A stretch of DNA of 63,109 nt, filler included, from Rhabdomonas costata (GCA_019059605.1; 29 parts of 29 records of this genome joined end to end with filler, not necessarily neighbours in it), one strand, 5' to 3'. Counted from the whole stretch's first letter, positions 1 through 63,109 are shown. A program made the numbers and translations. The notes: generated by a model not told the origin, from the letters alone.

Positions 1-119
1 GTTTGTGTGGGTTTGCGTGTTGAGATGCCGATTCTCTTCTGAGCTCTCGCTCATTCTGCATTCCATTCCTCCCGACATCTTAACGGCATCCCTCCCCGGG
101 CGCCACTCAGCACCGGCAG

Positions 120-2082
120 AGGTCCGGCACTGCATGGATGTCTTCGAGAGCTGCACCGTGCGAGGTGGACTCCGGTCTGTCGGGGCAGTGCTACTGCTAA
201 TGCAGCAAGGTCTCTCTCTAACTTAGTCGTTTTTGCTCTCTGACATGTTTTTTTTGCGGCTGATGTGTTTGCTCAACCGTGGGCATTGAAACCGAGAGCG
301 AAGCCGACGCCGAAGCCGAAGCTGAAGCCGAATGGGGCTTTACTTTACTTTTTATTCAGGACAGTTTGTACTTTTTTTTTTGGCCTTTTACTTCATATTT
401 ATACAATGGTACGTTTGCTCCCTCCTCTCTTCTCCCGCTTGGGCCACCTCACGTTTTTCTTTATCTCTCTCACACTTTCATTTTTTTGGACTCCCTCGCT
501 GAGGTGTACATGGTTGTGTGGGCGGGTGTAGAGTTGGGCCAGACTGCGCTCACGGAGGCTGAGTTGCGCGCGGACATGCAGAGCCTGGGACTGAGCTTCC
601 CAGAAGGAGGGACTTTTGTTCTCGGTTTGTGTTTGCTCAGTATGCTTTTTTACTGGTGCATCCGTGCCCTTGAATGCATTACTCTTGAGCAATTTACGCA
701 GAAACCCACCCAAAACAGTGTTCCATACTTGTAGCAAGTTGAAAGATGCAGATAAAAGTTTTGAACCTAGGCACGACAGTGGTTCAGCTGCATCAAGAGA
801 CGTTGAAATGAAAAGAGCGCCATTGCGGTTGCGCAGCGGTGAAGTGACAGAAATGGAGAAATGGAAAGAGACGCGGAACCAACGCAGCCACACACAGTAT
901 TCTCTTGAGCTCCCTGCACCTGGTGTTAAGCGAGATGGGTGACGTTTTTCCCCCTGCATTTGCCGGTTTCCCTTCTCAGACTTCCCAACGTTTGTGCAGC
1001 TGATGGAGATCCAGAAGCGCAAGCACTGCCAGCTGTACGCTGACCCGGACGTCGAGGCTGGTATGTGGCGCCGGTTGGATGGCGGCTCCACAGAGTGGGT
1101 TGGCCGTCCTCCGTTCAGGGAGAGCACCCCGCTGCATCTTTTTTCGAAGCACGAGGATGCAGCAGCGTCACATTCAATTCTCCGTCGAGCTTTCAAGCCG
1201 TTCAGGGTTGTGTGCTGTGAAGAATCGGATTTCTGGAATTCAGCAAATTCAAGGGACCCAGGAAAAAAGCTGTCATCGCAGCTGTCATTCTTTCATTCTG
1301 GTGCTGCCGACAAGGTAGAGTTGGACTATCTTCGTTCTGTGCATTTTCTTACCTCCCTTCCCTTCCCATTGGAACAGCGGAAGCGTTTGCGGCGATGAGT
1401 GGGAGAAGCGACAAGGCTGGGCTGATTCCTACCGATGTTCTGCTGAAAGCCGTGTCGGAGTTTAACTTGGGAATAGACGTGAAGGCATGAGTCGCCCCCC
1501 GCCTGTTTTCACTCATCTTTTAGCCTCACCCGCATGTGATTCTAATTGTCCATGGGTCCCTTTGGGTGCTGGTTTTGTGCATGGTGTTGTTGGCTGTGGG
1601 GTTGGTGCATGTGGTTCTTCGGCGTTAGGTTCTGGGGTTGTTTTGCCTTGTGGGGAGGGTGCTGTGTTGATGGTGATGGGTCATGGTGGTCATGGTGTTG
1701 GAGACTGTTGGCAGCGGAGTTCGGAAGAAATTGCCCCAAGCATCCCGCACTCGTGCGCAATGCGGGCGGAGGATTCCTGTGCCTTGCAAACAGAGCCTTC
1801 TGGGACTGCTGACGAAGGAGGAGTACATCCCATACAGCCAGTTTCGCGCCCTCTTCCGGCTAATCCGGAACCACTTCCAGCCCAGCGCCAGCTCCTGCGC
1901 GGATGTCGTCGCCGACGACTCCGACGACGCCGACGTCGTCAGTGGGTGTGCTCTGCGACCTCTTAGGGTTCTGCAGCCGAAAAAGAGAGCGAAAAGGAAA
2001 TATAAGGATATTCACGCCGCTACATGTCCAGCGTGTCCAGCCCACGGTTTTATTAGAATCCATGTGCAGCTCCACCAAACCC
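120..2082 (+). CDS. Partial multi-exon EF-hand (calmodulin / outer-arm dynein LC4-like) protein
   Basis: Exons ~120-209 (EVRHCMDVFES), ~501-575, 1000-1060, 1378-1484 and 1794 onward. The last three join to LMEIQKRKHCQLYADPDVEAAEAFAAMSGRSDKAGLIPTDVLLKAVSEFNLGIDVKSLLGLLTKEEYIPYSQFRALF, resembling the LC4-like pattern AF.A.GG..DK.G.I...L...F.L.ID...L...I.Y..F. The 5' junctions are unresolved. Confidence 0.6.
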
Positions 2083-2182
2083 NNNNNNNNNNNNNNNNNN
2101 NNNNNNNNNNNNNNNNNNNNNNNNNNTTAATTAATTAANNNNNNNNNNNNNNNNNNNNNNNNNNNNNNNNNNNNNNNNNNNN
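2083..2182. other. Artificial contig linker N44-TTAATTAATTAA-N44 (first of 28, recurring about every 2.18 kb to 61032)
   Basis: Identical 100-nt spacer with stops in all six frames, between contigs of nearly equal length (about 2074-2085 nt). Adjacent contigs are not physically linked. Confidence 0.98.
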
Positions 2183-3814
2183 TGTTGGGTGGGTTGTAGC
2201 TGACCTTCCTGCCAATGAGGTGGCACAGGTCCTCGGGAACAGTGTCGTTGTCTGCGATGGCGTCTTGCACCGCGGCCTTGAGGAACTCTCCCACATCCTC
2301 CGCAGTGAGGTCGCGCAGCTCATGGCGAGTGGCGCCGCGAGGCAGCACGCTGACCGTGTCCCGCTCCACCAGCAGGACCTGTGACAAAAAAGTAAAAAGC
2401 TTGGGTCGTGAGAAGGGTTGAGGCAGTGGGAGGCACGCGGTTAGGACCACTGAAAGTCAGGCTCGGGTCAGGCAAAGACTCGCGTCCCTTGGAATGTGTA
2501 TGAACATATCTGTTGCGTATAAGTCACGGAAGCGTGAATATTTTCGGCGAACAAATGACAATGGTGCTGCCCAAATATGGCGCAAGGTAAAGTTCTGCCC
2601 CGACTTATCTTTGCTTAATCCCTGATAATCACGAATGCGAATCATCAATACACAGATGAATCGTCAGCCTTATTGCGTCTAAGGAGTATGGTATCGTCCT
2701 AGGTAGTGCTAGTGGTGCTTTGGTTCTTGGTGGTAGCTCAAGACTCCACTACTGTTGCAGGGTTGCAAATGCTAGAAAGGAAACACCATGAATGTTGAAT
2801 TAAAAAACGCCATGAACACAAATTATTCGCCGCGGCACCATACAGGACGCGGGAAATGTGTGCAATAGTTTTGCATAAACACAAAACAACAATTTACTAA
2901 CAAGGTGAGAGTATGGCAAAAAAACCTGAAAAGAAAACTTGTGAAAAAAAAAAACTCGCGACCACCGCCCCTGCGGTCACTCCTGTCTCATGGGAGACCA
3001 AAGCTCCATTTCTACTATATCTTTTACGTCCGAATTTTCTTATACCATAATTTACTTCGGGAACCCTGGATTTTACGTTTCTTGGGCGCACAGCAAACTG
3101 CCTGACTGGGTGTTGATCATCGCTGTGGACTGACGGGCGCAGGTGCTGCGGGCAACGGTGAGGCAACTTCGGAGGGCACAGTGCGTATGCGATCCACACA
3201 CCTGAAGCAAGTTCGAGGTGGGGGTATCCGTGGCCCAGCAGTGCAAAGCCTCAACCAAATCCTGGGAGGCGACGTCCCTTTGGAGTGGTCGAAGAGGAAG
3301 AAAAAAAGCTGTGCTGTCTCCCAATTGATGCCGGCCAGACGCCAGACTGAGCTAGCGCAGTGATCCGGCAAGCCAACTGGAATTGGATGATACTGTCATG
3401 TCAGCGCCATTGCGGCGACGCAAAACTTGGACTCAAAGCATATCCACCTAAATCGACCGTGACAATGGATCACGAAAAGAAAAGCAACGACGAGCACACA
3501 CACACACACATCGAAAGAAGTCCATCTCAATGAGAGCTTCGCTCACAAACTGAGCATTCCGACATCGTTCCCAACAAAAGAAAGGTCACAAACGCCTGGT
3601 GTGCCATAAACAATCTGTATGCACTGGTTGCAGTTGTGTACGTGAGTGAATAGAAGGCAATACATGTTCTGGGCATCGTCCCAGCACAGCACCAAGGCAG
3701 GCACCCTGGAGGCGAAGCTCTGCAGCAGGGCCAGCACCAGCCTGCCGGTAGGGTTGGCCGAGGACGGCGAGGCCCCACCCATCGCGCCCTCCCCGCTGTA
3801 CACCGAAGGTGTGC
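2183..3814 (-). CDS. Partial STAND-class P-loop ATPase (AAA_16-like, as in soluble adenylate cyclase type 10 and bacterial AC-ATPase fusions)
   Basis: Exons 3814-3664, 3277-3202 and 2378-2183, joined by GT-AG introns, give PALVLCWDDAQNMDVASQDLVEAL...NLLQVLLVER...HELRDLTAEDVGEFL...VPEDLCHLIGRKVSYNP. This shows Walker B hhhhDDAQ, D.AS, an L.PL-like motif and a GxP/GNP-like motif. Confidence 0.7.
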
Positions 3815-5749
3815 CTGGCGCACAACAGGGAAGGTGCCAACCATCAGAAACCACGAATACTGGATTGGGAGGGCTTGCGTATAGTTCTTTGCGTGCTGTC
3901 TTGCAAGCGTGGGACTCGCGGGGCAGGCCAAGGTACCCTGGTCAATGGTGCCCCCTAGGGTGGCGTCCGCTTTTTCCATAAGATAAAAAAACAGGAGGGC
4001 TAAGCCGAAGCAGGCCTGGGGTCTTTTGTATAAACAGCAGGCCTCCCGAAACGCTGCGTGGCCGGTCCTTGGGGTCAGGAGAGTCCCGACCTTTCACCCT
4101 CGGCCGGTGGTGGTGCCCCTTGGCGGCTCTTTCGTAACCCTTTTGCGCCGCTTCTTGCCCCACGCAGCGGAGGGTTTACGACAGCACCCACAACGTACTT
4201 TACAACGAACCACCCACGCCGAAAGGGGCTCGGCAACTGGCACGTGGCCGCCTGCAGCCCACAACAANNNNNNNNNNNNNNNNNNNNNNNNNNNNNNNNN
4301 NNNNNNNNNNNTTAATTAATTAANNNNNNNNNNNNNNNNNNNNNNNNNNNNNNNNNNNNNNNNNNNNTTTTTGGGGTGATTACATTTGCGTTCTTTTTGG
4401 CGTTGGCCTTAAATAATATTTTCGAGGCGCTGTGATCAAGGTAAACTTTCCAGTTTCCAGAAAATTTCTAATTTCTAAATTCTCATTCGTGGATGGGGTG
4501 TGACTTCGACATGAATGTTCTGCGAATTTTTGTTTGATTTCCAGCTGTTTTCAATCATGAGAATGCTGACTGAAGACTTGACCCTTGCTGGGTTTTCGCA
4601 GACAATGGGATGACGGTCACAAAAAGACCTTGGCAAACGCTATCACCAGGGAGGGGGACACGACCAAGCCCAGGATCTTGCGAGAGCTGTGAGGTGAAAG
4701 TATACTAGAATTCCAAAGGTAAAAAACACATGTTTGGAGATGCAACAAACAGTCCAGTGCACCCAGCACTGCAGAAAACTGCAAAGAGAGTGTGTAAGTG
4801 AGGTGAAAGGGGTGAACTCTGGGTTGAGCTGCTGGATGATCTGAAGTCTTACTGGAGTGACTGGCGTTTTTCTTTGGGACTGTGGGGTGGAGGTCGACTT
4901 TTGTGGGATGCTTCGCATGTGGAATCGGAGGATGGGGCCACGACTTCTGCGGACGGCAGAGGTGCCGCAAAAGTGTTCTCATACTGCGAGCGTAGGTTCC
5001 GGTGACCATGTTGGCGGGTATCATTGGATCGGGGAATTCCGGAACCACCAACAGCGCATGGTCGAATATGGGCATAAGGTTGAGCGGGTTCATCAAGTAG
5101 CTTTCCATCCCAACAACACTGGAGGAAAAATGCATGGGCGTACTCAAAAAGAACGAGAGGGGGGGGGGGGAGCAGAGCGTCCAAAGCCTATCGGCTGCAG
5201 CACGGAAGGAGGAGGAGCCTTATCTCTGTAAGTATTTCCTGAGCAAGCGGCCGGAAGGTGACGTTTTCAGAGCGGGGAGCAAAGAGGCCACGGGCAAGTG
5301 GGGGGAATGTGCAGCAGGCGTATCTGCCGCTCACCGTAGGACCGTAGGGTAGTTCTCTTGCCAAGCAGTCCGAAAAGCAGCAGATTCGTGCACGCAATAT
5401 GGGAGAGCTGGGAGAGCGATGTGGTCGCTGTGCAGCTGCGCCATGGAATCTTTCCTGGAAACCTCTGCGAAATCCTCTAATTTAATCGAAGAGGACATCT
5501 GCATCGCCCGCTGCAAGCCTTTTATCGAAGTCGCAGCAGAAAGTGCCCAAAAAAACACTTGAAAGTGGAGAACACTGGTTCAAAGGGGGGAGCAGCACAA
5601 AAACATTTGTGCCTATTACCATGCAGGAGGTGCCATAATGTTCTGTGTCATTAGTGTTCAGTGACGGTGGAGCTAAATGATTGCTGAAGAACTGAAGATT
5701 TAGACCAAAAAACAAAAGTGCACACAAACCTGCAGTTGCTTCCGGGTAA

Positions 5750-6199
5750 TTATACGCTGCCATTGCACTCCGTAGAGTTAAACGAGTAGAAGAACGCTAG
5801 TCCGTAGAGAACGCTGCACCTCACCAACCGACCACCACCATCCGGACATGGGCAGATTGCCAAAGAAGCGGTGAAGATGTCCGTCACCCCGCAAGTGTAG
5901 GAAGAGCTAAGAGGCCACCAAACCTTCACCGCGTTGACGAAAAATGTCCATGCGTAGGCCAGCATTCCGCAAGTGCATCGCATCCACGCGGTTCAGCAGG
6001 TGCGCTATCTTGGACACCGGCAGGTTCATCACAGTGCGCGCGGTCTCCTGCACGTCCACCTCCGCGAGCTCCCACAGGCTCTTCTGGCCTGAACGTAATC
6101 AGGTAAACCCCACGTGATGGCCATCAGAGCGATGAAGAAAACCGTGAGGAGGACTTTGAGGAACTTGCCGCAGGCAATCGCCGCAGGCGGACGCGTCAT
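5750..6199 (-). pseudogene. Possible frameshifted N-terminus of a membrane receptor-like protein
   Basis: MTRPPAAIACGKFLKVLLTVFFIALMAITWG (hydrophobic), then coding-like segments in different frames (GQKSLWELAEVDVQETARTVMNLPVSKIAHLL; MLAYAWTFFVNAVKVWWPLSSSYTCG). Confidence 0.25.
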
Positions 6200-6731
6200 T
6201 GTACACCGTGGGGTAAGTAGCCGTTAGGCGACAATTGAGAACGAGGAGAGAACAGATCCAAAAAGAAAGGAAATGCACTGAATAGACAAGGTACATGCAC
6301 CGGAGCTTTCCAGTGTAACCGTGGGGCGGAGAGTAAGGCAGCCCTCACTCTCGCGGTGGAAGTCTTCAACACTTTCGGTAAATACAAGACCTGCTGGGAT
6401 TCAAACTTACTTCGCAAGCGCGCCAAGCTGGATTTCGCACACAAAACANNNNNNNNNNNNNNNNNNNNNNNNNNNNNNNNNNNNNNNNNNNNTTAATTAA
6501 TTAANNNNNNNNNNNNNNNNNNNNNNNNNNNNNNNNNNNNNNNNNNNNAGTAACCGGTTGTACGGGTTACCCAAAAGTGTCAAGAATTCCAAAGAACAAA
6601 AGACGTCAGACGCTACTACTCTTCAGCCTCAAGTGCGCGATCGCTCAAATGATGAAAAAAAATGCGTGGGATTTGTTCACTTCACCATTGCGATGTCCAT
6701 TCACATCCCAATTTTCTTGCGTATATCACAG

Positions 6732-8630
6732 TGTCTCTAATGGGGCTGCTGCTAATGCTGGTGCCCACCGTGACCGCCGCTGCGCAGTTAGAGCAGGGGA
6801 GTGATCACAGGCTCCTCCGTGAGCTGTACGCCGCACTATGCGGGCTCGGAGCTGCGATAATCTGGTCCCAGGAAACCATTGTGGCGAAGTACATGCTCGC
6901 GGTGAGCGTGCCTTCGTTGTCTCCACTGGAGCTCCTGGCGTACCGTCAGCTGGTAGGGCTGGTGACGCTGTGCGGCTATGTGTTTGTCCTCAAGTCCAGG
7001 CCGTTGTGCTCGCTGCTGTATGTCTTGCCCAACACGCGCTTGTTTGGACGCACTCCTCGAGAGTTGGAGTTGTGCCCTTTTACGTGTTCTGGAAGAGGGA
7101 TTTTCATTTTGGGGTTGAGTCCATCTGGGCTACAATGTGATAAACATTCCAAATTCAAAAGCAATTGTTTGACTCCCAAGGACCAAGAACTAAATCCTCA
7201 ACCCCAAGGACCAGTCACCCAGCGTTTCGGAAGACCTGCTTTATGTACAGAAAAATCCCAGGCCTGCTTCGGCTTAACCCTGCAGATCCAGAGAGACAAC
7301 TAAAAAATGGACTTTCACTACTAATTTGAAGTCCACGAAACGCTCAAGGTTAACTTTTTGTTGTTTTTCTTTCTCGCGACGGCCCTGTCTTTGGTAGCCC
7401 GCTGAAGACGGGAATCCCAAGGTGATTTGCAGGTGTGGAGAAAGTCTCCTCCGGACACATTCTTTGGGTCTCTGTGAGCTGCGGAGTGGGTTCAAGCTGT
7501 GATGTGCACAAAACTCTGAAGATACTCCAAGAAGCAATTCCTTCTTAGAAACATGCAATGCAGGTTTTACTGCATCTTTGTTCCTGTCTGACTCCCGCAC
7601 AAGGTGGACCCATTCAGAATGGAGATAATAATATTGCCCCCATTACCGCACTAATGCTCACAGGTTGCATGCAAAGAAAGATTGCACGGCAGACTGTAAG
7701 AAAGATGCGCAAGCAGCAATGCAGGTTGCTGCGAGGGAGTACTGACGCAATCAATTACTGGTTATTCAGGGAAGGGGAGTACTGTACGTAAAAAAAGAAA
7801 AGAACCAAGCAAGCCAACGAGGGGAGAAAGAAAGATGATCTGGGTGGAATTTATGAGGACGCTGACTGGGGTTCAAAAGCGACAATTTAAAAAAGCAATG
7901 AGCTAAGATGTCCGAGCTAAGGTGTCCGATATTTCACATTTCAGCCTTTCTGGTGTCCATGAAAGGTCCACCACCGTTTAAAACTCGCCTCTTAATCTTA
8001 AATGCACCGTGCAAATGTGCACATATAGCAACTGTGGACATATTTCACCTGTTCGTTGCAACCCAACGTTCTTTTGGCGGATTGGAACTCTTTTTTGTGA
8101 TTGGTAATATAGGGAATCACTCAAGTTTGCATTGTCAGTCTGACAAATGCCACTGCAGACAAACACTTCTTCTGGGTTTCTTTTGAAACCGAGAGTAGCC
8201 CGTGTGTTTAATGTAACTTTGAGCACAAAGCAGTGAGAAAATCTTCACACATAAGGACGATCGTTGAAGAACCTCACTATCGCGGGTATGTGAGCGTCTT
8301 GTTTTTTTTTGTTTCAGGCAAGTGCAGTGCTATGAGTGGGAGGCGCCGACTCGTACCCAGATCTGTGTGCTGACCTTGCTGGCCGTAGTCGAGCTGCTGT
8401 CACATGGGCTGTACTTTGTGGGGCTTTGTGGGTGCTCAGCTAGTGTGGCGATTCTGCTGGAGCTGGCGTTCCCTCTGTGGCTGTTCACCGCGGTGTCCCC
8501 GCTGGGGCGATTGGTGGACCCCCACTACGCGGTAGCCAAGCTGAGCGCCATGCAGATCGTAGGGGCCTTTATATTGGGGTATGCGGGAGAGTATGCGATG
8601 ATGCACCCGCCCTCAGTGGTACCAAAAAAC
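6732..8630 (+). CDS. Partial EamA/DMT-superfamily membrane transporter
   Basis: Exons 6732-7017 and 8318-8630 (GTATGT...TTTCAG intron). Multiple TM helices with ALCGLGAAIIWSQETIVAKYML, LSPLELLAYRQLVG and GLYFVGLCGCSASVAILLELAFPLW, typical of an EamA repeat. Confidence 0.7.
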
Positions 8631-9407
8631 NNNNNNNNNNNNNNNNNNNNNNNNNNNNNNNNNNNNNNNNNNNNTTAATTAATTAANNNNNNNNNNNNNN
8701 NNNNNNNNNNNNNNNNNNNNNNNNNNNNNNCCCAGCCAAGTGGCGAAGACCGGCTGCTGACCATTGGGCAGCGGCTGCCAACGAAAGCTGGAACTAATGT
8801 CGCCACCGCCACTACGTGGGCAGACGGCGCACATCCGAACGCATTGAGGGGAAACTTCCAGAGCAAAGCCAACACGGAAGCAAAGGAAGGGATACCCTCA
8901 GCGTAGAGTTGGGATGACCTCCGAAGCCCCTCTGAGTCACACGAGAAAAACAAACCAAGTGATTTGCTGGCCATTTGTTTTGGACGCGTTCAATACGCAA
9001 CCCCACAAGGACGAGGAAGGCGCACTAGTAAAATAGGAATAACAAAAACAACAGCAACAACAACAACAGCTCCAGCGAGTATCCAGCAGACTTTATGTGA
9101 GCTTGCTTGAGGTTGCCAATGCTCCTGCATACCCTCCAAAGAATTCGGAAGTGATGAAATAGTTATGTGTGTTGGGAGTGGGGAAGGCAGCACGTAGACA
9201 GCACCCCTCCCCCATCGCAGTGAATTACTAATTCGGCCAAAACTTAAGTGGTAGGCGGGATAAGTCTGGGATATCTCTTTTACGCAAAAGAAAGCGAAAT
9301 GTGGTGGGTCACAAAATCAATCCCATGTTCTGGCATAATGCGATCGATTCTGGAAGGGGTGGGAAGGTGACGCGAGACAGCATTGCACGGAATCCACACT
9401 CCAAAAC

Positions 9408-9742
9408 CTGGGAAGATCAAGCTCCCCTGCTGCTGAAGAAATGGGTGCCGTCGAAGCTCTTTGCAGGTGGGCCGGCTCCCGGGCTCGTGCCTCACGCACT
9501 GCCCCACAAATTCCCGCAAGGTGGGGGGCCAGGACACTGCGCCCCCGCTGCTCGAGCTAAGGCTGGCGTCCATCCTCCCGATCCTCCCCCCGCTTCCTTC
9601 CCCTCCCTGAGAGCTGCTGGGGATGATCGTCTCCAGGGTGGCCTGCTGGATCACCGAGCACAGCATCATCACATTGGTGCACCGCTCGAAGGCCCTCGGG
9701 AGACGCCCCGTGAAGAGGTGCACTACAATTATTCCCAAGCTC
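9408..9742 (-). CDS. Ser/Thr protein kinase exon (subdomains IX-XI)
   Basis: After a TTACAG acceptor: (W)SLGIIVVHLFTGRLP...LREFVGQCVRHEPGSRPTCKELRRHPFL. Confidence 0.85.
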
Positions 9743-10535
9743 CTGTAACAGCACGGAGAGAGAGCGTGCACAGAAATAACATTTTCTTGTATCTTTTGTG
9801 CGGAGGGTGTGTGTGTGTGTGTGTGTGACGAACGTTCAGTAGTTTCTCAGGTCAGGGGCGTTTGAGGGAATGAATAATAATGTTTTTGCAGATGGGTAGC
9901 AACCTTATAACGTAAACAACGTCCTGATGATGGGTAAAAACATAGCAAAGCAAAGCTAACATGAACTAAATTTGAAAGGCCTGCAACGCATAAAATGTAA
10001 CCAAAATGGTCCCCAGAACAGCTGTTAGCCCAAGAATTCCGGCCCACTTTGCTGCAGGCGTGAAGTACTTCTGGGCTGTACCCTTGGGTATGCTAAGCAG
10101 GAAGCTTAGCCTCAGTATGCAGACTACTACTGCAGACTATGCAAAGGCCAAAACAGACCTCTTGAAAATACGGCGAATGCCCCACAACGACAAAACAGGA
10201 ATTGAGGTACACTGCTGAACCACTGTCTGTGCGCGACCAGGTTGGGAAAGTGCGAAAAAAGGAGTTTCAGCGTAGCATTGGAGGGAAGAACACGAACCAC
10301 GAAAAAACGCGAAAGAGTCGCGCACCTGACCCGAAAGTGCGGCAAAATCGAAAGAGGCCTCAAAGGACCAAAATGGACCCTTCAAGATGCGAGAACTGGG
10401 CGAAGAGATGCAGCAAGAGGCTGGGAAGCTGATAGTTAATCGAACTCAGAATCACGACCATCCCAATATGTATGGGCCCCAAATTGCCAATCTAGCGTGA
10501 GGTAAAATACTCGTGCCAGATCCTGCCGTCCGGCT

Positions 10536-10600
10536 CCGAATCACGCGCGGATGACTCCCGAATCACACCCGAATCACGCCCGAATCACACCCGAACCACC
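10536..10600 (+). repeat. 11-bp tandem repeat CCGAATCAC(A/G)C, about 5 copies
   Basis: ccgaatcacgc ... ccgaatcacac ccgaatcacgc ccgaatcacac ccgaaccacc, seen directly. Confidence 0.85.
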
Positions 10601-11081
10601 CCCATTTCCGGGGTGACCCCTGACGATTGGTCGAAATCCGGAGGCCCGCAGAGAAAGATAGATGGGTGTTACTGAAAGACGCCCCAGAACGACAGACAGG
10701 AATTCATGACATGTAAACACAAACTCACAGACCCTGATTGAGGCAGAAGTCTACGGGATCGCTCGCTCAAATCCTGCCTAAATTTGTGAAGGGGGCGGTA
10801 GACCCAAAAACNNNNNNNNNNNNNNNNNNNNNNNNNNNNNNNNNNNNNNNNNNNNTTAATTAATTAANNNNNNNNNNNNNNNNNNNNNNNNNNNNNNNNN
10901 NNNNNNNNNNNTGTGTGTTGGGGAGGGAAGGCCAAGGAATAGCGACTCAACTCCACAGTGATGCAATGCAAGAGCATAAGGTTGTATGCCTTTTGCATCT
11001 TTGGTGCAAAGGGTGTGACATCGAGTGCTGCTGTCTTATGTGCAATCTGGCAGCAACAGTTTTCGTTTCCTCTTTGCAAAG

Positions 11082-11183
11082 GGGCGCAGGTAAACCAGGC
11101 CGAGACAATTGAAGGCCGCAGCCCGCTGTACACCGCTGCAGAGTTGGGCTTCGAGGAGCTTGTGGAGCTTCTTCTGGAGAACG
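11082..11183 (+). CDS. Single ankyrin-repeat exon
   Basis: AG|...|GT-bounded 102-nt phase-1/phase-1 exon encoding (G)AQVNQAETIEGRSPLYTAAELGFEELVELLLEN(G), matching the ankyrin consensus. Confidence 0.85.
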
Positions 11184-11959
11184 GTACCCCTGGCTCTTTC
11201 TGATCTTTTTTCCATCTCTTTTGGTTCTTTCATGTGCGTCCAACTGTTCCAGGAATGCATTTGTGGAATTCGTGGCATTTGTGCATTTTTCCCATGCTGT
11301 TCTGTTCTCTCGCTGCGGTTGGGTTTCGGCTCCGTTTTGCTTTCAAAGGCTCCCCCATTGCTCCCCTCTGCTGCATTTTGTGGAGTGTCTTTGTTTGATA
11401 GAAGTGGAAGTGTCCCTTTGGCACAGTTCTCTCCCTCTCTGTGCGATGGCCTTCTTCTGCTGTGAGAGGAACAACGATGGAGAGAGTTAAGAAGTGCGGT
11501 TTGCATAGGCGTAGGCGGGCAATTTACATATGCGGAGTTTCTTTTATGCAAACGCAAACTGGGAAAGTCACATTCGGCAGTAAATTTCAGGTAACCCTTA
11601 AAAAGCCTATCACAAGGGGGTATCGAATGGAAGCTGTTATGTGCTCATAAAAGAGCACACCCCATCTCAGGAAAAGCAGACTCTACGGAAGCGATACATT
11701 ACAGCAACCACATTTTCAGAAGCCGAAAACATTGTATTCCTGGGGGCAAATTGCGGAGTTACCTGCACGCCCTTCCAATGTGAATGTGGAGGACACTCTA
11801 TTAGAATCCCAGGGAATCCCGCATCCCCAGCATCCCCTGCATATTCCTAAATTAGTAACCCATGCATTATCCTTACCACATGCACTCCCACGAAGAGGCC
11901 CATAACAACGCTATTACCACCAGCAAACACACAAAAGGGGCCCCACGAACGCACTGAGT

Positions 11960-12992
11960 GGGGATCATGCAGAATGTGAGGGAGCGTAAGCGCGTCAGCG
12001 GCGGAGCGACCGAACAACGCACTTAGGGAGCATACGACGTAGGAGTATGCGACCAGGAAGACCTTTTTATGCTTTTACACCCCTTAGCCAAGAATGTGAG
12101 TGAACGTACCGCGTAGCGGGGAGTGAACGAACCACACATGTAGGGTTTATGCGCAGCATACGACCACCAAAAACACAAAAGGGCCTTTTTCTCACTTCTC
12201 CTTCAATCATACATTTATGGAATACGAGATTCTTTGCACCCCTTCTACACCCACCAAATTTCCTGCAACCCTGCATTTTTCATCTTTTTTGCAACTTTTT
12301 TGTACACTTTTTTTTAAATCTTTTTTCACCCCTAATGGATCTTTATTGATGGTCCTATGACGTGATATAGACAAGTGCATTGGAGCTCTGATGTTGACAA
12401 AAAAGAGGTGAAAAAAGATGAAACTTTAGCGTTTTTAATTCCTCCAGAATTTCTGTTTCTGTGGAATTCCTACACTCATGTCCCTTTGCACATCATGCTT
12501 TTTCACTCCATTTTAGCGATTTCTGTACTCCCGAAGCCCCAAAGTCACGTATCTATATCATTTCCCTTTCTACGCACTCTGGGAGGTATCAAAATGGACG
12601 TTGGAATCGTTGGTACCTCCGTTTTGAAAGGATCTCAGACCCCTAAGTCCACTCTTCCTCACCCCATATTGTTTCAGTATAAAAGTGCGTAGGAAGGTAT
12701 GAAATTGGTGAACGCGTGAAATTTCCACCCTGGGGATTTTTTTTTGCTTGCGTGGATTTTTTCGTGCGTGCCTTTTTTTCACGCGGTGGATTTTTGCAGC
12801 AGGGGCAGGAAATAGGAACCCCTATCATTTCCGTATGCAAGTGAAGGAGGAGGCATGAAAGTGGAGATTTGACACATGCGTGAATTTTTGACCCTGCGTG
12901 GATTTTTTCACCGTGCGTGTTTTTTTCACCTTGCGCGTTTTTTCACCAGGGGCAGGAAATGCCACCCCCTATAATTCCAGTACACCCCCCAC
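11960..12992. mobile_element. Probable non-autonomous DNA element end with mini-hairpins and subterminal repeats
   Basis: Clustered GNA-loop hairpins (12030-12050, 12109-12119, 12148-12160), repeated GCGTG(G/A)ATTTTT motifs and a duplicated CAGGGGCAGGAAAT...CCCCTAT block (~12800 and ~12947). No convincing ORF. Confidence 0.35.
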
Positions 12993-15900
12993 NNNNNNNN
13001 NNNNNNNNNNNNNNNNNNNNNNNNNNNNNNNNNNNNTTAATTAATTAANNNNNNNNNNNNNNNNNNNNNNNNNNNNNNNNNNNNNNNNNNNNGGGGTTTG
13101 GTTACCAAGGTGTTCTCATTCCATAATTAGATAACTAGGACATCAACATGTTTACAGAAACTAGCTTAAAGATGTTTCATAGAGATTCAATGGTGCTGGC
13201 AATGTTATATGAGACGGACGTCAAATCTCAGCCTCTAATGAGCCAGCTACTTGCCAAACGCTGTCAAGATATATATAGACAGAGCAGAACAGAGTATGGC
13301 CAGGTTAGAGACAGCATAAAAGTGGAATGCGTGTAAATCCGGCTGCAAAGATTCATGTGGTATTTTTTTGAGTTTTTCAGAGGAAGAAGGATGCATATAC
13401 AGCTCTTTCCATAGGTTTTGCAAGAGGCCGATATTTTAGAGAATTTTCAAAGACAAGACCTCAGAGAATGCAGGAGAAAAAAGGAACATGTGGTGTGTTA
13501 CACAGAGGCAGGGTGAAATGTGATTGTCACTTCTTTTGTCTATGATTTCAGAATTTAAGTTAGGTGTTCAAGAAGTCCAAAACTTCGTCAGGTTGATTTT
13601 TTCAGAGTGCTTTTATCGTTGGCTTTAGCCATTTGTTGTTACAGAGATAAATTAAAAGAACCACAGCCGACCCGAAGGCCAGATCCAAGCGGAGGCCAGG
13701 AGGTCCATGCAGATTTGTAGAGTTGCAGAGAGTGTGATTTGTATAACACTGCAGAGTAACACAGGAAAGGATGTGTGTGCATCTGGTGCACCTTCCACAT
13801 CGTTCTCGTTTGGTTGGAAATAGTGGAAATGCATCAGACGCAAGACCAGCCAAGTTGAACCACTCCAACAACCCAGAAGCTGTGCGCCAGGTCTAAAAGA
13901 TAGCCAAGGATTACCGTGGTAGTGCTAGAGCCTGCTCTATCTGGTGGAATGACACAAGGCCGGCGTAGATTGCAACTGCTTGGTCTGCGTAAACAAACTG
14001 TACACTAATGTAAAGATTTTCTGAAATAAATCATAAACAAACCACTAAATGTCTTTACTACGCGCAAAACTAATCTTGTGCCATAGTCTATCAGCCTATT
14101 ATTTAACCTTCATGTTGCAAGAATATAGAAACGGCAGCGGTGCACTACACGTGCCAAAAGAAGAAAATATTTTCCTCACGGGGTGTTAAGACGACTTGCA
14201 CGTGCGGTGGTTTCTGTGTGTGCTCCGGGCTTTGTTTTCTTTCACTTTTAGCCATGTTTACTTTGCTTGATTTGGCACTCTGCTACAGTGTATCAATAAC
14301 GGTTAGTTACTTTGACTTTGGCCATGCTGTCTTCTGTGCCTTTGGTCCCATATAGTGCACACGTGCAAAAAACATAATAGGCTAAACATATATCGATACA
14401 GCGTTCACAGCACAATTGCGTTGCAAACAAAAACATGAGATCAAGTCCGCTAAAGTCAGGTAACATGGTGTATTGTGGCAAGTGGATATCAACTCCGCGT
14501 GATGTACCGTTCTAAAGCAATTTTTCCTTGAAGTTTCCACCGAAATGCATCACCCAATATTAATCCGCAGAGATCTAGTCAAAAGTGACCCCATATTCAA
14601 ACCACCACTCGGGTTGAGGCCGCCACCTTTCATTAACTCTAACAGCTGAAGGGTTTTGCCGAGCCAGCCCATCAATTCAGACAAACGTTTGCAGTCTCCA
14701 CATGGGAATTTAAGGACATTTCACTTTCTAGATCCCTTTTCAATCAAATTCTCTGCATGCCCGGCGTTCCGTCATGCCCATAAAAGTTCCAAAGGTTCCA
14801 CAGCGGAGCTTTGTGCAACAAGATCCTGCCTTGTGACTTATATTGGGATCCACAGCTACGCCCACCGGTTACGATACATGTCTGTAAGGAGGCTGTGGTT
14901 GCGCTCCGTATGCAGTGTGATGCTCCTATTAGCCTCAGCAAGGTCATATCAGCGGAGCACAGTGGAACATGGTCCGCCATGGCGTCGTGGTATGAGTTGA
15001 TGTTTCTGTTTTTCATCGCACAAATTAGTCAGAAACGCTCCAGAAGAGGATGTGATTTATGGTTCTGCTATTGGTGAAAAACTAGTAAAGGTGGCAGGTC
15101 GGGATATATATACTTTCCTAAAACACACCATAAAAGCGTACGAGGTTCTGCATCTTCGTACAATACACCACNNNNNNNNNNNNNNNNNNNNNNNNNNNNN
15201 NNNNNNNNNNNNNNNTTAATTAATTAANNNNNNNNNNNNNNNNNNNNNNNNNNNNNNNNNNNNNNNNNNNNAAGTGTGCGTAAGGTGAAACGTCAATAGG
15301 TCAATGTTTTTTGTTCCTTTTCCTCGAGGCGCAGTGGCAAAAAGGCCATCCCAAAACCAAGATACCACCCATCAGCTGCCAGGACACCGGGCAGCTCTTC
15401 AACAAACATTCCGCTATAACCAATCGGACTTTTCATGGTCCAGGCATCTGGGAATCTCCGTGACGACAAAAGGCGAAAAAAGCGCAATCATTCACTTTGG
15501 CATTTGCTACGTTTTTGATGACAATTGCTTCCCGGAATTCAGTGAAGGCCCAGTGCACTCCCGACCAACCGGTCCCGAAATGCGGCAAAAGTAACCTGCG
15601 GACACGTTGTTGTTGACTTTCCAGAGAGGGACGTAAGCAGACTAAGCCGTGGCCACAGCAGCCATCGACTTACATCACAATGCGAAAGTCAAATCGAAAA
15701 CTCAGAATTCAGAATTTCGCTGCACTTCAATCATAAATTCTAGAAGAATATCTTGCATCTTCTCGCACGCCAGGTCTGGGGTTCCTTCGAGACTGACACC
15801 TCAACCCACGCAGCGCATCGCTTTCTACCGACCAAACACACAAAAGAGCAGTATCCACAGGGAAAAAACACAGCAGAGCATAGCAGAAACAAATCGTGAA

Positions 15901-17453
15901 TGGGGAGGGCACGTCGTGGGGTGTACGGGAAGAAGCCAGATAGGAGGGGGATGTCCACCTTGGCAAGAGAAAAGGAAAAGCGATTTTGACAAGGGTTCAC
16001 ACAGTGCTACTAAAGACACAAACCGTACACGCCATCACAGCCGCAGCCCACCCACCTACCCAGCAGCAGCTCACCGAACACCAAGGCGGCAATGACAGCT
16101 GCCACCACCACCCGAGACACCAGAGCCAGTGGAGAGCCCGGAGCGTCATCGGGGGTGAAGCCCCGGTCCCACCCGACCCGCGAACATTGAAAACCAAGTG
16201 GTGTCATCTCCAGTGCCCCCGTTTGCTTTTCCTAGACACACAGACAGGCAGACAGCCAAACGAGAGAACCAAAGAAGGGAGGGCGGCGATTAAGCAGGAA
16301 AACCAGGTCAGCTCTTCTACACCCGTGAGAGCTTTGTCGGTTTTGGGAACAATCTGTGTGAACGTTTGTGGTGGGATTGTGGTTGTGCCGCCGCTCCATT
16401 TTGAAAGCCAAAGAGGAAGCAGGTAAGATGACTATTGGGAGGTAGAGTAGCATTGGAATTGCTACTGGACCGTAGGCGGCCCATTTCACCCCAAGTCCAC
16501 CCTCCAAGTTTGGCGAAGCGATGCGGTGAGGCAAAAAACCCACCGCCGACGAATTAGTCCCAGCAAGCGACGGATTCCGCAGGAGAAGTGCGAAGCGCAG
16601 GTGCGCGAGCAAGTGAGGTTGTTAAGGGGAAGGCGGTTTAGTCCCCTTCGGAGTGAGTCGGGTCAAAGCGAATGTAGTCACGTCCACTTCGAGGTGAGGC
16701 GAGGCAAGTCGGTCGGGGAGTTTGGCGAATTAAGACGAGTTGCTGAGCAAAGGTGGTTAAGTCCCATTCGGTGGAGTTTGAGAAGCGACCGAGAGGGTGT
16801 GACGGAGTGGCAGGTTGCGACCGAGAGTCGTCGACTAAGAGTCCACAGGCTTGGGCAGCTGAGAGGAGTGGCTGCGGCCAGGCTCTACCCGGCCCGCGGC
16901 GAAAGCGAGGCCAAACCGGGGGAAAGAAAGTCTCCTCATCTAGGTGAGTTGACAGCGCTCACAACGCGAAAGATTTGTCGGGAAGGACCACGGAGGGGAG
17001 CGGATTGAGTGGGCTGCGCGGTGAATTCGCAATAGCCACGTCATTGGTCCGGGCCCGCCGTGCCGTCTGAAGTGTACTCAGTGCGCATTGTTTGAGGCGA
17101 GGTGCCCATAGGAAGCGGGTCATGTCAAGGGTCGTGTTCGAAAAAGCTGTTCTGCGCTACACCGTGGCGCGGAAGGTGCGCGGCCAACACGTTCAGAAAG
17201 TAGCGGTAAACGGCAACATGACAGCTAAATATCCGGAGAAAAACAAATCCGACTTACCTGGGTGGTGCGGGTCCGGTGTGCTAATGGCGGCGCATGAGAA
17301 ATGGCAACCGGCGGCTGGTTTGACCTTGCAGCCGTGGGTGTTCGTTGCGTTCTNNNNNNNNNNNNNNNNNNNNNNNNNNNNNNNNNNNNNNNNNNNNTTA
17401 ATTAATTAANNNNNNNNNNNNNNNNNNNNNNNNNNNNNNNNNNNNNNNNNNNN

Positions 17454-19133
17454 TAGGCCAACCAGGAAGAGTTCCATGTTTCGTAACCGCTCCATCTCCA
17501 TCACAAGGTGGTTCAACGGGCGAGTCAGCAGCACCACCAGGATGGCTGTCAGAATGCAGGTCCTGTCAAACGCACAGCAAACAAAGACCCTAAACAGAAA
17601 TCGCAGCAATATGGCACAAAAAGTTCGATGCATCGCTTCGTTTCGGTTCTAAACAAGTCGCACACCGCTCAAAATATAAGAAGGCCGTTCTGAAAGGTTG
17701 GTTTACTCTAAAACACCCAATTTCAGCATATCCATATAGATATCAACATGGGAGAAGTCAGTTTTTCCGGGAGGACGACGACTGCATCCCCTGTTCGGTG
17801 AAAAAGAGGACAAGAAGCTGCAGAGCAGAGAAAAAAAGAACAAACAGGTTGACCAGCAGAACGCAGGGGCCCGGAACACACGCACATCTGATTTATCGCA
17901 GCCGTTCACAGACAAAAACTAAAGAAAATGCCGCAGGCCGACATACCCCACGATGCAGACGACAACCATGCCCACCGTGAAGGGGACCCCCGCGTTGACC
18001 TTCTGCATCCACTTGTCAGAATCCGTGGCGACCAACAGTGCCCACTCCAAACCCTGAAAGGCATCCAGATGCACATCTAAATATCTTCGAAGAAAATATG
18101 AAACAGCTGGAAAAGAAACCTTTAGAAAGCACCGTACACAATGGGACTCCAACCGGCAAATAAACAAAAACTATCAAAATGTAATCTCAGCAATCACAGC
18201 AATAAAGGTCACGAATGTCTCCCAATGCACCGAGAACAATCGATACAATGAAGAGGAAGGAAGAGAGAGAAATATCACATGCCGGAATATTGATCCGCCG
18301 CACGTTCACGTAGTACCCAGCCACAGAGAACGTCGAATCCACCTGTGCACCACTGGCGCGAAACCTCGCCCACCCGTCCCCTGCAACGCCCTGACTCACG
18401 TGCCGCACCACTGTGCTGGTCGCATTGGCCGCGACGATCCGCGGCGGGATCCCGCTGGCCGTGTACTCCGTGCTGGTCAGCTGCTGACCCTCCACAGAGC
18501 TGGCCAGGAGGTACCCCGTATCGATCTCCACCAGGAACACCACCGTGCCCGGGAATAATGTGGCCGAAAGCTTTAGCAAAACATACACGCGCACACATTC
18601 ACCTGTGCCCAAACAAGGTTCTTTATGTGTGAAAAACTCTAGAGTCCAAAAGAGTTTGCACATGTCTTCAAAATAGTCAGTCAGGTCAGTCCCAAATGAC
18701 GAGCCTCCAATCGCGCGAATTGAAAGACAGTCGTATTCCCAACTGAGTCACAATTAAATTTGTTCTCAACCCTGTACGGAATGCTTGGTACGTTCGCCCA
18801 CATTTTTCGCGATACCTCGTTGCCTCAGTTCTTCGAACTTGAAAGAGGTCCTTTTGCTGAACAATCTCCGTGTCTTTCTTCTTGGAAGTATTTTTCTTTC
18901 AGAAAACTGGTCAACTGTGCGAGAAAACTATTTCAAAATACCGTCTTGAGAAAGTTGTCGAAGGTTGACAAGGTGCACTCCGAGCTGGATATCAGTGCAA
19001 CACCACCCACGCCGTCCGAGACTTTTCCCACCACCGGCAAGGAGAGGATACTGTTCCCGCCAGGCAGGAGGGAGGCGTACACCGGAGCAAAGCCCACGGC
19101 CTGGATCGTCGTCGCCCCAGTCTGGTACCAAAG
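17454..19133 (-). CDS. Partial receptor-like protein: extracellular Cache-like region + TM + HAMP-like segment (receptor adenylate/guanylate cyclase architecture)
   Basis: Exons 19133-18942, 18570-18283, 18053-17947 and 17562-17454 splice in frame: LWY...TLSTFDNFLKTLSATLFPGTVVFLVEIDTGYLLASS...GLEWALLVATDSDKWM...GMVVVCIVGTCILTAILVVLLTRPLNHLVMEMERLRNMEL. The catalytic domain is not in the contig. Confidence 0.7.
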
Positions 19134-20059
19134 CTGTGGTGACGAGAAAAGTGCAAAAAGTTCGCCCCGGAGGAAGCAGGAAGGGGTTTTTTGAGCGGAG
19201 AAGAACATCATTCCATTTTGGAGCTCGGAGTGAAAATCAATCGACGGTCAATCACGACGGATCATGTACAGGAAAGCGAACCGCAACGCGCCAACACAAA
19301 AGGCACCCAGTAATCTCAAAAACATACCCCTAAAACTTTATTCATCATGCTGAAACCAAGACAGAATCGTGCCAAAGACTTCGATTTGGGTGGCCACCAT
19401 TATGGGTGGCTGGAGACTTTATTACTAACAATCCCCAAAGCAAAAAAAAACCCAAAGACCCGAGTGGTGGCATTGTACGAAATGTTGGAGACCCTGATCT
19501 CCCCGATGCGGCTACGCCACTCCAACCCCCCCCANNNNNNNNNNNNNNNNNNNNNNNNNNNNNNNNNNNNNNNNNNNNTTAATTAATTAANNNNNNNNNN
19601 NNNNNNNNNNNNNNNNNNNNNNNNNNNNNNNNNNGGTTGTGTTGGGGGGGGGTGTCCCCCATTGCGGTCTTTGGGTGTGCGGGTCGTTTGCCTTCCCCTT
19701 ACTTGTCTACAACTCCCGTTCTCCGGACTGCTTTGGTTTGCGGCCAGCAATATCCTTCTTCTAAAATAGTCTGTCCTCGTGCTGAGGCTAAGCCGTTACA
19801 AAACCTAAAACTGTCACGATGTCATAAGATCCTTGACCACGCGATTCCAAAAGGCCACAACGAAAAGCCAAAAGCAAAGGCAACGCCATTTCAACGGGAA
19901 AAATAACCAAACTCGAAGCACAACCTCGAAGTGCAGCTGGTAATAGGAACGAAACGCAAACCCATCTTGGAAATCCACGGTCAAGGAAAGGATCAACTGA
20001 CACAGCCGCACACATAGTGGTGGAGAGCTGTCCGCAAAATAACACGGCGACAGGCGGAC

Positions 20060-20187
20060 CATTCGTTCATGCTATCCAGAACGTCGTCTGGCTGGTGGAT
20101 CACCAGCTCCAGGCCCTCGCCGTCCACAATGTTCAGGTCCTTGTCCGTGACGTGCACAGCCACCTCCAAAATAACGTCGCGGTCAAC
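20060..20187 (-). CDS. REXO2: Oligoribonuclease (Orn/REXO2) internal exon
   Basis: CAG|VDRDVILEVAVHVTDKDLNIVDGEGLELVIHQPDDVLDSMNEW|GT, the conserved Orn stretch following the DEDDh motif I. Confidence 0.88.
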
Positions 20188-23100
20188 CTGAGGCACACCA
20201 TATCCCCCCCCCTCGTCGGGACAAGCTTGCATCCTTGCCCGTACGGTTAAGGCGATGACAGCGAGTGGTAACCCTCAGGACCAATCACACGGATGGGCCG
20301 ATTCCGACTTATTCTTGGGTTGATCTAAATTCCTTCAACCCGAGCAATGTGCCAGTCTGAGTGCATCCCCAACAAAGTCTCTGGCAATGATCACTAACGG
20401 TGCAAAAATCGAATGCGAACGATCGGGTGGCACAGACGAAGAGAATAGGACGGTAGAACTGCGAGTTTTCGTCTCTAAAGAGACCATGCGCGCACCAAGT
20501 CTCGCTTTTGGGCCAAGACAAATGCACCAAACAGTGGCCTAAAAACTAGCGTGGTGCAATGGCAGCTTTGGGCCGAAGGTTGCACACTGAGGAGGGAAAC
20601 CTCCAGCCCAGTCATCTCCAAGTCAACCCACACGAGGTTGTCATCAAGGAAGGCTTGAGGCTCTGGTGGGGACCCGGCGTCCCCTCCCTACATTGAAGGA
20701 CAACGGCCTCGGGAAAAAGAGAGATGCAAAAGGTGCACAGCGCCCAAAATATGCACAGTATTACCCACAAAAACTTCCTGCCTGCTTGGAAAAGTTGCTA
20801 AAGTTGCTAAAGTTGCTTCCAGAATTTCGTGGCATACACGATCGCGTGAGAGGTTACGGGCAGAAAGCAACTTTCCTCAACCGGCGACTTGGTTCATTAC
20901 TGATCATAAAAAAATCAACCACGGATCAGAAAAAAGACACCCTGTGTGAGCTATCTGGAACCGAAGCGAGCGCTGCGTGCCCAGTGGAATCCACTGTGAC
21001 AGTCCGCTCAGCGGACGTAACCCACCGCTTCGGGAAAACTGGTCTTTGCCTCACCACAGCCAGAAGTGGCCTTGTCACCAAAGCTGCCCTTCGGGTTACC
21101 GCCGTTGCCATAACCACCCAAACACTTATAAACTCCAAGGGGGTGGGAGTGGATAAAATCGAGAGATAAAAAGGAAAGCTGCATAACTGTCAATATTCGG
21201 CACTTACCTATCCCATGCATTCCCGACGGTGCAATCAGAAGGGCAATGAATTGACAGCCAAGGAAGCTGAGCGATACCAGTCGACATTATTTTGAATTGG
21301 CTGCATTGGTGTTAGTTGCAGCTAGCAGATCAAAAAATGCCCCCCCCCCGGCAAACCTTCTTGGATTTCTTCGCCGTTCGTGGCTGCAACGGGTCAGCCA
21401 TTCCACTGAATCCCCCAAGAAAAAGAGAATTGAATTCGTCCCAACACAACAAAAAAAGTGTTGGCCGCGGAAATGGGGCCCAACCTGAAATTCATGGGAA
21501 TAGATATTGCCATCAGACCCCGCCGAAATGTGATGGAATCAAGGAAACTGATTATCACCACTGAACACCCTATTTAGGGCTGAAACATGCAAAGGTGACA
21601 CAATTCATTCCAAAATCAATCAAACACACCCGCGTAGACTGAAAGGAGCCCTCAGGTGGGTTTCGTCCACAGCAAGTTTGCCAAAGGATGATAATATTCA
21701 GGCTCCACCACACACNNNNNNNNNNNNNNNNNNNNNNNNNNNNNNNNNNNNNNNNNNNNTTAATTAATTAANNNNNNNNNNNNNNNNNNNNNNNNNNNNN
21801 NNNNNNNNNNNNNNNGTGATTTGGTCAAAAAAACGTAGGCAACGCAAACCAACGTTAACATTGGTTGTGTTTTATTCCCCACTGCCTCAAAGAAAACGCT
21901 GACCAATGTTAACGTTGGTTTGCGTTGCCTACGTTTTTTTGACCTTGACACTCAATGTCAGCCCATCTAAACTCGAAACCATTTGTTTTAGTATTAAAGT
22001 GCTCATCCCATCTATTATTGGTTATTTCCCACGGTTCATTTACCTCATGCAAATGATATGCAACACCGTAGAATTTGAAATGCGTGGACATTGCGACGAT
22101 GCATTACAATTACGATTACCAGTACGACGGTGTGCATGTTTATGTGCTGGTTTATGGGAGTTCATTATTTGCGTTGATTGTTACGGGATGAAATGGCAGG
22201 TTACCGCTGGTGTTGCCGAGCGAGCACTGTGGTCTCCCCGGCCAGTGGCTCGCTGAGAAGGGGCTTCCAGACTTTCCTCAACCCAAATGGCTCTCCAGAA
22301 GTGGTGGACGCGGAGAAGAAACTGTATTCCATAAATTTAAATTTTCCAAACCGAACGTCGTGTACGAGTACAGTACACGTGAGGGGTGGCAATGTAGGCT
22401 CTTTTGTAAGCGAGCAGACCAAGACCGCGGTGCGCTGAGGGAGTGGGTGAGTTGGGTCTGTGAAAAAGTGCAAATGCTATCGAACCCCGATCGGGAGTGC
22501 CTCGTGTTACACCCGCAACAGGAAATCCGAGGACGTTCCCTTCCGTACGTGCACATTCGGGGCGGTTAAGAAGGAGAGGATGCAGTGGCCTTTTTTGGAG
22601 CCAAGTGTATCGGATTCTACCTGGCCAAGCACCGGTTGCCGGCTCACCAGACACAGGCCGGGACCCTCTGCCTGCCCCCAGCTGTCCCAGGCTTAAGTAC
22701 AGAAAGCGCGAGAGAACTCTGTGCCCTCCCCACACCCCGACACTGGGGCGAAAACCCCTTGCAAAGGGTAGTGCAAGCTTTCGGCACGCCCACTCCACTC
22801 CTGCAGAGTGCAGAAGCCCAGCATGTACCTTGCCCACGAGCAATGCATACACACTCCCGCAAAGACGACAAGCCCCTTCGAGTCATCCGACAGCGCTATC
22901 TCCCAGACAGCCGAAGGCACGAACCGGAGAACACAGAGCCTTCCCCCCAACGGCGAAAGAGAACGCGACAGGAGTCGCGAGTATGCACCGATAGTCTCCG
23001 AACTCAGGGGTTGCGATGTACTCGAAAATTCCGTACGCACGACGATGTTACCGGGCATTCTATTCATGGGCTGGACGAAGTTCGGATGAAAACCAGCAGT

Positions 23101-24249
23101 TGGGGGTGGATACGTTCAGTAGAGTCAGACGATTGGACCCCAGAGTTCCGAGGCTTTTCTCATTGCTGGCCTCTTTGGTTATCGAGGTGGGCATTCTTTG
23201 TGTGGGCTTGCTCTTTTCTATCAAACACAGCTCCACGGTGAGTACAGCAGGTCTCCGCGCTTTCATCGTGGCTGACCAATTGCCTCACCAAGACTTAACT
23301 GGTCCTTTTCATGTTTCATTCACAGCCAATCGTTGTATTTATCCACTCCGACCTTAAATTGTTTCACCTCTCCCTCTTTGTTACCTTTTTTCTTCTTCGC
23401 TTTTCTATCTGTCCGAAGAATAAAAAGAAGAATGATGGCAGTAGACAATCAGGCGCATTAGTTTTGCAACGGCTCGGGTTCGTAACAGAACGGACACCGA
23501 AGCCACAGTTTTGCAAGCAGCAGTGCCATCTTAAGATCAGAACCGAAGAGGGGCCGGAGAAATGCTGTGGGAAAGTGAAGAGGCAGTCTTTGGCGAGCAA
23601 TAATGAGCAAAAACCGAGCTAAACAAGAAAGGGTAGTGGGGGACGAAGGAAGGTAAGAATTGGAGAATGGAAAAGAGAAACGGAAGGAAGGAAGGAAGAG
23701 CATATTTTCACGCAAGGAGTTGGCAAAAAGACAAGAACGAGCGGAGAGAGAAACGTGCGAACATGGGAATTTTGTTAAGAAAGCGTTGTGTGGGCGTCGC
23801 GTAAGATCAAGGCTGAATTTTTACAACACCCTTCAAAATATTTTTCAACCTTTCTGTTGCCGTTCAAACTTAGTGTACCGGTACATCTTGTCCCGANNNN
23901 NNNNNNNNNNNNNNNNNNNNNNNNNNNNNNNNNNNNNNNNTTAATTAATTAANNNNNNNNNNNNNNNNNNNNNNNNNNNNNNNNNNNNNNNNNNNNGTTT
24001 TGGTGGGTAAGAGGAGATGCAGGTTTAGGTTAGGGTGTGGAGGTCTATGCTGCGGAGGCCTGTCGGCTGGATGTTGCCTGGGGTTCCGTGGTGATGTGAG
24101 TTAAACTATTCAGTTTTCAAGGCAATGTGAACCCGCAGAGCCCTCTCATCAGCTAGTTTGACGCTTCAGCGTATAACGCCGTTGTTGCAAAATAAACGCA
24201 GCATGCTTCTTTCACCTCACCCCCCACCCCCTTTCATTTCTTTGCTCAG

Positions 24250-25246
24250 GTTCCTGGAATTAACATTGCGACTGACGTGATCTGCGGATTTCCCTCGGAA
24301 ACTGAAGAGGAGTTCGAGGAGACCTTGCGGCTCTGCCAGCACTACAAATTTCCTTTCCTGCACATCTCGCAGTTCTACTCTCGTCCGGGCACTCCTGCTG
24401 CGCGAATGAAACCGTATGACGCCTCGAGCGCTCAAGCTAATGTGGGCTTCGTCTGAAAAACTGTCTTTTGTCTCTTTTGCATTTCATCGTCTAATGGTAA
24501 AATTTACGGTGATCCGTGACTTAATCATCGGGATCCACTGCCGGTAGCTTTCTGGCCTCTGCTGGTTTTGGTTTTGCAGGGTTCCCACTAGCATGGTGAA
24601 GGAAAGGAGCAGAAAACTCACGGAGGTGTTCGAGTCTTACAGTGACTCCTTCGCGTCGCTTGGTATTCACACGTCTGCATTCGATCTCTTGCACGCCCAA
24701 CTGCCTAAAGAACAATAGTTCATTGTGGATTGCTGTTGAATGCGTAGTCTTCGAGATCCAGATTGTGGTGTTTTGTGGTGAGCAGCATTTGTTGTCGGTG
24801 TCTCTCTGTACCGCGTTGACTGTTTCCTTTTTGGTGCCCATCCCGCGCCGTTTCCGCAGTTGTTGACCTTTTTCCTATAGTTGGTACAGCGCAGCAAGTG
24901 TGGGTCACGGAGAGAGCGAGTGATGGCGTCAACTTGGTGGGTCACACAAAGACCTATGCACAGGTTCATTTTTATTTTTATTATTCCATCATCAAGGGTT
25001 CCCTCAAGCAATGTGATATGTTGATTCTTCTTTGGTTCTTGTACAGATTCATTTTCATTCTTCGTCCATGTCAATTTTTGTTTCTTTTTCGAAGGTGATT
25101 CTGGATGCCGATGAAGTTTCCCTGGGCACCTCCACGCTCGTTTCTATCGTTGAGGCCCACAAATGGTCCGTGCGGGGCAGGGTTCTGCAAAGCGGAGCTC
25201 CCTCCCCTGGGACAAGTCCTGCTTTGACTTCTCACAAGCCTCCAAG
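24250..25246 (+). CDS. CDKAL1: tRNA t6A methylthiotransferase (CDKAL1/e-MtaB), radical-SAM C-terminal part + TRAM domain, partial
   Basis: Exons 24250-24413, 24580-24662, 24881-24963 and 25095 onward (all GT-AG): [25 protein letters not shown]...[25 protein letters not shown]...[15 protein letters not shown]...[11 protein letters not shown]...HKWSVRG. The 3' end is approximate. Confidence 0.92.
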
Positions 25247-28200
25247 TGTGTGGTTTTGTATTATCTCTTCATCAAAAAGCGCGCGCGTTGTGAGGTGGAC
25301 TCATGCGAACCCAGCCTCAGTGCAAGCACAAAGCGTGATTTTTTTTTGCGGTGGTGCGTCACGCGTTATCTTGGTGCTCTTCACATTAGTACATTAGTGC
25401 AGTCCCTGGTGGGGTCGTTCAGGTGTGCCCATCCGCTCGTCTGCGAGCACTCTGGAGGTGCCGTTTTCGAGGTACAGCACCGCTGCACTAGTCGTTGGCA
25501 GTGTAATGATGGCCCTGTGGGTGCTTCGCCGGACGCGCTGGTGAAGGGTCGCACAGGAATCCTACTTAGGTTCATTGCTGCTGTGGAAGTCGGACAGTCT
25601 TTGATTTGGAGACAGGCTGTTGTTCTGACCGCACTGGAGTCCAGACTGCACTCACTGTACACTTTGCACTGTTGTTGCGTTTGTCTCTCCAGGCTTCGGT
25701 CGTTTTTTTACGGAATGGGCGCTTGCTGCAATCCTCTGGGACTGACCGCGTTTTAGTGGCCAAGTAGGCGCTTACAATGCTTTACCTGATAAATTTGGCG
25801 GTTTTAAAGATTCCCAGATTGGGGATGGATAGGTTTAAACCTGTTGCCGAAGCGTTCAAGCCTTCACCGAATGTTCCAAGTGTGCAGTTCTTTTATTGGT
25901 GCAAATGATGGATTTGTGTCCCCGCAGAGATTTCTTTGAAAGTTCTAAGCCTCGCCCCAATCAGTGTTGATTTTGTTTCCTTTAATGGCTGAGACCGTTG
26001 CCTCGGAGGGGCCCACCCAAGGCTCCGCGGAGGAACCCACCCCGGGGTCCGCACCGGCGCGCGAGGACCCCCCACACNNNNNNNNNNNNNNNNNNNNNNN
26101 NNNNNNNNNNNNNNNNNNNNNTTAATTAATTAANNNNNNNNNNNNNNNNNNNNNNNNNNNNNNNNNNNNNNNNNNNNGGGTTTGGTCCTTACAAGAGTCA
26201 CACACACACACACACCCGCCCTGTCCCTTTGAACAAGTTGGTGCAAGTTATCATCATCATTTTTCACTGTGAGCAGTGGCGTGGTGATCGGTCCCTTGCC
26301 TTCTGTCCTGAAAAGACAATTCCCGTGATCGTGGGAGTTCGCCAAACTACTTCCAAGCCGGTTGCTTTTGTGGTATGCTGCGTGTGGCATCCTCAAAATA
26401 GGCTTTGGACTATTTGTAGGCCTCCTGCGTGCCGGTGCACCTTTGACTGGATCGAATGCAACGTGACCTGGACCTGGTATCTTCCATTTGTTCGTCCCAC
26501 GGTGCCCTGGACAATTTGCAGTTTTGTACTCCCCTTCCCCACCCGTGTGTCTCGCAACTTCTCTGCAGCAAAAAATCTTTTGGTGGTGCTTCGCTCAAAA
26601 CCCTCTGCCCTCAAGCGCTTTCTGTGCACTTGTGGCATTTCCTTATGGGTTGCGGGTTGTCTTCGTTTCACCTTCTCATGTCATGCCGTACCGTACCATA
26701 CCTGATCTCCACAACGCAACCCCCTCATGTCATGAGCCCTTCTAGCCACCAATGCCTCTCCATAGTTTTGACGTTGTACATTCATTGGCCGTGTGCTTGT
26801 TCCTCAGCAAAGTCAAATAGAGATCGAAAGTGAACACCACAGAGTCATATCCTATGCGTGCACGCTTGCTTGCGTGACCTCATGATCCCTTTCACCGCAA
26901 TTTTTTGCCCCATCGCCGCGCACAGGGACGCACGCCGTCCTGTCTCCCTTGTTGCCACCAGACTTGTGCTGATGGGGAATGATTCCCACCCGTTGATCGT
27001 TGTGCATACGTGGGGCCCTCGGCGCTTAGATCCAAAAAACACAGATTTTGGACATTAAGCCTCTGCTCCACGCCTTGTTCCGCCCCGCCCCATCACCACA
27101 CAGGTTTATTCGAATGGGGACCTGTACAAACCTGTGCTGCACCCTTGCAACCTTGGTGCATCTCCTGTTTTGCATAACATGCGTGCATTCCCCTGTCGAT
27201 GCGGCACTCAGTCCTCTTGGAATTGGTGGGGATGCTCCCCTCTCCCTCTGACCCTCCCGCCTCAAATCGTTATGTGGTGTGCGTTTTTGTTGATCGCAGC
27301 CCTTCTCCCTCTGCGGGTCCTCGCCCGATTTCTGTTAAGTGTGCAAAAATGCTTTTTCTGTCTGCACCACGGCTTGATGCACACTTAGACGTCTGGCGCG
27401 TATGGGTTTTGTGTGTACCGAGCATACTACCCTGGGCTGATATGAGCAATCGGGAGGGCCATTGCTGAGCTGACACAGGTGTAAAAAGCGGTAGCTTCGT
27501 GAAGTCCAGAAGGTGCTGCAAAATGCATACAGATACAATGTAGATTAAACACAGCCTTTCAGCTCAGTTCCCTCGGCACCAACATGACTCGGATGGTTTC
27601 AGACTCTTGGACATCGGGCATCCTGCACCACCTGCGGACGGGAAAAGACCACCAGCTTGGAGCCTAAACCCAACGCAAACTGCTGCGGCACCACCCTCCA
27701 GGGGGTCGTCTGGATTAGGCCAATTTTGAGGGGGCCGTTCTGGATCGGTGCAAAAATGCTTGATGAACCCTCGGGCTGGGTTCCCGCGCTGCAGAATCAG
27801 GCAATTCCGCTGCCCACACCACTCTTGAGCTTCACGCAGGGATTAGAGCGCTGAGAGCTGGGTTCACAATTGCTGATCAGCAGTGTTCCTCACGCAGGAG
27901 GAAGTAGTTCCCAGACGCACTTAGCTAGTTTCGGTGAGTTCCAACGACCCGGACACTTTGCCCTTTCCAATGCCTTTGGCATTCGGGGAGCCCGTAAATG
28001 GGGTCCCATGATACCCCGGCCCTTTACCTTTTCCTATACCTTTTGCACTCCCACGCGGCAATGCCCCGGAGGAAAGGCGTTCGCTTTTTTCTTCGCTTGC
28101 CCATTATCTTCGCGCAGGGGAACCGTAAACATGACCGTGCCCTTCAGTTTTAAAACAAGACAGGAAAACTTGAGACAAGTATTAAAGATCGCCGCACTTT

Positions 28201-29399
28201 TTCCAGAAGCAGGTTCAAATCTGAAGGGCACGGTCATGTTTACGGTTCCCCCCCACANNNNNNNNNNNNNNNNNNNNNNNNNNNNNNNNNNNNNNNNNNN
28301 NTTAATTAATTAANNNNNNNNNNNNNNNNNNNNNNNNNNNNNNNNNNNNNNNNNNNNGGTTTTGGTTGTTCCTCCTCCTGTCGTCGAAGCTTCACCGCCC
28401 AAGGATTTCAAGGAAAGGCCTTCTGGGAGCGATGCTTTCTTGCCCAGTCGTCGCTCGAAACGGAATGTTGATGCAAATGTTGATCCCCCGCTCTGGGAGG
28501 AATCCAGTTCGATGCTTGTTCAGAACGCAGGTTCACCCCCCAATGGGACACGCAGGGACTGGGAATACCTCACTTTCAAATCCTTGAAAGGGGAACTGTC
28601 AACAAGGGGAGGATTTATCTGTGACCCTTGAAAATGTGGGGGTTGAGCATTGAAAAACACATCTTTCCTTCGGGCGAAGGAAAATTTCTTCGTCTTGGAC
28701 CCACCTTCACCCTGGACCTTTCCCTCTGGGAGCCGACGTTCGCCTTGAACAGTCATGGATTCAGGGGTACAAGACGGCGAGCCTGCAGCCCTTTTCAGCC
28801 TGTTTGTTTTGCTCGTATTTGAACTGGACGGAGCCTGTGCCCGGCGAAGCTCCGATTCCAAGTCTTCATAACTTGAGAGCCCAGTGTCTTGCTTGGGAAG
28901 GATGCGCTCATGGCGCACTTTCTGCTGACGCTTTTGCTTAGCCGGGGAAATGGGGGCTGTTCCTGTTCCTGGACCCTGCTCGCTGCTCCCCAAAATCCCC
29001 ACACGAGCGTCCATGAGTTGCTTTTTATGGCTTTTCCAAGCCTTTTTTTTGTGTTCAAAGGCTTCTCTTGGGCTCTGAAACGCCGTCATTGTGGTCCGGT
29101 CTGCGGCCAACTGGTTCATGGCCTGAAACAGGTCACACAGTTCCTTAAACTGGCGCTCCGTTGTACCCGAAGGCTCTCTGCAGCACAAGGCCACCTGTGA
29201 GGAGGCCGAAAACTTCGCGGCCAGGTGGAGAACGTCCTGAAAACCCCACCTTCACCGCTCAAAAGAGGAAGCAGAAAATTACATGAAGGAAAAAAAAGCA
29301 AAAATTCGAAACTAAGGCACAGTAATTGGTGTTAACAAGCCATTTGATTCTTGTGTTGCACGGTAAGCTTCTCAAAAGGGCCCATTTGCGTCACCATTG

Positions 29400-30200
29400 C
29401 GTCACCACAACACGATAATGGCTTGATGCAGCACATCGAAAAATTTCTATGTCCAACACTGGTTTGCATTTTTCACACAGAATTCAGCATCATGCCTCGG
29501 GACTTTCAGGTGCATCATCGGAGGCAACCGGGATAACCGGTACAACGGCTGAGACAGAGGGTTCACTGTCGTGGATGTCCCGGGAGTGATGCAGGGCATG
29601 GCCCCATCTCTGTCATGAAACCCAGGAAAAAAGGGATAGGAAGGAGCTTGCAGCATCGAGTCGCTACAATGCATAGAAAGCAAAGAAGCCAAGCCTCTCG
29701 ACGAGGAATTGATATATCTCCTTTAATTAATGCTGAGAGTCATGTTGAGAGTAATAGGGCGGATAACCCAGAAAAGAACTGAGCATCGCACTGGCCACCA
29801 CACACCCCGGGAGGCCAAAACTTCAGCATTGTTGCGCCTCAAATCCGCAATATTTCGCGTAGTAGTTGAAAGAAGATCAGAACGAATGTGATCTGCTGAT
29901 AAGAAAGACTGGAGGGGCTAGTTCATCAAAACCACACCGGGAAGTGCAGCAAAGGATCGCAAAGACACACACACACCACGGAGTGCGCTGTATGTAACCG
30001 GAGAAGTCGCGCTCCTTTCGGCCGAAGCAGAAAGACGAGCATACGGCTTCAAGTCATGCGAAATTTGTGGCAGCGCAAAAAGATGAAGCCACAACAAAAG
30101 GCTATGATAAAAATCTCTGTGATGGACAAGATGAAAACGCATTGCAGATAAAGTCCTCAACAGTTGCCCAAATGCGCACAACTGCGCATATCACACCGGT
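29400..30200 (-). mobile_element. Possible decayed non-LTR retrotransposon C-terminal region (CRE/SLACS-like)
   Basis: Broken-frame segments LLLWLHLFALPQISHDLK, PLSQPLYRLSRLP and CEKCKPVLD..FRC resemble the post-RT and C..C...D..H..C motifs. Many stops and frameshifts. Confidence 0.25.
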
Positions 30201-33200
30201 GCCAGTACAAGAAATGCAAAGGGGGGGACGGAGAGATTCTTTATAAACGTAATAATCCCCGTCCTTGACCTATAAAGAGACATTAGAGATTATTGAGCTT
30301 TATTTTCATCTTTTGCTTGACCCCTTGATCAGATCAGATCAGATCGTCAACGTTTAGCTCTTTTGTTTTTCGCCGAAAGTTGTCCTGGCTGCATCGCTTG
30401 GAAAAACTTACTGCCTCGATATTCCCTGGTTGTCAANNNNNNNNNNNNNNNNNNNNNNNNNNNNNNNNNNNNNNNNNNNNTTAATTAATTAANNNNNNNN
30501 NNNNNNNNNNNNNNNNNNNNNNNNNNNNNNNNNNNNTAATGGAGATGCTTGGATCTTCAATTGTGCGTTCATTATCACACAATTCATAAGAGTGCACGAC
30601 AGAAGGGCCGGCGTCGCGAGCCTTCCGCACACAAGCACACGCCGAAACCAGGAACAGACCAGCCCCTCGCCCCTGTGGGTGCGTGTATGCAAGCATGCAG
30701 CAGCAGAAGTATGCGTGTAACGGTGGTATTACTGTTTCTTCGAGTCCCCGCTCCTCCTCCAGGTACAAAGGACAGGCGACACTCTCCGAGGCAATCATGA
30801 TGAGAGGCTCCACTTCGAAGCTCAGCGGAGAGCTGTGCACGCGCAACACACTAAGAGTACACCCCAAAAGAGGAATTAAATACTAAAGCAACGAGAGTGA
30901 AAAATGACAAAGCAACTTCATCAAGCATCCACCGCGGCGCGCCACAACGCAACACAACACACCGGCCTCAAAGCCTCAAACCCAGCGTCTGCAAGATGCG
31001 GCTGGCAACCTTACACACATCACAGCTGCTTTTTGGTCACTCGATTAGGCGGTGGGCTGATCTGATATCAACATCCCCTTAGAGGGCCTCAAGCAGGAGG
31101 TAGGTTTGGGTGACTCGTAATTGCTCCCCAACCCAAGATTGACCTTGCATTGGCTCCCAGAATTTTCCAGCAAGCAACTTCGCGCTGGCAAGTTACATCC
31201 TTACAGAGCTTCTCGCTGGTGAATTTTCTCTTTTGTATTTGCATTTGCTTTTTTTTGCACGTCGACCCCACCCCTTCTGCCACTTGGGTCTGATGACGTT
31301 CAGTTTCCGCAGTTCTGGATAGCTACCTCCACTGAGGCTCTCAATGAGATAAATGCAGGACCGCACGCAATCTCAGCGAGCATGAGCTCCAAGACACCAG
31401 CCTATCAAGAGACGCCCACTGACCCCGACCTCTCCAGCGCGGGGGGGGGAGCTCCAATTGCTTCTATTACTATGCCATTTAATCTTTGCAAACGCCCAAT
31501 GGCTCCATTTTTTGTTGTGCGCCACAGCCCATACTTACGTGTGCGCACCTAAGTTCTGCACGCGCATTCTCGTGACACGACAAGAAGCCCCTCTTTCCAC
31601 AGGTACCTCAGCTCTCCGCACACGCGGGGTTCAGTGTGGACCCTCGCGAAACGGAACTCCCGCGCGCCGCCGTGGCCCCGCAGTCCCGCCAGCAGAGCAG
31701 TGCGGCTCAGCTTGCAGCACAGGAAGGAAGGCCAGGGGGCGCTGCAAGGGTGCCGGGGCATCGCAAACTGCACAGCTACGGATCTGAACCGCAAGGGTTC
31801 ACAGCAACAGATGTGCGCGTGCCCGCGCATCACCGCCATGGCCGCCGCATTAGAGCTTTGGATAGATTGGTTACCGTGGTTTACCGCAGCGGCTCCAAAA
31901 CGTGCATGCGCTCAGACTGGTGCCGGTGTGTTTGCGTGGATCCATACAGCGACCATTTTGAGGAGTCCTTTCACTCAGTCATTCAAAACAACTGGAAAAT
32001 GACCACACAGAAGAAAAGCTGAAGCCACACAAAAACCGCTCTCATTGAGCTGCCGGAGTAAGAACTCCGAAAGTACGGAAATACGGAAGTCCCAAATACA
32101 CCGCACCTATCAATGAGCTCCTCATAACAGCACAGCACTGGGCTCTCCACGCCGATGCCCTTCAGGAAGTCCCGGACGAGGCCCTCCTCACCCTCCGGGG
32201 CCCCAGAGAAGGCCACCTGAAGGTAAGGTGCCATTTCCACCTCCAGGGGGTCCTCTGCAGAGCCACTGCGCCCCAGAACCTCAGACGGGCGCATCGACCG
32301 GTCCCCATCCGCCGCTTTCCTGCAAAACCACCACCAAAGCAGGTCAGGACATGTCCGCCCAAATTTGCATAAGCACCAAAGAGATCGTTCACCTACGTAT
32401 GTGGCCAGTTTTTCAGATTGCAAGTTTATTTGATTACACATCTTATAATTTGCCCGCGCCACCGTACAAGTGAGTGTCTCGAGAAATGCAGCGCTTTTTT
32501 TTTTGCAAGTGTCTTCGGTTGTCTACTGATAAGCCGAAATTGTGACATGATTCCTCCCCTGGTACGCGCCTTAATGGGGAGGGGGAAGATCAGGATTTCG
32601 GCTTATCAACAAACAANNNNNNNNNNNNNNNNNNNNNNNNNNNNNNNNNNNNNNNNNNNNTTAATTAATTAANNNNNNNNNNNNNNNNNNNNNNNNNNNN
32701 NNNNNNNNNNNNNNNNGTTTTGTTTGAATGTATTATTTATCATCTGCATTTTGATGTCCGTTGGTAATTACAACATCAAAATGCAGATGATAAATAATAC
32801 ATTCAATATCAAAACCTGCCCACATTCGGAGGAAAATGAGGAATCACATTTGAGACAATTGAGATTGGCACATTTGCTTGTCATCTGCAAACGCACGAGC
32901 ACGCTGATGAAACCGTTTTTCAAGCGGAGTAACAAAGGAGGATTGAACAAGAACTGTGGTTTCCAATGGTATATTCCAGTGCCACAGCTGACAAACAGCA
33001 TTTGTAAAGCAGGACTTCAAACATCATTATGCGTCTGCGGAAATGAATGTGAACAAGTAAGTTCATGAGTACAACACATTTGTGAGAGGTGCTGAAATCG
33101 ATAAGCCTTCACCACAAAGTGGCTTTTTTCAGTCTTAGACAATTGTGATTATCTTCCATCCTGTTAAACTGAGGATACAGCAAATGTGCGCCGCTAGAAC

Positions 33201-34692
33201 CCTTACAGATGTGGAGCTCTGTATGACTTAGAATGCCCGTTCAATCACCATGAAAATTGCATTGCACACGCTTCACATATTTGGAAGTGAGAAGCTATGT
33301 ACCGCAGTGTTTCTGGCATTCTGCCAGAACTTTGACCTAGTTGCTGAGGTGTACCTGATTGCAAGCCAAAATCATCACAAAACTGAGCAGGTACTATTCG
33401 GATGATCCGAAGAAACAATAGTCTAATTAGCCGCAGCAAGAGCTGTGCAATAAGAAATCCTCTGGCTGTGGAATACTCGTAACCTATACTTATCATGAGG
33501 GATAATCCGGAAGAACTGGAGTCTGGCCTACGAAGCCTTCAACTATAACTGAATACCAGATTAAATCATTTTTGCAAATACCACATGGTCCTTGTTGGAC
33601 AAGGTTCTTCAAATCCAGGTTGTTGACATGAGCAGTGCACTGCTAGTTGCACCGTAATGGACGAAATACTGATGGTATAAAAACTGAAATGATGACAATA
33701 GCACGTTGTTGCGCAGACATCAGTGGACAACTTTATCCTCGTGGATCAATTCTACAGCGCAGGAATAACATCATACGTAGAAAGGCATGCGCTGCTAATC
33801 TGCTGCCAGGCGCCTCTTCATCTTCACCTCTGACCACAAGAGTTAGGAATACAAGAGGGCCCACATATCTCCCCTGGTACACACATAGATTGGCATCAGT
33901 ATCTGGGTGCATCTGGTGGTTCATTAAGGCAAGCAGTCACGGAGTAGGGTATCATCCATTGCTGGCACATGCGGTAGGAATTCCTATTCACAATTACATC
34001 TGTATTCATGCGTATGGATAGTCTCAGGGTTGTGTGTGTGTACGCTTCTGTGCCATCCATCTTCTGTGGTTAAGATGTAGGCATAACGTGACTCATGCAT
34101 TCTTGGTTCTGGTTCCTCTCTTTATCTTCTTCTTGCCCTATTATGGTCCCAGCGCAGTGAGTGTTGTATCAGTAGGAATAGTAGCATGTGAGTGTAGCCA
34201 GCATGCGACCAAGAAGATATATCGGTCCGTTTAGCGTCCATCCATCACTCTTCTGCCATGGTTCGCTCCTCCACCATAATGTTTCTCCGTTCACTCAAAT
34301 CACTATCTACACGTGTCTCTACGCATTCTCTGTACCTCACATGCTCCGTTCTTGGCGTAGCCACATGGATATGCCTCACGTTGGGTTTAATCTCAACACC
34401 ACCCCCACTATTAAGTCTATCACTTATATTGCTGCCTCAGAAGCGCATATAATGATGGTACTCTGTAGCTGGATGCACCACTGCTATCTTGCCATATCCA
34501 CCCATAAAGTAGCAGTATGAGTCTCAGGTGTAGCGATGGTAGTGGGATCCACGCTCACACTACTACCACCAACCAACTCAGTGCGTACCAACTACTACCA
34601 CGGCATCGCACCATGTGTTTTTTGTATGCAAATTGTGTGTCAACTGTTTAAAAATGACCATGAACGACCAAGAGACGGATACAAAGACAGCG

Positions 34693-34798
34693 ACACCAAC
34701 ACCAACACCAACACCAACACCGACACCAACACCAACACCAACACCAACACCAACACCAACACCAACACCAACACCAACACCAACACCAACACCAACAC
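34693..34798 (+). repeat. Hexanucleotide microsatellite (ACCAAC)n, about 17 copies, running into the gap
   Basis: Seen directly. Confidence 0.97.
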
Positions 34799-35305
34799 NN
34801 NNNNNNNNNNNNNNNNNNNNNNNNNNNNNNNNNNNNNNNNNNTTAATTAATTAANNNNNNNNNNNNNNNNNNNNNNNNNNNNNNNNNNNNNNNNNNNNGT
34901 TTTGTGTGCAATCTGCTTTCTCTCTGCGTTTTTGGGGCCTTTTGAGCCTTTGTAAAGAGCATTTTCGACTTGGTTCAGCTGGATGAGGCCACCCAGTCTC
35001 AACGCGTGAGATTCAAGCCTCGACCTCAATGAAGTACCCACACACACTCAAACATTCTTGAGGGAGCCCGGATGCCCAGCTATGTGGGTGAGCCTCGGGG
35101 ACACCCCCCCCCCACCACCAGCAGCGAAAAGACTGTACTTGTACTGATCGCCTTACATAACCAAACATCATAAGACTAGAAACACCTTGGAAAGAGCAGC
35201 ATGGATTCTGCAGATGTTACTTGCCCAGCGGAAGGAAACGTGCAGGAACGGCTGGGTGAAGGGGAACCAGCTTACCCCCAACCTGAACCACCTCCGGTGA
35301 CACAG

Positions 35306-36388
35306 GTTCATACGAACGCCTACAAGGCCAAAGCCAAGCCCCGAAATCTGATCCTCATCCCCTCCGCGGAGATTCACTCGCTGTTCGCGCTGGAGGTCTC
35401 CTTCGGGGGCGAGCGCTCGTTGGGCGACGTGGGGTTCCTGACGGACTCCGACATCTCCGGGAGGGTGAACATGGGCGGCGTGGAGCGTGAGCTGCAGCCC
35501 TGCGTGCTGCTGGACTCCGCGTCGTACGGCGACTCTCTCGAGTATGGGGCCCTCCGAATGAGGGAGTTTAGGCGCACGCACGGGTTGAAGCATGATGCAC
35601 TTGGGCAATGCTTTGAGCTGTTCTGCGAAGGTTCTCCGGTGACTCTGTCAGGCTGTATGGGGCTGCATAGCAGCGGCAGCTGTCTCCATCCTTCATTCTG
35701 TTTGTGATCGTTTTCGTTTTTTCACACATACGCACATCCGCGCGAAGACAATTTCAAGAAAACCTAAGGTGGTCCTCCACTTCTTCAGGGAAATGAACCT
35801 GCACATGACAGCCACAGGGAAGAGCTTCGCACGCAGTCGGTTCCAGTAAGTACCTCGGTCCTCTTTCTTCGTATCCGCAATACTACCACTTTCTGACAGA
35901 TGCAATGCCCAGTAATGTGCAAAGTCAGAACGTGCCTGCGAAGGGCAGAAGGACTGGAAACCCGGCAGCAGCAGCGGCAAACCTTCGGGCAAGCATCCTG
36001 AAGTTGAGAATACAGCAGCTGCGTTCCTGCGGAGTCCCAGCGCTGCAGCCTGGAGAGGACGTTTCTACCCAACACCGTGTTAACTGGCAGTACGTTAGGA
36101 AGCGTTTCCCCGCCCTTCGTTTTCGTGCTTAGTGCGGAGATCACTCGGGTGAAGAACACGGCGTGGGACCAGTTTGCCACGAACGAGCGGCTGTTCAACT
36201 ACAAGTCCACCTGGGATGAGAACCTGTACACTACGCAGCTGGACCAGAGCAAGTTCTCCGAGGCCGCGCGGCGCAACGCCGACCGCATCGCCCGTGAGAT
36301 CGAGAAGGGCGATGCCGGGGACAACGTGCACATGCTCATGGAGCGCAACCGTCTGCCTGACCAGGACTACGATGAGGAGTTTCTGTAC
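35306..36388 (+). CDS. ATXN2: Ataxin-2/Pbp1 family protein (end of SM-ATX domain + LsmAD domain), partial
   Basis: Exons 35306-35541 (FLTDSDISG...ERELQP) and 36133-~36388 (WDQFATNERLFNYKSTWDENLYTTQLD...ADRIAREIE...HMLMERN...DEE), joined by a GT-AG intron. Confidence 0.9.
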
Positions 36389-39300
36389 GTACCCCCCTCT
36401 CCTCCCCTTCCAGGTTGGGCTTTTACCAGCGCTGTTCGAAACCCACGATTTCAACGGAAAACGACCGGAAACTTACCGGAAACCCACCGGACTTGCGGGG
36501 GTTAGGTTGCGATGCACCCACTCCTTGGGATTCCAATAAAAGCTGCGGGTTGCTGAGGGTTGGGTAGCGGTGCACGCGTCCTGCGATTCCGACAGATCAC
36601 TTGCAAGGGGTTAGGGATGCGGTACGCATGTCCCCATGTGTACCAGCGGGTATGAAATCGCCCCGCCCCAAAAATGTTGAAGTCTGCAGATCTTGCGGTA
36701 ACCCTTTGGACAACTGAGTATCATATTATCTGACCACGTCCCCCTTGAGCGACTGGATGCAGTGGAAGCCACCCGAAACCAGACCAAAGCTGATGTGCCC
36801 TGTAAAAAGAGGCTTGGTCAGCCGCACTGTACGACCTAATTTCCCACGCATCCAGTCTTTCGTTCAAATGTTTCCGCTTTGCTTTCAATTGTAGCGGCAT
36901 CGCTCCCTTTCCAACCAAAACCTGAGGTTCCGCTGCATAACACAGAGACCCTTCAAGACGGAAATGCACCCCCCCCACNNNNNNNNNNNNNNNNNNNNNN
37001 NNNNNNNNNNNNNNNNNNNNNNTTAATTAATTAANNNNNNNNNNNNNNNNNNNNNNNNNNNNNNNNNNNNNNNNNNNNCCGCCACCGACGGCCCGCCCGC
37101 AGGAGCTGCCCCACAGGACTCCCAGCAGCGATTCCAGCAGAACTACATCCGAAGTATGAAGGGTTGGGGGCCGCGGATTGCGGAATGTTCTTTTACACTT
37201 AAGCGAGTGGAGCGAATTGAGGAAAGAGCCCGCCTGCAGGACCGACTGATGTTTGACAGAGGAAGGCATCGGGACCTTTAAGGACTTGTTCCAACCGTAT
37301 AAAATGTTACCTGTTGTAGCCGTCACCACCCGCCCCAACGTCAGCACTGGCCTGAAAAATGGTGCAAGGTGGGACAGTGTGGAAAGGTGGAAAGCTTCTC
37401 GAAACCCAAATTCAAGTTGGTTGCAGGGGAGGTTGACGGAGGGACAGGAGGATGGGTGGAGGAAAATTGACTTCACCGGTAGGTTGAGGATTTCCGGTAG
37501 ATTGGGTTCACTTTAATATCTGCTGGAGGTATTCGGTAACGAGAAAACGTCATCTCGCGCCAAGAGTCCATTCGCGCATCCTCACCTCAAACCGAGTAGA
37601 GAAATACCGCTTGTGACCCTCCGCGAAGGTGCAGGACCTGCCAGCTGCCTTCCCTGGGAAAGACCGCCACAACAGATGCTCTTTATCTCTCTCTTTTTTT
37701 CCCAACAGATATCACGTGTTACTACTGTGGAGTCCTCGGGCACCGCATCGCGGAGTGTCCCAGCAGGCCAGGTCAGCAGCACATTTCATCCTTCATCGTT
37801 CCGTTAATGTATTGTTGAGAGTGATGCAATAGAAATCTAGGAGGCGCAGTCTCATCGATGTGCCCCATTCTTTCCTCTGTGATCTGCCAGGAATTCCACG
37901 GTTGGCGTTTCTCTGTTGCTTTTTGTTTTTGTGCGGTGACAGCACCACCGGCAAAATGTAGCGCAGCCGTGGTGTACAGTGGGCTGTGTTGGTGAAAGAG
38001 GCTTTAGCTTTTTGCGCGAAACATTGTGTGGTGCCTCTGCCTAAATTGGGGCTGCTGTCATTTGCTTAGGGCCAAGGCACTGATGGCGCGAACAGGGTTT
38101 CAACTTCCTGTTCCGTTGTCTGGAGGCTCTTCACAGCGCACCGAGCGCAGAGGCCTCTCTTTTCGCGTAGCCCCGTACGGGAAAACGGGGCTGACAGTGC
38201 GTGCACACTTTCTCACCGTGGCGTTTGTGATACAGCTCCTGTCGTGCACTTGGTTTTTTTTTTGCTGTTGTCGAGATGCAGGCCAGTCTTTTTTCATCCT
38301 TGCAATGCTTTTGTGAAAGCGCTGTCACCATTGCTGCTCGGTTCTGCTCTTCAAGCCGCTCAGCGCAGAAGCGAGATATATTTTTATAGAACCTGTCGCT
38401 ACAGCATCCCAAGAGCTATCAAGTCTTCAATCAAGTACCCCGTCTCATCCAGTGGTTTCTCGTTCCAACGCAGCGGCTCAGTTTCCGACGCGATGACGGC
38501 CTATCAATTGCATCTCAAGGCCCCTAAACTGCCAATGCACCCTGAGAATCAAAACCTATCAGCCGTTGTTCGCCGTGTACCGTCGAAAGTGAAGCATTGC
38601 CTTGGTGAGTCTGCTTTGTGAGAGACAATCGGCGTTTGCAACGTTGAGGACATCCTGGAAAAAGGTCTGGTCATTAAGAGGTCAGTGTTTCAATCCGGGG
38701 AAAGAAGGACTTTCTCGATGCGCGGAGGTGGCCCGCGCGTGACCCTTTGATTCATTGCGGTAAGTGCAGTTTTGTTTCGCTAATGATGCTGCTTATTTGT
38801 TTCTGAGACAAAAAAAGCAGTCGCACAAAAAAAGACGAGCACCGCAGGGCCCAGGCACACAAATCCCAGAAGTGGTTCCAACCACGTTTCGCCCGCTCGC
38901 TTATGCACTTGCACGTGTACTTGCCTACTTTTCTGCCATCTGCACTTTCCTTTAGCTCATTCTGGCTGTGCATTGCACCGCTTTTTGGAGCTTATTTTCC
39001 ATTTGCTTTCCGTCCCTCCCTCCTTCTGCGACAACCCCACCCCCCTCCTCTCCCTATCTTGCGGAAACCACAAACCCACTGATTAATTGATTAAATGTCA
39101 TCGGCCCCCCAAGACCTGCCGCTGGTGGCTCCTAGGGACCTACCCCAAAACCNNNNNNNNNNNNNNNNNNNNNNNNNNNNNNNNNNNNNNNNNNNNTTAA
39201 TTAATTAANNNNNNNNNNNNNNNNNNNNNNNNNNNNNNNNNNNNNNNNNNNNTTGTTTTTTGTAATTACGGGTGTATACCCTCCCTTGGGTGGGACAACA

Positions 39301-39557
39301 CGCTGTGCAAAGGGATACCAAGCGCCGTCGCGAGGGGGCAAGCGCCGGCCTCAGGTGAAAGGTGAGGAACACTTGACCCGACAGTCCCACACAGCGCGTG
39401 ATGAGCTCATTAATAATTTCTCTTTCTTTGAAGACTGATATGTCCTTGCTTCCACAAAAGGAAGTGTGCAAACGCTTGGACTTGTTTTTCTGGGATTTGA
39501 GGTTTAGCGCACTCAGTTCATTGCACAGGTTTCGTCTACTTTTTTATACCATTTCAG

Positions 39558-41327
39558 GTGGCTTTGAAAAGTTCTACAAGAAGGGGAAGAAGGGAGATGT
39601 AAAGCCGACGTCTTCGGGCGAATCTGGTCAAGTGCGAGATGAACCGCGTTCAGAGGAGAAGCGGGATGAGGGCAGATCTGCTGAAAAACCAGAGGACAAG
39701 AATGAGCAGAGCGACGAAAAAACTTCCAAGTCGAACGAATCAACGTCTTCTCGCCCAAAAGAGCAACCGGGGACTGCCAAAGGTCTGCCTGTCTTCTGTT
39801 GTTTGTACTGCTCGGTTCATGTACTACTTTTTCATTCTTTCATTCTTTCATTCTTTTTTTCTTTCTCCTTGTTTTTTTGCCAGAACGAGAGTCCCAAGAG
39901 AAAAGAGATCAACAAAAGGGTCCCACGAAGCACACACTGGGTAAGATCGAAATCAAGAAGCAACCTGTTCGAGACAGAGATGACAAAGAAGAGAACGAAC
40001 AGGATCCTGACGATGAAGAAGACCCTGCAAAGAAAAAGCAGAGGCATCTTCGGGGAATGCTGCTTGCCGTATCTGGCATGTGACCTTTTGTGACCTTTTT
40101 CCATGCGTCAAGCGCACCTCGCCTGAATCTTTGGACACTATTATGCCTTGCCGCTCCGCAGCCTTTGGCGTACTTTACCTCTACCTCCGGCAGAAGGATG
40201 TTCGTGAGGAGAAAATGTCGGGATCTGAGGTGGACTGGGATGCCCTGCGTAAGATGCTCTCCAACTCAGAGGTTCACGCTTCTGTAGTTTTTTCGGAGTT
40301 CTTTTCGAGGGCCGTACAATGAGGCCTCTTTAGAAATAAAAAAACCTGGGCTCATCTCAAACTCAAACTCAAAAGTAAGAACAATCCCCCACTAACAGGG
40401 GGGATCTTGGTCACCTTTTTTTTTACCAAAACCCTGCTTCAAAATGAACCCGTCTTCGGGGAAGACTAAGTCCCACTCCCCATTTATCAGTGACTGTGAA
40501 ACTCTGGTATGGTGCGTCTGGCCTCCTCCTCCGGCGGGGAGTTCTTGTGCTTTTTTGAATTTGTCTTCCCAGATTGCCCGCATCAGAATATACAACAACA
40601 CCATCGCCCTGGTGGAATCCACAGGATTCCCGCTGCCCAGCGGGATCCGTTTCGCGATTTCATCAGGTCCTCTGTTTGAGAGGCAGCTGGAGCAGCTCGA
40701 ATTGGAGCTCGGTGTGCCACTTTTCTGTGGTTGGCTGCAGTGCTGTGCATTTTGTTAAAGATCCTCATTGCATGTATTTGGGTTTTGTGGAGCCTGAGAA
40801 CCTCTCACTCCCCACATGCCGATGTTGTGAAACCTGGACGTTGGACAGTTACCCAACCCCCCCCGAGCGGTCGCTGCAGAAAACGTGAGTAGTGAGCTGC
40901 TGTGCAAAAGCGCATGCAGTTGCATTCTTGATTGAACCGGGAGGGGGGCGGGTTGTAAAGTAGCACCGGAGGCCTACCAGTACTTATATGGGAGCGAATG
41001 TCTGAAAATGCCAGCTCGCTCTCCTTTTTCTCTCCTATTTTTCATCCAGGCGGGACGCCATGAACGGTTTGTTGGTTTTCTTTCGCGTCAGGTTCCCTTC
41101 AACTGCTTCCCTGCGTAGGTATTTCCACCGACCACTTCGTTCCGGTCACCTATGCTCACAACCGGAGTCTGGGGCTGGGGGACCTCTTCATTTCCTGCCT
41201 GCCGGCGCTGTTCTTCCTTTGGCTGTTCCGCAACGCGGCCTCGGGGTTGCCAGGCGGAGGAAACCCCTTCAACAACAAAAAGAAATTCACATTTACTGCT
41301 GCTAAGAAGGTTGCTGCCCACCCCCCA
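39558..41327 (+). CDS. Mitochondrial m-AAA protease (AFG3/YTA12/paraplegin, FtsH family), N-terminal part
   Basis: Exons 39558-39782, 39884-40075, 40162-40271, 40573-40711 and 41119 onward: GFEKFY, TM1, EVDWDAL...RFAISSGPLFERQLEQLELELGISTDHFVPVTY (FtsH_ext-like), TM2, then GGGNPF preceding the AAA domain. Confidence 0.82.
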
Positions 41328-41430
41328 NNNNNNNNNNNNNNNNNNNNNNNNNNNNNNNNNNNNNNNNNNNNTTAATTAATTAANNNNNNNNNNNNNNNNN
41401 NNNNNNNNNNNNNNNNNNNNNNNNNNNTGT

Positions 41431-42114
41431 TTGTTGGATTCGTTGATCACGAAAGAAGAGTTTGAGCGGCTGCTGAAGTTTGATTCTCTTTTCTATGAGT
41501 TCGGATTGACTTCCTGTGATCCGGACTGTGCCAGTGTGTCGGTTTCCACTCGCGTTTCTCGCTTCAAGGTTCACGCGGCGCGCACTACTGCAAAGGTGAA
41601 CATGATTGCGACCCTGTGCTCGCACAAGGGCGACAAAACGTTCGAGAACGCCACGTTTGTGCAACAACAGGGAAGCTGTTTCTGCATTGACGTGTTGTAT
41701 CCTTCACCTGGGAAATACACGTTACAAGTTTTTGCAAATACCACCGAAACAAGCTCATTGGTGGGCAGCTACTCTTCGATCTTCTCCTACAGTATCACCT
41801 GCAGCATGGATAATCCGCGTGTTGTTCTGAATTTTCCGCAACAGTTTCCCGCGTACGCAGATGTCGGTGCAGTTCTGCGTACTCCGAGGATTGGACCATT
41901 GAAGAGTGGAAAGGTGGTTCCTTTCAAAATCTCGAGCCTCATTTCTGCTGATTTTGCAGTGGTGACCGGTGAGCAGTGGACCCATCTGGAAAGGAAAGCC
42001 GATGGAACTTTTGAAGGTGACGTGGCGATTGGTACAGCTAATGCCACTGTGTACTACAGGGTGGGTAGATTGGGCAGCTATTCCGGTTTGCTAGAGTTCA
42101 AAGTAGGGGAGTGA
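41431..42114 (+). CDS. C-terminal Ig-like domains of a KY (kyphoscoliosis peptidase)/transglutaminase-like protein, 5'-truncated
   Basis: 227-codon intronless ORF with YPSPGKYTLQVFA, FPQQF, LRTPRIGPLKSG, WTHLE...FEGDV and YSGLLEFKV*, the typical pattern of KY-family C-termini. Confidence 0.7.
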   Translation: MLDSLITKEEFERLLKFDSLFYEFGLTSCDPDCASVSVSTRVSRFKVHAARTTAKVNMIATLCSHKGDKTFENATFVQQQGSCFCIDVLYPSPGKYTLQVFANTTETSSLVGSYSSIFSYSITCSMDNPRVVLNFPQQFPAYADVGAVLRTPRIGPLKSGKVVPFKISSLISADFAVVTGEQWTHLERKADGTFEGDVAIGTANATVYYRVGRLGSYSGLLEFKVGE

Positions 42115-43607
42115 GGGTTTTTCCGCGGATCGTTACGCAGCTCATAACTCAGCAGCAAGTGTCCCAGACTTTCGCGCCCAATTGTGCATTTTTGTATTTT
42201 CACCAACAGTGCTTAGTTCTTCGTTGCGATCATAGTCCTTGGCCCAGTCTTTACCTTTACCCTTTACATTGATGCTCTCCTGTGCTTGCTTTGTACCTTG
42301 GTTATGGTGTGGTTTGTTGCTTCCAATTCTGTACCGTGGAGTTTTGTGTTTTGAAACTAGGCCGATTCTTTCTTCTTTTGCTATAATGGGCTTGTGGTGG
42401 TTTGTGAGGGGGGGGGGGCTGGACCCCACCTTGTCTGCGTGGTGTTTTCTGAGGTGTACATGTGTTTTGTCTCTATGAGGACATGCACATCCTTTTTACC
42501 GATCGTGTGGACGTTTCCGATTTCAAGCGATCGGGATCTCAGCTTCATCTGCTTCCTGACCTGCCTTCATGGCCTGCAAGGCGCCTTGATTTATGTTTTA
42601 GCCTTCCAGATAAGGTTGGCTACACCGTTTACTCAGACGTCATCTTTTCCAGCTCTGGCCGTGTCACAGCGATAAAATCGCGTGCGGACGCCCATCGGTA
42701 TTTTGAACGTTGCAAGCACTTCAACCAAAAACACACTCACGTACACATAAATCTCTGGTTTCCGCGATGCAGCTTACGATTTGAAAAGAATGGGGGATGA
42801 ACGGCTGGCGCATAGACCCCCGAGTTGAAGTATTTCAACTTCTGCTGTGGTGCTGAGGACGGCTTCCACTGCGGTGAGGTCCGCGGTTTCTTCCCTGCAA
42901 CACATTCCAGCGTGCTTTGTTATGCTATGGCTCATCTGAACATCCCAAGCAAGCCGTGGATCTGACCGATCTCATAACAGTCCCACAGAGTTTGATGAGC
43001 CGGTCAGCGAACAACCGTCAGCTTCGCTGAGGAGTAGAGAAAAAGACCTGTTTCTGTCGCTGGTTGACAGTCCCTCTTCAAAATGTTTTTCTCTTAATCG
43101 ACTGCATGCTGGCCGATCTTTGAGTACCATTCCCTTGTCCTGTGGACATGGCAAAGACGAAGGCCAGCCGAGGGAAACGGGAAGCCCCGCGCGACCGGCT
43201 TCTCCGGAAGCTCGACAAGCCCACGGTATGCACCGGGCTCTGTGCGGTACGTCGCTGACCCTTATCCCTTATCCTGTGACCCCACGGTGTTCTGTGGCGT
43301 TTTGTTGTATGCGATTGGGACCGTTACTGTGCCCCTTTTGTCTGTCCCACCGCATTGCGAGGTGACCTTTAAGTCAACAGGTATGTCTCCCTTTGAGATA
43401 TTTTTCAGCTGCTGCTGCAAAGCTGAAAAGGAAGGAAGGAGAGAAAGAAAATCTCAAAGACCTCGGGCTACTTAAACACCTCTTGGAGGTCATTTTGACC
43501 AAAACCCNNNNNNNNNNNNNNNNNNNNNNNNNNNNNNNNNNNNNNNNNNNNTTAATTAATTAANNNNNNNNNNNNNNNNNNNNNNNNNNNNNNNNNNNNN
43601 NNNNNNN

Positions 43608-43853
43608 ACGCACCAGGTCGTTTTCCCACCAGAACGCCTCTGGCCGGCTGACCTCCGTGGGGAAGGTGTACAGGGGGCCACTCTCATTCAGGAAAGGGGG
43701 AAGGGCCCGCATGGTGGTTTGGTTGACGTAGGAGAACGTCGTTACGCTGGAGTTGCTCGCGGCCGGGTCAGGGGTGCCCACCACCATGTACATGGTGTGC
43801 TTGAGGGTGTTGGCCAGTATGTCCACGTTAAACCAGGTGTAGAACAGACTCAC
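43608..43853 (-). CDS. Exon of an unknown protein, possibly a receptor extracellular region
   Basis: GC3-rich open frame LFYTWFNVDILANTLKHTMYMVVGTPD...SRPEAFWWEND with several N-x-S/T sequons. Confidence 0.35.
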
Positions 43854-45881
43854 GCCCGCGGCAAGGGAGGGACTGCTTTTTGTGTGAGAGAGGGGGGTTT
43901 CGAACGAAGCAAAGCGAGGTTCCGTTCGTGATGTCTGCAGTCACCAGAAGCTTGCACGAAGCGGCGTGGCGGTGCTAAAAATGGGTGTTTGTCAGTGTAT
44001 GTTTGTGCGTGTGTGGGCGCGTTTCCAAAAGGCTCCACACACACCTCTTCGCCTTCAGTTTCAGATGATCTATGATGCGGATATTTGGCCACCCTTGTGG
44101 GCTCGACAGGACCATTGCCACAAAACAGATTCCTCACAGTTTGCACTTCTCTCTTGTGTGTGCTTGATGCTATTGAGCACCAGCACTAGAGAGGGCCGCT
44201 CAAGGAAGGTGTAGACCAGGCAACAGGTCTTTGAGAAGTGCTTTTCCGTGCGATTGTGGTGTGCTCGTGCCTGCAGGCGAGTAATATCAGCCGCTGACCA
44301 GGGAGTGACTCCGCTCGGGAGGTCCTCACCCCCGCCAAGGCGAAGGTCAGACCCCCCGTCCTCCAGTGCGGGTACAACGTTTCCATTTCTGCACCCGTCC
44401 CTGTAGTGACTTAGTTGGGCTGTTCTTTCTCAATGGTATATTCCGATGTTCTTGAGGTTTCACACAGGAAACTGACCCGCTGGCCTCCACTGCGATGATT
44501 CTGTGGACTGGTGTTGACTGGTGGAAAATCGACCGCCTGCAAACTGTTTGGTGGGCAGCATAACCTTCAGGGTCTACACTGCGTGCCAAAGTGAGGGAGG
44601 GAGGGAGTTTGCGAGAAGGCAAGGAAACCGATCAGGAGGCAAGGTGATCGCTAGGTTGTCTCCTTCGCGCAACCCCTAACCCTTTCCCGAACGGCAGGGG
44701 TGATATATGCTTCAGGCACAGGCCAATGACTATTCGTGGACTTTCCGTCTTGGGATTCCGCTTTCAGAAAGCTGAAAGAGCTAAGAGGAAGGAGATGTCG
44801 TGGACGAGAGTCTCGAAGCCGCCGGCGCGACTAAGAAGAAAGTGGTGCTAAATAAATACCTTCATCGCGAGGTAAGCGTTGACGAATGCGAAACACTTTT
44901 CACAAGGATCGGGATTTCTCCCACCGCCTGCAAGAATTGTCAGTTGTATCCGCCCTGCCTCATCCTGGATGCATCCTCAAGGAGAGACCAAACCTTACGA
45001 GCGAGAAGCACGTGTATGCACCGGATGCCCGAGCACTAACAACCCTGCGCATATCAGCAGTGTCAACGGCTTCACGGGCAGCGGTACAACTGGCACGCCA
45101 TCTGCCGCCCCCCGTGCATGAAGTGCTGCTCAGCTGACGACGATCGCGACAACGGGGCGGTGATGGCGGACACCGACAAGGCGCTGGTCGAGTTCGAGGT
45201 GGCAGAAACACCCAACGACACAGTCTTGGGCAGAGATCCCTACAAGCCTGATTGCACCACACAGTTCCCCAGGGCAAACACACATTTAAACAAACAATGT
45301 GTGTCCGGTATAATACACAGTACTTCCCTGCCGTGACAGTGGGCGCGGGGCGCAGCTCCGGAGAGAAGCAGATAGAAAAAGTGCATGAGCTGGAGGGGGG
45401 CGGCGTTTGCGTGGCGTGGCTGATGCCCACTCTTTGCCCACGGGTCTGAGTGGTCAGGAGCTCTTCAACGCCAACCGGAACAGGGACAATATGTCCTTGT
45501 CTTGGATGGCGCGGAAGAGCAAGTGGAATGTTCTTCGTTAACGTGCGATCACGCGAGCCCGAAGTGATGTGGCAGGAAGGTGGGATCCCACACGCTGGCA
45601 GTACCTGCAGATTCAAAAAAGCTCACCTCCAGGCTGAGCTTGACCGTTAGCACGCCTAATATTCGGGATATAACCACAAACCNNNNNNNNNNNNNNNNNN
45701 NNNNNNNNNNNNNNNNNNNNNNNNNNTTAATTAATTAANNNNNNNNNNNNNNNNNNNNNNNNNNNNNNNNNNNNNNNNNNNNTGAGTTGGGAGTGTTTGG
45801 GTTTTTTTGTGATCCGCATAGCATATATGTACAGATGCACTGCCATGTGAGATTAGAACCTTTGTTTTGAGAGATGCTACG

Positions 45882-45939
45882 CTGATGTTTCACGACGGTC
45901 TTCTGATCCTTCCATGAGCGATTCCACTTTGCGTTCTGA
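45882..45939 (+). ncRNA. Box C/D snoRNA copy 1 (snR73/SNORD35-equivalent guide), degenerate box C
   Basis: CTGATG - TTTCACGACGGTCTT - CTGA (D') - ATGAGC (C') - CTGA (D). The guide is complementary to LSU rRNA AGACCGUCGUGAGA. Confidence 0.75.
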
Positions 45940-46016
45940 TGTTGGATCTCTGGTACTTATTCTTATTCCGTTTGCCGACTGCGAAGTATTGATGCCTGGA
46001 TGCATTTTCATTTGAG

Positions 46017-46082
46017 ATCTTAACTTTGTTTTGAACGCTGATATAGATGCATATATATCAGCGTTCAAAACAAAGTTAAGAT
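46017..46082. repeat. Perfect 29-bp-stem inverted repeat followed by a 10-nt duplication (AAGTTAAGAT)
   Basis: ATCTTAACTTTGTTTTGAACGCTGATATA - GATGCATA - TATATCAGCGTTCAAAACAAAGTTAAGAT. Confidence 0.9.
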
Positions 46083-46290
46083 AAGTTAAGATGCAAATAT
46101 GTGGTGGGATTCATTCTAACACGCGTGATGACAACCAGAAAGACACAGCAGCTTCTCAAAATTGAAATGGAAAATGAAAGTGGAGCAGTCAGCCCATTTC
46201 TTGCGGAGATACTTATCCGTGAAAGTCGCTCTGTGCCTTCAAAGCGCTGATTATCTGGTCGGATGCTATTTCTCCTTGCGCTCCCCTACG

Positions 46291-46348
46291 ATGATGTATC
46301 ACGACGGTCTTCTGATCGTTCGATGAACGATTCCACTTTGCCTTCTGA
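46291..46348 (+). ncRNA. Box C/D snoRNA copy 2 (snR73/SNORD35-equivalent guide)
   Basis: ATGATG - TATCACGACGGTCTT - CTGA - ATGAAC - CTGA, with a 12-nt perfect complement to LSU helix 93. Confidence 0.88.
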
Positions 46349-47335
46349 TTGCGAGTCCCTAGTGTTTTTCGTTTGTCACGTGTGCAGCGGCGGGAATGGT
46401 GGGTTCGGGTTGGGATAAGGTACCACAAAATGTCATAATTCATGGGGAATGTAAGGGCGGCATGGGGCAGCGGCTGCCACAATCATGGGAACTAGAAAAA
46501 CAGACTTTGTACGCTCAATCTGAGAAAGGAGATTTCCAACGGAAATTCTTTTGGTCCTCAGAAACCGTCATTCCACGTACGTAGCGGAAGTCACAGTCAC
46601 TGCGGAGACACTTAAACCAACAAGGAGGCATCGTTCAAGAGCGACAAAGAAGAAAGAGGGAGAGTAAAAGAATCCTAAGGCAATGAGAAAAGGAGACAGA
46701 CGAAACCCGGCATGGCCTCCGCCTCCCCGGTCCCCCCCGCTCGCTCTTGTCCAAGGGTGTATGTGTTTCGTAAAGCTCCGAATGTTTCACATGGGTTGCG
46801 CGTCGCCGCTTCGCGGAGGGCGCGAGTGAGTACCAGGGGTCCCTTGGATTTCTGTGGAACCTTATTCGAACCCGTCAAATGCGTTGAACCTTATCCGAAC
46901 CCGAACGGGAATAGTTATAAGAATATGATTTCAATGGTCCCAGTTCCGCCCCCTATACTTTTTTCTTTTCTTGATGGGTTGGCGCCCCAGCTGACACCCT
47001 TGTTTTTGTTTCTCTTTTTGAGCTCTTTTGAAACTTATTCCTGCTTCGTGGAGGGGGGAGGTGCTTATCGGTCTTGTCCTTGGAGGTCGGTCCGGGAGAG
47101 AATGCACAAGTATATGACTTGCTTTTTTTTCTGTGCCAGGGTAATTCATTGACATTGGCAGTGCGTTCAACCTTATTTTCAGGAACAGAAAGTAGCAGTC
47201 GTTGTCATTGTCAATGAAAATGTCAAGGTTTTCATGGGTTCTCAAGGAGCGGAGGAGCGGAGTGGAGCCCCAGAAGAGCTTTCAGTGCCAAGCCATAACC
47301 ACGCTTTGCGCTTTAGCGTTTCGGAAAACCCGTGG

Positions 47336-47391
47336 ATGATGTTTCACGACGGTCTTCTGAACGTCTCATGAACGATTCAACTTCATTCTGA
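47336..47391 (+). ncRNA. Box C/D snoRNA copy 3 (snR73/SNORD35-equivalent guide)
   Basis: ATGATG - TTTCACGACGGTCTT - CTGA - ATGAAC - CTGA. Boxes and guide are conserved while the flanks diverge. Confidence 0.88.
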
Positions 47392-47961
47392 TTTTTCTGG
47401 TTGACGTCGTCGTCGGTCCGACAGGATATAAAGTTTGGATCTGTGTTGATTCCAGTTCGCATTCATCTTTCTCTGGCGAGGATGGGTGCCTCGCGAGGTG
47501 ACCGAAAGGGGTGCAAACCGGCAAAACAAGTCGGCAGCGATCCATCCATGGCGCTCTGAGAGGGCTTTTTTGTTGCACACCAAATCAACCTGAGACGTTG
47601 ATTTTGGTGCGCATCAATGGAGCAACCAGGGTGCGCTGCGTTTGACCACTTTTACCATGTTTTACCAAAGACCACCTCCTGATTCCCATCGCGATCTTTT
47701 CTTGTTTTGGATTGGGAAGGCAGAACGAGCTTCCCAGTGGCCGGAATGACAACCTCCAAGTCACGGCTTTTGCACCCGTTTTGTGTGGTGGTTTGAGTGT
47801 GCGCGTTCACTGCAGGGGGGCCCTCCCCGCTCGCCCCCCGCCGCTCTGTGGCTTCCCCGGANNNNNNNNNNNNNNNNNNNNNNNNNNNNNNNNNNNNNNN
47901 NNNNNTTAATTAATTAANNNNNNNNNNNNNNNNNNNNNNNNNNNNNNNNNNNNNNNNNNNN

Positions 47962-48089
47962 TCATTATGATTGATCATTATGATTGATCATTATGATTGA
48001 TCATTTTGACTAGTCGTTTTGACTAGTCATTATGATTGATCATTATGATTGATCATTTTGACTAGTCGTTTTGACTAGTCATTATGATT
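47962..48089 (+). repeat. 13-bp tandem array with higher-order structure (A A A B C A A B C A)
   Basis: A=TCATTATGATTGA, B=TCATTTTGACTAG, C=TCGTTTTGACTAG. Truncated by the contig start. Confidence 0.95.
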
Positions 48090-48610
48090 TTTTGAAATTA
48101 AAATTTTTTGATCAAGGAATTATTTATTTTATTTAAATTAAATTTATTAAAAATTTATTTAAAAAAATTATTAATAACAAAAATTCTTAATGATAAAAAT
48201 TATTTACAATAAAAATAATAATAAAAATTATTAGATATAAAATAGTATGAAAAATTAACATATTGAAATGATACAATAAAATGTTGTCTTGCGTCAAACT
48301 GATCAAAATGACTACGTTATTTTGATCGCGGCCGGCCGGTTATCCTGCCTAATTTGCATATTAGACATGCTACAACATAGTATTACGTCTTCGACGTAAT
48401 GGCCGGCCTGGTCGCACTACCTAAGTTTTTTACTTTTTCACACTAAAATTTAATCCGCGAAATATTCATATTGTTTTTTCGCGAATTCAATATTAAATAT
48501 TCATTACTTTGACAATTTATCATGCTAAAAAATATTCATTAATTTGACATTTTTTCGTACATGTAAATATTCATATATGTATGTATGTATATAATAACAG
48601 CATCCTAACA

Positions 48611-50039
48611 ATGGCAAATACTAAGAAAGGAACCGAATATGAAATATTTATTAATGATTATTTATGTACATTAGATACAACATTAAAATCTTATTTATGG
48701 AAAAATGTTCCTGAACAAATTCTTCATGAAGCTAATTTAATTACTGATTACAATAAACATAGAATTAATAAAAAAATTATACGACATAGCACAGATGATA
48801 ATAAAGATGATAAAATAAATACATTACAAGATATTGGTATTGATATCGTTGTTCATACTAAAGATAATACATTTTATTTTGTTCAGTGTAAAAATTATAC
48901 AAATACAATTCAAGTTGATAATATATCTGGTTTTTTACTAATTATGTATAGTCATCTTAATAAATTAGGCTATCTCTATTACACAGGTAAAGTATCAAGA
49001 ATTTTAATTGAACATAAACCAGAAAATTTTATTTATGTTGAAAAAGAATATGTTAAACCAATTATAATTACATCACAAACATATAATTTATATGATTATC
49101 AGCAAAAAATTAAAAAATTATATGACACTTATTATTCTGTAGAACATAACAAGAATACAATTGATGATAGTGATTTATCTGATGATGAAAGTAATTTATC
49201 AATGAACAAAAGATCGATTTTATCCTTGCCTTGTGGATGCGGAAAGACTATATTAGGTTGTTTTATTAGTATGAATTATAACATTGTTATATTGATTACA
49301 CCATTAAAACAATATGCAGAACAAAACATCGAAAAATATAAATTGTATGATTCATCAAGAAAAGCTTTACTTATTGATTCAGACGGTTCACGTGATATTG
49401 ATGAAATTAAAGAATTTATTAAAAATAATGAAAAAGTTTTATTAAGTGTTACCTATAGATCTTGTGACATTATAAATTTATTATTAAAAAATAAAACTTC
49501 ACAACTTAAAGACGTTAATAATGAAATGAACAATGTTTTTATTATCATTGATGAATTTCATAATTTAAGTTATAATAATATTTATGATGAAAATGATAAT
49601 ATAAATCAAATTATTCATAGTGATAATTATATGTTATTTATGAGCGCAACACCAAGAATTTATGAATTAGAAGATAATGATGATATTGAAGTTGAAAGTA
49701 TATTTGGTGAAATGGTTTATAAAATGGATTTCAATGAAGCAATAACAAACGGATATATATGTGATTATGAAGTTATTTTACCAGTTATTAAAGATTCAAT
49801 GGACGATTTAGATATAATGTCGGTTGGTATTAGTCAAGAATTAAGTAAAGAATTCGATAAAAATGATTTATTATTTCAAAAATGTTGTTATTTATATGAA
49901 TGTATAAAAAGATATGGTCTAATGAAATGTATATTATATTTTAGAGACTCATCTGAAATTAAAACATTTATTGATAATTTTAATGTAATGAATGAGTATT
50001 TTAACTATGAATATGATATTGACAAAATTACACACAAAC
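48611..50039 (+). CDS. Mrr-like PD-(D/E)XK endonuclease fused to an SF2 (ResIII/DEAD-like) helicase, giant-virus-like; 3'-truncated
   Basis: Intronless, extremely AT-rich ORF (alternative start 48581). Nuclease motifs KGTEYE and DIGID...VQCKNY; helicase motifs LYDYQ (Q motif), LPCGCGKT (Walker A), IIIDEFH (Walker B), FMSATP (motif III) and EAITNGYICDY. Confidence 0.88.
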
Positions 50040-52318
50040 NNNNNNNNNNNNNNNNNNNNNNNNNNNNNNNNNNNNNNNNNNNNTTAATTAATTAANNNNN
50101 NNNNNNNNNNNNNNNNNNNNNNNNNNNNNNNNNNNNNNNGTTGGGGTGTATTGTAAATTCCAGCAGCGTTTGTGATGCACTCACCACTAAAAACTTGGCA
50201 ACTTGTGACAATTGGGACCTTTCTTTTCAAACCATTTACTTCACGGCGTTACAACTGTTAAATCATATACCCTCGTTAAAACTTCAGATAGCAAACATAA
50301 TACGACACACAATGGAATAAAAGAATAAATCCGGTAGAAGGGACTGTAGGTGGAGACGTGTGCAGATCTCACCCACAGAGAAATTAGGTGAAGCATACAC
50401 ACTAATCATGGCAAATAGTGGTAGTGGTGAGGCTTCAAACAGTTACCAAGTTTTTAGTGGTGAGTGCATCACAAACGCTGCTGGAATTTACAATACACGC
50501 GATGTACAAATCACTTGCCATTATTTTATTATACATTTACTGGAATGTTAACCGCATTAACTGCCTCATAGTCATGCAAAGCGGTTTTGCTTCCATCCTC
50601 GCTGTGGGTCTCGAACATGCTGCAGATGAGTCCAACAGTGGTGGCGCTGACGCACTACAGCCTATCGCGTAATGATGGCTTCAGCTGCAGTCATTTATTG
50701 TAGTCATAGTGTGCGGCACTACGCCCGCGCGACACCATTTCATGTCTTCCAAGAATTTCTTCGCGAATGAAACAAGTTTCCACGCCAAACGGCACAAATT
50801 ACCGCTACAATTGTTTTAAAGAGGTAACAGCAGTAGTATACGACTGCATCTGATGAAGAAAAAACCACTTTCTCTCCATCAGATGCAGAGGCATTCTCAG
50901 AATAAAGTTCCGGAAAAACGCTCTGCATAATGATCATGTACACTCTAGGTGGAACGCTTTGTTTCCAATGATTGATATAGAGATCAATCATGCGCTCCAA
51001 ACCCGCAATGCCGATTTCATTCTCGGAGCAAAACAACGTGGGAAGAGAGTATATAACAGGAGGTCGCGCAGCAGATTGTGGCGCTTTAAAAACTGAGCTT
51101 TAAAATAGCTCAGGAGGTTTTTCAATTAGATAAACTTCGAGGTGACAATGTTTGCAAAGAGATTATATCGAAGACATGGGGAGTACCACCAAAGAGAATA
51201 ATGCAGATGTTAATTCACGCGCCGGAAAAACGGTCTGAAAGTCAGAGTCAGTTTTAAAAGACATAGTTTACACCACGGTACGGTGATTTGCGTCTGAACT
51301 GCGCCGCCAACAATGCTTTGCACTTGTGCCTGTTTCACACACAATGAATGCCACGGAGCCATTTGGAAAGAAATTTGGCTACCACCAAAGTCGTGTAACA
51401 GAAGGGCAACAGTGTTTAACAGCTTCAAAAAACCAGCAATGCCTTCAAGGTGTGGCCATTAAACTGCGGCCACCTCTGCTAAAACGTACGCCCTTAATGC
51501 CAATAACCACAGCAAGATAGTACGAGATAGGGAAATCGGTCCCAGGTGCACGGTATTAATTGCATTTCGGCACGTGGAGAAATATAATGGATTCAAAACA
51601 CGGGATATGATTTGCATTTAATCTTGGCTGGGTAATCTACCTGCTGGCCGGGCGGTTCTAAGGCACGATCGGGAAAGCGCCGTTTCAATCTCACAACCAA
51701 GGATGTCAAAGAGGGAGCCTTTCCAAAAGATCAGCCATTGAGCGCGGCCGCCAATACCAAAAAGACTAAATAATCAGATGCGTTTCGTTATGGTTTCTTC
51801 CTCATTGCGTTTTAGTTCAGGTTTTTTTTTTGCGTTTTCGTTGCGTTTTTACAAATTCCGTTTCATCGCCACACACCTGTCGTGCAGCACGGGTGCCGGC
51901 GGGTGTATATAGAACGGGCGCGCCCGCTAAGGGCTCCACATCGGCGGTCCGATGGCCTTCTCTTTCTCCTGCTTCCCCTTTGGCCTTGGGAAGTTTCTCG
52001 TTGTTCTTCGGCTTCGGGTTTCCTGTTCTTGTGCGGACGCCGGGAGAAAGGCACTTGGGCGTTGAATTCGGCCAGGGCTTCCCGGCAAAAGCGGAAGAGC
52101 GCCCCAGAAGATCAAGGGCGTTCTGATTTTGATTCGAGGCAACCGTTGTGATGAAGGACGGCTTTGCACCCGAAAAAAAGGTTATTCAAGATTCGGTTTT
52201 TTCGGGTGCAAAACCACANNNNNNNNNNNNNNNNNNNNNNNNNNNNNNNNNNNNNNNNNNNNTTAATTAATTAANNNNNNNNNNNNNNNNNNNNNNNNNN
52301 NNNNNNNNNNNNNNNNNN

Positions 52319-54345
<2,027 letters not shown>

Positions 54346-54497
54346 CTGCACAGTATGAGGAGCAGTTTTAAACAGTTCCCCCCCAATTCGCCGTGTTNNN
54401 NNNNNNNNNNNNNNNNNNNNNNNNNNNNNNNNNNNNNNNNNTTAATTAATTAANNNNNNNNNNNNNNNNNNNNNNNNNNNNNNNNNNNNNNNNNNNN

Positions 54498-56577
54498 GAA
54501 AGTGATGGCGAAGAATCCGAGGAGCCTGAACGATGCCATGGAAAAGGGAGTATTTCCGCAAACCAAGACATCCTCCGCAGGTAATCTCTGCTGTAACAGA
54601 TGTTGCAGTTTAGAAAAACATATCTACGTGGGGAGCGGCAATGAATTTAGACGCCTTACAATACTAGTACACCATGTTTTCGTGGAACACCGGCATTACT
54701 GACGTCGGGATGGCCGTTGCCACATCCACAGCTTCAAGAGGGGTGTCAGATGTGAGAATGTTGCGGAGTAATTCAAATCATTTTGAGATGTTGGCGTCTC
54801 CGACACTAGCCGCAACAGAGCCAGCTAGTTAAGTGATGTTTTTCACCACACCACTTCATCAGTTCAACGTGGCGCGCACCCTATCTCCAGAAAGAAGGCA
54901 TAATCAAGGCAGACGAAAGTCGGTGTTTCGAGGTCGTGGCTACATGGGAAGAGGACGATGTTATTATCGATCACCGTCACCATTCCAAAGTGGGAGGCCC
55001 AGAATTCCCTCGTTCTCGAGGAGAGAAGATTCCACTACTCGACCGGAAAGCCCAACTTCACAGTGACTAAGAGTAGTCAGCCGCCGCCATTTGCAAGGTC
55101 AAGTTTTGAAAACTCAAAGCCGTTGGTCCCCTCCAGAGTCTGTTTATATGGCGGAAGTTCTAATCACTTCTACAGAGACTGCACGTTGGCTAAAGCAGAC
55201 GTGGTCCAGAGCAGTGTGCCTAAGGGGCCGGGAGAGATTCAAAAGAGTGTGTGTCAGTCAAACTAGATGGGCAGAAGACAGGGCCACTCCCTCCCCACCC
55301 AAGAGGCCCGCTTCAGCCACACTGAGGACCCCAGCCAGCGCAAGTAACTTGCAAGATCGACCAAGTGTTTCAAACACCGTTCCGCTAAGAGTCTTGAAGA
55401 GACCGTCATAGCCCGTGAACAGATTAGCCGATATCGTCAGAAAAAGCCCGAAATCCCATCTTGAGCAGTGAGACGCCAGAGAGGCGCCAAATTTGTTTCA
55501 TCCTTGCCCTCGTATGAAAAGCCAAGTGTCATTCTGGCCGCGGAAGAGAAGGTGTTGATGAGGGGTGCAGAAGTTTGAGTCAGAGTCCCTTCGACAGAAA
55601 GCGCACGCATGGGCTCAGTCATGATGTTGAAGTCGGCGGAAGACGGAAGGAGTGGTTCCGTATCGGAAAGGACGTCGAATCGGAGCAAGGAAGAGCCGTA
55701 ATCGTTCATAGCAGAAGGAAATTGCACGAAGTGTTATTGGAAGATAAAAACGGACGTATAATTAGCGGTAGTCACCAACCCCCCACTTAAAGAAAAGCGA
55801 GAAGAAGATAAAAACCCCCAATTGGTGGTGTTGGGATCCGTAGGAGTCATTTTCTTGAGGATCAGAGGTGGACACTCGCCTAGAATTTGGAAGGAATTCA
55901 CCGAGTCCGAGCATTGCACAGAGCTTTGCAAGTGGAGCGTGATACTAGACGAGTTTTCAGAGGAGTATTTGGATGATTTAGCAAAGACAGAAGTGAGCAG
56001 CATTCTGAGAGGGGAAGGAAGTACCCCAGTCTCGCTGTTCGTGTTGCCATTCCAGAGAGACTCGAAAGATGGTGTTGGGTTCTTGGGAGATTTGACAGAC
56101 ACTCCTCCCACTCAACCACTAATTTTCTTGCAGTTGTGAATTGGGAACACCCACGTTATGGCGTTATTGGAATATGGAGCATAAGACTCGTTTATAAGTC
56201 AGTAGTTGGTCCATAGATTACGTTTGCAGAGGAAACCGTTGCAGCAGAAGATTAAAGTGAGGGTTGAGAATTGGGAAGTACTTCAAGTGACGCACCTTGT
56301 CATAGTTGTCGGAAGGTTGTTTACCGTGCCGATTGTTTTTGAGAGTGATCAAGACGGCAATACCATTAGTTCTGAACTATCCATTTTTAACGAGACTGCA
56401 ACCGCAGGTTGATTGAAAGCACAGAAATGTCAAGGTGTGGAGAGGAGGAATAATTTACGACAGAAGTTGTTTCATATAGAATCACATGCCAAACAACAGG
56501 AATGTTGGAGACAGAGCAAGTGGAAGTTGCCGTTGATTGATTCACCGCAGAATGTTCAGATATCGTCTCCCACAAAC
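54498..56577 (+). mobile_element. Decayed Ty3/Gypsy-type LTR retrotransposon (gag-protease region)
   Basis: Degenerate zinc knuckle CLYGGSSNHFYRDC (55141-55182) and aspartic protease remnant MALLEYGA*DSFISQ*LVHRLRL...IKVRVENWEVLQVT (from 56158), with in-frame stops. Confidence 0.75.
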
Positions 56578-56947
56578 NNNNNNNNNNNNNNNNNNNNNNN
56601 NNNNNNNNNNNNNNNNNNNNNTTAATTAATTAANNNNNNNNNNNNNNNNNNNNNNNNNNNNNNNNNNNNNNNNNNNNGCAATTGGAGAACAACTAGATTT
56701 CGTGACAACCGTCAGAGACAGTGGAAATTATTACCAGTGAAGTTTTGGACTTCTCTTGTGGTGGTTCCTCTTTCGTCTCAAGCGTGCACGCGAGGCGGAC
56801 AAAAGAAAATATCAGCAAAGAGGGACGTGTATAACAGAAGCCTGCGCACAGCTTGTAGAAAGCCCTAGCTGGCATTTCGACACAACTGCTCTGCTGTTTC
56901 CAGCGATTCCCGTATTTATTGAAGATCAGCGAATACTTCTTTTTCAG

Positions 56948-57804
56948 AGAAGTACGTCCGCCGAGTGAAGATCCCTGAGGGGATCACCTGCACCCGTACC
57001 GACCCGGCCAAGCAGAAGGATGAGATCGTGCTGGTGGGCAATGACCTCGAGCTTGTCTCGACTGTCGGTATACGGACTCGCTTCTTCTTTTTTGCATGCT
57101 ATCAGCCCCCGGAAAAGAACCTGCGCCACACCACACAACACGGAGCGTCCTTCTTCTCTTTTGAAAGGCGCCCGAGTGTGTTTAACAAGAACCGACCTTG
57201 GGTTGAATTGGTCAGGAATTGGTACTTCTCGCTTAAAAAGCAGCTGGAGAAAATCAAGAAAAATGGCGTAAAAAAAACGGGAAAGAAAAGAGAAGAAGAA
57301 ACAGAAATTTTGCATATTTCAGCTAACCATTGCCCCAGTTGCATGACCCAAATCCGAGCTCCCTTTCCCCAAAACACAATTTCCCAAAACGTACGGTGCT
57401 TTCATACGTCTCTTAAAATAGTTTCTTGGGGGGGGGGCAAGCTTGCTCCCAGAATCCCATTCCACTCCGAAAGCTTGTTCCCGTCCATTAGTAGATACTC
57501 CTGCTCTCTCTCCCCGCTATCTTAGGGGGACCCAGCGAAGCCCCGATTTGTGGCACCACATAGATCGATCACGGGCATTTCAAGGGCCATAGGGCATTTT
57601 TACACCAATACAGGTGAAGGGATGCCTGAAATGACTGTGTCTAGTATTGCACCAAATGTCGAGGAGCAAAGCATAAACCTGTGTCATGCTCTCTGCTTTC
57701 CTTCAGCCGCAAGGATTCACCAGAGTGTGTTGGTTCGAGGCAAGGATATCCGAAAGTTCTTGGATGGGATCTACGTCTCCTGGAAGGGCACTGCGGACGA
57801 GTAA
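56948..57804 (+). CDS. RPL9: 60S ribosomal protein L9 (uL6), last two exons
   Basis: Exons 56948-57067 and 57707-57804 (GT-AG): EKYVRRVKIPEGI...[42 protein letters not shown]...*. Confidence 0.96.
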
Positions 57805-60155
57805 GGCCCCTGCACACTCGGCTCTCAAATGCACCCTCCCTGTTTTGGGCCTCTGCCCTCCCGCCCAAACATCGCACTGTTGATTTGTTGCGGTTGCTTG
57901 CGGAAAGCGGTGGTCTTCTTCTGATGGGAAACAATGAATATAAGCGGTCCTTCATTGGACAATCCTATTCTGAATAATTTCCCAGCGCGCAGCTCTTGAG
58001 GAGTGAGCCTGACGTTCGTGTGCAGTGCGCAGAGGTGCTTTCGGACGTGCGCACCGTGCAGAGGTCGTTTTGGCCCTCTGCCCTGTGAGGCAGCTCACTG
58101 CGGTTGGGCTGGGCTGGGCCGCTCGCTCGCTGCTGCGCCGGCGGTGTTCCCCACGTGCCAAGCATCCCGAAGACTGGAAACGGATGCGGGCATGACGGAC
58201 CCTGGCGGCTCGCACACTACTCTTGTGTCGTGGGGTCTGTGGAACACGGGAACGTGAGTGCGCCTGTTGTTGCACAGTGCATTTCTGTATTTCTGGTGCT
58301 GTTTAGAATTGCTGAAAAATGTCTGTTAAGTGGACTGGCGGGGGAATGTTATGCGCCTTCGTTTGTATGGGTATTCCAACCACGCTCGCTGGTGGGCGGT
58401 TCACAGTATGGTTCGTGGAAAACCTTTGAGTTTCTTCTAACCTCTTTACACAAAACATCACACCTGGACAGGTTTCCTGCCATACGCGAAGAATCATCAC
58501 GGAAAATTGCAGCGGAGGTTATAACCTGATCTGTAGAGAACAACCAATGGATCCATGGATCCAGGTTTGCACTGAAGTGATCCAAAATCGAAAAAAGGAT
58601 TGCATTGGTGAGCTTATAAAGGCTGGCAAGATTGCGAACCTTGTGGCCCCCAGTCTATGTGATCTACTCGATGATTTCTGTGGAGGTGGTAAACAGATCT
58701 TCCACCACTTGCCTTGCCGACGCTTGAAACGAAAATTGAAGACACACTATCAGCTNNNNNNNNNNNNNNNNNNNNNNNNNNNNNNNNNNNNNNNNNNNNT
58801 TAATTAATTAANNNNNNNNNNNNNNNNNNNNNNNNNNNNNNNNNNNNNNNNNNNNAGTCAATATGCACGCTCTCAATTTTTTCACGTTACCTGTTTGTAC
58901 TTTACCATATGATGAGAGGGCCCTCCGCACGGGAGCTCAAGAATGTATATTGCACTTTGCAGCAATAATAACGCTCACTGGTCACTTGAAAAACGAGTTT
59001 GCATGTTTCCGCTGAATGGTGCGTGCACCATGATGGCATGAGACGGGACGTGGTCAACCTCGTGTTGTGGTATTTGTTCATGTTGGTCCCAAAAGGAAAA
59101 GATGCTCTTCCTTTCCTTTTTTTCATAAAAAAAAGGAAAGGAAGAGCTCCAAAGGGACACAGGAACAAGGAACCGAAGGACTATGATTGCCTTTGTTACC
59201 TGAAATTTTGCAGCATAACGAGCATCAAACGATGAGACTTTAGATATAATTCTGTCCATGGCCAATGCAAGAAATCAAAGTATCATCGAACAATTCCTCA
59301 TGGCCTCTTGACTTCCAGATGTGTTTGATACAGGACGCTGGTTGCGTCGAAAGTTAACGAGGTTCAAAAGATGTGAAGAAAAAGCACTACGGAGCACCAG
59401 AAAAAGAAATTTAGTTATTCTGTGTACATAAGTGTGTGTGATCGTCCACGCATGCCGGTTTATAAAGCGCAAGTCTCTCATGGTGGCAAGGTTTGAGCTG
59501 ACAAAAACGCAATGGTTAGAATAACCAAACTTTACAGGGAATTCACCTCGAAACCTGATCGGAGGTAAATGCCAACGCTTAGAAATTCATTTTCTGTTTA
59601 ACAGTTTCTGTTGCGTTGAAAGTTGCGTCCTTTCCTGCACAATATTCCCGCTTGACTGAGCTTTCCTTATCGTTGTGTTGTGAATTCCAATTTGGTGCAA
59701 CTACAAACCAAAGATTCCCCACTCACTGCTGTCGGTGACCACGCATGGCAACGATAGCGGTTTTGTAAGTTCTTCTCGGCGTTCTCAATACAATTCTCCC
59801 TGACGAGGTTTAACCTCGTCAACTCTAGGACTAACACCGACTCTAGTTGGGGGGGGGGGTGTTTAAGGCGTAACGCCGTTATACGGTTATACGGCGTCAA
59901 ATGTTTTGGGACTTCGATTAGAACGGCATCAATTTAAGGGCGAAGGCGCCATGGCGAGCGGAGCGGGACCACGGAGGGGGGATTTATGCAAATTCGACTT
60001 TCGACGTTTAACAACGCCACCCCCCAGCCCCATAAACGCAACAGGCCCTGCAGGTTTGGCTTTCTGTGCATAGGAGAGTGCCTCGACTCCTCAGGGACGC
60101 GCAGTTTTTTAGATTGATATTTTTCATGCTTTTCAGGTCCTTTCATGACTTTTAT

Positions 60156-60795
60156 AAAGCAAGTAACACCCCAAAAGTAAGAGAATAGTGCGCAACCAAT
60201 TCCGATATGAAGTTTTTTCAGGGTGACTTTCAAACGGTGGCTTTTTCGGCGTTGGGACATATTGTTTTTACCGCCAAACCGTGACTTTACGGTGTAATTT
60301 GCTTTGCGATAGTGCGCAACGAATTTTTCCTTTTGTGGCACGGTGGGGGCAGTGACCGGGTGCACTCTGCCCCTCGTTTTCGACTCATTTCGAGGCTTTT
60401 TTGTAAAGGTTGCAAAATCATTGGAAATTTTCGGGCTTTGACGCAAAACCTGTATCACAACTGGAAACCTTGTCAGTGTGGCCTGGTTAACGAGACAAAG
60501 ACTGAAAGTGCAGGGAAAGTCCATACATAACCCTCTTAAAGGTCAGCGCAGCACTCAGTGGCTGCCTGTTGTAGGATTTGCAATCGCTTCTCCAGAGTTT
60601 CTTGAACAAATGGACTGCCAGTGCTTTGTTCCCTTGCCTGCAAAGCAAGTAACACCCCAAAAGTAAGGGAATAGCGCAACCAATTCCGATATGAAGTTTT
60701 TTCAGGGTGACTTTCAAACGGTGGCTTTTTCGGCGCTGGGATATGCTGTTTTTACCGCCAAACCGTGAGTTCTTACTTTACGGTGTAACCTGCTT
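60156..60795 (+). repeat. Imperfect direct repeat of about 150 bp (60156-60304 and 60642-60795)
   Basis: Both copies run AAAGCAAGTAACACCCCAAAAGTAAG...CCGCCAAACCGTGA...CTTTACGGTGTAA with a few substitutions and indels. Confidence 0.92.
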
Positions 60796-61799
60796 AACTT
60801 TATACTGAGACAAATGTTCACAGTAGAAACACGAAACAATTTTTCAGCAAGAGCCGCTGACAAAGGTGGTGGAAGACGTACCTTGACGGGGGGTGCTGGC
60901 TGGACAGTGAGGCTGGGGATCCCCCCACCCCCNNNNNNNNNNNNNNNNNNNNNNNNNNNNNNNNNNNNNNNNNNNNTTAATTAATTAANNNNNNNNNNNN
61001 NNNNNNNNNNNNNNNNNNNNNNNNNNNNNNNNGTTGGCATCTGGTTGGGGTTTGTGGTTGGAAGAGCGTAGCGATGACGAGCGTGGCCCGGAGGGCCTCT
61101 GCATCTTCACTACTGGTCGGTCCCTTCGGCCCCTCCTCCAACATCTCTGTCGGGTCTCTTGGTCCCTCGAGCCCCTCCCACCCAACATCGTTACCATGGT
61201 TCACTCCACCGGCACAAGCGCGGCTACGTTCACCCACTGAAGAAAGGATGACGGGTCGCCCTCCACTTCGGCATTCCTACCATCGGGGTTCACGTAGCGA
61301 GGGGCACCGGAGCTTGCGGAGGTGGCCCAAGCGTAGTAGCATCACACGAGGTAGGATACCAGCATCAGTGGTGGAATTAGCGTGGGAATAGCGTAAGTGG
61401 TGGAATTAGTGGTTGAGGTGACATTAGCGGGTTGGACGCGTAGATTGGGCCCTCTCTGTTCGGTGGTGGCATGCGTAGGGGGAGGTAGAGGGATGCGTAG
61501 AGGGAGGTGGAAGGATGCGTGGGAGGTGTCTCGAGGCGAAGGAGGATGCGCAAGGAAGGGTGGGTGCAGAGGCAGGAGGAGTGGCAGGAGGGTGGAGGCG
61601 TACCGGTCGCTGCCCTCACACAGAACTCACCACAGGAACAGGAGCGGTGGAATTCCTCACATCGAGGGGTTCAGGGTGTCAAGAATGCGTAGAATGCGTG
61701 GAGGGTCAGGGTTGCGTGTGAGGAGTGGGTGGGTCGGCCTCGGCAGCCTCTGTTTCGCGTCTCTCTCTCTCTCTCTCATTGGCCTCAGGTGGGCTCAGA

Positions 61800-63109
61800 G
61801 ATGTAGATGTCCCGCACAGAGGTTGTCGAAATGCACACACAGTCACCACCCGTCAGGTCAACGTCACACCAACCGCCACACCAACACCAACAGCACCCAC
61901 CATCCACCACTACCACGACCACCACTACCACCACGAGAGTCAGAGTCACCGTCCCAGCCACAGACACCGACACCTCAGGACACCAATCACACAACCTGGC
62001 CTTACACACAACGGGGTAACGGTGATGCCAAGCGGTCCGGTTGATGCCACGACACCATAGCCCAAGGGTGACACACACAGCACTACTACCAAGGTAACAG
62101 ACACATGGGTTGAAGCGATGATGCCAACAAGACCTAAGCTAGGATGCCACACACCACCCTGCTACACGATACAATATGCAGTACACCACAACACAGGTAC
62201 CCTATACTAGAATGGTATTACACACGTGAGAGGGGAAGTCAAGGCATGTACAAGGGTTTGAACACAGAGCCTGCACCGGTCACCCTATCCATACCGTAAC
62301 GCCCTACCACGGACAACAGATCAAGGAATGGGATGCCCAACCGGTCCTCCTCCACCCTCGTCACCCACCAGGATGGAGTCCATGCCATGTACACGAACGG
62401 CCACAACATCAACCGGTCCCCCAGCACCACCACCCACCCACTGCAAAGGCTGACTGCACAATCATACCATGGCCATAGGTCCACAGCACTCGTCACCTCA
62501 CCACCAGACACAAGCAGCAGCTCAGCACAGGGAATGAGCATACACCATGAACCACCCTCGGTCACATGCACACCGGTACCCCAACACCTGCTACCCACTC
62601 TACCATAAATGACACACATAAGGCCAACACCCGGATACTACTTTGGGAGTGCAAAGCTGGAAAGGAAGGAGAAGGAAGTACACACAGAGGCCCAACAGCA
62701 GACACAGGAGACGAGACACCCACCGCAGCACCAGAGAGGAGACGCAAGACCAGGAAGGCAGACGGTCACGTCCCATAATTCCGATCCACAAGCACACCCG
62801 TAATCGCGACCCCCAGCACCGGAAGACAACCCACCAAAAGAAACGCAGTGACCATCAGGGACCAAACGTACACAGGAATGCTACTCAACCCATGACAACC
62901 CCAACTCATGCACACACACAAGAAGTCCGTAGCAACACACTGTCTATCACCATCACGAGAAACCAAAGGAGGCTACAAAGTCCAACCCAAGCACAACGGA
63001 CGCACAAACAACAGCTGAGCCAACAACGTCAGTCACCACAGCAACCACCAGTAACCACAAGGAAAGACCGTTCATACGAGGCATCACAATCTCCGAAGAC
63101 CCACACAAC
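61800..63109 (+). mobile_element. Possible highly decayed retroelement / C+A-skewed low-complexity repeat
   Basis: Strong C/A strand skew over more than 1 kb and no intact ORF. There are no unambiguous catalytic motifs. Confidence 0.2.

Follow-up and report, generated by a model that had tools for sequence, protein, structure and literature searches.

A divergent Mrr nuclease-SF2 helicase gene of probable giant-virus origin on a short AT-rich contig

Introduction

When a single, strongly AT-rich contig turns up among others of ordinary base composition, two questions arise, namely where the DNA came from and what the gene that it carries might do. Such a contig lies at positions 47962..50039 of the window, as the whole 63,109-base stretch of DNA analysed here will be called. 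The window is made up of 29 contigs of 2074-2085 bp each, evidently sorted by size and joined by spacers of the form N44-TTAATTAATTAA-N44; because these are separate contigs, those that happen to be neighbours in the window provide no genomic context for one another. An initial annotation had suggested that the AT-rich contig originated from a giant virus, either as an insertion or as a co-amplified virus, and that it might document a link between virus and host. Giant-virus fragments in eukaryote assemblies are in themselves a familiar finding. The following sections consider the contig, its gene, the relatives of that gene and the upstream DNA, and subsequently weigh the possible origins of the contig and the likeness of its product to a class of bacterial restriction enzymes.

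The AT-rich contig and the rest of the window

The contig is 2078 bp in length, has an N spacer at either end and has a GC content of 22.6%, as compared with 43.3-56.4% in the other 28 contigs, none of which is low in GC; the initial remark on its composition was therefore accurate. Its CpG observed/expected ratio is also out of line, at 1.22 versus 0.57-1.0 in the other contigs. The ORFs of those 28 contigs are all short (at most 265 aa). One of them encodes a KY-like Ig domain for which the look-alike clusters in the protein atlas are eukaryotic; no homologue of this ORF was found among longer proteins, and its leads in the protein atlas stay at the level of "Eukaryota". A eukaryotic source for the other contigs is plausible. 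None of the 28 showed any viral similarity, and none resembles either the AT-rich contig or the viral loci described below. No tRNA or rRNA was found in the window, where Rfam yielded nothing at the gathering score, and the 2078 bp of the AT-rich contig contain no NCLDV hallmark gene.

A nuclease and a helicase in one reading frame

The contig carries a single long gene on the plus strand, which opens with an ATG at 48611 and is cut off where the contig stops, at 50039 (476 codons; the product is referred to here as P0001), in agreement with the ORF of more than 470 codons annotated initially. A second in-frame ATG occurs upstream at 48581, and the start at 48611 was set by alignment, as four relatives begin with MANYKKG at the same position. 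In fact, the longest open frame of 497 codons far exceeds those of 1000 shuffled versions of the contig (mean 67, maximum 119), and at this composition 486 open codons would arise by chance with a probability of ~2e-22. The standard code reads through the ORF, with GC contents of 32, 22 and 11.6% at the three codon positions.

Pfam matches confirm the predicted joining of an Mrr-like nuclease to an SF2 helicase, of which the first half is present. Mrr_cat_2 matches residues 67-115 (1.5e-6), with Mrr_cat also recognized (1.2e-4), and ResIII follows at residues 176-349 (4.2e-13), together with DEAD (1.9e-12); the PHROGs match is to "DNA helicase". The Mrr-type PD-(D/E)xK nuclease core spans residues 67-129 (48809..48997) and contains the motif that had been pointed out in the initial annotation, in the form D74-I-G-I-D78 and V-Q92-C-K94-N-Y. 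Its nuclease residues are encoded at 48830-48832 (D74), 48842-48844 (D78), 48884-48886 (Q92) and 48890-48892 (K94), all on the plus strand. Across 25 family members, D74, G76, D78, Q92 and K94 are invariant, while F108 is nearly so (≥90%). The N-lobe of the SF2 ATPase occupies residues 176-351 (49136..49663, plus strand), with a Walker A motif PCGCGKT at 49229-49249, DEFH at 49550-49561 and SATPR at 49643-49657. An AlphaFold model of P0001 had a mean pLDDT of 80.1 and a pTM of 0.52. Full-length relatives are ~830-1100 aa in length. P0001 is cut off at codon 476 by the end of the contig and for that reason lacks the helicase C-lobe, as well as any HA repeats.

Relatives of the gene

Searches with P0001 returned 250 homologues of near-equal length (best identity 46%), 908 representative homologues (best 57%) and 370 longer homologues at E ≤ 1e-20, the best of which is a protein of 969 aa with 59% identity. 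Among the matches listed, nearly all of the longer homologues contain HA domains, and in nearly all full-length relatives a Helicase_C domain and C-terminal HA (PF03457) repeats occupy the part of the protein that lies beyond the contig end in P0001. The relatives have N/K/I-rich sequences, and few of them have informative names, being labelled "superfamily II DNA or RNA helicase" or "viral metagenome".

The viral setting of these relatives is apparent from the contigs on which they occur. A profile built from 25 members detected 77 related loci in IMG/VR, with a GC content of 15-36%, and 46 of the 77 are on contigs whose names include GVMAG (counted by hand). Contigs as large as 46 kb to 834 kb carry homologues. 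Two giant-virus bins were searched, namely G002 (622 kb in 33 contigs) and G003 (478 kb). The NCLDV capsid family was matched six times in the former and five times in the latter, with several genes in either bin. One capsid gene of G002 (C3:34845-35828) is separated by ~2 kb from that bin's closest homologue (C3:37931-39187). G002 encodes about six copies of the family, two with internal stops, and G003 encodes one. Both bins also encode a MutS gene, which is typical of Mimiviridae-like viruses. No capsid match was found on the 38.5-kb contig G001, which carries two further homologues (L002 and L003).

The nearest relatives (L097-L100) share 53-59% amino-acid identity with P0001 and reside on AT-rich, unbinned metagenome contigs. 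One of these, of 46.5 kb, carries L097 as an ORF of 912 aa and encodes besides it two further SF2 helicases, a Ulp1-like protease, a BET-domain protein and an intein-bearing SNF2 helicase. The viral nature of these four relatives rests on genomic context rather than on capsid genes. A maximum-likelihood tree of 62 rows was constructed from the query, the 55 homologues with the highest scores among 120 distinct eligible ones (the other 65 being left out) and six Bacteroidota rows, on which it was rooted. In this tree, the query is sister to L097-L100 (SH-aLRT 100), and the next clade consists of L004 from the capsid-bearing bin G002 together with L103, L002 and L003 (SH-aLRT 92). Each of the two branches that connect the six Bacteroidota rows to the viral rows has a length of 1.43 substitutions per column.

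Structural comparison points in the same direction. When the model of P0001 was compared with viral structures by Foldseek, helicases of Terrestrivirus, Catovirus, Hyperionvirus, Harvfovirus and Klosneuvirus came first; Terrestrivirus and Catovirus belong to the Klosneuvirinae, within the Mimiviridae of the order Imitervirales. In the protein atlas, a Nucleocytoviricota cluster was on top with a score of 0.98. Much like the helicases of giant-virus MAGs and Klosneuvirinae, P0001 places an Mrr nuclease ahead of DEAD/ResIII in one polypeptide, and it shares their N/K/I-rich composition and AT-rich DNA. The viral proteins are collinear with all 476 residues, at identities of up to 59% for metagenome sequences and 45-47% for those of IMG/VR. 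P0001 also differs from them, in that no member of the giant-virus family is closer than 59% identity and in that an acidic insert between the nuclease and Walker A is an extra found in P0001 and its nearest relative. P0001 is, in other words, a divergent new member of a large, often multi-copy and uncharacterised giant-virus family.

The upstream region and a candidate promoter array

The left end of the contig consists of a tandem repeat (47962..48089) of 13-bp units, TCATTATGATTGA and TCATTTTGACTAG, arranged in a 52-bp higher-order unit, and this terminal repeat probably explains why the assembly stopped at this end. Permissive Rfam matches on the repeat were rejected as chance hairpins, with 20-30 bits against cut-offs of 61-100. 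A non-coding stretch follows from 48090 to 48610; indeed, no ORF of at least 40 aa was found on either strand in the 650 bp located 5' of the gene, and ~520 bp without a gene is unusually much between neighbouring giant-virus genes. Embedded in it, at 48301..48420, is a hairpin (GATCAAAATGAC...GTTATTTTGATC), after which comes a GC-rich island that contains two GGCCGGCC sites and a further hairpin, ATTACGTC-TTC-GACGTAAT. As DNA, the region folds with an energy of -26.6 kcal/mol (z -4.9), and it had no Rfam match at the gathering score. Neither the terminal repeat nor the GC-rich island had an exact match in IMG/VR, and in a blastn comparison with 176 loci the non-coding part had low-complexity AT matches and nothing else.

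Closer to the gene, four copies of AAATATTCAT occupy 48460..48574 on the plus strand, starting at 48460, 48495, 48530 and 48565 with an exact spacing of 35 bp; shuffled versions of the contig had a mean of 0.1 copies and a maximum of two. The last copy is 46 nt 5' of the ATG, where the four closest relatives hold AAAAAATTGATAT. Among the homologues in general, 66 of 125 distinct loci contain AAAATTGA within 120 nt upstream, usually between -30 and -65, the background being 0.027 per 120 nt; in each of the four closest relatives, it precedes the ATG by 35-45 nt. An upstream AAAATTGA is a common feature of the family and not one that strictly defines it. This sequence is described as an early promoter motif first defined in mimivirus, and the same account notes that it is not exclusive to Mimiviridae, being found in pacmanviruses, ASFV and some iridoviruses as well (PMC11788076).

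The contig of P0001 stands apart from its giant-virus relatives in having four copies of AAATATTCAT in place of their AAAATTGA motif, which does not occur on either strand of the contig; at the aligned position, AAATATTCA is present instead. From its position and repetition, the AAATATTCAT array is a candidate for a variant early promoter that has been tandemly multiplied, and AAATATTCA, seen at one gene, may be a promoter variant specific to this lineage.

Origin of the contig

Considering the best hits, the placement in the tree, the base composition and the promoter context of the relatives, the sequence evidence strongly supports the giant-virus origin that had been put forward initially. 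The contig is best read as a genome fragment of an undescribed Imitervirales-like (that is, Mimiviridae-like) giant virus, and as neither bacterial nor native host DNA, with a probability of roughly 85%.

Whether such viral DNA was free or integrated when it was sequenced is a separate matter. Protist and algal genomes commonly contain giant-virus insertions, and it is conceivable that the contig represents an endogenised insertion in a chromosome of the sequenced eukaryote. The contig does sit in a eukaryote-like assembly; moreover, a repetitive left end followed by 520 gene-free bp is atypical of densely packed giant-virus genomes, and the replacement of the canonical early promoter motif could mean that viral regulation has been lost. 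However, neither end of the contig shows a host-like flank, as both are AT-rich and no junction with host-type sequence occurs anywhere on it. The ORF is intact over 476 codons with every catalytic residue conserved, and there is no sign of amelioration, with a GC3 of 11.6% and a total GC of 22.6% against 43-56% in the other contigs. An intact gene, a full set of catalytic residues and an extreme AT bias argue against an old insertion, though they would allow a recent one. Endogenisation is accordingly rated as unlikely, if not negligibly so, and we incline to viral DNA that is not integrated, or to an insertion of very recent date. The DNA may also be that of an unrelated virus present in the sample. 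The host-virus link raised in the initial annotation has no support here, as there is no host junction and the other 28 contigs are without viral similarity.

A second way of accounting for the contig would be as the end of a giant-virus satellite, such as a transpoviron-like linear episome, a virophage or a polinton-like element. Transpovirons are described as linear, AT-rich DNAs of ~7 kb with terminal inverted repeats and one tandem repeat, and their helicase is reported to be driven by the early promoter of the host virus (PMC11788076). By that description, the gene of P0001 resembles transpoviron helicases in being a helicase gene on giant-virus-linked, AT-rich DNA with an early promoter upstream (PMC11788076), which in P0001 is a candidate one, and the order of features on the contig (end repeats, a long non-coding stretch and a helicase gene) would suit such an element. 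Unlike transpovirons, though, the relatives of P0001 belong to large viral genomes, with homologues in capsid-bearing giant-virus bins and on contigs that range from 46 kb to 834 kb. The contig would show just one end of such an element, and none of 129 related loci under 16 kb, many of which are partial contigs, had terminal inverted repeats of more than 45 nt. A satellite origin is judged to be quite improbable.

Still less probable is a low-GC bacterium, present as a contaminant or endosymbiont, in which the gene would encode a bacterial Mrr-helicase restriction enzyme. Fusions of Mrr with ResIII/DEAD do exist in bacteria, and bacterial Mrr-helicase clusters scored 0.97 in the protein atlas; weak matches to PbeA and Cas3 (PADLOC) and to a Dnd restriction enzyme (NCBIfam) can be added, as can one fragment of 40-52% identity in a Bacteroidetes MAG. 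The NCBIfam match is far below its cut-off, as curated bacterial family scores are in general, and no match to phage sequences was found by tblastn. When 185,579 prokaryote species were searched, each represented by one genome, that Bacteroidetes fragment (L079) was the single locus recovered. Its frame matches query residues 84-391 and breaks off after about 290 residues into unrelated sequence beside Skp, BamA and UppS genes, and it looks like a chimeric contig or a dead fragment. Within 401 Bacteroidota genomes, the only strong match was again to the L079 contig; the other 18 matches had E values of at least 7.7e-9 and identities of 23-34%, mostly to ORFs of ~1630 aa, which by tblastn were 21-22% identical from the Mrr motif onward and look like Type ISP enzymes. 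The initial annotation had named best hits and tree placement as a check on low-GC bacteria, and these led to metagenomic and giant-virus sequences as the nearest relatives, with bacterial identities of 21-34% and outgroup branches of 1.43 substitutions on each side of the root.

That the contig comes from an AT-rich organelle, from a linear mitochondrial plasmid or from some other AT-rich eukaryote in the sample might be thought in view of the ~22% GC and of end tandem repeats that resemble organellar or plasmid telomeres, but is scarcely credible for a contig with no tRNA or rRNA, a gene read through by the standard code and relatives that lie beside capsid genes in giant-virus bins.

Likeness to Type ISP restriction enzymes

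When a profile of the family was compared with proteins of solved structure, the Type ISP restriction enzymes LlaBIII (3.9e-30) and LlaGI (3.2e-22) were ahead of all others. The LlaBIII match consists of two collinear stretches, of which the first extends from Mrr motifs II-III through Walker A (profile positions 64-194 to LlaBIII 73-219, 2.1e-14) and the second covers the helicase. LlaBIII was also the top Foldseek match in the PDB for the model of P0001 (9e-13 over 547 alignment columns). P0001 by itself had no match among PDB sequences, and the connection to Type ISP enzymes needs either the family profile or the structural model. The next-best PDB relatives were SF2 translocases of the XPB/Rad25 type, with E values of 1e-12 to 1e-9 for the motor and 2e-8 by Foldseek. 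XPB, for which the archaeal nuclease partner is Bax1, has no fused Mrr nuclease, and its likeness to P0001 is confined to the helicase lobes.

Type ISP enzymes are described as single chains composed of an Mrr nuclease, an SF2 motor, a coupler, a methyltransferase and a target-recognition domain (TRD), in which cleavage comes after ATP-driven translocation and collision (PMC4666363, PMC3553950). For LlaGI, the substitutions D74A, D78A and K94A are reported to abolish all cleavage, and E38A and Q92A to reduce it in part, with translocation kept in every case (PMC2790908). Both kinds of protein have an N-terminal Mrr nuclease directly before the SF2 motor, and P0001 has the nuclease motifs II and III (D-x-G-x-D ... 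Q-x-K) in that position. It shares D74, D78, Q92, K94 and F108 with LlaGI, down to the residue numbering.

Sequence identity between Type ISP enzymes and the viral family is only ~15-22%, and the setting is a bacterial defence locus for the former and a eukaryotic virus for the latter. No methyltransferase Pfam family was found in the 120 + 120 viral relatives listed, nor in the proteins P0125-P0127, and no target-recognition domain family was seen in the general (that is, not TRD-specific) Pfam lists of the relatives. Where Type ISP enzymes have the methyltransferase and TRD, the viral relatives have HA repeats or, in some cases, Bro-N or zinc fingers. The contig of P0001 itself ends before the corresponding region.

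Enzymatic activity, the timing of expression and the biological role of the family are matters that we infer from these comparisons. The architecture of full-length members is an N-terminal Mrr nuclease, an SF2 motor and C-terminal HA repeats. With a nuclease-motor module collinear to that of Type ISP enzymes and no methyltransferase in the relatives, the protein is predicted to be an ATP-driven translocase of double-stranded DNA with an attached non-specific nuclease and without a methylase for self-protection. Specificity of loading could be provided by the C-terminal repeats. To judge from the upstream motif, the relatives are probably expressed early in infection, and the role of the protein may lie in cutting host or rival DNA, in recombination or in the processing of viral DNA.

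A bolder proposal is that the Mrr-SF2-HA proteins are restriction-like weapons that lack a methyltransferase, working in the manner of Type ISP enzymes, loaded through their HA repeats and produced early in order to shred the DNA of the host or of rivals such as virophages and co-infecting viruses. This is speculative, and a rather low probability is attached to it. If it were true, the duplication and decay of the family within single genomes, as with the about six copies in one bin of which two are broken, would represent an arms race, and the present contig would come from a lineage in which the early promoter was changed to AAATATTCA and multiplied four-fold.

Implications

As a 2-kb fragment with one accessory gene, the contig is by itself insufficient for a claim about virus and host. 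Should it later be linked to the sequenced organism, it would show that this eukaryote has been in contact with a Mimiviridae-like virus for which the nearest known relative is 59% identical at this locus. No published statement of kinship between the giant-virus family and Type ISP enzymes was found, though catalogues of giant-virus orthologues may already have a name for the orthogroup. The broader meaning of the gene lies with the family to which it belongs, as a widespread and often multi-copy giant-virus family shares its nuclease-motor core and catalytic residues with Type ISP enzymes, and this kinship provides a testable hypothesis for the function of proteins that have gone unannotated as "superfamily II helicases".

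Non-coding DNA and the other contigs

The non-coding DNA of the AT-rich contig, with 24% GC, is interrupted by a GC-rich island (window positions 48301-48420) where two copies of GGCCGGCC, about 70 bp apart, flank a perfect hairpin with an 8-bp stem. Another hairpin, with a 12-bp stem, lies ahead of the island. Exact-match searches of IMG/VR, and searches of Rfam at gathering score, found no relatives of the island. Located exactly at the contig end (47962-48089) is a tandem repeat whose 13-bp units build up a higher-order unit of 52 bp, and an inverted copy of the repeat unit occurs at 48298-48311. One possibility is that the tandem repeat belongs to a genome end or is involved in recombination.

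Elsewhere in the window, the contigs at 13093-15171 and 32717-34798 have the lowest GC content apart from the AT-rich contig (43-44%), and comparison of the two with the viral loci related to the AT-rich contig's gene revealed no similarity. Another contig encodes a 227-aa ORF on the plus strand (41431-42114) with a KY-like immunoglobulin-like domain (Pfam, 2e-15), whose look-alike clusters are eukaryotic, namely rotifers, molluscs and fungi.

Relatives of the helicase family

The fold of the AlphaFold model of the nuclease-helicase ORF was matched in BFVD by A0A1V0SG34 of Hokovirus HKV1 (1324 aa; E 3.2e-7), which carries the annotation adenine-specific DNA methyltransferase. This protein is a candidate for a complete Type ISP-like enzyme encoded by a klosneuvirus. 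In the metagenomic locus L097, the ORF's closest relative adjoins an SNF2-type helicase gene (9890-11368) that is split by an intein splicing domain and clustered with three other SF2 helicase genes.

A piece of the family also occurs on a Bacteroidetes MAG contig (L079, also L088; 1-943), with 40-52% identity to residues 84-391 of the ORF. The fragment breaks off sharply, directly adjoining Skp/OmpH, BamA and UppS, which are typical Bacteroidota genes. Either the contig is chimeric, or the fragment was transferred and is now dead.

Finally, the capsid-bearing giant-virus bin G002 holds about six copies of the family (C1:70445-71755, C24:2939-3502 and four other places). Since two of these contain internal stop codons, duplication and decay of the family appear to be still ongoing in this bin.
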